Assembly (NCBI RefSeq): GCF_040938485.1
Contig: NW_027271997.1
Coordinates: 186,001-250,000, forward strand
DNA: 64,000 nt
Reading direction: 5' to 3'
From: Diadema antillarum
Taxonomy: Eukaryota
The position numbers were made by a program, and so were the translations under genes. Under the pieces are notes generated by a model that saw only the letters and a program-made list of their open reading frames with translations, was not told the DNA's origin and ran no database searches. Positions 1 through 64,000 of this stretch are shown piece by piece. Numbering within the stretch: position 1 is the stretch's first letter; each line of letters opens with the position of its first letter.

Positions 1-120
1 CCACACAGCTGTTACGATGTCGTTCTGTGTGTTTGTTACACGTCGTGCCTGTTTGATTCCATCGAGATGTGTGCTAGGACTTACCACCATTCACTAGGCC
101 TACATCGCTCATTTGCCTAC

Positions 121-3100
121 CGTAATAAAAGTCAGCGCCAAGGTCTTCCAGTCTCAACGAAACCTGGCCCGGCCCGTGCGCCCCGTCTACCGCGCTGATC
201 ACTCCCCGTTCGCGGCACATGCTCACAAGCTCTCTGATTGGAAACAAGATGGCGGATGTGCAGGGAATGTGGTCGATCAGGGCGAGCCGGATTCGCGGGT
301 TTTCGTTGAGGGCTGTCACGTGACGCTCGAGTATTTCTTCCGTCGTCGTCTTGAAAGGTATGTGAATTTGTACCACGTCGATATCTTGTGGAAAATAAAA
401 TGAAACGTCACTGCATGGAGTTGTGACTACGTAATGCTCCCCGCAAAATAAGAAACTCTTGTAAAGTTGTGTGGTTTTAAGTATAAAACTTGAAATGGCG
501 CTATAAAGTCTATGGCTGGTATGCCTCCGCCATTTTGTATTTGATTCTCACATAGGTCTGTTATACAGCTTCACAGTGTGAGACGACATTATTAAAGAAA
601 AGAAATTACATTTTTTTTTGAAAGTTTGATGGCACAACATCAAAATGCGTTTAGTGTTTATACATTCCTTGAACCAGATTTCATTTGGATGGCTGAATAT
701 ATTGTTCGGAGGGCAAGTATTCGGGAATAAGGGTATTTTCACTTAGGGCCTAAGGACGGACAGGGGTAGGACGGACGAACGGACAACCCGAAAACATACT
801 AATGCCTCCTGCGACACTTCGTGCGGAGGCATTGTTACGGTATAGACGCTATGTTCTTATTATCAGTTGCCAATGCAAGTGATCAGGGAAAACTCTTTGG
901 GAAACTAAAAAAAAAAATGTGAGAAAAGTTAATGGCATTTCATATTTTGAATTCCGGTGTCTAATAAACCTGTCTGCTGTATACACTATGTATGTCTACA
1001 CGTGTATATTGTGTCCACATGGATTGTGGTGAGAGAGAGAGAGGGGGGGGGGGGATGAGTAGGGAGTTATCTGAGTGAAGTATTGCTGCATGACTTAACT
1101 TGTGTACTGAATTCCTGTAACCCAAATTTATCACAGATAAATATTCCAATTGTCACACCAACCCCCAACTAACATCGAGTACTCGTTCATTCTGCTCTAC
1201 ACATACCACCTTGTCGTTGATGTTGTTGTTCGTCTTCCTTTACATAAAAATAAAGGCCATTCGACGATTAAACTTTGACACAAAAAAAGTCACGTCCCTT
1301 TTTGTTTGCAGTTTGGTTACTTGTTTGGTTGCTTTGTGCAGAGGAATTTAAAAGCACACGAGCAATAACAAGAGACCACCACAAATATCAATTGAACTCT
1401 CAGCTAAGGGACGCTATGCTTCATGACTTTTACAGAATGTGTTCAAAAGTTCATCATAATGGTGTGGTCTTGATTTGTTCGACCGTGCTCGAGGTTTCTC
1501 GTAGCCTCGCCGTTACTCAATTATTATCCCACGGCGCAAATTCTCTGGAATCGAGTGCTCTGCATAGCCGCACTAAGAAGGTTTGTCGTCACGGCGGTGG
1601 CGATCTACAAAAGGGCTTTTGTAACTATTCGATCAAGAGAAGCCCACAACCATGGCAACTGCAAAAGAGCTCGGAGAGCATGACCCCCGCCAAAACCACA
1701 GAGAGTCACATATCGCAATATAGACCAAAATATAACACTAATGTTTGTCTTGTTTCTCAATATTACCAGTATTTCTCTTTTGTTCGCTTATGTCACTCTC
1801 TATGGCATAAAAATTCGTAATGTCAATGTTTGAACTTCAACAGAATGATGATTAATGAGAAAAAAGTCAATAATGAAGGCAAAAGGAAGATATTCAAGTA
1901 TGTGTAGAGAACACTGACTTCCGAATATCAACATAATAGAATAATGAAAAACCCTCTTTTCTTCACATATTGCATTGTACATGGCTTCTACTTCTGGATC
2001 GCCAGATCCTAAATAATAGACTGCGATCTGAATTAGTTTTAGATTTAGAATTAGATTTTAACAGACCTTATCATGGAGATGTTGTTCGTTCATTTAATTT
2101 TTTTTTGGATGATACCCCATTTTTTTTTTTGTTTCGCGCGCAAAAAAAAAAAAATCAAAAATCAAAAATCAAAAATCAAAAAGTGCAATGTACCGTCCTC
2201 TATTCCGGAAGGCGAATAATCCTAAGTGAAAATCGTGACTCCGGCTCAAGATCTGATACAACATTACTTTGTGTCTCTTGCCATAACGAATGTAGTCTGA
2301 AATATCCATCAAATTTCATTTCACAGCTTTTTAAGCGATATTGCAGAAACAGACAATTCCGGCAAATACATCCTTCCTGGCTGAGCTAGTAACAACCCAT
2401 ACCATTTTCGGACTCCATTTATTTACCAAGATTTGTTAATCTTCATATACTTTATGTTCTGCGTTATGGCTAATCGACTTAACGCAGCATTTGACTCCCT
2501 TGATGACGATGAACTCTTTGATTTGTTTAGACGCTCGCCTACAGAATCAAGAAGTCAGATCAATTCACGTTCTTCTGCACTTTATGAAAACCTCGTTGCC
2601 AATAATGTTAATTTTTTTTTCTAATGATTTGTTTAATGATTTTGACTTTGAACATGATTCCACTTTAATCTCCTCCAAATATGTTACGGTTGATCAATTT
2701 AAAGATTTTGTGAAAGATTTTTCAGAAAGTATATTTTCTATAGTACATTTGAATATTAGGAGTATGAATAAGCATTTTGATGAATTACAGGTATTGTTAG
2801 ATAATCAAAATAAACAACAAATATCTGTAATAGGTTTAACTGAAACATGGTTATCATCTGATATTAATTTACCGTATGCATTGAATGGTTATGATTTGAT
2901 TGTAAATAATAGAGTGAATAGGACCGGCGGCGGGGTTGCGATTTATTTATCCAATGACCTTGAGTTTGATACTTGTGATGATTTAAATATAATGAATGAT
3001 ATAATAGAGTCTTTGTTTGTTGAAATCTCCATCCCTCAAAGTAAAAATATAATAGTTGGCGTTGTTTATAGACCCCCAAACTCCAGTTCTAAAGATTTTT

Positions 3101-6100
3101 TAGATAGTATGACGAATTTATTAAAAAGCCCTCGTTTTGTTAATAAATGTATTTATATAATGGGTGATTTTAATATTGACTTGATTAAGAGTGATGATAA
3201 TACGTCACAAGAATTTCTTGAATTATTTTTATCATCCTCTTTTTTGCCATTAATTTCCAAACCTACACGTGTTACAAATCATTCTGCCACCCTCCTTGAT
3301 AATATTTTCACTAATTCTTTACAAGTTTTGAATTCTTCTATAATTTTATCCGATATGACCGATCACTTTCCAATTATAACATGCTGTGACCTTAAACATT
3401 CAGTTAATAAGTCTTATTTTCCTTTATTTAAACGTAGAGCCACACCAGAAAATTTAGCTAGTCTTGACGCTTGTTTAGACAGGGTTGATTGGTCAAGTGT
3501 TTGTGATACTGATGATGTTAATGTATCATTTGATAATTTTATGGAGATAATCAATAAGCATTTAGATGATTATATTCCTAAACTAAAAGATAAGTCAGTA
3601 AATTATAAAACAATACCTAAACTTCCATGGATTTCGAAATCTCTTCTCCGTTCAATTAACAGAAAAAATAGGTTGTATTATAAATTCAAAATGAAAAAAA
3701 CTGAGGAGTCAAAAAATAAATATACATCATATAAGAATATTTTGATTAAGGTCATACGATCTGAAAAGCGGAAATATTATACCATTCAGATAGAAAAATA
3801 TAAACATGACGTGAAGAATACATGGAAGATATTAAAGCAGGCCATGAATATATCAAAAAAGAAATTGAATATTACAAAAATAAGATTTGATAATAAAATT
3901 GTTGAAGATCCTGGTGATATAGGAAATATTTTTAATTCTTATTTTGCAATGATTGGAGAGAATCTGGCAAAAGAAGTACCGCAGTCCGATACGCATTTTG
4001 CAAAATTTTTAGGTCAATCCAATCCCAGTTCTATTTTCTTAGCTCCAACTACGAAATATGAAATAATAGACATTGTTGCTGCAATGAATGATAAACGAAG
4101 TGCCGGTTATGATGATATAAGTAATTTTATTATAAAGGGAATTATATTTTCTATTGCTGACCCACTTTCTCATATTTTTAATAAATCCATATTACATGGT
4201 GTTTTTCCTGATTGTATGAAAATAGCTAAGGTGTGTCCTTTATTCAAAAAAGGAGACAGTTTTGATATAAGTAATTATAGACCTATTTCTCTACTTTCAT
4301 CCATATCTAAGGTTTTGGAAAAATTGATATTTACAAGAACGATTAAATTTCTCAATTATTATAATGTTTTTACAAATTCTCAATTTGGGTTTCGTCAGAA
4401 ACACAGCACCATTCATGCTCTTTTGAAGTTTATTGATAACGCCGCACATACTATAGATGACCATTCTCATCTTGTTGGTATCTTCCTGGACTTCTCCAAG
4501 GCCTTCGATACAATTAATCACGAAATTTTACTTCATAAATTGTCTCATTATGGTATACGAGGGAAGGCCTTGGAATGGTTCAGGAGTTACCTGCAAAACC
4601 GAAAACAATATGTATTTTTGAACGAGCACAGTTCTAGTCTTGAAGTTATTAAATGTGGCGTCCCTCAGGGGAGTATATTAGGACCTTTACTTTTCATCAT
4701 TTACATAAATGATTTTTGTAGATCATCCGATATACTTTCTTTTATACTTTTTGCCGATGATTCAAACATTTTCTTCTCCCACCAAAATCCAATCACTCTT
4801 GTCGATACTGTTAATTCTGAATTTAAAAAAGTGACTCAATGGATAAGAGCCAATAAATTATCACTGAATCTTCAGAAAACTAACTACATGTTATTCAGTA
4901 AGTCTATAGAAGTTTTACGCACAGATATCATCTTTGATGACGTTCATTTAGAGCGTGTATCACATACAAAGTTTCTCGGTATTACAGTAGACGATAAACT
5001 TTCGTGGAAGCCTCATATTATTAATATTAGTAAAATAATTTCGCGTAATATTGGTATTATTAATAGACTTAAATCTCATATCCCGTCGTCTTCCTTGCTG
5101 ACGTTGTATTTTTCATTGATATTACCTTATTTAAATTATGGAATTTTAGCATGGGGCAGTGCCCATCAAACTTTATTAGATAGATTATTGTTATTACAAA
5201 AAAAAGGCACTTCGTATCATTTGTGGCGTTTTTCCATGTTCCCATGCAGATCCATTATTTGTTAGATATAAGATTTTAAAAATCAAAGATTTGTTTTTCT
5301 TTCAGCTGGGTCAGTTTATGTTTAATTATAACACAAATGCACTTCCTAGCATTTTTGATTCAATGTTTCCACGAAATCAATCTTTTCATAATTATCCCAC
5401 CAGGCGATCAAATGAGTTTCATTTACCCCTTCTGAGAACGTTATTGGCTCAAAATACATTTATATACAGTGGCCCTAGATTTTGGAATTCTTTAAGTTGT
5501 GATATAAAAAATTCTTTATCTTTGAATTCGTTTAAGCGTAAGTTAAAATTTTTTTTTTGTTGAACTCATATTAAGCTATATATGATTCATTACCTAGCTG
5601 GTCTTTACAGCCTAAGGGTTCATCGTCAATCATTGATTTCATCATTGTGTATTTTTTACATTATCTTATTTGTATAAACTTTGTTCGGCTGATCGAGCTG
5701 AAACACCTCAATTCCCTCTTCTGATCCAGATGTACAGCACCTCAATTCCATCTTCTGATCCCGATGTTCAGCGTGTTGGCTTTTCCTTTCACTTCCTTTT
5801 TCTTTCTCTCCTTTCTTTCCATTGTTCTTTTGTGTTTTATTACTGTCATGGTATACCCTACTGTAAAGTCATGTAAAGTCGTTGTGTTTCTACTGTCTTG
5901 TTCTGTCCTGTCTTGTTCTCTCCTGTCTTTGTAAAAAAAAAGTTCAATGTATTCACAAGAATCCTTTGAGTGGTTCACAATTTACAAGCATGCTTTTCAG
6001 TGAACCTCTCAGTTCTTTCTTTCTTTTTTCCCCTCCAAACATAACTTTGTATTTTGCCGACATGCATGTATAATTTCGTATTTGTTAAACATTATCTACC

Positions 6101-9100
6101 ATGTAAAGTCGAATACATGCCTATGTTATATCTTCTGATTCATTTCGTGTTATGTTTGACGAAAAAGAAAGAAGGAATGAAATAAATGAAAAATGAAAAA
6201 AAAAAATGAAATCCGAAAACGACTCCGAACGTTCGTTGGTAGGCATTCACGTTTTTCCCATTTTCAGATGAACAAAGTTTCGGAGCATGAACCTTCACAA
6301 CAAGCTACAAATGTTCCCAATAATGAACCCTATTTAAATTTTGGAATAAAGGATATCTAGGTAAACTGAATTTGTGTGTTTCGATAACACGAACCATTGG
6401 AATACCGAATCTTATTTTCATTTTTTAATAGACAAACCTTTGGAATAACCCTGGAGGAATAACGAACGTCACCCGATTTGTCATGCGTGCACTCTCACTA
6501 TGTGCGCCCGTTCATTATATGTATTTCATGTATAATCTTGTTATTCTCCTCATTCTTCTTCTTCTTCTTCTTTGTTTTTTTTTTTCTTCTTCTTCTTTCA
6601 TGTGATCTGCATGTTCTTTACAATGTGTCGGGGCTGCGAATCTCACAGGTCCATGCAGCTCTATTCCAGCGGGTGAGCCGAGGCGGAGGGCCGAGGTCGC
6701 CACTGTCAGAAAAAAAACGTAAGGCGCCGTCTGTTCCTGTTCGCATATGCTTTAGTACTACTCAGTCTCTAGGTTTGTTTGTTTGTTTATTTGTTTGTTC
6801 ATTTCCATCTGAGAAGATGGCTGGATAGCTCATATTCAGCTACGCTAAGCTGGTCTTCCATGGGGTCCAGTTGGATGTGAGGTGGAACCACTTCACCGCG
6901 TTAAACACCCTGCTCTTTGCGATGAATGAATGAAGCGGGATCTTAAACGTGCATGAGTTGTTACTCTCTCATACACGGGACCTCCATTTTATGTCCTATC
7001 CGAGGGACAGAGTGTTTTGCCTCTTGCTAGAGGGGACGGCATGCTTACACACAACAATGCTCAGTCCAGACTCGGGTTCGAACCCGGGCCTTTAGGATCG
7101 TGAGACAGACGCGCTACCGACTGAGCCAACTCACCGCCATGATATGTGAGTTCTAGGTTTGGGCTTGGTATTATTGGAGTATTATTGGAGTGATGGTGAC
7201 CGTGTCCAGATGGTACCATTCGCTACTGTCTGATTGCATGTTTGGGTTGGAGCTGTAGCAAGGGCTCAAGGGTTCCTGCATGCCAACTGAAAGGACGAGA
7301 AGGGCGAAAGTCAAGGGTCCAAGGGATACGCATTTTCTTGATTCAAACGTAAAGAATTTTTGAAGGGTCTTGGGTGGCCTTCTGCTTATATTAGCTATAC
7401 AAGTGTGATTTTCTCTACGAAGAGATGGAGGGAAGATGCATGCGACAGTTCAGGCAGGCGCCATGATCACTGATGTAGGACTGGGAGGCAACGATGATCC
7501 CCATGGTGTCAATGAACCATATATGAGGCTATAGAGTTGCCTAACCTCGAATCCTTCTGGTGAGCCTCGGAAACGGCAATATTGCAGGTGAATGACAACA
7601 CGAGATATGCTATACTGCTAATATTCATGCCTGACAAAAACTATCAAATCCTTTGTGATTCGTTCAAATCTGTTCTAATATTCAATAATGTGTATGCTAT
7701 CGTCTTTTCGTCTTACCCGGTCTCCGACTCGTGAGAATCTGTACCGTCTGCTCGACCGACATGTACGTGTGATTCGTCATCAATATCTGATCCCCAGCCT
7801 CGAAGTGAAAAGATTGCAGGATACTGTTGGTTGCTGCAGGTTGAGACATTCAAGAGAGTTGTGGTAACGATGTGAAAGCTGGGGATTTCGGAAATGATCA
7901 TGAAATGCTTCATTTCTATTGTTTGTCGCCAAAAAGTTGAAGTGTTACATCTACGACAGTGTGTTGAGGATGGACTTGTTAGACAGCCCCCTACCCAACA
8001 CGAGTGACACGCACACATTCACCCGCTCCCAGATCAAGAAAGAGACGGACTTGGTTTTTATGTATACATTTTTATGTGTGTGTATAATGTATCATACTGT
8101 CTGTTAGTTTTTATGATCAAATGCTTGGAGAAATATGTGAAAAGAGAAAACGTTAATTTGACTCTTATATAATGAATAGAGTGAAATAGTATAAACATAT
8201 AGTTATAGAAGTTAAATCAAATCCATGGTATGAAAACAAGAAAGTTGTCAAATTGCACAATTTCACAAGTTTTCACGAGACATATTATGGTCGCAAAATA
8301 GTGGAGCTAATGGCGTCATCACCTCACCATATTCTCAGCATATCATTATCATCACACCCATTTTTTTGTTTTGAACATGTGCATAATAAAAAAAAAATGA
8401 CTCCACCGCATATTTTATGACGGTACAAGTTACACTATTTTTATAGATGGTTTTGCAACGGCGGCGTGGGTATTGATAGAGATCTTTACTCCGAGAACAC
8501 CAGTTCTCATCGAATAAAAAAAAAAAATTTGTTTGGTCACATTAGTGCTTGACTAATCCCCATTGAACAATCTGTTATCACACTTTACAACACAAGACAT
8601 GACATGCTGTTACCCACCAGTTGTTGCATTTTCGATGAGCAGCAAGTTTTCAGGCTGTGCTGCCACGAAATCGGCTACTTGCTTTGCAGCGTTCTTGTAC
8701 AAATCCAGCGCTTTAAATCTATACCACAGCTCTGGATTGGATTCCATTTCTTCAAGCATCCTGCATGTGGACAAAGTGCATCAAAAGAGGTTACAACAAG
8801 ACTGTCAGTAATGTTTCCGGAGGGATACATATTTTATACAAAAGAAAAATCATGATGATAACTGAAAGGTTCTATATGTTTTTGATGCTTCCGCTGTTAT
8901 GTATAGAAATATTTGTGAAAAAGAAAAAAACGAAAGTGATTTGACGGAGTTTCAAAGGGTCGATATTGTGATCATGAACATTTATGGTTAAAAATAATTA
9001 TTCGATCTGAGCTGTGTATAATTATGTGTACACGTAAATTACCAACATACCTGCGCATTTCTGGGCCCCGTTTCATAAAACTTGTTATCAGTGACAAGTT

Positions 9101-10129
9101 GTGATAGTTGTTATAAGCTACTGAAGTCCTTGCATCTGATTGGCTGAGAGTAAATTTGTCATAGAAATGTGGCAGTTTGTCACTGATAACAATTTTTATG
9201 AAACGGGACTAAGATTAGACTATAATTGAATATTCATATCTTATTATGCCTAAAAAAAAGCAAAACAAAAAATATCGATGAACGGAGGAAGAATATTAGA
9301 TGCACGCTCTAGCATTACATGATATACACATCTACGATTTGACGTTGTCATTGGTTGTTAAGGAGAATAAAACCCACGTTTACAAATGCTAATTGAGGGG
9401 ATGTCGCAATATCATAATAGCTTAACACATAAGCGAAGTTTGAGGAAAATCGGAATCCTTTAAAAACTATGAATTTTCAAAGTTTTGGTGGGCTGGATGA
9501 GATGAAAAGACTACAACAGACGTATCACGTATGGGAAACGATATGAATAAAACAAGCAAAATGCAACATATTTTCACTTTCTAGCCTAATAAAAGAGCTC
9601 TTGACTATCCTCGTTTAGAAAGCAAGGGGCATGAAATACAGTAACAAGAAAGTGTACTCAACATAAAACATGAATTTTTGCGGAATTCCCTGCATACATC
9701 ATGCATTTTCTGTATGTCGTTGTACATATAGGTCGTACGTGACATCACAATCTGTAGTTTTCAGTTTTCTCATCCAGCGATGGCGGTACCAAAACTTTAA
9801 AAATTCACAACTTTGAACGGATTTGCCTCAAACTTCGCTAATGTGTTCCAGGAGCATTCTGCATTCCCTCATTCCACACGTATTATCGTATATTGGGTTT
9901 CGATTTCCTTTCGAAGTTTCGAAGGATGGTGATAGGCCTATACAGACAAAAGAGAGAGGGGAATACAATGAACAAACCTCTGCTGAATTTTCAACAAGCT
10001 CTTCGGCACACTTCCGTAAGACCCGTGGTTAACATAGGCCAGGTCTACCGGGATGAAGAACTCTCGCTCCCGGAGACTTCTCCCGAATTCCGGAGGTTCA
10101 CAGTGCTTGGTGAGCGAGTGCGTGGACAT
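121..10129 (-). CDS. PLP-dependent aminotransferase class V / C-S lyase (hercynylcysteine sulfoxide lyase Egt2-, L-cysteine desulfhydrase-, isopenicillin N epimerase-like); 5' four exons, gene continues beyond window start
   Basis: Exons 10129-9978, 8760-8618, 7833-7717 and 384-121 all have GT-AG ends with compatible phases (2,1,1,1). They give MSTHSLTKHCEPPEFGRSLREREFFIPVDLAYVNHGSYGSVP...MLEEMESNPELWYRF...LLLIENATTA TNSILQSF...NHTYMSV...RLALIDHIPCTSAILFPIRELVSMCRERGVISAVDGAHGPGQVSLRLEDLGADFYYG. The NHGSYG, ENATT and VDGAHxxGQ motifs are typical of this family; the Schiff-base Lys exon lies outside the window. Confidence 0.9.
752..835 (+). mobile_element. 3' end of a Helentron-associated non-autonomous element (HINE/DINE-1-like)
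   Basis: (GGAC)n-like microsatellite, then ACAACCCGAAAACATA, then a stem-loop ATGCCTCC...GGAGGCAT (802-832). This layout is typical of HINE 3' ends; the 5' boundary was not determined. Confidence 0.5.
1970..6212 (+). mobile_element. Non-LTR retrotransposon, L2/CR1 supergroup (Crack/L2-like), near full length, antisense within intron 3 of the lyase gene
   Basis: APE+RT ORF, a 3' UTR with hairpin GGTTCAC..TACAAGC..GCTT..GTGAACC near 5960-5995, and an AATAAATGAAA(A)nTGAAA tail ending near 6212. The 5' boundary is approximate and no TSD was identified. Confidence 0.85.
2466..5563 (+). CDS. LINE ORF2: apurinic endonuclease + reverse transcriptase (two +1 homopolymer frameshifts)
   Basis: APE motifs HLNIRS, GLTETW, GGGVAIY, VYRPP, MGDFNID, TDHFPI; RT motifs NYRPISLL, QFGFR, DFSKAFD, GVPQGSILGP, FADD, FLGI; C-terminal GPRFWNSL. 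Removing one T in 2612-2620 and one A in 5198-5205 joins ORFs 2433-2624, 2491-5265 and 5291-5563. Confidence 0.92.
6773..7138 (-). mobile_element. tRNA-derived SINE with Nin/Deu-type central domain
   Basis: On the - strand: A box TGGCTCAGTCGG, B box GGTTCGAACCC, central CTCTGTCCCTCGGATAGGAC..GGAGGTCCCGTGT..GCACGTTTAAGATCCC..AAGAGCAGGGTG, and an (AAAC)n tail. Confidence 0.85.
9063..9209. mobile_element. MITE with GGGCCCCGTTTCATAAAA-type TIRs (PIF/Harbinger-like)
   Basis: About 35-bp inverted termini. Core GTTATAAGCTACTGAA..CTGATTGGCTGAGAG is shared with the copy at 58938-59077. Confidence 0.75.
9358..9870. mobile_element. Kolobok-like non-autonomous DNA transposon remnant
   Basis: TTAAGG start and internal GTGACATCAC, TTCTCATCCAGC, AAAACTTTAA.AATTCA.AACTTT blocks shared with 33898-34470. 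The right end is unclear. Confidence 0.5.
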
Positions 10130-11137
10130 GCTTCTGGCAACGGTTAGCCCATGTCCTAGGTAGTGGGCAGATGTTGCTCCACGACACACCGGTACGAACT
10201 GCCGTAAGGTTCGGGCTGATATTAGAGAGACAGAAAATAGCCGAGAAAGTTATAAAGAAGGAATTCGCCCACTCTTCTGGTCTGTTACCATTCTTCTCGT
10301 CTTTTTACAAGCAAGAATTGATGAACATAATATGGTTGCATCCCAACAGTGCAAATAACTTATCATGGGTATGTGGGTTGTGGGTAGTTAAGGTCTTCCC
10401 ATATGCAACACCACGTAAATTCATTTTGCTCATGTTATAAGTATAAACATTGTCGCATAAAAAAAAAAAGAGATGAAAAATGGTTTCTCGCGACTACTTA
10501 TTTTCTTTGCTCTAGAGCAAAGTGCCGTTATGTGAGACGCACAAATTCTTGCATAAAAACTGTATAGTTGATTCTTTGGCCGCTATACCATGAACTATTA
10601 ATAGCACGGGCGATCAGTCAAACAGCGGATTCAATTAAAATTATGGATGCTAGAAACAGATGACGACCAAGTAAGACTTAACATTTTAGCAAACTTGATT
10701 TACAGAGAAAAGAGAACTGTGTACATGATATACCTGTGTGTTTTGGGTTTTTGTTCTTTTTGTATTTTTACATTTTTACTTATAGAATTCATACATTATA
10801 CATCTGTGCCGGTTTCAGGGGAACTGGTTGGTTTATCATTATCATTTTTTTTTTGGGGGGGGGGGTAGGTTATCGTGTATTTGTTTTTAAGTTTGATGGG
10901 ACCACATACTTTACTTGTCTGCACCTCAGACATAGAATCTCAATTCTTATTTACCTATCTGGTTTAAAACATTGTAATACGGCGGCGGTAACAGGGGGCT
11001 TCAAAAATATAGGAAGATGATCCAATGGGGGTACGCAAGGAGCCAGGCGTATTGCTGTATGCCAGTGTATAAATCAACTATTTTTAGGCATACTGAACCC
11101 CCCCCCCCCCCCGCCAAGATATGACTGATATTAAACA

Positions 11138-11528
11138 TTAAAGGGATGATACGGTATTTGGTGAAGTGTGGATTCAGCTTTCGACCTTTTTGCGAGAAAC
11201 TTAGAAACTACTTTATGAAATTGTAAAGAGCGCACAAACAATTCTACGATGAATTCAAAGTTTATTCGATGAAAATCGGTTTTGAAATGGCTCGTGAAAT
11301 ATCATAAAACAAAGTAAAAGAGAGCAATCCTATTAAAAGATGGGTCCCTTCTTTAATGGGGATCGCTTTGTTTTGGACAACTTAGCCATTTCAAAACCAG
11401 TGCTCATCAAATAAACTTTGAATTCCTCTTAGAATGACATGCTCTTTATTATTCCATAAAAGATCTCATCACCGAAAAACGTTTGAAACCTGAAGCCCCA
11501 TCTCAACCGAAACTGATCTATCCCTTTC
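11138..11528. mobile_element. Palindromic Kolobok-like MITE
   Basis: TTAAAGGGAT...ATCCCTT termini and inverted arms GAATTCAAAGTTTATT..AATCGGTTTTGAAATGGC / GCCATTTCAAAACC..AATAAACTTTGAATTC. A related copy lies at 52203-52694. Confidence 0.7.
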
Positions 11529-11992
11529 ACATAAAAGAGCCCTCACCCAAACCAAAGAAGTCTTTATGGAGAAAACTGCTGCAGCAAAGAGAGGTATATA
11601 ATTTGCTTACCTGTTACAGTAATGTTGCTTGGAGCCATGGTTGATATCACCGCCACTGTTTGCAGGAGGCTCTGATATATAATTCATGAACGAAATCATG
11701 TGGCTTTATGACCCAATTTTGCGTGCGCTTGTCTGATTCTCTCCCCCCCCCCCCTCTCTATCTATCCATCTATTTATCTATTCATCTGCAGTATCTATCT
11801 TTCTACTAGGTCTACATGTACTTTCCTGGCAGCGACAATACACCACGCTATCCTTGGTTACCGGCAATGACACGATGAACTTGGAACAACCACCAAGGCC
11901 CCGAAATGGCAACATTGTTATGTTAATAGCCCAAGGCTGACAGGGCTTGTCGCATAAAAGACAGAGATTATTAACCCTTTTCGTGCCAATGA

Positions 11993-12152
11993 NNNNNNNN
12001 NNNNNNNNNNNNNNNNNNNNNNNNNNNNNNNNNNNNNNNNNNNNNNNNNNNNNNNNNNNNNNNNNNNNNNNNNNNNNNNNNNNNNNNNNNNNNNNNNNNN
12101 NNNNNNNNNNNNNNNNNNNNNNNNNNNNNNNNNNNNNNNNNNNNNNNNNNNN
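11993..12152. other. Assembly gap (N run)
   Basis: 160 N. Confidence 1.
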
Positions 12153-12344
12153 GTACACGGATGATGAATGCCGGGGGTGAACATGCACTATGACTTTTTT
12201 TTTTAAATTCAATTGTCGCCCTCAGTCATGTCTGTTGAAAGATTGCCAATACTAACTGTACATCTTAGCAAACATTCAAGTCGTGCTCAGTCAAGGAAAA
12301 GGTGCAGTCCAATTAATGTCTTCTGTTAATCATAGATTAGCAGT

Positions 12345-12509
12345 CAGGGGCGGATCCAGGAATTCTGTAAAGAGGGGGCGCGTTTACAAGATTAAAGGGG
12401 GGGGCACGCACCCCTCCCCCATTTTTTCTTTTTATTTCTTTTGTTTCAACAAAAAATAAAGGGGGGGGGGGGCTTGCGCCGGTTGCGGTCCTCCCTGGAT
12501 CCGCCCCTG
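12345..12509 (+). mobile_element. 165-bp MITE, CAGGGGCGGATCCAGG TIRs, copy 1
   Basis: TIRs CAGGGGCGGATCCAGG / CCTGGATCCGCCCCTG, flanked by direct repeat GCAGT. Near-identical to 56620-56788 and 57009-57176. Confidence 0.9.
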
Positions 12510-14505
12510 GCAGTGATTGATATGAAGAATTATGAACCTGAACAAAAGTGGTATAATATTAGAAAATATATCGCAGACATTTAGATATTCATTTGGCCAA
12601 ATAAGAGATAATCACCGTGTACTAAATCAATTCATGTCAAAAGATATTTGCATTGCACAGGTCTCTTACACTAAGGACAGTTTCTATGGAATTTGTGACT
12701 TGAACTTCACTGTCATCTGGAATTGTCATTTCTCTACCTTTTTGTACTTCTTTTTTATGATTAAATTCCTAGTTATTTGATATTGTTATTTTCTAAGCCT
12801 CCTAATAGGGCTCGACCAGATCTTACAAGTACATACGGTATATAGGATCAACCATCGGGAGTACCGTACAGTCGTGTAGCCTACCCATACTATAATATAA
12901 TGGTTCCTGATCCACCCTAAACTTAATCAAAATGAAAGAGAACCATGTCCAATGAATGGACAGTCTTACCTTTCGTAGCTATTCCACTGCTTCTTCAAAT
13001 TACTTCCACGACTCAAGTGAACAAACAAGCCCAAGATTCCAGACAAATTCGTTAATACGTGAAATGTGGTCTTCAATTTATTTATTTTTTCCTTCACCTA
13101 GACCACGTCACTCTGGAAAATTGCAATCCAATATCAAAATTATTTACAAAAAGAAGAAAACGAAACTTTGGCAGATTTTTTATTGTTCATGGTGATGAGT
13201 ATAATTTGACTTTGTACTGAAATCCCCAATTTGCACTCCGAGTGGGTAACATAATTATTACGCACTTTGTGTCCATCAGTTATTAGATAGAAACTCGCGA
13301 GTATAGACAAAGCTACTTATCTTGTCTCGTTCAGTGGAATCTCTTGCTTTTGATGTACGACCCTGGACAGATTGAGCTGGTCAACTGCTGGAGTACCGAA
13401 GATTTAAAGGTGACACAGCTCTACATTACATAAAAAAAGTGTAAAACCGTCACACGAGTAGGTCAATTATAAAGCATACCAGCGCTATATGGAGGAAAAC
13501 ATGTCCAAAAACGTTCACAGTCTACAAGCACTCCCTCGTTTACCCGACATCAAGGCATATTCAGCAAAACGGTTGATCAATTCACCTCCTCCCCTGACTC
13601 GAATCATTCTGATATACATTTGTTAACGACTGCCCATGCGTAGTAGTAAAGAACTAAAAGATAATAATATATAGAGGAATGCAGAAAAATAGAAGTATAG
13701 ACAAACACAAGAATACGAGAGTGCAAAATAATATAAAATGTTCAAAGAAGCTCTATTAGCTTTTTTTTTCTCTCCCTCTCTCTTTCTCACCCTCTATCTC
13801 TCTCTAAGTATCTATCTCTCCATTTCTGTCTTATTTATTTGATAGCTTATACCCAATCCCCCGTTCTTTCCACTCCCACAAAAGTAGTCTTCCCATGAAC
13901 CATAGCGAATTCATTCATCCATTCATTCTATTTCCACACAGGAACTTGTTTCAGCCACAGGCTGTTCTTCCTCAAGTCCATAATATGATACAGGAACATA
14001 ATACACAAATAACACACACACACACAAAATGAAGTATACAATAAAAAAACACACAAATGGATTCATATTTCCATAAAGTCAGATCAACAGACAATGATTG
14101 TTGACACCAGCAAGAGGGTGGAAGAGATGAAGAGTCAGACAGTCTTAAAATATAAATTCAAACTTCATCCTTTGAATATGTTTTGTGAGTTTTCGTATGG
14201 GATTTTTTTTTTCTGTGATCATTTGACGCTATTAACCGTATATGTTAACTAAACGCCCAAGGCATTTGCTTCCCCACCCCCATAACGTTTTCGTCAATAT
14301 TGTTATTAAAAGTTTATTTTAGACATCAACTCACTGTTATCTTGTTTCATTCACCACATGGGGTTTCAAACTCACTTTTATTTTCTAACTTGCAATGTTT
14401 TTAAACATTTCCATACATGTCTATAGTACGCTATAAATGGCTTTTCTCTACTTTTTTTTTGAGGGGGAGGCGGTAAACATAGAACATAATTATTCAGGTT
14501 ATGTA

Positions 14506-14663
14506 CGCTCTAAGAAAAATAGGTTCAACCTTGCAGGGGTCCAATTTTGCACCTTTCTGGCCGGAAAGGTGCACAATTGCACCCCTAACGGTGCTCCCAG
14601 TGGTCTGATAGTTGCAAAGTACGCACCCGTATAAGTACAAGTCGAACCTTTGTTTTTAGAGTG
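14506..14663. mobile_element. Short MITE with C(A/G)CTCTAA..TTAGAGTG termini (CACTA/EnSpm-like)
   Basis: Inverted termini CGCTCTAAGAAAAATAGGTTC / GAACCTTTGTTTTTAGAGTG and an internal hairpin TGCACCTTTC..GAAAGGTGCA. Confidence 0.55.
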
Positions 14664-15618
14664 AGAGGTATTTGGTTACCATACAATTTTGACTTTATAG
14701 ATGAATGGCTATCGCATAATCTGGTTAGAGTTTATGATTGTAGAATGCGTTCCTTTTAGCTGTAGCTTCGTGTAATTTCTTTATCCGTGTCTCTTTGCAG
14801 TAAATATGAAATGTTTACTTTGATGTCAACATATTGGTGTAAACCGAATACTGTTTGGTCTTCGAATATTTATTTGGTTCACGTAATGCACCTGAAATAG
14901 AATAGAGTAGGACTAAATTTTAATGATTACTCGAATGATATCAAACACTTTATCCTCCCCTCCCCTTCCCCTTCAACAGAGCCGTAAGATTACGCACGTA
15001 AACTTTAAACTGCATTCATCAATGGATTTATTAACAGCACTGTATTAGCTCTATCACTGCTTGTTCTAGAAAGGAATTCGTGAACAGTTCCTTAACGTAA
15101 GTAGGGCTTGTACATGTTCCTTTTATACCAAGTGGTCAGTAACTAAAGCTATTATACATTTTCAGCGGTGTGGGCGTTTGTCACAGAACTCTGGTTTCCT
15201 GCTTGTTACGGCGCCATATGTATGTACGTGTATACATAACAGTATAATGAGAGCATTTTGCGTGTTACTTGCTTTAAGCCCCATTAACATAGACATGCCG
15301 GATCACACCGGATCTGATCCGGGATGACCCGAGGAGAGATCCTTGTTTACGCCTTGGTCATCCCTGGACATCCGGGAGGCCAACACGCAACTTTTGGAGG
15401 TCAAAAACATCCGGCGTCATGCGGGGACTGCCGTGTTGGCCAAGCAATCCGGGATGGCCCGTGTGGCTGCCGTGTATAAGCTGCCGTGTTGATCCGTGTA
15501 GACGCCGCGCTCTTCCGGCATGGACTGTGTACTTCTATTAGTTGCCTCATTATGGGTAACATACAGCGAAAAATTGAGACTTGAGGCAGACGTTGCTCTC
15601 GATCTTGTGCTACCTTTT

Positions 15619-15655
15619 AATCGAGCTGTCGGCCTGTCATCAGGCCTTCAGGATC
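15619..15655 (-). ncRNA. Degenerate minimal type-I hammerhead ribozyme-like motif
   Basis: The - strand reads GATC CTGAAG GCCTG ATGA CAGGC C GACA GC TC GATT: stem I GATC/GATT, 5-bp stem II, palindromic AGCT stem III and UC cleavage site. It has two deviations from the CUGANGA/GAAA core. Confidence 0.35.
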
Positions 15656-16584
15656 TACCATCAGAACGATTATATTAACCTAATGGCATAGTGTGCCATG
15701 ATATATAACGCAGTGTCATATCAATCTTCTGAAAGTATTACCTTTACAATATGCACAAATTAATCATTTGATTCAACGCAAAAATGCAATCTAACATCAT
15801 CTTATCAACAAAAATATATGATGTATCAAAAAATGGAAAAATGATAACAAATAACTCTTATTTCAATTCTTATATCAAACTTCTGAAATATAATAATCAT
15901 GCTTTGCCATCACTAAGCATGAAGATTACAAACAAAATGGTAATAATGTATAAACATATATTCATAAGCATTGTATATTCATATATGCATACATATGCCT
16001 ATGCGTATATTATGTCTTCTTTTCACTATCAACGATATAGATACAAGATATATGAGATAATATTAAGTCATCCGTCTCCCAGCTAAGTCAGTGAGGGTCA
16101 ACCTTGAGGAGTCAGAAATGGGGTTTCCCAGGTAGAAGTTTTCTAGATTCCAGCTTGATTCCAATCAATGTCGGTTTTTGTCTGTTTGTTTTGTTTCATC
16201 ATAATCGCCGCAATAATGATGTGCAAAACTTGATAATTGTATTAGAGACCTATCTGCGAGAAATCTATAAGACGACACAGCATCCTGGGATGGAGAATGG
16301 AAACAACTGTCTCGCGCGTGTGCGGAACACCATTTTTCCTAATAAACGTTGTCTTTTGCGTTCGTGTCGCAGATCTAATTTTTGCCGAAACAAAATGATT
16401 GAGTTTTGCAACTGATTGACAAATTGCCCTTCATCGACGTAAATTCCATCAATTTGAAGGCGGGCCACCAAATTTGCCCTTTTTTGAAATTTGGTGGCGC
16501 GACTTTCATTTTTGGTGGCCCCGAGCCACCGGCCACCGTTAGTGTCGAGCCCTGATATATTAAACACAACTAAGGTACAATAAT

Positions 16585-16960
16585 CAATTCAATTCAATTC
16601 AATTCATTTTATTTTCATACTTCTCATTTATGAACATTACAACAGAAACCAGACAAGTTCTTTTACCTTGTGAACAATGTGCAGAAAACAAACAATATAC
16701 ATGGTGATAACACAGTAATTACATGTAATGATAACTGGTCAAGATCGAAATCGAAATGGGGTTGATCAAAGAGAAGTATGACGGGACCTACATGAAAGCT
16801 AGCTTGTTTGGCTGTAAGCCCCGAGTAATCAGTGTTTGTGAAAAAGAAACGGAGAACGGATAGAAGATAAGACCAGAATGATGATGTAAGGTTGCCAAAT
16901 TTTATGTAATAAAAAAGAAGAAGAAAAAGAAGAAGAAGAAAAACAAACAAACTATACATT
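16585..16960 (-). mobile_element. LINE (L2/CR1 group) 3' UTR fragment
   Basis: On the - strand, a GGGCTTACAGCCAAACAAGCTAGCTTTC..GTAGGTCCC motif and an AATAAAA(TGAAT)n tail. Confidence 0.5.
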
Positions 16961-18239
16961 AATATGAACTTACTGTGACCGAGCCATCATTATTATACAG
17001 CCTACTGTGGTATATATACTATAAACTATTGTTGCATTAAAACTTTCACCAGGATATGATCAGTAAGACACAAAAAGTAACATGTACAACTATTAAGCCA
17101 TTTGGTGCCTGCCGTCAAGCTCTGCATAGAAGGTTAGAGAGGGGCAGAGGGAAAGAGGAAGAGAGGGAAACGAAGTAGAATGTGGAATTGCTAATGATGA
17201 ATTCAGAGAGCCCGATGGCAAGACCCTAAATGGAATCTGCAACGTGTTGACAAAATGTTTGATCGGACAATAACATACCACAGTATTACATAAGACATTA
17301 CGACTGTTCAGTGTCTGCAAAATATGCACTCAATAAAAACTCTTTTAATTTACGTTTAAAGGAATATAAAGACGAGATCGAGATCGTATCGTATCAAGAT
17401 ACGATAAACGCCAGGGCTGTAAGAAGAAGAAGGTATGTAAATATTATATGGGAAAGGAGGGAGAAGGAGAGAGGACTGTGCCCCCCCCCCCCCCATTGTA
17501 ACCAGGCGTCCACTTTACCAAAATGGACAAAAACAAAACAAAAACAGAAACAACATTCTACTTTTCTTTCATACCGTGGTGCGTGTAGCACGTAGTTTGC
17601 AACCTCTTTCATCTCCTTTCTGTCTTTTCGCTACCTCTGTAAGACCAACCTCACAATAATTTTATTGTTAAGTCCACTCCCCCTCCCATTACCAAAGTAC
17701 GTAAATCCCTCAAGTAAGCATTGGCAAGTTTGAATAATTAGCGCGGAATGAGAACGATTGTTTGAGTCAAATTACGTTGAATCGTTGTGTATAAAAACTC
17801 TGACTTGCCCACTTAATGAGATCCAAGACAGACTGGACACTAAAAGGGGGACGGACAGGAAAAATTTCCCATGCTTTGTCTCCGAAATTTACTGCAAACA
17901 TACACCTAAAGTGATGACTGAAAACAGTTCCGCTTGAATTATAGTCCCACGTCTATCCCAGAAAAAATAGACTGATACTCTCATACACACACAAAATAAA
18001 CCACCAACAAAAGAGAACAGAAAAAGTTGATAATGCGGTTGACACCAGCCTATAGGTATATTCGATAGCATGATGACATCAGTTTGGGGTAAATTCATTC
18101 ATTTTTCGTGATCGATCTGCATCGCAAAAAGAAAGAAAGAAAGAAGGGGTGATCTGCACGTATAGAAAGCAGTGACAAGGCGAGGTGTTATATAACCTGA
18201 TTATCTCTGGCTGGGTTGTCTTGCCTTCTGAACTCTTAA

Positions 18240-19238
18240 CCCTATAAAGCCCAAGCTATTTTGACTCTTCCATAGGCCCAAGGAGGGGGGGGGGGATGGG
18301 GCGGGGCACATTGTGTCCCCCAATATAACTTTTTTTTTTTAATAAATATGATGTATGACCGCCGTATTTGGCACATGGGTAGAGCAACTCATACTCTATA
18401 TGACCCGACATTTGAAAATTCTCAAGGTCATCCACTGAGGGCGCTATTAACCAAAATATAAAGAAATACATAGGAAATACACTAAAATCATGTTTTTATT
18501 TTTATTTCTTTATCCCCAGTATATATGTTTCTATTTTATATTGATCATTTTCATATATTACCACAAAGGAAAAGTAAGTCAACCTTCACTATTTGTTATG
18601 GTTGAACTTTCTCAAGGTCAACGTATGGGGGCGCTATTCATTACAATATAAAGAAATATATAAAACCTATGATGTATTGCTTTGAATGGATACATATATT
18701 GGTATCGCATTTCGTATTTTCAAAACATTGAAATTTTGAGTTTGCAGATTGATAATATGATAAACAAATGATATTATAGGCAGAGCTTGTGTGAAGATAA
18801 CACAAAATAAAAGGGTAGTCTTTGGAAAATGCTGTATTTTCGATTATTTCTATCTTATCTATTGTTTGATGCCTATTTCATATAGAAAATAAAGGAAATA
18901 ATAAGGCCATTTCAGGGTAATTCACAACCATAATTACTTCACCTTTGGTCCTTCAGCAAATTACAGCCAAGAATACCCCCATTTCATCCATTATCATATT
19001 ACTAACTGAAATTGGAACAGAAAATCATGCAAAATCTGACGAACATGGTTGTCAGTTTACGGTTTCCATGGCAACCAGCAGTATGGAGCAAAGAAAAATT
19101 ATACATCAAAATGTTCGTAACAAGATTCTAGGTAAAGTCACCAAATTTGGTTGAAATCGGGTAAAGGGTGTAGGAGTTGCAAACGAAAATATGGTGGGGG
19201 CACAGTGTGTCCCCCCCCCCCTCTTGGGCTTTACAGGG
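18240..19238. mobile_element. piggyBac-like non-autonomous element
   Basis: TTAA TSD on both sides (18236-39, 19239-42) and TIRs CCCTATAAAGCCCAAG / CTTGGGCTTTACAGGG, with subterminal GGGCACA(T/G)TGTGTCCCC motifs. Confidence 0.85.
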
Positions 19239-21911
19239 TTAAAGCATTTCTCCAAAGTGTTGCCCGCTTAGAGTAACTCTTGTTTGTTTTCAGAGAAGGA
19301 ATAAGCTTTAGTTACTCAGCCTATGTTCGCTAGTGTATGAACATCCTTTTCCAGTGAAAATGAAGTGATTATGCATTCAAAACTAATGAAAATTTTTCAT
19401 AATTGCACATTTTCCTCCATTTGCTCCCATTATTGTTGAGTTTTAGAAATTCTCCTAAGGCCCCCTTTAGCCCCACCGTTGGTACGGGACTAAGCAAAAA
19501 TTTACCATTTACAAGTGTAAAAAGTCCTAAAGTGAACGAAATTTTTCGCATGTCTCCCCTGCTCGATTTCCCGTTTGATTAATCCCCGTTGAATCTCCCA
19601 GGTGATCACCCCAGTGACTAGCGTGAAAGGGGTACTAAGTATCAATTGGGTTCGCACGTCAAAGCGAACAGCGCCAACTGTTCACACGCGTGCGCCATCT
19701 AGGAGCGCCATCTTGGCAAGATGAGAAGAAAAACCAATTTCAGCTTTGGAAATTGAGAAAGAATGAACAATGTCACTCTTTGAATACAGTCTAAAGTGCC
19801 TGATTTGTATTGACCCGATTGTAACACTTTCTTGCAAGATAATAATATATTCTATGAGTCAAGTTAACATCGTTATTTGCAAATTAAACGTTTATGGGCG
19901 CTTGACGAGGCGATCATTAATTTGTTGGGTGGGATGACAGGGTGAATGGAAAGATATAATCAGAGCGTACATCTTATACTTCACGTAATAACAAAAGGTA
20001 AAATATCGCACGTTGTACATTCAATATTGTCCACGCTGCTGGAGCTCGAAAAACTGGTATCAAAGTTTCCAAATGTTTTGTTCCAAATGTCTTCGTTTGT
20101 ATGGTGTAATCTTACAGGTTCCATTGTCATTCAGTCGCAGAATATTATAGCAAATTGTGATGCTTAGTCCTTTTTCTGTCACTTTTTTCTCTTTATGCCT
20201 TCTAACATGTGATGCATGCCGCTTTGACTAGTGGACTGCTGTTAATCTATGCTCGCTTTTTGGGCTTATAAAGTCTGAACAAAATCTTCTCTCTGGAGAT
20301 TCGTCTGGTACCACACACAGCGGTCACGAGAACCTTTACGCAGCACATGATGTCGAAGGTTGGAAAACATGAAAATTATCTTGTATAGAGAAGTAACTTC
20401 AGGAATTTGTGTTATCTATCTCCCAGTCATTTAGTAAGTCCTTCCCAGACCAGAATCTCAAGATTTTAGTGATATTTTGTACAATCTGCACGTCAGTGGT
20501 TATGAGAGTGATGAAATAAGCAATAAAAACGTTGGCATTTGAAACTGTGGGCGTTCAGTTGTTGATGTACTTGGAAGTGAAGTAAATTAGTACCTCTTTA
20601 TTTTCAGACAGAGTAATTCGCCGTCGGTTAAGTAATTATTGCATATCACTTTATGCAATGATTGCGTGATGGGATTGGATTTAAATTTCAGGAATATTGA
20701 TTTGGAAAATCTTCAGTCCCAGACCTGATAAATAGATCCATCAAGGAAAGGCTTCTGTGAGGCAACTTGCTGGTTGGTTACACTTCTCTGACTTTGCATA
20801 AACTTTCCAAACGTGTTGTGTACACTCCGGTCCTTAACCAGTGAAGTTGAGCAAAGACCCTTGAAGACCATGTTGGGTGAGTACCTACTTATCCTCATGC
20901 TGCATAGTATCTTCCAACCGATCGAAGACCAAAGAAAGGCCGTGGCCTGCAGGCCATGATCTTCTCTCTTGGGGGAATGCAAATTTGGAGCTAAGCAACA
21001 ATGACGTTCCAGTCCATTCTTACTGGTTGACAAAGCGAAAAGCTACACCTAACGATTCCGACCCATACTCTCGCGCCATTCTAAAGCTACTGAACTGTAT
21101 CCAACCACAAGGAGTCGCTGTTTTCAAAGGACAGGTCTATTGTCCCATACCCAATGTGGCGCCCAGTGTATTTGTGCGCATGTACACAATCGCCTTAACA
21201 ACGACAGGGAAAGATTAGGCTTCCCTGACAGCGTTGGAAGATACAGTATGTGGGCCCACGCCGCATTCGTGAGTAATTCTATGTTTGTCGACTTCTTTCG
21301 TGAGTAATTCTACGTGCGTCGACTTCTCACGTCATAATGTGTCAAGGATGACTATGTCGATACGGAATCGTAGATCCGCGTTTGAATAGATGAAATGAAA
21401 ACTATTCATTGATAGCCAGAGATTCAAGAATAGTTTGGACTCTAAACTTTGAGACTAGTTCGACCAAGAAGACCCCTTCAAGAAGCGTTATTTGTTTATC
21501 TTGTTGTGAACTTTATGCACTCATTCGGAATTTTCACTTCATTGGACGCCATTAATTTGTCAGCTCTAGAGAGCTGTGTACATTTTGTGGGGAACAACAT
21601 CGACAAGGAAGCAGTATAAACGTGGACATTGACATACCAGGGATTTTTTTTCAGCTTATGATATTAATGAGTACTGTAAAAAATTCCGCGCATGGGCCTA
21701 CCTGCTGAGCTGATATAACGCACGTCCATAATCGGTAAAAAACTTCGCTGTTTTGCACCGATCCCTGACGCGCTTCTGTGTCCATCATCATGTCATGGTT
21801 CTATGTCTGATTATCTGATCACAACTCGGGATATTTAAAGTGTCTCCCTTTTGGCGATTATCAAAGATTCTGTCATAAACTTTTCATTAGACCTGCATTA
21901 GTGTATGAGCA

Positions 21912-24900
21912 ATGGGATCCGGTGCGTCTAAGAAGAAACCCGACAAAACCATACAGACGAAATTAGCGTAAGTAAATTTATTTCAAGATAATTGTTTTCA
22001 TGTACAGTTTTCGTGATTACTGCTCTGTCAGAAACTGTCAACAAGCTTATCATCCTCCATAAAGCTAGCAAAACAGGGATTTTTACCTATTTTTATGGCA
22101 CTGTCTGCGTGCATACCTGTATAACAAAGGATGTTCCTTACAATATAACCAGAAAGTTTGCGAGGAAGGGGGGTCATCCCACGAGACTGACAACCACGAG
22201 TCACACAGCCCACGAGTTCGACATTGTTAAAAAAAAAGCTCCAATAGTCATACAGCCCAGTTTGGCGATAGGCAATTTTGAAGGCCCATGAGTTCGACAC
22301 ATAAGATAAAACAGACCACGAGTTCGACAACACGGGGTTTACTGTGTCGGTCTCGTGGGCCTTGTTTGCTTAGTGTCAAACTCATTGGCTGTTTAACTCG
22401 TGGGCTGTATGATTCACGGAGTGTGTGGCTCGTGGCCTGTATGATTCATGGGTGATGTGCACTCATGGATTTAATAGCTCATGAGTATGGGTTCTCAAGG
22501 GAAATGTTTTTATACACATACATTTGACACCTACTGAAATTTTCTGTCGTCTTATATTGTACAACATTTGCTAAGATAAAGTATGACATTTGAACATTTT
22601 GGTTTACGGCTTTATTATTGTATAAAGTTTCGTGCTTGTTATACTGTGTTTAAACCTGAATACATAAAGGTAACTAATGGAGCCACACGTATATAGATAA
22701 CTAATTATTTCATACAGCTGCTGTACTCGCGTTCGATTGTTTTCTTTCTTTGTTTGTTTGTTCGTTTGTTTTTATGCAGTCCTTTACAATGGTGTATTGT
22801 AGCTCGTAACCAGAGGATCGATAATCTTAATTATTTTGAAAACCATTCCCTGGGTTTAAAAAATGGATACCTATGGATGATAATGAATGCAGGCTTTAGG
22901 CGTCTGTATTCAGGTCTAGATTTTGGCCATACTTTACATACGGTTTATAAGTTGGGTGGTCATGACCAGGTGGATGGGGTCAAATCCAAACTTGATCATT
23001 CTTCGAAAGATTATCCAGTTCCAGACCGATTTCAAAATGACATGGCAGACGTATTGCAACATAATATGCACTGACGGGAAATAATAAGCATTCACGAATG
23101 TCGTCATGAAGGACCTAACACTTTTACGCGCCTCGATGTTGATGGCAGGACAAAGTAATCGTGATGTCATGTGTGTACAAAAAGCGGGTGTCATAATAAG
23201 TCATGTGTATTTGTATTTCTATTAATTCGCACCAAGAATGTACAAGGGAGCTGATGCTTTTAAATACAGCACTGATTCGTCATCAGTCCCTTCCCTTGTA
23301 GACGCATGAATCTATGATCTTCAGGTATAGTACATGATGTTTGCATTTTTCCGTACCTCATTTCAAAGACCCTCAAAATGGAGATCGTTCTTTTTCGTAC
23401 ATCGCCCCGAAACTTTAAAATTCATCACCCCCCCCCCCCCCATAATAAGCAAATACATAATTTATGTAGTCTTCTTCAAGAAGCATGTTTCTATTCGAAG
23501 GGCTATAAATTTCCATCTGATATTTCTGGCTATCTGCACATAACTTTATCATGAGTGATATAGAACTCTTATACCTTTTGGAAAGGCGCTATATAGCACA
23601 GTGTATGTGTGTATGTACCGGACTATTTCAGAAAATCTAGTATACAAGGTTGTATTCGTAAGCCCTCCATGTGTTCTGTTACCAAACTATTCTTTCATCA
23701 TTCTTACATAAAAAGGGAATAGAGGGAAAGAGGTAGATTATTTTGGAAGAAATTCGCGTATCGTATATCACACTTATCATCTTCTATAATCCACTCTCCT
23801 CGTTATATTTCTGTTCTGAGCTATCAAGACTACACTTGCACGGTCTCTGTTTCTCTCTCCCGTCTCTTGTTCACTAATACATTCAGCAGAAACAAAATTA
23901 AGCTAAATGTTCAGCGAAAATAGTCCTTTTTTCAGCTTTTCTCTAGACTATCCTCTTCTAATGCCATTGGTGTTTTGAAAGAATATTTCCCCATGGTTTT
24001 ACCGCAGAACTCGATTATATACAATTGTGCATCCTGTAAAACTCATCTCAGTGATGTTCAAAACCGAGCCTATTCACTCTGCAAAATGAAGCAAAGTTCT
24101 ACCCAAACCAAATACTCAGCTTAGGGCAGGCAGATGAGGGTAAGAAAATGATTCTGATCTCCATCGGTCCAAGGAGGTTCTAGAGAATGGAGACACAAAT
24201 GTCTAAATATCCTTTGAAGCCAAACAAAATATAGCCAACGTTACAATGTACGTTAGCGATCAAAATGAATTTTCAGATTGCTATGAATAGGCAAGACGAC
24301 ATCATCAAACCCCAATCATCAAAGGCACAATGCACCGGCGGAATAATTTTCTACACAAAACTGTTTGAATGATAAACCAGTTCATAATTAGCTCATGTAC
24401 ACATTGTACAAATAACCTTCCTTTTTTCTAAGTTGGTCAGACACTTCCCTCGTTTTCCAAGCGGTATGATGCATAAACTTGCCCGACATATCAATTTGTG
24501 GAATTTGCGTTCAAACGAAATATGTACAGTGTACTTGCGTTTAGACAAGGTGACCATAATAGTCCATCAGTTGACACTCTAGCAGGCATCTATTTCATTC
24601 TTCTGTATTAAACGCAATAAAAACCTTTTTCATTTGCTATTGCCAAATACCACGCTTGCTGTAAGGTGGATGTGCTGGCAAACACTATAATTTAGATAAG
24701 GATGCTCATCTCAGTGAATTAACAAACCAAAATGCTTGTTGCTAAAAATGACCCTTTTCTGCTCATGCAAAATGTGGAATTACGAACTGGTTATAACTCC
24801 ATCTCTAAATAAAGCTTCTTGATCAGTCCCTGTGGTAGCCTCTTCTCTAATCTACCAACTGACTTCTGCCATTGTAGTGAATGTACATATTCAAATCATT

Positions 24901-25311
24901 ACATACACAAACCAATCAAGAATACGGAACAGAGTTTGACCGGAGGTCATTATAAAAAGAACCAATGAACAGTTACAAGAAGGTGTAAAAGAGAGTACTG
25001 GGAAGTATAGACACATGGAAGAGGAAAGTGGTTGTATAAATGAAAAATAAGCCAAATGTGGATAATTAATCAGGAGTATGTGTGGAAAGTAAACTATAAT
25101 TATGAAAAGCTAAAGAGTTAAATGTAATATATTTCTCAGACAAATTATTAACACTCTCACACTATTTTGCAATCTCTATACAGAGCCGCGCAAGCTTTCA
25201 ATGAAGCAGGGGAGAGAGCGAGAAAGAGGAGAGAAACCGAAAATGTTACCAAAAATGAATCAGGTAAGTTTTTTTTGTTTGATTCTTAGTTTGATTGACT
25301 GGAGAGGGGTT

Positions 25312-25352
<41 letters not shown>

Positions 25353-28300
25353 GCGTGTGTGTGCGTGTTAGACTCTGCATATTATGTGTGATACTTTGAC
25401 ACAATGTCATGCATTTTTGACAAACAACAGACTTTGGAGATGGATATAATAGATCGCATGATGAGAGAAACAACAGGAGTTTGGCAACGAACTGCACACC
25501 CCATGGAGGAACCGAGATTCCATCGAACCAAATAAAAGCGTCACAGCTTGAAATGATAGCTTGTTAGAAACCGATTTGTTGTCGCATTGTACGTCAGTAG
25601 AATGGTTGATTTATTCCAAATAACGCACTCGCATAAACCTTCGTGGGAAAGTTCAATCATTTTAATCGCATATATGCTCTATCAATTTTGAATCATACAT
25701 AAACAAGATCTCGTCGCTGGCTGGTAATAATCGTATAGAAAGGGAGATAAATCTAGCGACAATGCGCTTAATGATATACAATATGTACTTTATTTCAAGT
25801 GTGCAATGCATCGATTAGGGCGCGCAAGGGGTTTCAAATACATATAGGACGTGGGAAAATAGACGGTTCGTGAAGATGACTAAAATCATTCCAAAGCTGC
25901 AAGAGCTGGCTTCTATTTTGTCCACTATCTCAAGTCTTGAGAGAGGCAGTACTCTTATCTCGCATTTAAATCTATATTTTCTTTGTGAGAAGAAAGAATG
26001 AAAGGGCCTCCAGACGCCAGGAGAGCCGATTTGAGCGCTTCACTGATTTCTTCCTTCACCACAAAGCGTCCTTCTACTTTTGGTAGTGTAGTATACGGCG
26101 AGGATTACTGTGTTGTTGAGTTGGCTCGAAGCAATGTGGGAGGAACTGCGAAGCTCTTTGGAGGATCGAAAAGCAATAGCCCATAGGCCGCCAAAACGAC
26201 TTCCAACTTTAATTTCAACGGTACCAAGGGACTTGCCAAACATTGATCTGAATGTGACTCAGAAGCCGTGGCTGATTTCATCATTTTCCCAAAGATTAAT
26301 CATATATAAATCATGATTAATATTAATCATAATAATATTAATTGCGAAGGCTTTTGATTCTGCTTGTTTTTGAAATTTATTCTGTACATTGAAAAAGCAG
26401 CTAAAACCAACAAAATAATATAAACGACACGTATGGAATGGTAACATCATGTGAAGATTATTATATATTACTATTTCGAAAAAAAAATGCGTGAGACATT
26501 CAGTTCTAGTATACTTATTTTGACCAATAAGTTAGAAAACGGTATTTCGACGCACTTCCCGACGTTCCATATTGGGCAAATCGCGTGTCATCTAAAGATG
26601 TCACGTAACCAAATAGGCTGAGGTATCTATCAGATAGAGCGCGTGCTTTATGAGACATTCAGTCTCGTTACGTCAGTCTCGTTACGATCATTGATTATCT
26701 GACATCACCCAATTTCTAGCTAGTTCATAATGCTCTTACATAGGACGTCACTTTTTATCAATCGTAGAGACGGACTGGAAAGAATGAAAGTTAGTATGCT
26801 TTCAGATCTATCCCGTGACAAAGTCTTTTTTCTGACCTAAGTTCATTGACTTTTTCTGACACTAGCGTACTAATCGAAAAACAATGAGACTACCAGGGCG
26901 TTTTAGGAGTCACCTCACATCGGGACGGTTTCTCGTATACGCAACCTAATTATACGATTATTGAAGAATCGATCGGTTACCTGTCCACGAGTCCATGCTT
27001 GTACTATAAAGGTACATTTTACCGTTTCGAGAATTTGTGTTAAAGTTCACAATGCCTCATTGAGTGCGTTCTTTGATACATAGAAAGCGTATGATAAAGT
27101 TACGTAATAAAGCTGTGTAGAAGGCCCGAGTGGTTTCTTTGGAGCGCGGTTTGAGGAGCAGGCGTCAAAACATTGATTTCGCTTCCATATCAATAGTACC
27201 AATACGTGCTTACAAGCATACTACTTGAGCGCAGTAAACCTATGGTGATACGTACATGTTTAATGTTGATGTGATTTTGATTACAATATTCAGAAATTCA
27301 AATGCACCAAATAGTTCTGTGCTCTAGCTGAGCCATTTGTTAAGTTTGATGTTTTCAGTTCCTTTGCAGTGCATAAAGGCGTGACACCAAATTTCACACT
27401 TTATAAAGAAACTTAAATCACGAAATTGTTACATATATCTATTACACATTATTTATCTTAAAAGTGACTTGGCAATTACATCATAAATTGTCAAGGTCGC
27501 AAAACGAGCATTAATTTTTAGGGGCCAATGTTATCGATTGATGTATTTTTCCAATTAATTGCACGAAATAATGATTTTCTTGACACTTACAATGCAAAAC
27601 TTTCTCTTTTGATAAATTGCTATTCATAAGGTTAGAGAATACGTTGACGTTTGCTATACATGGTTGGTTGTTTACTGTTTTGAATGTCCGAGGTCCAATA
27701 AACACGACCGTCCTCTAACTTACGCAGGAAATATGTCTAGTGCTTGAAACTGATAGACCTTTTCGGTTTGGGTGAAGAGCTGCGGTATATACCTAACAGT
27801 AGTTGATTTATATAAGGCAGACCAATGTACTTGAATCATTGCATAACCTATTGAATCATCTTTTCTTCTTACTTTGGAAGTCCCCCATCCCTCAGTTATC
27901 GCCGACATTAAAACCGGATGTCTATACGCTGTTTTAGAAGACATACAACTTCCCCCTTTTTTTCCTGAGTCACATTTTCTCTGCTTGCTTCGTGCAAATG
28001 TTTGCAAAGGGATATGAAAAAGTTTTCGAGCCCACAGCAAACAAAGACTGCAAACAACAATAACAATACCAGAACACATCCAAGAACCTCTAAACGCTGT
28101 GCATTCATGACTGTGACGAACTTGCTTTGTGCAATTGGTTGTTTACAATGATCATTATGCAACAATTGTGAGCCGCTATTGTAAAAAACAGATGGTAGAT
28201 ATATCTTGAAGATTCCATTTCAAAGAACAAAAGAGAAGACACATTCCTGAACGTGACGAATAAAGACTTCAACGAATTTCACGTCTGTATCGATTTTTGA

Positions 28301-31300
28301 ATGAACCCTTCAGGCTTATAAATACAACTTGATATGGGCACACTAAGACATTGTGTAACATGAAAATTGTCTTTTGAATCGTAAAGCTTGCACGCATGAT
28401 TCGAGAGTAACAGGTGCAAGTCCTTGCCAGACATTTATTATAAGAAACTATGCCTGTTAACATGAATGCTTTTTATTGTGTGTAATACTTGATGTTAATT
28501 CAGAGTTTTCGTTGTGCAAATGGTCATGTCAAACATTGTTTATTTTGATCATTTCACCATGATCTGCATGTTTACGCAGCGAGTTCAAAATGCAAAAGAA
28601 AACTTAACAGTAGAAGTGTAGTTCAGCTTTATAGGAACAGGCTGAGATTAAAGCCACACTTACCGAATATAACGCTCAAAAGTTTCGGAATAAGACATAC
28701 ATGTAGTTTAGACACCAAATTAAACATCAATTCCTGAAATTTGGATGTGTGCATATAATTCAGCAGTATTGTATTCATGTTGTCCGGATTTTTTTTTATT
28801 TTTTTTTTGTATGTGCACCATGGGTATGTGTATTTGCACGTGTAGACTCGCGTATTTGGCGTTGTTCGCTTCGATGTGCTCCCAGTCGAGAGGGAGAGTC
28901 AAAACAAGAGGTCTCATGAATATTATTTTATCCATTACATTGTAATTCATGTGAATTTCCTTACAAAGACGTGTCTGCACAATACTTGGCTGCTTACATG
29001 ACCCTGATTGTGAATAAGATAAATTGTCACTGAAATACAATGGATGTATGTGCTTTGAATTGGGGCATCGAATGAAAGTAAACTGTAAAAAAAATTAACA
29101 CGTTTATAACAACAAAAATAAGAAAACACGCCGGAGCACCCTTTTTATTTAGTGGAGTTCTTTATTCTGAAAATCAATTATGCCAGATTAACAGATAGAA
29201 AGCTAACGTGGGCGCACTATGGCAAAATATGATCGTTAGAGATGACCTAATTTGTATTCATTCAATGTCATTAATTTCGATTTGCGCGTTACAACACCGA
29301 AGAGGAATGTTTGACATCCCAGTGTAATGTTATAGAACATAAACATTGTGTTTGTATGGGTTATACGAAAAGTTATTACTCCATCTATAACATCTCCCTG
29401 TTGTATCTATATTTCACCCTAGACGCCAATGGCAATGCAGCTCAGCCGGTATTCATCACAGAAGGCAATTCAAATGACACGGGAGTGACCTCCGAAAAAA
29501 GGAACGAGGAACTGGCCGTTCTGACGAACGGCACGGGCGAACAAAATGGCGTTTTACCCGAGGAACATTCAGAGGAGCGGGATGAGATCGCTGATAGAGT
29601 CACAAAGATTCAAAGGTTAGGAAAATTTGCTAATAATTGCACATGGATTACGTCAGTCGTTGCGTCATGTGGCAACTACTCATCACAACTAAAACATATC
29701 GGCACCCTAACATCAACATAATAAAACCTGCCTTAACAGCCACCTGTCTTTTACGGCTACGAAAATCTCGCTGCATTTTCTTAAACGGCCATTTTTTCGT
29801 TACTCTTGGGTATTCACAATAGACAGGTTAACTGTTCATACATATATACACATTCTTATCGACAGTGATCATTATTTCAGGAATCGATTTCTAAGACCGC
29901 GCTCTTTTGTTGAATTTCGAATAATTGATTGCATTGTAATTATTTCTGCAGATTATTGCACGACACACAAACACTACTCAATCGATTTTTACAATGGAGT
30001 ATCACAACCATGACAATAGATTGCTTCTGTCTGTTGCCTAACTCATTAACCGCTATGGATCATCACTGCCATTGCCTAATTAAATATACTGAGTTCTCCG
30101 TCGATATAACGCACGCGAGTAATTCATCTATTTGCCTCTCTCTCTCTGCACAATGTTGGGTGATATAATTATGAAAATAACCATGAATTAATGTCAGCAG
30201 CAACATCTATAACATGATTCTATTGTTGGCAATGCCCATGTTCTATTTTACATAGCATTGCTTTGTGATGTTGGATAAGAACGCTCCTCAGTTAGACGCT
30301 ATCACGTTGTCATAGTGACAAGACTCAATTTAGATGATTGGATGTGCATCAATGAATTCGTCCCTCACAGAACAGACTGCATAAAGTAATGCGCAAGCTA
30401 TGATAATGTAGGAGATGCAATGCTGAGTTATTATGTGGCTATGATACGATGGTATGCCAGTTTGACGATGATACATTCCTGAATAGGATGATTTTCAGGG
30501 GAATGACTTTGGATATTTTATGGAGAGGAAATATCAACGGTATTTGCGTAAAAGCTAATCGTCACCAGCTCTAAAGAGGTAATTTGTACGCGTTACTGAG
30601 CGAATTACTGTGTATTCCGGGTTAATTGTCAAACGTCACCTATGTTGTCAGTGATGAATGACTTTTGTTGTGGAAACAGCGAAATGAAGCGCCATAGGAA
30701 ATTGATACACTAATGCATTAAAACGGTTCAATAACTGACACCGGACGCCAGTAATGTATTACACTCGCATAATATAGTTATAAAGAATAACCTGTTTGTC
30801 TTGTTTCAACAAACCTGCATCACTTTCGTGCCGACGTTTTCGACTTCAGATGCAGTCCCTGTGCTTTGCGCGAGACATTCTCCAAGACACCGATGTTTTT
30901 TTCCAATTTCCTGCGGTAGGATGTGTTTGTTTTCGGTTTGGTTGAAAGAGTTTGGCTGTCGTCTGGGTCTTCAATTACCGATATTGCTCAGCAAGCAAGC
31001 GAGAACCGAGCTGAACTAGAACTTGATAGATGACGCAGCCTTGACTTTCTGCGCGAATCGATGCGCAGATCAATCAACGTCTTATTGACAGTTTCTCGGT
31101 GATGTTTATGGCAACAGCTATCTCCACCGCTAACCTTCATTCTACTTCTCGTCAGCTTCTCTACAGCTCTTGCCACCGCCATTACTACCATAGCTACCAC
31201 AGTTACCATTACTTGTACCAATAACAAATGGTTGCATTGTCACATCTTCATAACCTCTTACTTATCCCTAGCCATCGTTACCATTACCATCACGGCATCG

Positions 31301-32392
31301 CTCCTCCCTTCCAATCATCCAGCCTGCTGTTCATTACACGCACCACCGAAAATGTCACTACCATTTTAACGTCCCTCAACAAGAACAACTTCCTTCCTAC
31401 AACAGCTGACACCACAACACCCGCCACCAAATCGTCTACTTCTACCAGTACCAGCAACACCCTCAACAGTTTAATCACTGCCTTCCTAAGAACATTGACG
31501 AGACCAGTTTCCTTGCATCCACCGCGGAATAACCACTCTTTCATATCATTCATCTCACCATCACAACCACAATCACTACCACTGAAACAATAATTATCAA
31601 TCCCTTACATAATAATTTAGATATCCAACCATTGCTTTGACCAGGGAGGCGAATCCCTGCTTTGACTGATACAAGTGCACTGTTTTTGCTCCTTTTCGAA
31701 CGGTTGTTAGGTGATTGTGCCTTTGTTGCTATGACGCGTCGTTCTCAGTGGACTGATTTTGAATTTTATCTCTACAGTGTGTTTCGCGGCTTCCAAGACA
31801 GGAAATTACTCCAGAAGCAAAATGACATGGCCATCAAGATCCAGAGGTAAGTCAAATAATAATTCATGATGTATATGTTTTTAAATACCTTAATTCAAGA
31901 CGACATGGAAACACTATTTCATTTCACTTTGCTCTTCTCTCTTTCTTTTTGCTTTTCCTTTGAAATCCAATTAAATGCAATATTCTTATTTTCCCCTTCG
32001 CACTTTTATCTTTTAAACCGTCGAAAAGTCCTTTGCAAAACACGTCTGGGAAATCACGGTGATGCACAAGTTAAATTTCCTTCTTCTCTTTCTGTCGACA
32101 AAAAACAGAAACAAAAACACACACTTATAAACGCAATCTTACGATGGCATAACAACCGTGGAATCATTTATTTATTTATTTCACACTGAGGATTATAAAA
32201 CTGCAATTCAAAATGTTCAGGAAAATTATGTTCTTCATCTGATTAATATTGTCTGCTTGTTGTTTATTATTCTGTTCCCTCTTGTTATGTTGTAAATGTA
32301 AATATTTTCATTTTCAATTTTGTTTGATACGCAATGAGCACAGAAAGGTGGACCTGTAGGCTGTTAAGATATAGCCACTATTATTGTTATTA

Positions 32393-32423
<31 letters not shown>

Positions 32424-35400
32424 TATCATCATCACCATCATCATCGTCATCATTATTATTATCATTATCATCATCGCCACTATTATCAAATATTGTTTTC
32501 ATCTCCACACTGAATTTTTTACATTTGTTTGTTTGTTTGTTTGTTTTTTTAATTAGGCAATTTCGCCGTCATCGGTCCTCAATCAGTACCGAGGATGATA
32601 TATCAAGGACCGTGACACCAGCTCCCACCAAACTGCCTCCCATCACGCCCTCGGTACCAGACTTCGATCACAAACCCGTTAAGAAACTGACCAAAGAGGA
32701 ACAAATGAAATGTAAGTGATATTTCAAATATTGACCTCCCAGTAACCCATGTCTGTCATTTAAACAAATGAGTAAAAAACTAAAACCGTGAGAACATAAA
32801 GAAACATATTATCAAATAATCAATAATAATCTAGGAGAGATGATGTATTCTCCTACACACACAAAAAAAAAGAAATAGTTGTCACAGTTGTGTATGTGTG
32901 TGAATTATGTAGAATGTACAGCGGAATGTCTCCTCAGCCATCAGTAGTATATATAGTATAATATTACGGTATATTCATTTATGTATACATTAGATATATA
33001 TCGCATATAATGATGGTTTACTTGTATGTTCTTACATTGCTTGTACACCTTTCCAATTATTGTCAACGCTGGTGGAAGAGGTTAACAATAAAAACCAAAA
33101 CGAATTGTTTAATTTACCGTATATGATATACAGATATAGTAGCCATCATCTTATGTCAGCGTTTTGTTGCTGTTGTTGTTTTCCCTTTTTTAAGGGGTTG
33201 AGATATAGACAGAACTTTAGAGAAATATTGTTCCTCCATTATGTAACATGAAATGTGATGTAACTTTTTGGCGTACCATTTCCTCACCACAGTATTAGCG
33301 GAAAGAAAGGAGCAGAGAAGGACGCGAGCAAGGGCGTGGCGTGACAAGGCGGGTTTGGAGGCAGACAAGAAGGAATTCAAAATTGAAATCGGTATGTTTG
33401 CTGAGATCAGAACTTAATCTGTATTATGTAGGCCTACATAATGCTACATGCAAGAATTCAAAACAAGAACATTATATTGAAAACACAAGGGTTCCAACGG
33501 TGAAACTGTCTAATGCGATTTTGATCGATTTTATTGGGCTATTCAGGACTTCTGGTGTCATAGGTAGACATATTCATTCATTCATTCATTTTTTCATAGA
33601 GGTGGCTCTTCCTTACTCTTTCTAAACATACACTAAAACTGCGGAGACTTGCAATCGAAAGAGTGACTTTATGATCTTTATGAGCAGATACGAAAGGTCA
33701 GGTATATGCATGTACAACGTAATGAGGTTTGCCAGGAACAGGTCGACTTGCTTTAGGATGATTAAGCACGATCCTTCAAACACGTTTGAAAAGGCATCAT
33801 GTTCTTTTCTCCTTGTTTATATCATCAAAAGTGAAACAGCATGATTGTTTTAGTATTCAACATACTGCCACATTGTATTTCTCTATATTGTAGTATATTA
33901 AAGAGGAAGTTTCTCGAAATATGATACATGTGAATTGAGTAAATGAAGCAATATTAGTTTAACACAATGGAGTTTAAGGAAAATCTGTCATCTGACAATG
34001 AAAAGTTGTCAATTCTTAAAGTTTCGATGCCGCCAGTCCGGCTGGACGAGAAGATTATAGCAGTTCTTGATGCAGCTGCAGAACAACGACATACAGTACG
34101 AGAATTTAGAAAAAAAAAGCTAATTTTCACTGAAAAGCACACATTGTTTTGACTTGTTACTGACATTATGACAATACACTGTATTTCCTCTGCATTCTAA
34201 AGAGGTAAGCATAGGTTACGCCAAAATATTACTCTTTCATTATGCTAGAAAATTACATTTTTAACTCTCTTTATATTTTCTTTATATCGCTGTTCAGTTG
34301 TGACATCACAACGGCCTGTTGAAGTCTTCTCATCCAGCATTGATTTGCGGCAGCAAAACTTTAAGAATTCATAACTTTTCAACGGATTGTCCGATTTTCC
34401 TCAAACTTTCCTTGATCTGTTCCACTAAATATTACTGCATTCACCCAAACCATGTGGGAGAAATTCCCATTGCGAATCGTGTTAAAAAAAACCCACATAC
34501 ACACACTCACAAAAAAAAACCCTCTGGCCATTTTGTACTATAGTAACTATAGAAGCGCTGGCATTTGCGGCGTAAAACTCAATCAAAAGACATTCTATAA
34601 TTTATAACGCGCACCAGCACAAAATGTATGCGAACTCCACCGCGTAAATGTTTAAAGTGCTCCATAATATCACGTATTAAATTGTGAAGATTGATTCAAA
34701 ATTAATGTCTGAGCATTCCATTCTGCTCCCGTGTCTCAAAATGTTAATTGCACGCTAAAAGTCAGTTCCTTTGTGGAAACTGACTAGCGGATAGTGTTAA
34801 AGCTTTGTGTGTCGATTCCATGACAACTAGATAACAGATCCAGTGTTTCTTCCTCACATTTCGAATACGCGCACAATAATGTTGTATGGAAAAGAGCAGC
34901 TTCGTGTGGACACCATAGCGCATTTCATTAAACATTTGCCAGAGATACGTGCGGTGATAAATGCGAGCGTGTATATTAACAATATTGTGGAGAACAAACA
35001 AAGCACATCGACCGCTAGACATAATAATTGGAATCTATCAATGATAAATACCACTGCGTGACAGGGAAGAAAGGTTGGAGAGAATTAGAAAGCTTGCATA
35101 GAGGAATTAATAAGAGCTAGAAAACGAACGCATAGCTGCGAAATGAAAATAGAATAATATGGATAAATAGGAGAACAGCTGATAATGATGATGATGATGA
35201 TGATGATGAAGAATAGAAAAAAAGCCATCGTGACGATGGAACGAACGACAGATCAATGGAAAGGAATGTATAGATAGCTGGTGAATATTCATGGCACGGA
35301 TTAGCATGTGGTAGGATCAATAGAAAAATTGTCCACATTCTTTTCATTTTTCTTTTTTAAAGGAACTGAAGTTGTTGTTTTTTAAACAGTCATCAGTATC

Positions 35401-35505
35401 AATTTATCCAATCATGTTTCATGACACCTATTATAGACCTGATGTCGTGGAATTGTGCAAAAGTAGATCTGCGGTGTTGTGTGTCAATACACACACACAC
35501 ACGCG

Positions 35506-35536
<31 letters not shown>

Positions 35537-38500
35537 AAGTCCAACATGTACATAGAACAGATACTGGGTTTGCGGGCAATTTTCTATTTGTGTGGTTGAT
35601 ATATATTTCTATACATTAGATAGCGTTTCTGCATTTGGGTTCACCTGGGGTAATTTTCCCACTGTGTCCTACAATAGAGCACTCCCGAGTGTAGGCCCCG
35701 ATGTGGGCAGCGAATGAGAAAGGAAGAACAAGGAAAGCTGCCGATCGGTTTTTCACTTTTCCGCATTGATCATGCCATGCTTTATGTCACTTTTTTTCCG
35801 TTTCAGGCACGAAAACGAAACAGGAGTTTGGTGTTTTTCAGTCCGAAATCACGGAGTTGCAGTGGTACGCAGAACAGCAGCTGGAGGTCACAGAGTGCGG
35901 TGGACCGGACTACCAGCCTCCCAGGATACTGGTACGTATAGAACGATGGGTGTGTGTNNNNNNNNNNNNNNNNNNNNNNNNNNNNNNNNNNNNNNNNNNN
36001 NNNNNNNNNNNNNNNNNNNNNNNNNNNNNNNNNNNNNNNNNNNNNNNNNNNNNNNNNNNNNNNNNNNNNNNNNNNNNNNNNNNNNNNNNNNNNNNNNNTA
36101 AAAAGTAATAATGATAATAATAATAATGATAATAGTGGCTACTTGTATAGCGCACAGGTCCACTTTTCAGTGCTCATGGCGCTTCAAAAATGAAAAGATA
36201 AACATGCATATACATGTTCAAACATGGCAACAAAGAAGAAAATGGCAAACAAAAATTAATATATACCAAATTAAGAATACAACATATACCAATTAAAAAT
36301 ACAATACTGTTCCGAACATTAATGACATACAGCAATTACAGTCCTCTGTGTCTCATACCTGTACAGTGCACTCCCGTTACAACGAACACGGTTATAACGA
36401 AATTTCGTTATAACGAAGTAAATCTTCTGGTCCCAAAATTATCACCATTAAAGTCTGTGGAAGAAAATTCGCTTATAACGAACACGGTTATAGCGAAATT
36501 TCCGTTATAACGAAGTCTTTTCCGAGCGCCACCAACAAAGAAAAACAAAAGAAATGTGCTCCGTTATAACGAAATGCGAATTGCTTTCGAAAATACGTAG
36601 CGGAACAAGCATTTATAGCGTCTCTGCATGGGTGAACACTTCACACCACTGTGTGTTTGCTCCTTGTGTCACGCACAGTTTCTGAGGGGAACTTGCGTTT
36701 ATTATTGTAATACAGTTATCCTATCACATTTCACATAGCTTTCCAGTGTATGATGAGTATTCAGCAAACATACTATGATATATACGTGGTTCCTTGTTTT
36801 CGTTATATATTGTATTTGTTCGGTTATAACGAAATTTCGTTATAACAAAAGAAAACTGCCGGTCCCGAGCATTTCGTTATAACGGGAGTGCACTGTACCA
36901 GAAAGGGCCTATATACAAGCATGTACACACACTGAGCTCATTCATATACAAGTAATACAATAGATAAATATATGCGTATACCATAATCATGTACAAGGCC
37001 TACATTTCTTTTTCATTTAAAATCATTGTCAAGGGTTATAACAACAATAATGTGCCCTTCGTTTCTGAAAATCACAGAATCGTTTTAAGACTGCATGTTA
37101 TTTACACACATTCGTTTATCAATTTTCATTCCAGCTCATTTCATCCAATGTTCCAAAAGCTGACATGCTGCAAGCAACGGCGCATGAAAAGGGTGTTCTA
37201 GTCTTCAATTACGTAAGTAGTAAAGTGGATTTCTTCCAATTGATACTACATTATAGATGTGTATTCTTGTTTAACGAGTGGTAATCGAGATCATTGTTGT
37301 TTTCTACTCCTCAAGATAAGCAGACAGCTGTTCTTGAAATGTTTATTGATAGGTTTCATGATGTAATTGTTTTGAGTGGTTTCATGCTTCGACCAACAGA
37401 AACACTATAGTTTAGTTTCGTCATGTTTGCATTGCTTTGAATACAGCAGCGCACATGCTGTTTGGTACTTTCTTCATGTAGGGCCTATCGTGCAAAATCA
37501 TACTGAGTGTAATAAATGCAATTTAGATTTTGTATTCACTGGACGGATGTGTCATAATATCTGTGAATGACTGGTACCTTTATTTATTCAATAAATCAAC
37601 TTTGCATATATGCCAGAGACTGAACTGCAAATGATTTGTTTAAGTATGATGTGCCTATATATACCAGTCAAAAACAATACTGTACGTAAAAAAAAATCAT
37701 AAAAAATAAAGTACAATTCAATATCAAGTCGATACACCATATTGTAAGAAGTGTAGACGGGAAAAGTAATTGTAAAAGTATGAATGCGATGAGTACTACG
37801 TACACCACTTCTTTGTGTGTGTTTTTTGTTTTTCTTTTCAGGATTTCAATAACGATACATTCGACACATTATTAGGTAAGTTGCATTACAGTCAAGTGAT
37901 TCAAGGGGTTGTTTCATCATACCATATTTATAATTATCATGTTAATCAAAGTTGAAATGATTGTTGTTAACAATGTAATAACAGAAGATATCGAAACAAC
38001 CAAGAAGCTGATAACGCAAAAGACTTTGATGAGCTATCAAATTAATTTATGAAATGGGCCCCAGGTAGGCTATCCCGGAGTTGATCTTTATTCATTATCC
38101 CAAAGATTGATGTTCTTGTATCCTAACTATACCTGTCCCATTTCTATTCCCGGAACTTGAGCGATCTGGAATATATGCACCGGTATTTCAATACATTATG
38201 TTTATTTCTATATCTTCCTTTCTTTTAGATACCGATCTCTATTTCTGGAAGAGATCGGTGAAAATCACAATAGAATGAACTACATGTAGCTCTATTCAGG
38301 ACGATTAGATAAAAGTAATAGGACCGTCACAAATATATACTTTGATATAATGTAATTTTGGATTCCCTTATGGCAACCCACACACATTTCGAAAAGATGT
38401 AATGATTAAAAGTATTATTGACTGCCATGTTTGTATCTTTTCCCAGATGCCATCAGGGTAAACCTACAAGCTTACCGACAAGGCTGCAAAGCAAGATCAC

Positions 38501-41500
38501 TGTGCATATATGCTTCGGTGAGATCTCGATGTCAGGATAAAAGAAGCTTTGATTTCAGTCTAGGCATATTCATTGGTTTTTTTCCCAGAAAACATTTGAG
38601 ATTATTTATAGTGCATTCAATTTCTCCAAAGCCTCAATTTACTACGAGTGTTCTTCATAATTATGAAAGCCAAGACAAAGCATTGTTTTGATAAAGAATA
38701 CTAGTATACACTGACGTTCAAAAAAAGAGCCGTTGGAATAGGTAAACTAACACTTTTTGTCTGTTAAGTATTCGCTATCTTAAAGCTCACTTCCAATTAT
38801 ATAAAAGGCAAATCAACTTATGATTTCATTCAGTTCCCTGAAAGAGCATATCAAAGTGATACATGCATCTCCAATGCAGATTAAGATAGGTAACAGAAGG
38901 CCATTGATTGTTTATTCTTTCCCCGTATTTTTCCTATGATCAGGGTGGGCCGGGATATCTGTATATACTAAAGAAGAAAGTTCTGACAACGGCAAAACTG
39001 AAGAAGGAAAGCGAAGCCGACCAAGTGAGGTAAGAAATGTAAAGAAAACAAACACACACACGGACATTAATTGTTCTGCCTGTTATATTTCGATATTGTA
39101 AAGTGTTACAATGTGGTTTATTTGTATGCAAAGTATTGTTTTTTTGCCACAAATAAAACGAAGAGGTTTTGTGTCTAATATCAACTGAAATCGTATTCAT
39201 GTTATTTAGACTGTTTGTATAGCTACCTGTCAAATTGTATTATTTGTCTTTTCGTATCATATGTGACATCTATTTGTATCTGAATTTTGATAAGTGAAAG
39301 AAATTCTTTGTGAAATTAAAAATATATTTCGATTTCATGTACATGTACTTTATTTTTTGAATGTACATGCAGTTTATTATTTCATGTACATGTCCTATAT
39401 TCTTTGATATACATGCAATTTATCATTGGCGAAATGAATGATGTTGATACTTTGTGTGGCTTCATGCCATAAAACCACTTTTTTAATTCAAAAAAATACA
39501 TGATTTTTTAGAAGATATCGCCGTTGAAGTAAAAGTCACCCTGTATGTATGAAACTTCATATCAAATTTGTAGGTTTTGGAAGGAGGTGGGTAAGATGAT
39601 GAGTCGAATCAACCCGGAGGACACAGTGATTCACATTATGGGATGCAACATCCTTGGCAGTGAGAGTGGTCTGCAGGTAAGCACCATTATGTTTGTCAGC
39701 CCTCCCGATTACCCCCCCCCCCCAAGTCCTGCGCGCAATATTGTCGGTCTATGTTTACTTGCCGAGGTGATTGATTTCATTGACTTCAGTAAGTGTAGTT
39801 CAGTGACACATTCTGTACATTCATCTTGAAATGCAAGTGACTGCAGTAAATCCATGACGCATTATTAGCAAGACATTGTCACCTGGTTCTGCAAGCTAAA
39901 AGGTCTAAGAAGATCATATTTCTTGTGTCCATACGGTATTCTTTATTGCAAGTATTTACGTAAATGTTGTTATCCAACGACACATTTGATACCTGAGCAT
40001 ATATCGCTCATTATGGCACGACACACAATCATGACCGGAAATTAAGGTATGACGCAATGTCCATCAGTCTCATTGTACCCCTCTCCTCGATATAGTATAC
40101 AAATCCGACTCAGAGTAAGTGAATTATGTCTATCATGAAGACAACTGAGTAGCTATGCCTTGTGCTGTAAATCATGCGGTTTCCAAGTGAAGAGATAATC
40201 TGATTTTGTGCTCGATTCACGATTCACATCGCTGTCTCTTGAAGATTAAACAGAGACCGAGAGAAATCTATTGCCAGTCTTATTCGTCAGCTGGCACAGT
40301 GCACTCCCGTTGTAACGAATATGGCTATGACGAAACATTCAGTATAACGAAGTAAAAATTCAAGTCCTTAGATGATTGACTGCATATCTTTGTGTACTTA
40401 GTTGTTCGGCCCTGACGAAATTTTGATATGTAGAAAGAATACTGCCGTTGCTGAGGATTTCATTATAACGGGGATCCCCTGCTAGCGTATTATGAAAACA
40501 TATCTCAAATGATTTGTTTTTTAGCGAATTTTATACAAAAACTTGATACTGGTTTTCACACGGCACAGCACCGAGCTACCTTCAGGAACTATTCTATAAG
40601 TACAAAGCAACTAGATTTCTTCGTTCATCCACTGCTCATACGCTTCGAGTTCCCCGGACCTATCATTTATGGGGCAATAGAGCTTTCACGCTCAGTCTGG
40701 CTCTTCTGTCTGGAACTCATTGCCTTTGTAACTGTAAGAATGGAGACCTCTTTCCCTCTGTTCAAAAAAGAGCTCAAAACTTTTTTGTTCCAGTAACGTT
40801 GTGCTTTCTTTCAATTGTGGTCTCTTCCTGAATGAAGCAATGAGAGAGGAGGTCTTACCTTTCTGCACCGGGAGTGCCACTGTGTGATAGACATGGTGCA
40901 TTAAAAGACTCGATTATCATTGTTATTATTATCATTATTATTGTTATTATCATTACTATTACTATTACTATCATTATCATTGTTGTTGTTGTTATCATCA
41001 TCATCATTATTATCAACATCATTATTCATCAAAATTTGACTCTTTACAGATGTTTGACTACTTGGAGGACATCATGCGTCCAAACATCGTGCGGTTCGAG
41101 TCGCCATTGGAACTCACCGGTGAAGGTATAAGTTTCTCTCTTTAGCCACTCGACAAGACATACACAATGTATAACAATTTTTGACCTCGAAGTAAAGACT
41201 GATAACTCGGGAGAAAGTTGACATGATAAGGTAAAGGCAAATAAAAGATATTATTAACATGCAGAACAAAAGTGAAATCTAGCTTCTTTCAAAATTGTTT
41301 CGTTCCGGGGTAGGTACGTAATTAAAGCGCTGTGTAGAAGCTAAATTCAAGAATTTCCCCGTCCAAATTCAGGGCATGACCAACAAGGAGTAGAACATTC
41401 GTATTTTCTAAAGAGAAGCATAACATCTTTGTTTAGGCCGACTTAGAAGAAGCCTACGTCTCAAGAGTATACATTACACACTGACACTTGTACAAACCCA

Positions 41501-41682
41501 AGAACATTGCTATTTTGGATGAGCATGAACAATATTCCGAAAGAAAAGTGTATTTGTATCACTTGCTTTATGGTACAGGTGCCGAAATGATCAGCTCGTA
41601 TTTCAGCCCTGTCAAGTACCGCCTGTGGAAGTCGACCAAGTACTCGAAGTCTGAGATGAAGCTTCCACCGTCAATGAGGTGA
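21912..41682 (+). CDS. NSMF: NMDA receptor synaptonuclear signalling and neuronal migration factor orthologue (NELF/Jacob); IQ motifs + C-terminal DUF4347-like domain; 14 exons, 442 aa
   Basis: Exons 21912-21967, 25184-25263, 29423-29615, 31778-31846, 32557-32711, 33293-33391, 35807-35931, 37135-37212, 37842-37875, 38447-38517, 38944-39029, 39574-39676, 41050-41125, 41579-41682. All are GT-AG and phase-consistent (1329 nt). Peptides MGSGAS, AAQAFNE, KIQSVFRGFQDRK, LISSNVPKA, GGPGYLYILKKKV, FWKEVGKMMSRINPEDTVIHIMGCNILG, FESPLEL and YRLWKS match human NSMF as I recall it (MGAAAS, RAARAFGE, SVFRGYAERK, LISSKVPKA, GGPGHLYLLKNKV, VIHIMGCYILG, FESPLEL, YRLWKS). Confidence 0.93.
22175..22490. repeat. 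Foldback array of CCACGAG(TTCGAC) motifs in NSMF intron 1
   Basis: About five direct copies (22179-22325) face about six inverted CTCGTGG/CTCATGG copies (22347-22470). Confidence 0.6.
23330..23600 (+). mobile_element. L2 LINE 3' fragment
   Basis: Decayed GDRSFSYIAPKL peptide and an L2-type tail TTGGAAAGGCGCTATATAG. Confidence 0.55.
25311..25368. repeat. (TG)n microsatellite with CG interruptions
   Basis: Direct reading; lies about 50 nt downstream of the NSMF exon 2 donor. Confidence 0.95.
32330..32480 (+). repeat. L2/SINE-type 3' tail with degenerate (ATT/ATC)n microsatellite
   Basis: GCAATGAGCAC..AAAGGTGGACCTGTAG..TAGCCACTATTATT, homologous to the inverted copy at 36100-36190. Confidence 0.6.
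33898..34470. mobile_element. Kolobok-like non-autonomous DNA transposon in NSMF intron 6
   Basis: TTAAAGAGG start and internal blocks shared with 9358-9870. The right end is approximate. Confidence 0.6.
35488..35537. repeat. (CA)n(CG)n(CA)n alternating purine-pyrimidine tract (Z-DNA prone)
   Basis: Direct reading. Confidence 0.9.
35958..36098. other. Assembly gap (N run)
   Basis: 141 N between a (GT)n tract and an (AAT)n tract. Confidence 1.
36364..36895. mobile_element. Tc1/mariner-pogo-type MITE
   Basis: TA TSDs, TIRs CAGTGCACTCCCGTTA(C/T)AACGAA, and many internal CGTTATAACG repeats. Confidence 0.9.
37905..38062. mobile_element. Degenerate PIF/Harbinger-like MITE
   Basis: GGGGTTGTTTCAT ... 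ATGAAATGGGCCCC termini resemble those of 9063-9209. Confidence 0.45.
40297..40481. mobile_element. Tc1/pogo-type MITE, same family as 36364-36895
   Basis: CAGTGCACTCCCGTTGTAACGAA ... TTCATTATAACGGGGATCCCCTG. Confidence 0.7.
40660..41030 (+). mobile_element. L2 LINE 3' fragment with (ATT/ATC)n tail
   Basis: Decayed YGNRAF..WNSLP..FKKELKTFLFQ* followed by a degenerate trinucleotide tail at about 40915-41030. Confidence 0.6.
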
Positions 41683-42424
41683 TGCTTGGACGGACATCAA
41701 AGAGCCAAAAATAACAAAATCTCCGATTCTGCCATGAGTTTGATCAAACGATATGCCTTACAAGTCTAGACATAGGAACTATATACTAGCAGTCTCGAAA
41801 TAGCGGGAGATATTGAAAGAAAAGCGATGTATATAATGCATAATTAATGTGTGTTACAGAGTAGTGTGGAGGGGAGGGGGGGGGGGAGGGGGGAGGGGGG
41901 AGTTCAAATTACTTACTGAATACCAGATTTGATCTTTATGGCTATGTATATCGACACAACATTCCTCGTATAGTCATAAGAAAATCACACATTTTACAAT
42001 ACCATGCATAGAAGTGCAATACGTGTGAAACGAGAGTTTATTTGAAACATACAAATACAGAAGGGAAGGGAGCATACCTCCATGATATTAAACAGAAAGT
42101 ATAAATTCAATCTGACAGGGTCAAATGGCGAAGTCCTCAATTTGATAGACAAAACAACAACAATAAAAAAAGAAACTTCTGCTACCAGCACGTCACAGAC
42201 CGACTCGAGAGAGTTCTAGAGTATTATCTCAGCTGTCACAGTTAAAGGTAGAGTGTCATGTGGTGAGGGCACTGACGTCAGGTGCATGTAGAGGCAGTGC
42301 CGGTTGTGTCGCTTGAGCGGTTGAGAGTTAATTTGTCCTTTTCTTGGGTCTAGAAGATGGAATAAAACAGAAAAAAGAGATTCAGACATACTATAACTAC
42401 ATATATAGATACACACAGAATGTA

Positions 42425-45400
42425 AATTTTTTTTAGTTCCTCACTAACCCAAGTAGAGAGCAGGGCCCTTTCTTCATTGGAATGGTCACAGGGTGTGTTT
42501 GTTTGTCATTGGCGCACGTTCGACAGAGAGGAAAGAGGAGTTTACCCTCCTCGCTTCTGTAGGGGAGGACAGGATGAAAGAGTTGGCGTGGAGGACACAC
42601 CTGACATTTTACAAGTCCGAAGTAATTGCCAATGTCGTCAAAGTTGTCCGTGATCACGGTGGGATGTCCTAGAGGAAATTCGGCATACTTGCAAACCCAA
42701 GGGTATAGACTACAAACATCGACATAGTTTATGCGTTCATCATTCTATACCCTATGGTATAATTTTAGCGCATTTTCCTCCCCCCATATAATGCTTCGCG
42801 CGGTTGGAGGGGTTCCTGGAACTGGAGAGTGTCAACAAAATTTGCCACCGCCAAATCTTCCTTCAACATTTTTCTGAATTGGCACTCCCACATGGTTACC
42901 ACCGTGTACCCTTGCTTTCGTATGACGTTCAGCCGGTATGGTGCGGTCATATACATCTTGGACCGTTTCATCGGATCCCGGCAGAACGACATCCCGTCGA
43001 GGGTAGCAGCGTGGACAACCGTGCCACAGATTCCCCCAAAGTTTGTAAATGGTATTCGTGGTCCTGTCGTAACCATCGACGCGAAACCTGTCAATACGAT
43101 GCTCTCCCCAGTTCCTAGCATGGTCAATGCGTACGTTGTTTTGGTGGCTAATCCACTCCAACCATTTCAGTGCCAGAAGAGAATGCCGATCCTTCCATCT
43201 ATACCCATGGGTAGGTATGAGACCTATGGAATTTGGTTTCAGAAATTTGGTCCTAAACACGGTGTTACGGGCCGAAGCAATGGTTATGTTTTTGAAGGGA
43301 TCAATATTGCCCGTTACTTTCATGAAAAGCGTACGAAAAGCCATGCAGCCCTCCATGAGAATGTGGACGTCGGAACGACAGTATGCCAGAATTTCTTCTT
43401 CGAAGTCAAAATGATCGTTCCTGTGTGTTGAGTACCAAGCTTCGAATTCTGAACGCTTGCTTTCAGACATCCCATCGGGATCGTAAGAGGATTTGTCCGG
43501 AAGTGCTCCTTTGTAGTCTTGGTACTCAGTTTTATTGAAAACGGAGGCATAAAAAATGGGGGAAAAACCCTTTCTTCAACTCTTTGAGAGCAAAGGTAGA
43601 GGGATAAGAAGAAAGAAGCATGGCGAGATAGCTCAGAGAATCAATGACTTTTACATCATTGATTGGAAGACTACGAATCTTACCACCATTCATGATGACT
43701 TCGGGTACAATGCCTAATTGTCTGTGACAGTATTCTTTGAGAAACTGGGTATCGTATGAGCGGGCATTGTGAGCGATGGCAGTTACTCTCTCGTGATCCT
43801 CTTCCGTGCCAAATAAACATTCGCAAAATTTGTCGAGCGTGTCGTCCCCTTTGAAAATATGTTCCCTAACAAGGCAGGTTGTGCAAACGTTGCCCCCCCC
43901 CCCCCCTTATCCGCAAAACAGTCTTGACACACTCTCAGTGCAATGCACAAATTTGGAATGTGTTTAAAAACAGGCCCGTGGTCATTTTGCCCCACTTTGT
44001 CATCCTGTCTGCATTCGAAATCAAAAACGATGAATTTTTGTTTCTTGGATTTCTGCTTTTCCTGATTCTTTTTCTTATTCTTTGTCATGGTTCAGGTTGG
44101 GATCAGGAAGAGTTCTCATAAAACACTGATGCCCTTCTTTGATCACCCGTGTTTTGCATCGCTCGCAATATCCCACCCTACAATCGTGTTTTTCGGATTT
44201 TTCTCTTCTACTGTCGATTAAAACGTTGCACTTCTTGTACCTCTGCAACAGTTGGCAGATTGATCGTTGTTTTTTCAGTTTGCAAGGGTGTCTGATGATT
44301 TTCGAAACACCCTTCGGTCTTGAAACACCTGCCACAGTCAGGGCACTGTACCCAATTCTCTAACCGACAGTTTTGTTTGCTTTTGCAGCAATTGCACGTA
44401 TCGAGGCAGACGTGCTTCGATACTTGATCGTACCCCTTGAAGCAAACCCTACAGAAAGAGCTCTTACGGAGGAAAGCGGGCATGGCGACGATGACGTCAA
44501 AATACCCGTTATGGAAGAAAAGGGTCAACAATTTGCCATACTCCGGTCCCTTGTATATGAGCCCATGCGTTCCACCATTGACATACACAGCGATTTGGTA
44601 GCCTTTGTCATGGAGATACCTCTGGAATTGTTTTATTTCGGGTAAACCACATTTTTTTTTTTGGCTTTGTCCACTCCAGCCGCTTTTTGGCGAAATGTTT
44701 GCGGGTCTTCATCTTTATTGACATAGGCCACAGCCACGGCTAAAGCCCTCCCACAACAGAGATTATCTGTCTTCGAAATTTGAACGAATCTCTTTTTCTT
44801 TGCGATGAAGCGGTCCAAGGGGATCGTGTTTTCACTGGATTTGCCTCCCTCGGGCATATGAGTGTGGACAACCTTTAGATTAAATCCCCCCAAAAGCCGA
44901 AAATCTTCGTTGGATTGCATAATTTGCTCAATGATGGACAGGATTCGTTCCACCAAGGAGCTTTAAGCTCCTTAGTTCCACCGAAAGTTGATCTTTTCTC
45001 GTCAGAGGTATGCCCGCATCCTGTTTCAAATTTGGAGATGATTTGACAAAGCCTACCTCATCACCTTTCTCAAAGTTTGCCGTAACACGCATTATGATGC
45101 TTTTAAACAATGCACTTACCACATCGTGCATAGCGTAGCGTATCAAAAGGGTCTCTAAAGGGCGTATCGCCAGTCTATAGTCCGTGATGCGCCCTCTGAA
45201 ACGCGGCGCCTCCATCTCCTCCCTCGCAAGGAGATCAAAATATTCTCCGATCTGGTCCTGTGTAAAAGTAAGGAAAAAAATGTTGTTAAACATGAAACCG
45301 ACAAGACAAGCATAGTTACAAGTTGTTTCAGACACTTTTCCATCAATATTGCCAAAATTGATATCTCATGAACTTACCATCAAACTTGTTTCACTCGGTG

Positions 45401-45943
45401 AGACGTTTTCACGCGTTGTCTGGGTAGAATTTTCACCGTCCTTCTCTCGAGGGCTGGAGAATAAATCCATCTGGGTATCAATTTCGCCCTCTTGAGAAAC
45501 CGGATGCATTTCACTGTCGGGTTGTGAGAAGGACCGCGAACTTTCAGGAGGGTTCGAAGCTTCCTCACTGTCCAAGTCGGATGAATCTTCATCCTCGTTC
45601 CTCTGTTTTAATTCAAAGCATACACACAGACACAGAAAATAAAGATTACTTGCAACTATTATTCATATCGATATGATATCTAAACTTGATAATATATGAC
45701 CATATCGTGACATTGCATGTCGATTCGACGTTCAATAAAATGTAAATAAAACGTCTTTTCATATTCCGTACTTACCCCCACATTGTCACCATGCCCGGCT
45801 TGGGGAATATCGGGATCGGAGGAGTTCCCTTCCTCTACACTCTCCCACTCATCCCAGTTGAGGGATCTCCTGCGCTGATCTACCGCTTGTTGCCTCTGTT
45901 CTCTCCTCCTTTGCGCATGACACCTCCGTCTAGCGCTCGCCAT
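42425..45943 (-). pseudogene. Protein-primed DNA polymerase B (pPolB) pseudogene, spliced, C-terminally truncated
   Basis: Exons 45943-45776, 45602-45378 and 45257 to about 42425. Frameshifted motifs: DNLCCGRALAVA, Cys-rich Zn-binding region, ExoI FDFE, IAHNARSYD, KGFFPH, ExoIII YCRSDV, TIASA, Vsr-like VDGY..WHGC, PREALYGGR, motif A YVDVCSLYP, HPVLP, LLFPLCRTC. Motifs B (KxxxNSxYG) and C (YxDTD) are missing. Confidence 0.9.
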
Positions 45944-46512
45944 ATATGTAGTGTAGAGGGCCTGATGTTCGCGCTCGCGCCGTCTTGGCTAGTCCATTCA
46001 TATCCTATATGAAGCGAATAAATATGTATTGTGAGCAGACACTTACCACCACGTTGTCACCTTGGCCAGCTTGGGGAATATCGGGATCGGAGTCTTCACT
46101 CTCCAACTCGTCCCAGTTAAGGAGTCTCCTGCGCTGCTCCACCACTTGCTGCCTCTGTTCTCTCCTCCTTTGCGCATGACACCTCCGTCTAGCGCTCGCC
46201 GTATATGTAGTGTAGAGGGCCTGATGTTCGCGCTCGTCTTGGCTAGTCCATTCATATCCTATATGAAGCGAATAAATATGTATTGTGAGCAGACATTTAC
46301 CACCACGTTGTCACCTTGGCCAGCTTGGGGAATATCGGGATCGGAGTCTTCACTCTCCAACTCGTCCCAGTTGAGGAGTCTCCTGCGCTGCTCCACCACT
46401 TGCTGCCTCTGTTCTCTCCTCCTTTGCGCATGACACCTCCGTCTAGCGCTCGCCATATATGTAGTGTAGAGGGCCTGATGTTCGCGCTCGCGCCGTCTTG
46501 GCTAGTCCATTC
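45776..46512 (-). repeat. Three tandem copies (about 254-259 bp period) of pPolB leader + exon 1 + splice donor
   Basis: Exon copies at 45776-45943 (ATG), 46047-46202 (ATG mutated to ACG) and 46301-46456 (ATG), each followed by GTAAGT, GTAAGT or GTAAAT. Confidence 0.92.
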
Positions 46513-47422
46513 AGGAGTCATGTTTCCGGACATACTAGTCACGACAAGACAAACGGAGAAAAATCTGCTTACAATTTTTGTCACAATTATAGAAATCAAT
46601 GGCTATTGGCATTCACGGTCATGCGCTAAGATGCCGAGAACAAGATTATGAATGTCTTTGCGACCATAATAATATGTTTTTCATGCTTACAGCAGTACAC
46701 GTATACAAACGGTTGAACGTAGAAATATTCGCCTAAAAATTTAAGACACGTTATGTTACCAATATACTCCCTATACCTCAATCACAACATGCATACGCCT
46801 TAAGTGTACATGCTTGGCTTTATCTATTTTAACTTTCAATCTCGTTTAAGATGTTAATACGGGCAACACGTTCTCGTCTCACCTGTTCAACGATGAAATC
46901 CAGCGAATAATATGTAAAACTGCTACGCTTTTCTTAGTGCCAACGTCCACTGCAAGTCAGAACTTGTCCCGATGATGTCTGTTCTTCCAGAGTTGCTACG
47001 TCGTCAGGCTGCGGAGCTCGAATGATGAGGCCGTTGTCAAGACGGCGATATTTATACAAGTTTTTTGTTTCTTGTTTATGTGCCCAAGACTCCTTTATAG
47101 TTACAACAAATACCACTGGATGACGGTTGCTACGAATAATGATTATCATTCAAAAATGAAAATCATTCAAATGCGCGCCATTTTCCTCCTTCGTTCCTTT
47201 AAAAAAAACCAGCCAATTTTCGAACATTCTACCATTTTTCCCACCAATTATCAGCCACTATGTTATTTGTTTACCCGTTGCTTAGTTACCAGAGACGTAC
47301 ATGACCCTTCTGCGTGACCTCCTATGCAAATTAACCCATTGTTATGCTAATAACGTTACATCATCGCACCCATTGTTCGTGCTCACTCAAGCATTTGGGT
47401 CTGAGTGGACTTCCTTATTCTC

Positions 47423-47745
47423 TTACCATATCGGTATTAGGTACTCCACGTACTTGTGTCGGCGAAATTTTTCGAATCCCGGTATCCCAACACCGGTAGA
47501 TAAAGCGAGATACCCGTCCGGTATTTCGTCTAATTCGTCATCGACACTTTTTGGTATTGGTGGCACTGAGTAGGGTGGTTGGTAGACTGGTTTTTTATCT
47601 CCCACAGATCCCTGCTCGGGTTTATAGGTGATGAGTGCTCGGGTTTTATAGGTGTTGACTGCTCGAGTTTAGGTGATGACGGTTTTGGTGTCGATTTAGA
47701 GGGTGCAGATGCTCCCTTGCTCGTGGATGCACTACAGTCTTCCAT
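47423..47745 (-). pseudogene. Frameshifted Pro/Ser-rich accessory ORF of the Polinton-like element, unknown function
   Basis: ORFs 47530-47745 and 47423-47605 overlap and join into MEDCSAS...SRDL/WGDKKPVYQPPYSVPP...FRRHKYVEYLIPIW. A TATATAA lies about 55 nt upstream. Confidence 0.5.
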
Positions 47746-48099
47746 GATTTACCTGGTTTGCTATCAAGATGGTTTGTGCTCCTCTCGGCGGTTATCCTTA
47801 ATTATATAGCCAGTGACACCCTTTGTTTTGCACTCCAGGGGAGAAACCGAGTATTGGAAAATTTTGTAGTTTTCCTGCCAATAATCAATTAACCTTATGG
47901 AAGGCTGAATGGCGTAGGTGACAGCGGTTGTACGCCGCTCTGATCTGTCCCGAGATCATGAACATTCTGATCGCAAAAGATGAACTGATGAATTAAAATC
48001 GAGGAGATGTCTGGTAATGTATAGCCAGAGCTCTTAGAGCAGATACGCGACTCGGCATGGTGTGTGGCATGTATCATAAGTATATATAACTGACCTTAC

Positions 48100-49373
48100 C
48101 TGCGCCAAGTTCAATCTTCGAACAATTCCGTAAAGATGAAGGTTCAGATCTCGTCTTTCGACTTGTTCAGAACAATCTTATCCCCAATCCTCTATTGGGC
48201 TGTCCTTTCTGTAAATAAAGGAGGAAGGGCTGTAGAATTGCAATTTTGTCGGTCCTGCAGGGTAGCTTCATGTTCTGTAGTAGTGATGTGTGTTCTGACA
48301 TCTGGTCACTATCACTATTTCAGACCATGAATGGTTGGATAGAATTTGTCGGATCGCTCCCAACAAAGGCTTGAGTAATTTTGTGCCCATCTTCTTACAC
48401 CTCTTGAAGATTCCTCTACTTCTCCTCCTTTGCCCCCTTTCAGTTTCCCATATTAAGAATTATGATAGGGATTGGGTGTGTCGGGAGGGGCTGGTTCGAT
48501 TGAATCGAAATTCAGCTCGATCCAAACACAGTTTGGTGTTTGACGTTCTACATCGCTCTTGTAGGTCGTCGTATATACAAGCAGAGAGGTGAGACGTTCT
48601 CTCACCTCCCTGCTTCAACAGAATTCGACACCTCCTGCACCCTCGTCTTCCCCTTGTTCTCCTCCACCACTTTCTATCTTCCCAATATCCCTTATTACGG
48701 GTATGGGGTATCTTGGGGTTGTTTGAGGTTAGAACCAGGGAGGTGGAAGCATCGAAATCTAACTCCCGAACAGAGTTAAGGATTAATTCTTCTTCGTTGG
48801 CGTTCATCCTGGTGAAATGGTGAATCGCGGCGATTTGTATTTCTTGTACCGTCTTTTACCTCTTCTCCGGGCCGTGTTCTCCTCCTCGTGAGGAAGGAAA
48901 GAAGGGCCTGGCTCTAACAAGTCGAACTGAAACTCTTCTCCTCCCTCCCCCTCGATCCTTGCCCCAATCACCATTTCCCCTTCGTCCCTTACCACAGGTA
49001 TGGGGTATGAGGGGGGAGAGGGCTGGCTCTAAGAAATCATCAAAGTTTGACTTCCTCACGCAGCTTGGTGTAAACTCTACACCGCTTTCGATCTCTTGGT
49101 CGTTTATTATGGGTTGATAACCATAGTGAAAGCCACATCATTGATACCATGCTGCATCTGAGCGGCGTGATCCTCGTGATGAGCTCTGCGTTTGTCACAA
49201 GCAAGAGCTCTCACCAGCTTCTTGTTTAGAAGAAGCGGGAGAGTCTCGTCCTTTTATGGTAAATATAGAATGGTCGTTCTCCAAGTTGAGATAACCAGCT
49301 GCCTCCAAATCCACCTTGACAGAATTAGGCAGAAAATCGAGGAACTCCCGTTCATCGTAGTATAGTGTCATGA
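48100..49373 (-). pseudogene. Degraded accessory gene with internal imperfect repeats, unknown function
   Basis: Frame-hopping coding-like text from MTLYYDEREFLDFLPNSVKVDLEAAGYLNLEND, recurring (E/D)(L/F)xFDxLEP..P motifs, a 24-nt DNA repeat at 48688 and 48985, and an AG...CAG|GTAAGG exon at 48208-48100. Confidence 0.45.
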
Positions 49374-49739
49374 TAATACACGGGAAGTACCAATTTCATA
49401 CTGGTTCCTTCCGTTAGGACGGCTGGAAGGACTATTTCAGTCAGCGCGTCTGGATCTGTAATAGCAAAGACAAAGCACCGAAATATAAACGGGTAGACAA
49501 ACTTAAATGAGACGTATTCCTGCTCGGTATTTTGATCCCCGATTCTTTTTATTTTATTTTATTTTTTCCGTGGGATGGGCAGAGGGTGTAGAAAACATAT
49601 ACCATCGTGTGCTTTTACGTCTTGTCCGCTACCGGCGGTTTCACGCTGCGGCGATTTTCAGGCAGACTTGACTTTCAAAGTGATGTGCTTCTGTGTTTAT
49701 GTGGCACGGTGGATCGGCTTAACGCATTTGCTACTCATC

Positions 49740-50200
49740 GGACTTTTTGTTGGTAGACTTCTGAAACTCATCAGCAAACACTCCCTCAAAGGGCACAAAC
49801 TGAACCCAATATTTAATAAGAACCCGATAAAAGTGAGCTACAGCTGTATGAAAAACGTACATAGATGCAGTCATAAAATCTCACTACCAAAAGAGTTATC
49901 AGGCAATTCAAGTCACGTGACACGGAACCCAAACCCAAATGCAACTGCCGCCAAAAAGACCAATGCCCGCTGAGAGGAAGATGCATGGAAACGGCTCTTC
50001 AGTTTTAAGGCAACCTTAAGACATGACAACGTGGAAAAATTTTACTACGGACTGGCGGGGAGTACATTCAAAGATAGATACAGGAACCATGTTAAATCGA
50101 GCAAGCATCAAAAATACAAAAATGAGACCCAGCTCTTACAGTACATCTGGAGCCTGAAAGACAAACATGCAAATTTCACACTAACATGGGACACCTTTCC
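49740..50200 (+). mobile_element. Penelope-like element fragment, C-terminal GIY-YIG endonuclease region
   Basis: Decayed HKLNPIFNKNPIKVSYSCMKN, CNCRQKDQCPLRGRC, FYYGLAGSTFKDRYRNH, ETQLLQYIWSLKDK..FTLTW. These motifs are typical of PLE ORF ends. Confidence 0.85.
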
Positions 50201-50636
50201 CCTCCCCCCCCCCCTCCACACACAAACTGGATTATTCAAGTTGTTCGTCTCGAGCTATTTAAGACGTTTTGTGGCCATTCTATTTTAAATCTTGAATGAT
50301 TTCCTATAAGTACAATTTGTCCATTTCATCGTAATTGAACTTACATTGTACTTCAAGATTTGTCATTAAGATTCTTCTGTTCGTCTATTTTTTCCCCTTG
50401 TAACCACTTGGTCTTCTTATCATTGTGCTTGATTGTAAAGAACAAACTTAGTAATTAATTTTCTTACTCAGGACCATTTTAGAGTGTGTGAATGCGTGTT
50501 GGCTAAATATGTCAGGTTTCTTCAGAAAGTGTGTGCAAATAGCACACCAAACCTTTTCCAAGTGTACAACTGCTAATTGGTCTTTCATTTGTTTTCTACA
50601 CAGTGCACATTGCCTAAGCCATATTGGGACCTTCTT

Positions 50637-50740
50637 CAGCAGGGTTTAACACTTATGGTGGCCCGGTGGCCGGGACCACTGCACATTGGTGCCGGGCAAC
50701 CAAATTTGCCTTTGGGTGATCCGGGCCCCGTTTTATCAAA
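50637..50740 (+). mobile_element. Terminal fragment of a CAGGG(C/T)T..ACACT..GGTGGCC DNA-transposon family
   Basis: Similar to the inverted terminus at about 16470-16553 (CAGGGCTCGACACTAACGGTGGCCGGTGG). Confidence 0.4.
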
Positions 50741-51580
50741 ATTACAAAATCGATTTTAAATTTCCTTACCACACAGGCTGCCATAGACTTACAATTGAAA
50801 TCAACTATATAATAGATTTTAACTCTTCATAAAACAGGGCCCCAATCGCGCAACCAAGACTAAAAAAGGATTGCCACTATTGCCTCTTATATTGCTACTT
50901 ATATTGGGGCACCAAATTTTCCGTATTACAGATTTTAGTGGCAGATGATCACATCTGTAACATGTTTAACTATGCAACAGCAGCAGGTATATTTGAAAAA
51001 AAAAAGATTGCAAATTATTGCATTTTCGTAACCATCGATCAACCTCTGGCGAAACTAAAACTCGGGTGAAGATGTTTGAATGGAGTGAAAACTGTGATAT
51101 TCGTAGCTTCGAACCTTCTGTATCCCTTGCCAGTAAATATTGCCGGTCATGTGAAAGACAAGACTTTTTTTGAATATAAATGATATCATATGAGATCATT
51201 ACGACCATTCCATGACCTTGTTTACATTGGTGTATTTGTATGTTGTGTATATAGTATCAGTTTGTCAAAATACTTCTATCAAAATATCAAAGCTGATATG
51301 ATTAAAATGAATATTTTCAGTACCTCCGCTGTCTCTATTGTGTCACATTTTGTTTAATACCCTGGAGGATTAATGAGGAGCATCAATGTAGCTTACACAC
51401 TACATTCCAGTCACGTACGTAGATGATAGTGTGATGGGTCTGTTTCTCATGAACACAGCATAAACTCGACACATATGTAGCAAGGTAAGTTTACATATAT
51501 ATACCGCACGCTTGGATGTTTGATACCCAGAAGCACATTATCTACTGCAGGAAAATGTGTTGCACAACCCACATCACGCA

Positions 51581-51619
<39 letters not shown>

Positions 51620-51860
51620 AACAACAGGGGAAAGACCCCATTATTGTTGATAGTGCATTTGTGACCACAAGACGCATTTACTGTGCATGACAGATTCTTA
51701 CAATGTGGTACAGTGGACGACCAAGAGGTATATTGTGGGGGTTCTACCTTATGTTTCGCTTTCTGTAGTCAAGACACTGTGAGGGTAAAAAGGACTACAT
51801 GTATTTGCTTATTGAAGAAAACAACGGGGTACTCCCACAATGTACCTATTGCTAGTATGT

Positions 51861-52028
51861 GTGGACTCCCATTATAACAAAGTCCTCGTTTGATATCGTT
51901 ATATCGAAATTGCGTTATAACCAAACAAACAATAAAAAGAAATGGAGCGGGTAATGTTGGGGCGTTGATTCTTACTTCTTGTAACCAGAATTTCGTTCAT
52001 AACTGGTCATTATGACGAGAGTGCACTG
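51861..52028. mobile_element. Tc1/pogo-type MITE, same family as 36364-36895
   Basis: GGACTCCCATTATAAC ... TTATGACGAGAGTGCACTG|TA. Confidence 0.65.
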
Positions 52029-52202
52029 TACAACAAAATGTTTAGGACTAAGGCTTTCATCAGAGGGCCCACACATGATCAATGGATTCCCATTAAAACG
52101 AACTCCTTTTCTGGAATCCAAAGTCTTTTTGTAAGCTTTTTGGTTACAAGAAACAGTCTTCGTTAGTTACATTGCATGTGCAGTGCAACTTGTCTGTGGT
52201 TT

Positions 52203-52258
52203 TTAAAGGGGATGACAGTACTTGTAGTTTAGACGGATCCGCAGGTTTCCAGCTGTGT

Positions 52259-52297
<39 letters not shown>

Positions 52298-52694
52298 TGT
52301 GTGTGCTGGCGTTTGTAGGATGAGAAGATACCTCTTATGAAATAACGTACATATATGAAAGAACATGGAATCTATTTGATGAACATTTATTCATTCTTCT
52401 GTTTATCTGTTTGATAAATAGTTTATTTGATGAAAATTGGGTCTTGAAATGGCCGAGATATCCAAAAAAGCAATCCTAGTAAAATGTGACAGCCACGACT
52501 TCATTAGGATCTCTCTTGTTTTCCCTTGTTTTTGGATATCTTGGTCATTTCAAATCCAATTTTCATTAAATAAATATCCCATTCACCCGAAGAATTGTAT
52601 TCTCTTTCTGTAACATTTCAGAGTGGTTTCTAAATATCTCACAAAAAGTTACAAGCTGAATCCTCACCTCAACCAATACTATACCATCCCTTTA
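52203..52694. mobile_element. Kolobok-like palindromic MITE with inserted (TG)n
   Basis: TTAAAGGGGATG ... CATCCCTTTA termini and internal arms homologous to 11138-11528. Confidence 0.65.
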
Positions 52695-55331
52695 TTGTAA
52701 GCCTAAAAAATGTACCATGCAGAAACAATAAATGAAATAAAATGAAATGAAATGTTCTAACACACAATTTGAACGAAACATTAACCGTGTGTGACATATT
52801 GCATATGAAGGGTTTTATGTATGTGTGGTAGGGTGCTATGTGTGTGTGTGTGTGTGTGTCATGTAGAAATGAAATCTCTCACCACAGCCAAATAATATGT
52901 TACACAACATTGTCACTGACAATAACCACAATGTCATGACTCTCTACAACCATCTTTTGCTATAATGATGCAAGACTTTGTTTTATTAAGAGCCTATTCC
53001 ACCTTAACTCACACTGGCAACTATGGAGACACAGAGATTAAACGGAAAGAGCCTATGGATTGAGTGATTGAAAACTGGCTGATACACAGAGCCAAGCAAT
53101 TACCAGCAAACCTGTGACCTTGATTAGCTAAGAGTCACTGTATCTTTCCAACAAATGGAAAAAAAAAAGCCTTCACAGCGTACACCAGCCATGTATACAC
53201 CATCACACACACACACACACACAAACAGAAAAATTACAGTTCATAAATCTGGGATTTAAGTACAAATTTGTGTCAATAGTACGAGTCAATGTAAAATGCG
53301 CTGAAATGCTGCAGTACCAAATTGCGTGTTAACCATGCGTGTAAGTGATTTATCATATTCAGCACAAGAACAAGTTACTTTTGTGGTGACCACTATACTG
53401 TGAATAGTATTCAATAATAAGAAAACACTATTTCAGCTTTTTTTAACTTTTAGATAACAAGGAATAGGGCTACGCAGTACAACTTCTTGAGCCCCAAGCG
53501 ATATCCAGAGTGCACACACTATGTAAATAAATTACATACAACTGAGCCATGAAAATCAGGGTTAAGTTTTTCTTGCTACTTTTGGTTATTATACAAGGTG
53601 CTCAAGGAAGGTTTTTTCTTCTTTTTTCGTCTTATTGATGCATGCACATTATACATACTGCCATCTATGCTAACTTTCACAAGACAACTACAGCACTCTC
53701 TCCTAGACTAGCTTATGCTGTTCTTATCTCATTCCACAAGGGTAAGTTTACTATTAGTACTCATATCAAGAATACACAATGTTCCACCACAACCTGATCC
53801 CAGTTCACTCTGAGATCTCTACAAATAACATACATGGGCACGCCAATGAGTCCACTATGCAACAGATTTCATGGAAATAACTTCCCACAGACTGTAAAAT
53901 CGGATAAAATTAAATGGCCATACACAGCCCAAATTCCACGAAAATTCTTCTCTGGTCAGGTGTGTACATCCCTGCCAAAGAAAACTAGACCTAAAATACA
54001 GTGCGTGAATACATATGAAGAATACACATCAACCAGAATACACACAATGGCTCTGTAGCATATTACAAGGATAATTTTCCTGAAGTGCATGGCTGACATA
54101 CATAGAGCAGCACAAAACAAGGAATACATAAACATGGTCTGAATGAACTTAATGAATACATTTGATAATTGCTAATGACTTTTTTCAATGAATCCTGATT
54201 TGCATGAATTTCCCTTCGCTCTGATATTTTGCTCAGTTTACTTTCAATTGATAACATTTTTATATCAAAAAGCATTGACAACTTGTATCATTTTGCCTGA
54301 AATTCTGCAACACAGCATATCATAGAAGCTATCAATATCACAACTAGACATTATTGACATGGTTGGTATCAGGCCAGAGTGCTTGAATCTAGGGTCCCAC
54401 TCCAGTTTTTATTACATCATTACAAACCACACCCACATAGTCTCATCACCACAGCAACCACATCCACTGCTTGGTATAATTTTTAGCTGTATAAACAGTA
54501 TCATAAAAGACACTATAACATGAGGCTCTTATATATTCAGCAAAACCTAAGACACAGAGATTTTGATTTACTGGTTTTCACAGAACACTTCAGAAGAGTT
54601 GTGGTAATCTGGAAATCTACCTAGGCATAGCCAGTGTGGTCTACATAGAAAAGGTGGAATTCTGACAGGAAAAAAACAAAACAAAGCAAGACATTCCAGG
54701 AAACTACTGAAGCACAGAAAGGAAGATAGACGACAAACCGTTCAGTGTTGTATGCTGCCATTTACATCTTCAATACATATTTTGGGATTTCTGGGATCTT
54801 TTTATGCTTTCACATAAGGATGATTTCATGATTATTTTGGGCCTTTGAAGGTAATTCCATTGAAATGAAGTTTGTGAAAGTTCTTAAACATCATGTTGAC
54901 AATAAACATCATGTTGACAAATGTTTAGCTAATTTGACAAAGTTAGTGTTTTGTGCTGTACATCTTTTGCAATTGTTTACAATTAAGTAGGTGAATGAGT
55001 AGACTGGATAGATATGATGCAAGGATGATTTTTAATCTATATATATCAGCCCAAGATTGGAGGCCAGTATAATCCCAGTTTCCCTACACTAAACTTATGA
55101 ACGCAATTCACAATATTTTTAGTCAGTTCCTTGAAGATGAAAACGGCAGTGCTGGAAATGCTTCCACACCAACAGACCAATCACGAGTGTTTGGCCACAA
55201 CTGGTGTGCTGGTCTGAACTTATTGTCTCTTTAATACACAACTACACCATGATCTTGGAAAAGATGAAACAACCCCACCCTGGCCATCACTGCTACCCTC
55301 GGGAAGGCGCAGGGATTGGGAGGGTGGGGTA

Positions 55332-58300
55332 CTAGTTCTGGAACATGTTGTTGGTGAATTTGACGTAGTCCAACGCCCCTGGGACCTCTCTCCCCTTGCT
55401 GTCCTTGTATGGTTCCATTCGTAAGATGCAGTACTCTGCCAAGTCGGTTTGAAGATTCTGTGATATACAAAGAAACCACGAAAACAATGCCATATAACCA
55501 GTCTTCACTGAATTGGTCGGAACACTGCGAACGCAAGCAAGCAATTATCAGAAATGGAAACTTGACATCAGTCATTTTGATCTCAAAGACATGTGACCAA
55601 TACAAGCCTACAATGGTTGTAAAAGTTTTTTCTTGCAAAAGTGTAATTTGCAGGAAGACGACAACACTTTCAACTCATGACAATCATCACTAACATATAA
55701 TTTTATATCTGTAATTTATCATAAGTATTGATATCAACAGTAACAAACACAAATGTGACAGTCTACATGAGTAACAGAAGAAATTATGATACTGACTATT
55801 CTTTCCTTACTATGAGTTCACCTGGGGTTGACAAATACAGCTGTGACCAACATCTCTGTTCAGTGATAACATTTGTGACTGTGATATTCTACGACTTTTC
55901 TCGCCTGTCTATGGGGGATCCTTCATAAACCGTGACTTTCGTGTGATTTTACTCTAACTAGTATTTGTTGATTTTAAGTTTGACTATGAGGTAGGGTTTC
56001 TGCTTTAAGGTCAACTGAAAAAAAATGGTCTGTGCAAATAACAAATCTTAAATCTGGATGAAGGGGGATATATATTGTATATACATATTCCAAGTTAGTT
56101 AATTGCCCCTAAAGTTGTGACATTATCAACTTGTTCTACGAAAACAGGTGAACATATACACAAACGAGATGAATTTATGCAACGTAAAGAAATACAACAA
56201 TGAATTATAGTGCAGACAAATGAAGCTAAATAGAGGTGATTTGACAAACGGACATGGTCCAGTAAGCATCTTAATTGGAGAAATAAACAGAACACACTCT
56301 TAATTCAAATTCGTGAAATTCTTCCATCGCAAGATTGTTTTTATGCAACTGATTGACAAATTGCCCTACATTGACATAAATAAGCACTGAATTGATCAGT
56401 GTTTTAGTAGTAGCCATGATAAAAGAAATCATGGGCATACGTACTGACATCGACGTACTGACATCGACATACTTCACATTGATGTAGGGCAATTTGTCAA
56501 TTAGTAGCATAAAAAACAACACTTCTTAATGTTCAGGAGAGCGATAAAATGTGGCAGCAACAACACTGTAACAAATGAGGTTGCCTTTCCTTTGACATGC
56601 CTTGGTGGCTACATGTTTGCGGGGGCGGATCCAGGAATTCCGTAAAGAGGGGGCGTGCTTACAAAATTAAAGGGGGGGGGCACATGCACCCCTCCTCCCT
56701 TTTTTTTCTTTTTATTTCTTTTGTTTCAACAAAAAATAATGGGGGGGGGGGCGTGCGCCGGTTGCAGTCCTCCCTGGATCCGCCACTGGTTTGTGGTAAG
56801 ACAGCTGGGGCTTGAATCACCTGATTATCTCATAATTAATTCCCCCCAAGAGTGATTTTCATCAAAATTTGAGACATAAGATTCTGTCACCCAGTGATGA
56901 TACGGAGTGTTACATGATGAAAAAGTTGAGTTAGCCCTCTACTTGCCACATTAATAATTCCCTTTTATTACACCCATTGATAATATGTATGAAACATGTG
57001 CACATTCACAGGGGCAGATCCAGGGAGGACCGCAACCGGCGCACGCCCCCCCCCCCTTTATTTTTTGTTGAAACAAAAGAAATAAAAAGAAAAAAATGGG
57101 GGAGGGGTGCGTGCGCCCCCCCCCTTTAATTTTGCAAACGCGCTTCCTCTTTACGGAATTCCTGGATTCGCCCCTGCATTCACAACTCATTGGCAAACAA
57201 AGGGTTGACAGACTCACAGCATAGAGCTCTTGCTTGGTAACATAGGGCTTGCCCTCGGCACTGAGAGCCCTGAAAGCATTCTCAATCTCATCCTTGGATT
57301 GGACATTCTCCGTCTCTCGGCTGATCATGAATGACATGTACTCCTGGAGACTCACAAAGCCATCCCTGAAAGAGGACAAGACAGATTCATTCCTTGAAAA
57401 TTTAAAGTTTCATGGAAAAAAAAATGGAATAAGAAAGCTCTCTTCATATGGCTATAATACATGGCAGTATACTTACGGTACTATACACCTGTTATAATCA
57501 ACATCTGAGACAAAATCAATAAAATCTGAACCACTACATACATGCATTTCTTGGCAAAGAAATAGCTAATATTGTGTGGTTAGGTCACACACACACATGG
57601 CTCATATCCTAGATATAGCTTGGCTTGCTTTTCATTTTGATATGAAACACAATGTGATTAGAATACGGGTTTGGGACTATTAACTCCGTTGAGGACGGGG
57701 TGATTTTGCTACAACATGCATTACCCATAGACATCTGCTGGAGTATACTTGGGACTTAAATCCTCAACAGGTTAATCATCATTTCTACTGAGGAGAAAAG
57801 AAAGGTACTCATCAATCATCCACTTTCACACAATACTGGACTATAACACCACAGGTCTAAGGATATACTGCTATTAGGGACATTTTGATTTGATGTCCTA
57901 GATGTGGACATCAAGGTAATGACGTCATTTAAAGGAACGGCCCATGCTCCAGATCCTCTAGCACGTCCAATGCCAGAATCGAGAACGCTTCTTCTTAAGA
58001 TTTCACGTCCTCCTAGATTCAGGACGTGAGTGATGTCATTGCTTGGCGCACCAATTACCAGCCCACGGGAGGGGACGAGGCCATGACATCATAACAAGTA
58101 TGTTGTGAATGATGTGCACTGAAAATCGAAATGGGCGATAATACTGCAGACGTAACGAGTGGACTGCAGCATTTAGGAACCGCTCTTGTACAAGAAAGGC
58201 ATCATCGTCCACACAATCGAAAAGTCCATATTGATGCAAATGAGACATAAATAGTTAGAGAGGGCACCCCCACCTGTTGGGATCGACGATGTCGAGGATG

Positions 58301-61130
58301 GAGAGGAAGACGGGTTCCTCTTGACCCTCTTCCACCATGGGCAGGTCATAGCCCAGTGACCGCAGGCAGGACTTGAACTCTGTGTGGTCAAGCTTGCCAG
58401 ATTTGTCCTTGTCGAAATGCCTTGGGAGGGAAAGAGAATTGGGTGGATATTAGGATAAATTGGCTAGGTGTGCACAAAAGATATCTAGAAACAAGACATA
58501 AGCAAAGCAGCCTCATACATACCTGCTTACATTGTCACCCAGGATTGCATTCTAATTGGCTAAAAAGATTTTTGTTCTGACAAGGAGGTTGAAACATTTA
58601 AAGTTACTTATGAACTGCATTCCAATTCTTGAAGCTGATAAGGTTTCAGAGTTTCCTAATCTTACAACAATGAATATGACATATTTCTTTCTTTCGCTCT
58701 GCCAACTAATATCTAAAAGATTCATAATTATGATGCATTCAAAAACACACTCCAGCGTCACTTCAGTTGTTATTTAGCTGCACATCACATCACAGTGCTG
58801 AGCGATACTCTCTACCCAGAGTTTTCCAGCGTATTCAATCCAGATCCAGATCCAGAAATGAAACATGTGTGACAATCAATTCATAACAAAATGGCACATT
58901 GAATGTTTTGCAAACTACAGAGACCACAAATGAAAGAGGGGCATTTCATGAAATGTTTTGTCAGATATTTTTTTTTGTGACAAACTGTTATAAGCTACTG
59001 AAATTCTTGCACCTGATTGGCTGAGAGCAAATTTGTCCGACAAATTTGTTGGACAAAACGCTTCATGAAATTCCCCCATGATTTTGAACTTTCATTGATA
59101 AGATTGCTGTAAGTTTAAATGTCATTGTTGAAATCTTTTTAAGAGTCCCAACTGTCCACTTCAACATCTACTACATTACCAGACAGTCTAAATGATTGTC
59201 TATTCAGTCATAAATGAAATTTAAAGAGCAGGTTGAAAGCCTGGTAGAGGAATCTTACTTGAACATCATGCTGAACTCCTTGAGGGACTCCTCACTGACT
59301 CCTGTGGTGTTCCTACAAGGAAGAGACAACAAGGTCGGCAGTGTTACCACTTGTTGTTACTCGTTGCTTGTTACAGTACGATGTTATTCATTCCCTACCA
59401 TCCAGTTTGGCTACTCAGTAATATTGCACCGAGGGTGATACAACTGATGATGCTAGTTAATAGGACACAGAAATCCTTCGCAGTGAGATATCTATGCAGA
59501 ATCATCCCATTACTGACCTTGTCTCAAGAAAGAAAAAAAAAAACATTGGTCATATGAATTGTGTATGGTAGCAAACATAGAAATATACAGGTCAATTGAA
59601 AAATATACAAGGCATATTATATGAATATATTTATATTCATAATAAAAAAAAGAAGAAGAAAGACTAACTATGCTGGTCCATTTCTCTCTTACCTGGCCTG
59701 GATTTGTTGTTCCAAGTTGTGAGTCATACGCATACCAAGCTGGTCTAGCTGGTCCCACTGTTGGGCCAGTCCCACTGTCGAGTGCTCCGTGTACCTGTGG
59801 ACATCATAAACACACAACATTATTACCATGTTACGACATGGATAACATCATTTTGTGATTTCATCCCACTTGACTGAAAAATCTGATACTACACTTAAAT
59901 AATCAAATGAGGGTAAAGAAAGAATGGCCATTCAAATGATGACTGTTTATGGCATGCTCTTTACATCACCCAGCATCACTTAGAATGAATACAGGTAAGT
60001 GCCATGCATGAGTAATATGTTATACACTTTACATAACAAACTACTACCTGCGTACTTGTACTGGGGGCTGTTTCAGTCATTATAGGGAGTTCTATGATCT
60101 TGACACTTCTTTAAACTATATCAAGTATTGAAATTTGTCACAAAGTGGGAAGGTTTGGGGCTGGAATGTCTCTAAAGTCTATGCTGATGCAACATAAATA
60201 TACTTGCTCCTTGAAAAACACAAAATAGCCTAATTAGTTGGCATGTGATTTATTGCACAATAATATGAAGAGCTCCCTTTAAAAATCTGCATTCCCTCCT
60301 TTTGAAATGTTACTCTTTATGTCAATAAGAGCTTTGCTGAAAGAAAATCCAGACACTTACACAAAAAACAAACATTTTGCAATATGTTCACTGATCTTGA
60401 CAAATTGTAACAGGGTTTGCACTCCACAAGTTAAATTTCTTTGTTTTGCCACGCTACTAACCGGTTGTCTAGAATGAGGCGTTCTTCCATCTTGGCTCCC
60501 AGGTCTTCAATCTTCTTCAGGGTGCTCTTTTGTGCTCTCACTTCATTGATCTTAGCCTGAGAGTGAAGTAAAAAACAATTCTCATGATTAGATTATATGC
60601 TCATTGATACAAACATATGAGAAACAAACAAATACCTTACACTACTAAGTATCTTATGCTGCCTCCAATGTTGAAAATTGAAATGCTGATTATACAAACA
60701 CGCATACACACACAAACAAACATTGAGGTGGTATACAAGCCCAATGATCATTGATGTATGACTACTATTTGGACCCTCTTTTCTACTCCCAGTACAGGGG
60801 ATCCTCATTATAACGACGTACTTGGTACAATTTGAATTCCCTCATTATACCAGGTAACTCATTGTGTTAGGGATAAAAAAAGAATATCAAAGGAAAGGGA
60901 CATGCCAAATTACCTCAATATTTCAGGTATCTCAGTATATCTGATGTCTTTATAATGAGGTTCTACTGCATTGGCTTTACAGAAGACCTGTGAAAGTGAT
61001 TTCACTACATGTCAGTTTACAATAGATTCATTATCTGCTCTGGGACACTCTCATTGTAACAAGTGAGGTTCTCACCTTGAGAGCTTCCAGCTGGGACTCC
61101 AAGTTTCCAGACTCCTCCACCATAGCCACT
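55332..61130 (-). CDS. SPTAN1: Spectrin alpha chain, non-erythrocytic (3' seven constitutive exons; gene enters from beyond the right edge)
   Basis: Exons 61130-61076, 60556-60462, 59794-59693, 59312-59259, 58420-58274, 57365-57218, 55457-55332 are phase-consistent. They give [135 protein letters not shown]...[25 protein letters not shown]...[13 protein letters not shown] (last spectrin repeats plus EF hands). Confidence 0.97.
56337..56517. repeat. About 180-bp palindromic element with central 14-bp tandem repeat
   Basis: Arms GTTTTTATGCAACTGATTGACAAATTGCCCTACATTG / ATTGATGTAGGGCAATTTGTCAATTAGTAGCATAAAAAAC. The left arm is also seen at about 16400-16440. Confidence 0.7.
56620..56788 (+). mobile_element. 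165-bp GGATCC-TIR MITE, copy 2
   Basis: Near-identical to 12345-12509; flanking direct repeat GTTTG. Confidence 0.9.
57009..57176 (-). mobile_element. 165-bp GGATCC-TIR MITE, copy 3 (inverted)
   Basis: Reverse complement of copies 1 and 2; flanking direct repeat CATTCA. Confidence 0.9.
58938..59077. mobile_element. PIF/Harbinger-like MITE related to 9063-9209
   Basis: GGGGCATTTCATGAAA ... TTCATGAAATTCCCC termini and the shared CTGATTGGCTGAGAG core. Confidence 0.7.
60795..60968. mobile_element. Tc1/pogo-type MITE (degenerate)
   Basis: TA|CAGGGGATCCTCATTATAACG ... TTATAATGAGGTTCTACTG. Confidence 0.6.
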
Positions 61131-63089
61131 CTGTACAACGAGAGAAGAGGAAACAATGAAAATGGGATCATGCACCACTCTAACCTCAGAGTGCTCATTC
61201 CAAGAACCACATGCTCTTGTGTTGCATTAACCATTCACAATGCATGCTTGTCAGTGGTACAACATCCACATGTGGTTTGCAGTTTAATCTTAGCCCATGA
61301 CGTAAATGTAGGACCAACCTTGAACACTGTTTGAGTCAGTGAAGTTAATATCAATACTCCAACTTCATGCATTTACGGATAAATTGGAAGATCATGACAC
61401 GTGTCTGGCTGATTGAAAGTCAGAACCAAAAACCAAAGACTATTTCAGCAGTTAGTACTATGTTAGTCGGATGGCAAATAAAAATTTGGCAGTTTAAAAT
61501 TTGTGAGACAGCTGTCATTGATATCATGGTTTCCTTTTTTTTTAAAAATTGGTACACTGTATTACATCTAATGTGAATTGAAAATGATTTTACCACAAAC
61601 CTTTGAAAAGACAGAAAAAAAAATACTAGACTGTATATACATTGCCTTGTGAGCATGTAATGGCAAACATAACTAGTGGAATCAGTATCATAGCAAGGTA
61701 TTCATTCTGAAGTGTATCCAGTATCTACTTAATACAATCTCACAAAGTGACATCAAGTCCGACATAGCTGAATATCCAGATACTATGATCTAACATTATG
61801 AATAATTAGTACAATCAGCTACAAGAATGTGACTAGCATGACAAATTAAGTGGTTGTTTGACATCCAGCTGTATTCAGTGTGAAAACAAACACCTATATA
61901 ATATCCATAAACATCAATTCATTTGTAACATGATTGAATTCTAAAGGGGCATAATGGTGTAATCCAAGGCATCTGCTGACACTGTCAAAATCAAAACTGA
62001 AGACAAAGTTAGTAGTGTTAAGACTTGCAGGCATGTGGTGATTGTTGCAGTCTCCTGTTGATGTTAACAAAGTTGCAAAGTTAATTACATATGACAAGTT
62101 GTTGGTCTGCCTTCAAAGTAAAGGTAAAGAAGCAGCAAACTAACTCAAAGGTCACTGTCCATGCTTTAGAAGCACATCTCTGTGAAGCTGATTAGAATGC
62201 AGAGGAATCCAAGAAACAATGCCAGATGAATAGAGGTAGAATACAGGGGAGCATTAGTGACAGAGTCTTTTACCAGACAGGTAGACAGGGAGGATTGGTG
62301 TTAGAGTCTTTTACCAGACAGGTAGGGAGGGGGTGACAGGAAGGCTGGGGAGGGGAGGAACAATGCCAGATGAGGACATATTCAGGGGAGAGACATGCAG
62401 ACTGTAGGGAAGTAGAAAAGATGGGTAGACCAAAAACAATGCTAGAAATTAAGATGCAAACTATTTAAACCAATCAGAGAGAGGGAAAAACAAATGAAAG
62501 TGATCATGTCACAAGCAGCAATTTTGACAGGACTTGAAAGAAATTTTTATTATCTAACATCCATGCCATGCAGACAGGTAATGTACAAGTAAGTTTGATA
62601 ATCTACATTACTGTTATCAGTGACATAAATTTGTGATGAAAACCATATCTATCATCACAAGGTGTCTACACAAGGAATTGTACCATAGTGTCAATTTGTA
62701 TTGTGATGGAAGATTAGGGTGCAAGCAAACACAATTTTTTACGGTTTAATGAAAGATCTGCTGAAGGGAGAAATCTGAACTTTAAAATCTCTAATTCTTC
62801 TGTTATAACAGGGTCAGTGGTTGTGAAACCTAACACTAGCACAAATCATGAGAGCTATCACTAGCATATTGTCCAAGCTAGGGTTTGTCAAGGGGCTTGC
62901 TTATGATTAAAGCAGAAATATTATGTATTATGTAAGCAGTTACTATATCTACGGAAGAATTATTTCTCATAGCATTCAGAGCTCAGGGGAGGGAACAGAG
63001 AACTCTAGTCGGAATGCATTCATTGAAAAGAAACCAGAGTGCACTGCAAGATGCAAGAAGGGTGCAGAAGAAAGCAATGCTCTATTAAC

Positions 63090-63110
63090 CGCCCAAAGAT
63101 GATCTCCTTG
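63090..63110 (-). CDS. SPTAN1: Candidate 21-nt alternative microexon of alpha-spectrin (xKEIIFGR)
   Basis: CAG|C AAG GAG ATC ATC TTT GGG CG|GTTAAT. Phase 2/2 fits the next exon, there is a 180-nt AG-free zone upstream, and TGC sits at -12. Confidence 0.6.
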
Positions 63111-64000
63111 CTGTTGATGGCATTTTAGGGGGTTTGACAAGATTTATCCAGGAGAAAGATGTGACCGACAGGCCCAAGTGAAGGAGGAGGAACCCCGTCG
63201 TGGAGACGACAGATGTTGGAGGAACAGAGCAAGAGAACATTAGTGATGAGCACACCAAAAACCATATATTTACAGCATATTATATAGATAAGACTTTGAA
63301 TGAATATACTGTAGCCATTAATACCACACAATATGCATAGAGTTAAGTAATTGTACATTGGTGTCACTCTCGTGTAACTTGTGACTGAAGAAAGATGTCA
63401 CTTGGAACATATGCTGACACACTCAGCAGTTGGCATTCACTTCCTTTACATCAATATTTCCGTATTTAAAAACTACTCAGGGAGAAAAGTAATCATAATT
63501 ATGGTGCTTGTAAGTATCCAAGCAGAATATAGCAAGTTTCCAGAAAAAAAAAAGATGGCAGTCTAGAATCATCATTCAACCTAAAAAAAATGTGTCAATA
63601 TGTGACTATGATAAACATGTTTCTTGGTCACTTCATAGCATACTACATGCTGAAATATCAATTTACAAACAAAGGGAAAACATTCCTTGCAATCTTTATT
63701 TTGGGGATCCCCTCCCCTGTAGAACAATTAACATATTCCTACACTGTGTACTAACAAAGATAATTGTAACCCTTTAAATTTGTAAAATCCCTTTCACTCT
63801 ACAAACATGCAGATAATTCCCATTCCACAATACTGGAGTGCACTGGGTCTTTGGTATCTCTATTACATCTAGTAAAATACATATATACCGACCCATAAGG
63901 CAAATTTTTACCTAACCCCACATGTGTGATGCTCCCTGTGAATTCAATAAAGATTTTTCTTTTTTTTTAAAAAATCAGACGGAGAAAAAAAGTATGGTCC

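Follow-up and report, generated by a model that had tools for sequence, protein, structure and literature searches.

The polymerase gene (pPolB) of a Polinton/Maverick family in Diadema antillarum is, with a probability of about 0.9, a spliced gene with two GT-AG introns at its 5′ end. Removal of intron 2 was seen in a sequencing contig, removal of intron 1 is likely, and splicing would add a predicted leader to the protein. The window (the whole 64,000-nucleotide stretch that was analysed) contains the broken left 5 kb of one such element, and this dead copy preserves the architecture of a real spliced gene in an element of a known kind. The core claim of a sequence-only reading of this DNA, a Polinton pPolB gene with two spliceosomal introns in its 5′ end, is upheld by the intron 2 joint, by splice sites conserved among copies and by RefSeq gene models.

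The split gene and its element

The features of the window copy, from the element's left end inward, are:

47198 to 47423, minus strand: left terminal inverted repeat (TIR) region; begins AGAGAATAAGG at 47423; 90% match over 226 bp
47022 to 47056, minus strand: candidate promoter, motif-based; TATA box at 47056–47049, initiator-like site near 47030
46535 to 46882, minus strand: candidate third intron, in the 5′ UTR; donor CAG/GTGAGA at 46882, acceptor at 46565 or 46535
46301 to 46521, minus strand: exon-1 unit 1; conserved start ATG (MTPEW, 46521), frame broken, degenerate donor GTAAAT at 46300
46047 to 46254, minus strand: exon-1 unit 2; B-type, 97% identical to exon 1 of the C963 sister copy, donor GTAAGT at 46046
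45776 to 45943, minus strand: exon-1 unit 3, exon 1 of the sequence-only reading; 168 nt, 56 codons, GC 0.58
45603 to 45775, minus strand: intron 1; GT-AG, phase 0, 173 nt, GTAAGT...AAACAG, GC 0.29
45378 to 45602, minus strand: exon 2; 225 nt, 75 codons, GC 0.49, acidic and Ser-rich, predicted to be disordered
45258 to 45377, minus strand: intron 2; GT-AG, phase 0, 120 nt, GTAAGT...TACACAG, GC 0.32
42428 to 45257, minus strand: exon 3; D1/TP-like, vOTU-like, Cys-rich and pPolB (PF03175) regions, frameshifted and 3′-truncated

Both phase-0 GT-AG junctions (45775–45603 and 45377–45258) lie on the minus strand exactly where they had been placed, and the Arg-rich 56-residue and acidic, Ser-rich 75-residue exons are in frame as claimed: the exons of 168 and 225 nt are open with lengths divisible by 3, and introns 1 and 2 carry four in-frame stops and one, respectively. 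Both introns are AT-rich next to exons whose GC ranges from 0.47 to 0.58. Unit 3 of exon 1 is the 3′ portion of a conserved exon, encoding a predicted Arg-rich helix followed by an acidic stretch, and the acceptor of intron 2 coincides with the first residue of the folded terminal-protein-like domain. GTAAGT occurs 34 times in the whole window (both strands) and twice in these 686 nt, where 0.18 are expected; because a third GTAAGT (45119) falls within exon 3 coding sequence, the motif by itself is not decisive. As a constitutive donor, the site at 45119 was rejected, since the X1 contig described below reads through it. Intron 2 shows all four marks of a U2-type intron (GT-AG ends, donor consensus, pyrimidine tract and precise removal), and intron 1 is supported by motifs and conservation. 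A pattern search found branch-point-like motifs in intron 2 and none in intron 1. The pPolB frame had been described as having no convincing start of its own. Most copies lack a usable start before the TP domain in exon 3; the window's exon-3 frame does have two in-frame ATGs, one within intron 2 and one at codon 15, the latter not conserved in eight aligned B-type copies.

The family is Polinton/Maverick. In the C963 sister copy the termini lie 15.8 kb apart, with the same terminus as the window's at both ends and a 6-bp target-site duplication, TAAGGG, flanking them; the window holds the left terminus only. PF03175 matched the window pieces with E values of 2.9e-09 and 9e-08 and the C963 frame with 7.4e-43. 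The sister copy also encodes an rve integrase (E 1.8e-14) with a chromodomain, both absent from the window fragment, and a putative A32-like ATPase in a partial frame (Pox_A32, E 1.5e-04, just under the curated cut-off). Its capsid-like and protease-like frames had no Pfam match; Atlas feature matches, which involve no alignment, scored 0.98 to major-capsid clusters (PF21738 on 16% of members) and 0.98 to PF00770 clusters (32%), respectively. C963 has breaks of its own. A viral_contigs search with the ORF-called protein P0004 returned no relative, and PHROGs matched 0 of 10. Polinton core genes are listed in the accessible part of PMC5718144; the trait of intronless core genes, which is descriptive and not diagnostic, does not hold for this family.

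The window copy is a fossil, unable to encode a polymerase. Its polymerase consists of at least six frame-shifted pieces, spanning residues 1–950 of the sister copy's 1,183-residue exon-3 frame, and breaks off at ~42428 with the C-terminal part absent; in the exon-1 unit at 45943–45776 the conserved start is out of frame or missing. Exon 1 is present as three tandem units of 254 to 259 bp (45722–46488). Units 1 and 2 are 99% identical, unit 3 is A type, and the start of a B-type intron directly follows unit 2; the C25 copy, 98% identical to the window copy, has a single exon 1. Judged from these sequences, the triplication likely arose by recombination between the A and B subfamilies. The TATA motif recurs in six of the ten other-copy loci scanned and the donor of the candidate 5′ UTR intron in nine of ten; no joint for this intron was seen in the contigs compared with the window or a B-type copy. 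At one Lytechinus locus, two gene models diverge upstream of the Gln that precedes the start Met, as expected from an acceptor there. Degraded coding sequence just outside the left TIR (47426–47900) is similar to part of locus L071 (C466) and may belong to an older related element beside or around the window element.

Splice sites in sister copies and sequencing runs

The genome search matched 14 contigs, 11 of which make up the copy table; the three left out were C1295, which has a ~2-kb insertion in its exon 2 and lacks donor 2, C466, where nothing but an exon-3 piece follows a TIR, and C1176. Sites were counted by patterns anchored on motifs, with positions checked separately, and because the copies are related the counts are not independent events. 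Donor 1 (GTAAGT) and acceptor 1 (YAG) are present in 11 of 11 copies, donor 1 always at the same codon boundary; acceptor 2 (AG) is likewise found in all 11, and donor 2 (GT) in nine. Both copies without the donor 2 GT also have stops in exon 2. Both GT-AG pairs are conserved across the 11 copies, save donor 2 in two. Intron 1 measures 78 to 174 nt with two to four in-frame stops in every copy, and intron 2 measures 104 to 200 nt; the lengths of both introns cover all three classes modulo 3, and exon 2 is divisible by 3 in 10 of 11.

Between the window and C963, DNA identity is 82% in exon 1, 38% in intron 1, 47% in exon 2, 51% in intron 2 and 82% in exon 3. The A and B types are therefore only 38–51% identical from donor 1 to codon 11 of exon 3, with 82% on both flanks. 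The A- and B-type exon-2 peptides align (score 87 versus 40.9 ± 6.6 for shuffled sequences, 0 of 1,000 reaching it), and the A and B forms of each intron share place and phase with no detectable shared sequence. The DNA divergence and the peptide alignment together indicate that the block exists in two old versions, unrelated in appearance, that have retained one exon-intron layout. Window-type exon 2, which begins with AGG, occurs in only two places in the genome; B-type exon 2 begins with ATG. At locus L021 (779–1006 and 1114–1377), the B-type exons 1 and 2 open with MTPEW and MTPWE, respectively, a likeness that may reflect chance or an old duplication and that gives a possible second start.

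Public run X1, whose RNA status is only a guess, contains one 543-nt contig (depth 21.6) that skips 120 nt, 45258–45377 (joint given as 45256/45377), with a short side of 227 nt. The gap ends are CT..AC, which corresponds to GT..AG on the minus strand. The contig is ~94–96% identical to the window (33 differing letters in 543) and therefore stems from a related copy. Even were X1 DNA, precise loss at GT-AG would still mark the intron ends. Run X2 carries intron 2 unspliced (45166–45378, 0 differences from the window). For intron 1, no joint was found in the runs compared with the window copy or with the B-type copy, so that spliced sequence is on record for intron 2, in the one X1 contig, and not for intron 1. 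The B-type copy gave no joint at either intron in these runs, with X2 carrying the B-type donor-2 region unspliced. X1 gave no cover over most of exon 1 nor upstream of it, and the start of its spliced contig, 45603, falls on the 5′ edge of exon 2; since contigs cannot show ends and these come from one study, neither observation counts as evidence here. The run search returned two runs with 0.21 of the query words, and no known RNA run was among the matches listed.

The leader, gene models and other polymerase lineages

Two RefSeq models labelled Diadema antillarum, XP_071503405.1 and XP_071492307.1, correspond to sister copies and use both junctions. These models are predictions whose RNA support is not visible, and they also use the in-exon donor at 45119 that X1 reads through. 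B-type exon 1 has a 100% match in a protein labelled Diadema antillarum. The Lytechinus models XP_063965780.1 and XP_041483336.1 have a homologous leader, and all four are named "uncharacterized protein" and are not recognised as Polinton genes. The sequence-only reading had suggested that ORF-based annotation misses this part of the gene, which is true of plain ORF callers and not of the RefSeq spliced models, which contain the leader under that name. Four ORF-called proteins (P0004, P0036, P0068 and P0070) start inside intron-like sequence that ends in Gln (CAG) at the acceptor-2 position.

The leader, which comprises ~160 residues in front of D1, is conserved over its first 45 residues. MASARRR, previously taken as its start, was rejected: the sister copies start MTPEWTSQDE 21 codons ahead of it, and sea-urchin relatives and sister copies alike have the N-terminus M-x(2-3)-W-[ST]-x-Q-D-E. 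The exon-1 peptide aligned with Lytechinus pPolB N-termini with a score of 80 versus 31.6 ± 5.5 (0 of 1,000 shuffles), with z values of 11.9 for P0019 and 9.9 for P0032, both from Lytechinus and two of the 150 representatives among the matches listed. It also aligned locally with the intronless C693 frame (59 versus 33 ± 5.4, 0 of 1,000 shuffles), a likeness found only by the shuffle-tested alignment; BLASTP of exon 1 with the C693 N-terminus gave no match (E 3.6). Exon 2 had no significant alignment with the Lytechinus leader (85 and 239 of 1,000 shuffles), and comparison of related N-termini thus bears out exon 1, in Lytechinus and C693, and not exon 2 in Lytechinus. Since the first Met of C963 exon 3 is residue 125, behind D1, TP requires an upstream exon.

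An AlphaFold model of P0009 (52 sequences, mean pLDDT 68.7, pTM 0.35) shows a helix at residues 7–46, pLDDT below 50 at residues 45–149 and a folded domain from ~151, the acceptor-2 position. This domain has a four-to-five-strand sheet and two helices, matched by eye only to the published D1/TP topology; Q255 is invariant and S256 almost so, both lying between helix 2 and the last strand, and C308 is almost invariant too. On this model, splicing likely adds an Arg-rich helix and a disordered acidic linker just before the terminal-protein domain. P0005 had no match among solved structures (best E 0.26); fold matches of the polymerase were to adintovirus, bidnavirus-like and adenovirus polymerases, all with low TM-scores.

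A D1 search of the genome gave 150 scored matches among 169 candidates; six weak, degraded loci (L072–L077) were left out of the analysis. Candidate 5′ introns were found in 7 of 11 sampled pPolB lineages and a continuous frame in 4 of 11. Outside the window clade these introns are sequence-based candidates without read support:

Window clade: two introns, phase 0
C743: one candidate intron at the acceptor-2 place, phase 0
C850: two candidate introns, phase 1
C14, C41 and C61/C34: one candidate intron each, phase 1
C32: one candidate intron, phase 1, by frame offset only
C693, C481/C666, C9 and C1398: continuous Met-started frame

The intron finder missed the C32/C948 lineage and C743b. A 29-nt GT-AG segment in the C9 lineage was rejected as an intron, the C9 frame being continuous. 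Relatives with a continuous N-terminal ORF, which would speak against the introns, thus exist in four lineages, but these are distant from the window clade (≤38% identity). In a tree of ~300 residues and 17 rows, the phase-0 forms group with P0004 and the Lytechinus protein (95/93 including C743), the phase-1 forms fall in another clade (99/99) and the intronless C693 lies beside the phase-0 clade (92/90). Because the tree is midpoint-rooted, it does not fix the order of intron gains and losses.

Several lineages showed further features. At L038 (C850, 380–1135), exon 2 and the start of exon 3 share the opening peptide GIPDEHLLE after similar donors, a repetition that suggests tandem duplication of an exon-intron unit as the origin of the second C850 intron. 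The lineage with the most members (L064, C34, 2122–2262; L062) has a candidate intron that is in frame and stop-free or out of frame depending on poly-T length, and ORF callers consequently give 1,472 or ~1,417 residues for the C34-lineage gene. At L058 (C743, 5570–6200) pPolB is directed away from the integrase block, unlike in C963, with the intron kept at the acceptor-2 place; this is a gene-order rearrangement within the clade.

Known systems and rival readings

Polinton/Maverick elements (eupolintoviruses, proposed adintoviruses) with a TP–vOTU–pPolB polyprotein are described in the accessible part of 10.1101/2024.03.18.585575. As far as that text goes, the Diadema family is like them in its TIRs, 6-bp target-site duplication and pPolB with putative D1/TP-like and vOTU-like N-terminal domains and, in the 15.8-kb sister copy, in an rve integrase with a chromodomain, capsid-like and C5-protease-like genes and a putative A32-like ATPase. 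It is unlike them in that its polymerase gene is split by two spliceosomal introns, with a ~160-residue leader before D1. In the portions available, PMC8097293 describes intact vertebrate Mavericks without introns, citing Kapitonov and Jurka 2006 as agreeing, and 10.1101/2022.07.12.499685 describes nematode core Maverick genes as intronless, with introns in cargo genes. Word searches of the accessible text of 10.1101/2023.08.22.554363, PMC8502044, 10.1101/2024.03.25.586562 and 10.1101/2024.03.18.585575 found no spliced Polinton polymerase. Our literature search, which did not extend to key older papers and Repbase, where PolB exons may be mentioned, found no paper that reports splicing of a core Polinton polymerase gene in animals.

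The likening of this gene to adenoviruses is a loose fit. In adenovirus E2B, according to the part of PMC11304566 available, the pTP and Ad-pol mRNAs are spliced from shared 5′ exons to separate terminal exons. On that description, protein-primed replication genes in both systems need host splicing to complete their coding 5′ end, but here two short cis introns lie within one fused-polyprotein gene with a long leader. No shared leader or alternative terminal exon of the E2B kind was found in the Diadema Polinton and, short of a direct comparison, nothing pointed to homology between its leader and adenoviral ones; in the sister copies the TP-like domain and the polymerase share one exon and one frame, and the E2B shared-exon plan is absent. 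Introner insertions in dinoflagellate Polinton-like elements, reported in the accessible text of PMC12166617, likewise place spliceosomal introns inside such elements. As presented there, those are recent insertions of intron-making transposons, whereas the introns here keep their place and phase and flank a coding exon under protein-level constraint.

In the mechanism that we favour, host RNA polymerase II would transcribe the gene from the TATA promoter (~47050) just inside the left TIR. The host spliceosome would then join exon 1 (start MTPEW), exon 2 and the long exon 3, the intron 1 step being presumed, to give a leader–TP–vOTU–pPolB polyprotein of probably ~1,400 residues, to judge from P0005 (1,436 aa) and P0012 (1,427 aa). 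Cleavage by the vOTU would leave the leader on the TP half, where its modelled Arg-rich helix would likely act as a nuclear-import or partner-binding arm. Because most copies have no usable exon-3 start before the TP domain, production of the primer protein would depend on splicing.

An alternative is that the junctions are motifs that arose by chance, or were inserted late while the copy decayed, and that intact relatives have a continuous ORF. The window copy is indeed heavily broken, four of 11 lineages have a continuous Met-started frame and GTAAGT also occurs within exon 3; set against this are the precise GT-AG removal in the contig, the same sites in copies with long open exon-3 frames and the distance of the continuous lineages, so that this account is very improbable and already largely refuted by the X1 contig and the copy comparison. 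It is somewhat less improbable, though still quite doubtful, that only intron 2 is real, exon 1 being a separate small upstream ORF and the polymerase starting in exon 2 (at the B-type ATG) or from a UTR-leader 5′ end. The contigs without an intron 1 joint, the ATG that opens B-type exon 2 and the Lytechinus pictus isoform models P0010 and P0011, which begin within the leader, would all suit such a gene. A window-type exon 2 that opens with AGG would not, nor would a donor 1 on the same codon boundary in 11 of 11 copies or an exon-1 peptide with which single-chain relatives, the intronless C693 frame among them, begin.

Both forms could also be made, retention of intron 2 serving to switch polymerase output through a stop in A-type copies and through an in-frame insert of 41 to 43 residues in some B-type copies. 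This is compatible with the spliced gene that we favour, and we consider it unlikely. Two of the 11 copies, C963 and C574, have a continuous frame when unspliced, because their intron 2 keeps the frame, has no stop and follows an exon 2 that starts with ATG. The one intron of the C34/C200 lineage also preserves the frame and lacks stops in both C34 and C200. Seven of the 11 copies have an intron 2 whose length, which varies in a poly-T run, is not divisible by 3, and this argues against selection for read-through.

Returning to the two-intron gene, a broader reading is that spliced 5′ leaders are normal and repeatedly gained in invertebrate Polinton polymerase genes, that "intronless" reflects a vertebrate and nematode bias, that many Polintons are annotated without their N-terminus, and that splicing controls the making of TP and hence replication. 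We advance this tentatively, at slightly less than even odds, because two clades of one genome differ in exon-1 peptides and intron phases. Surveys count Mavericks as intact only with intronless core ORFs and read gaps as decay; spliced families would therefore be undercounted and their polymerases annotated without the first 100–160 residues. Because the replication-priming protein that carries the leader is predicted to remain at the ends of the genome, the leader may have a part in nuclear entry or host contact. A need for the spliceosome would tie element expression to the nucleus, and junction reads would provide an RNA marker that separates expressed copies from the DNA background.

One RefSeq model, P0002 (XP_071492422.1), joins Polinton leader exons to an adhesion-GPCR-like host gene (PF00002, PF01825); it is probably mis-joined and possibly a chimeric transcript. 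Elsewhere in the window, an open 941-codon frame at 2440–5265 (plus strand) with endonuclease (PF03372) and reverse transcriptase (PF00078) domains is a LINE-type retrotransposon, and a frame at 56951–57409 (minus strand) with a calcium-insensitive EF hand (PF08726, E 2.5e-09) is probably an exon of a host spectrin/alpha-actinin-type gene.
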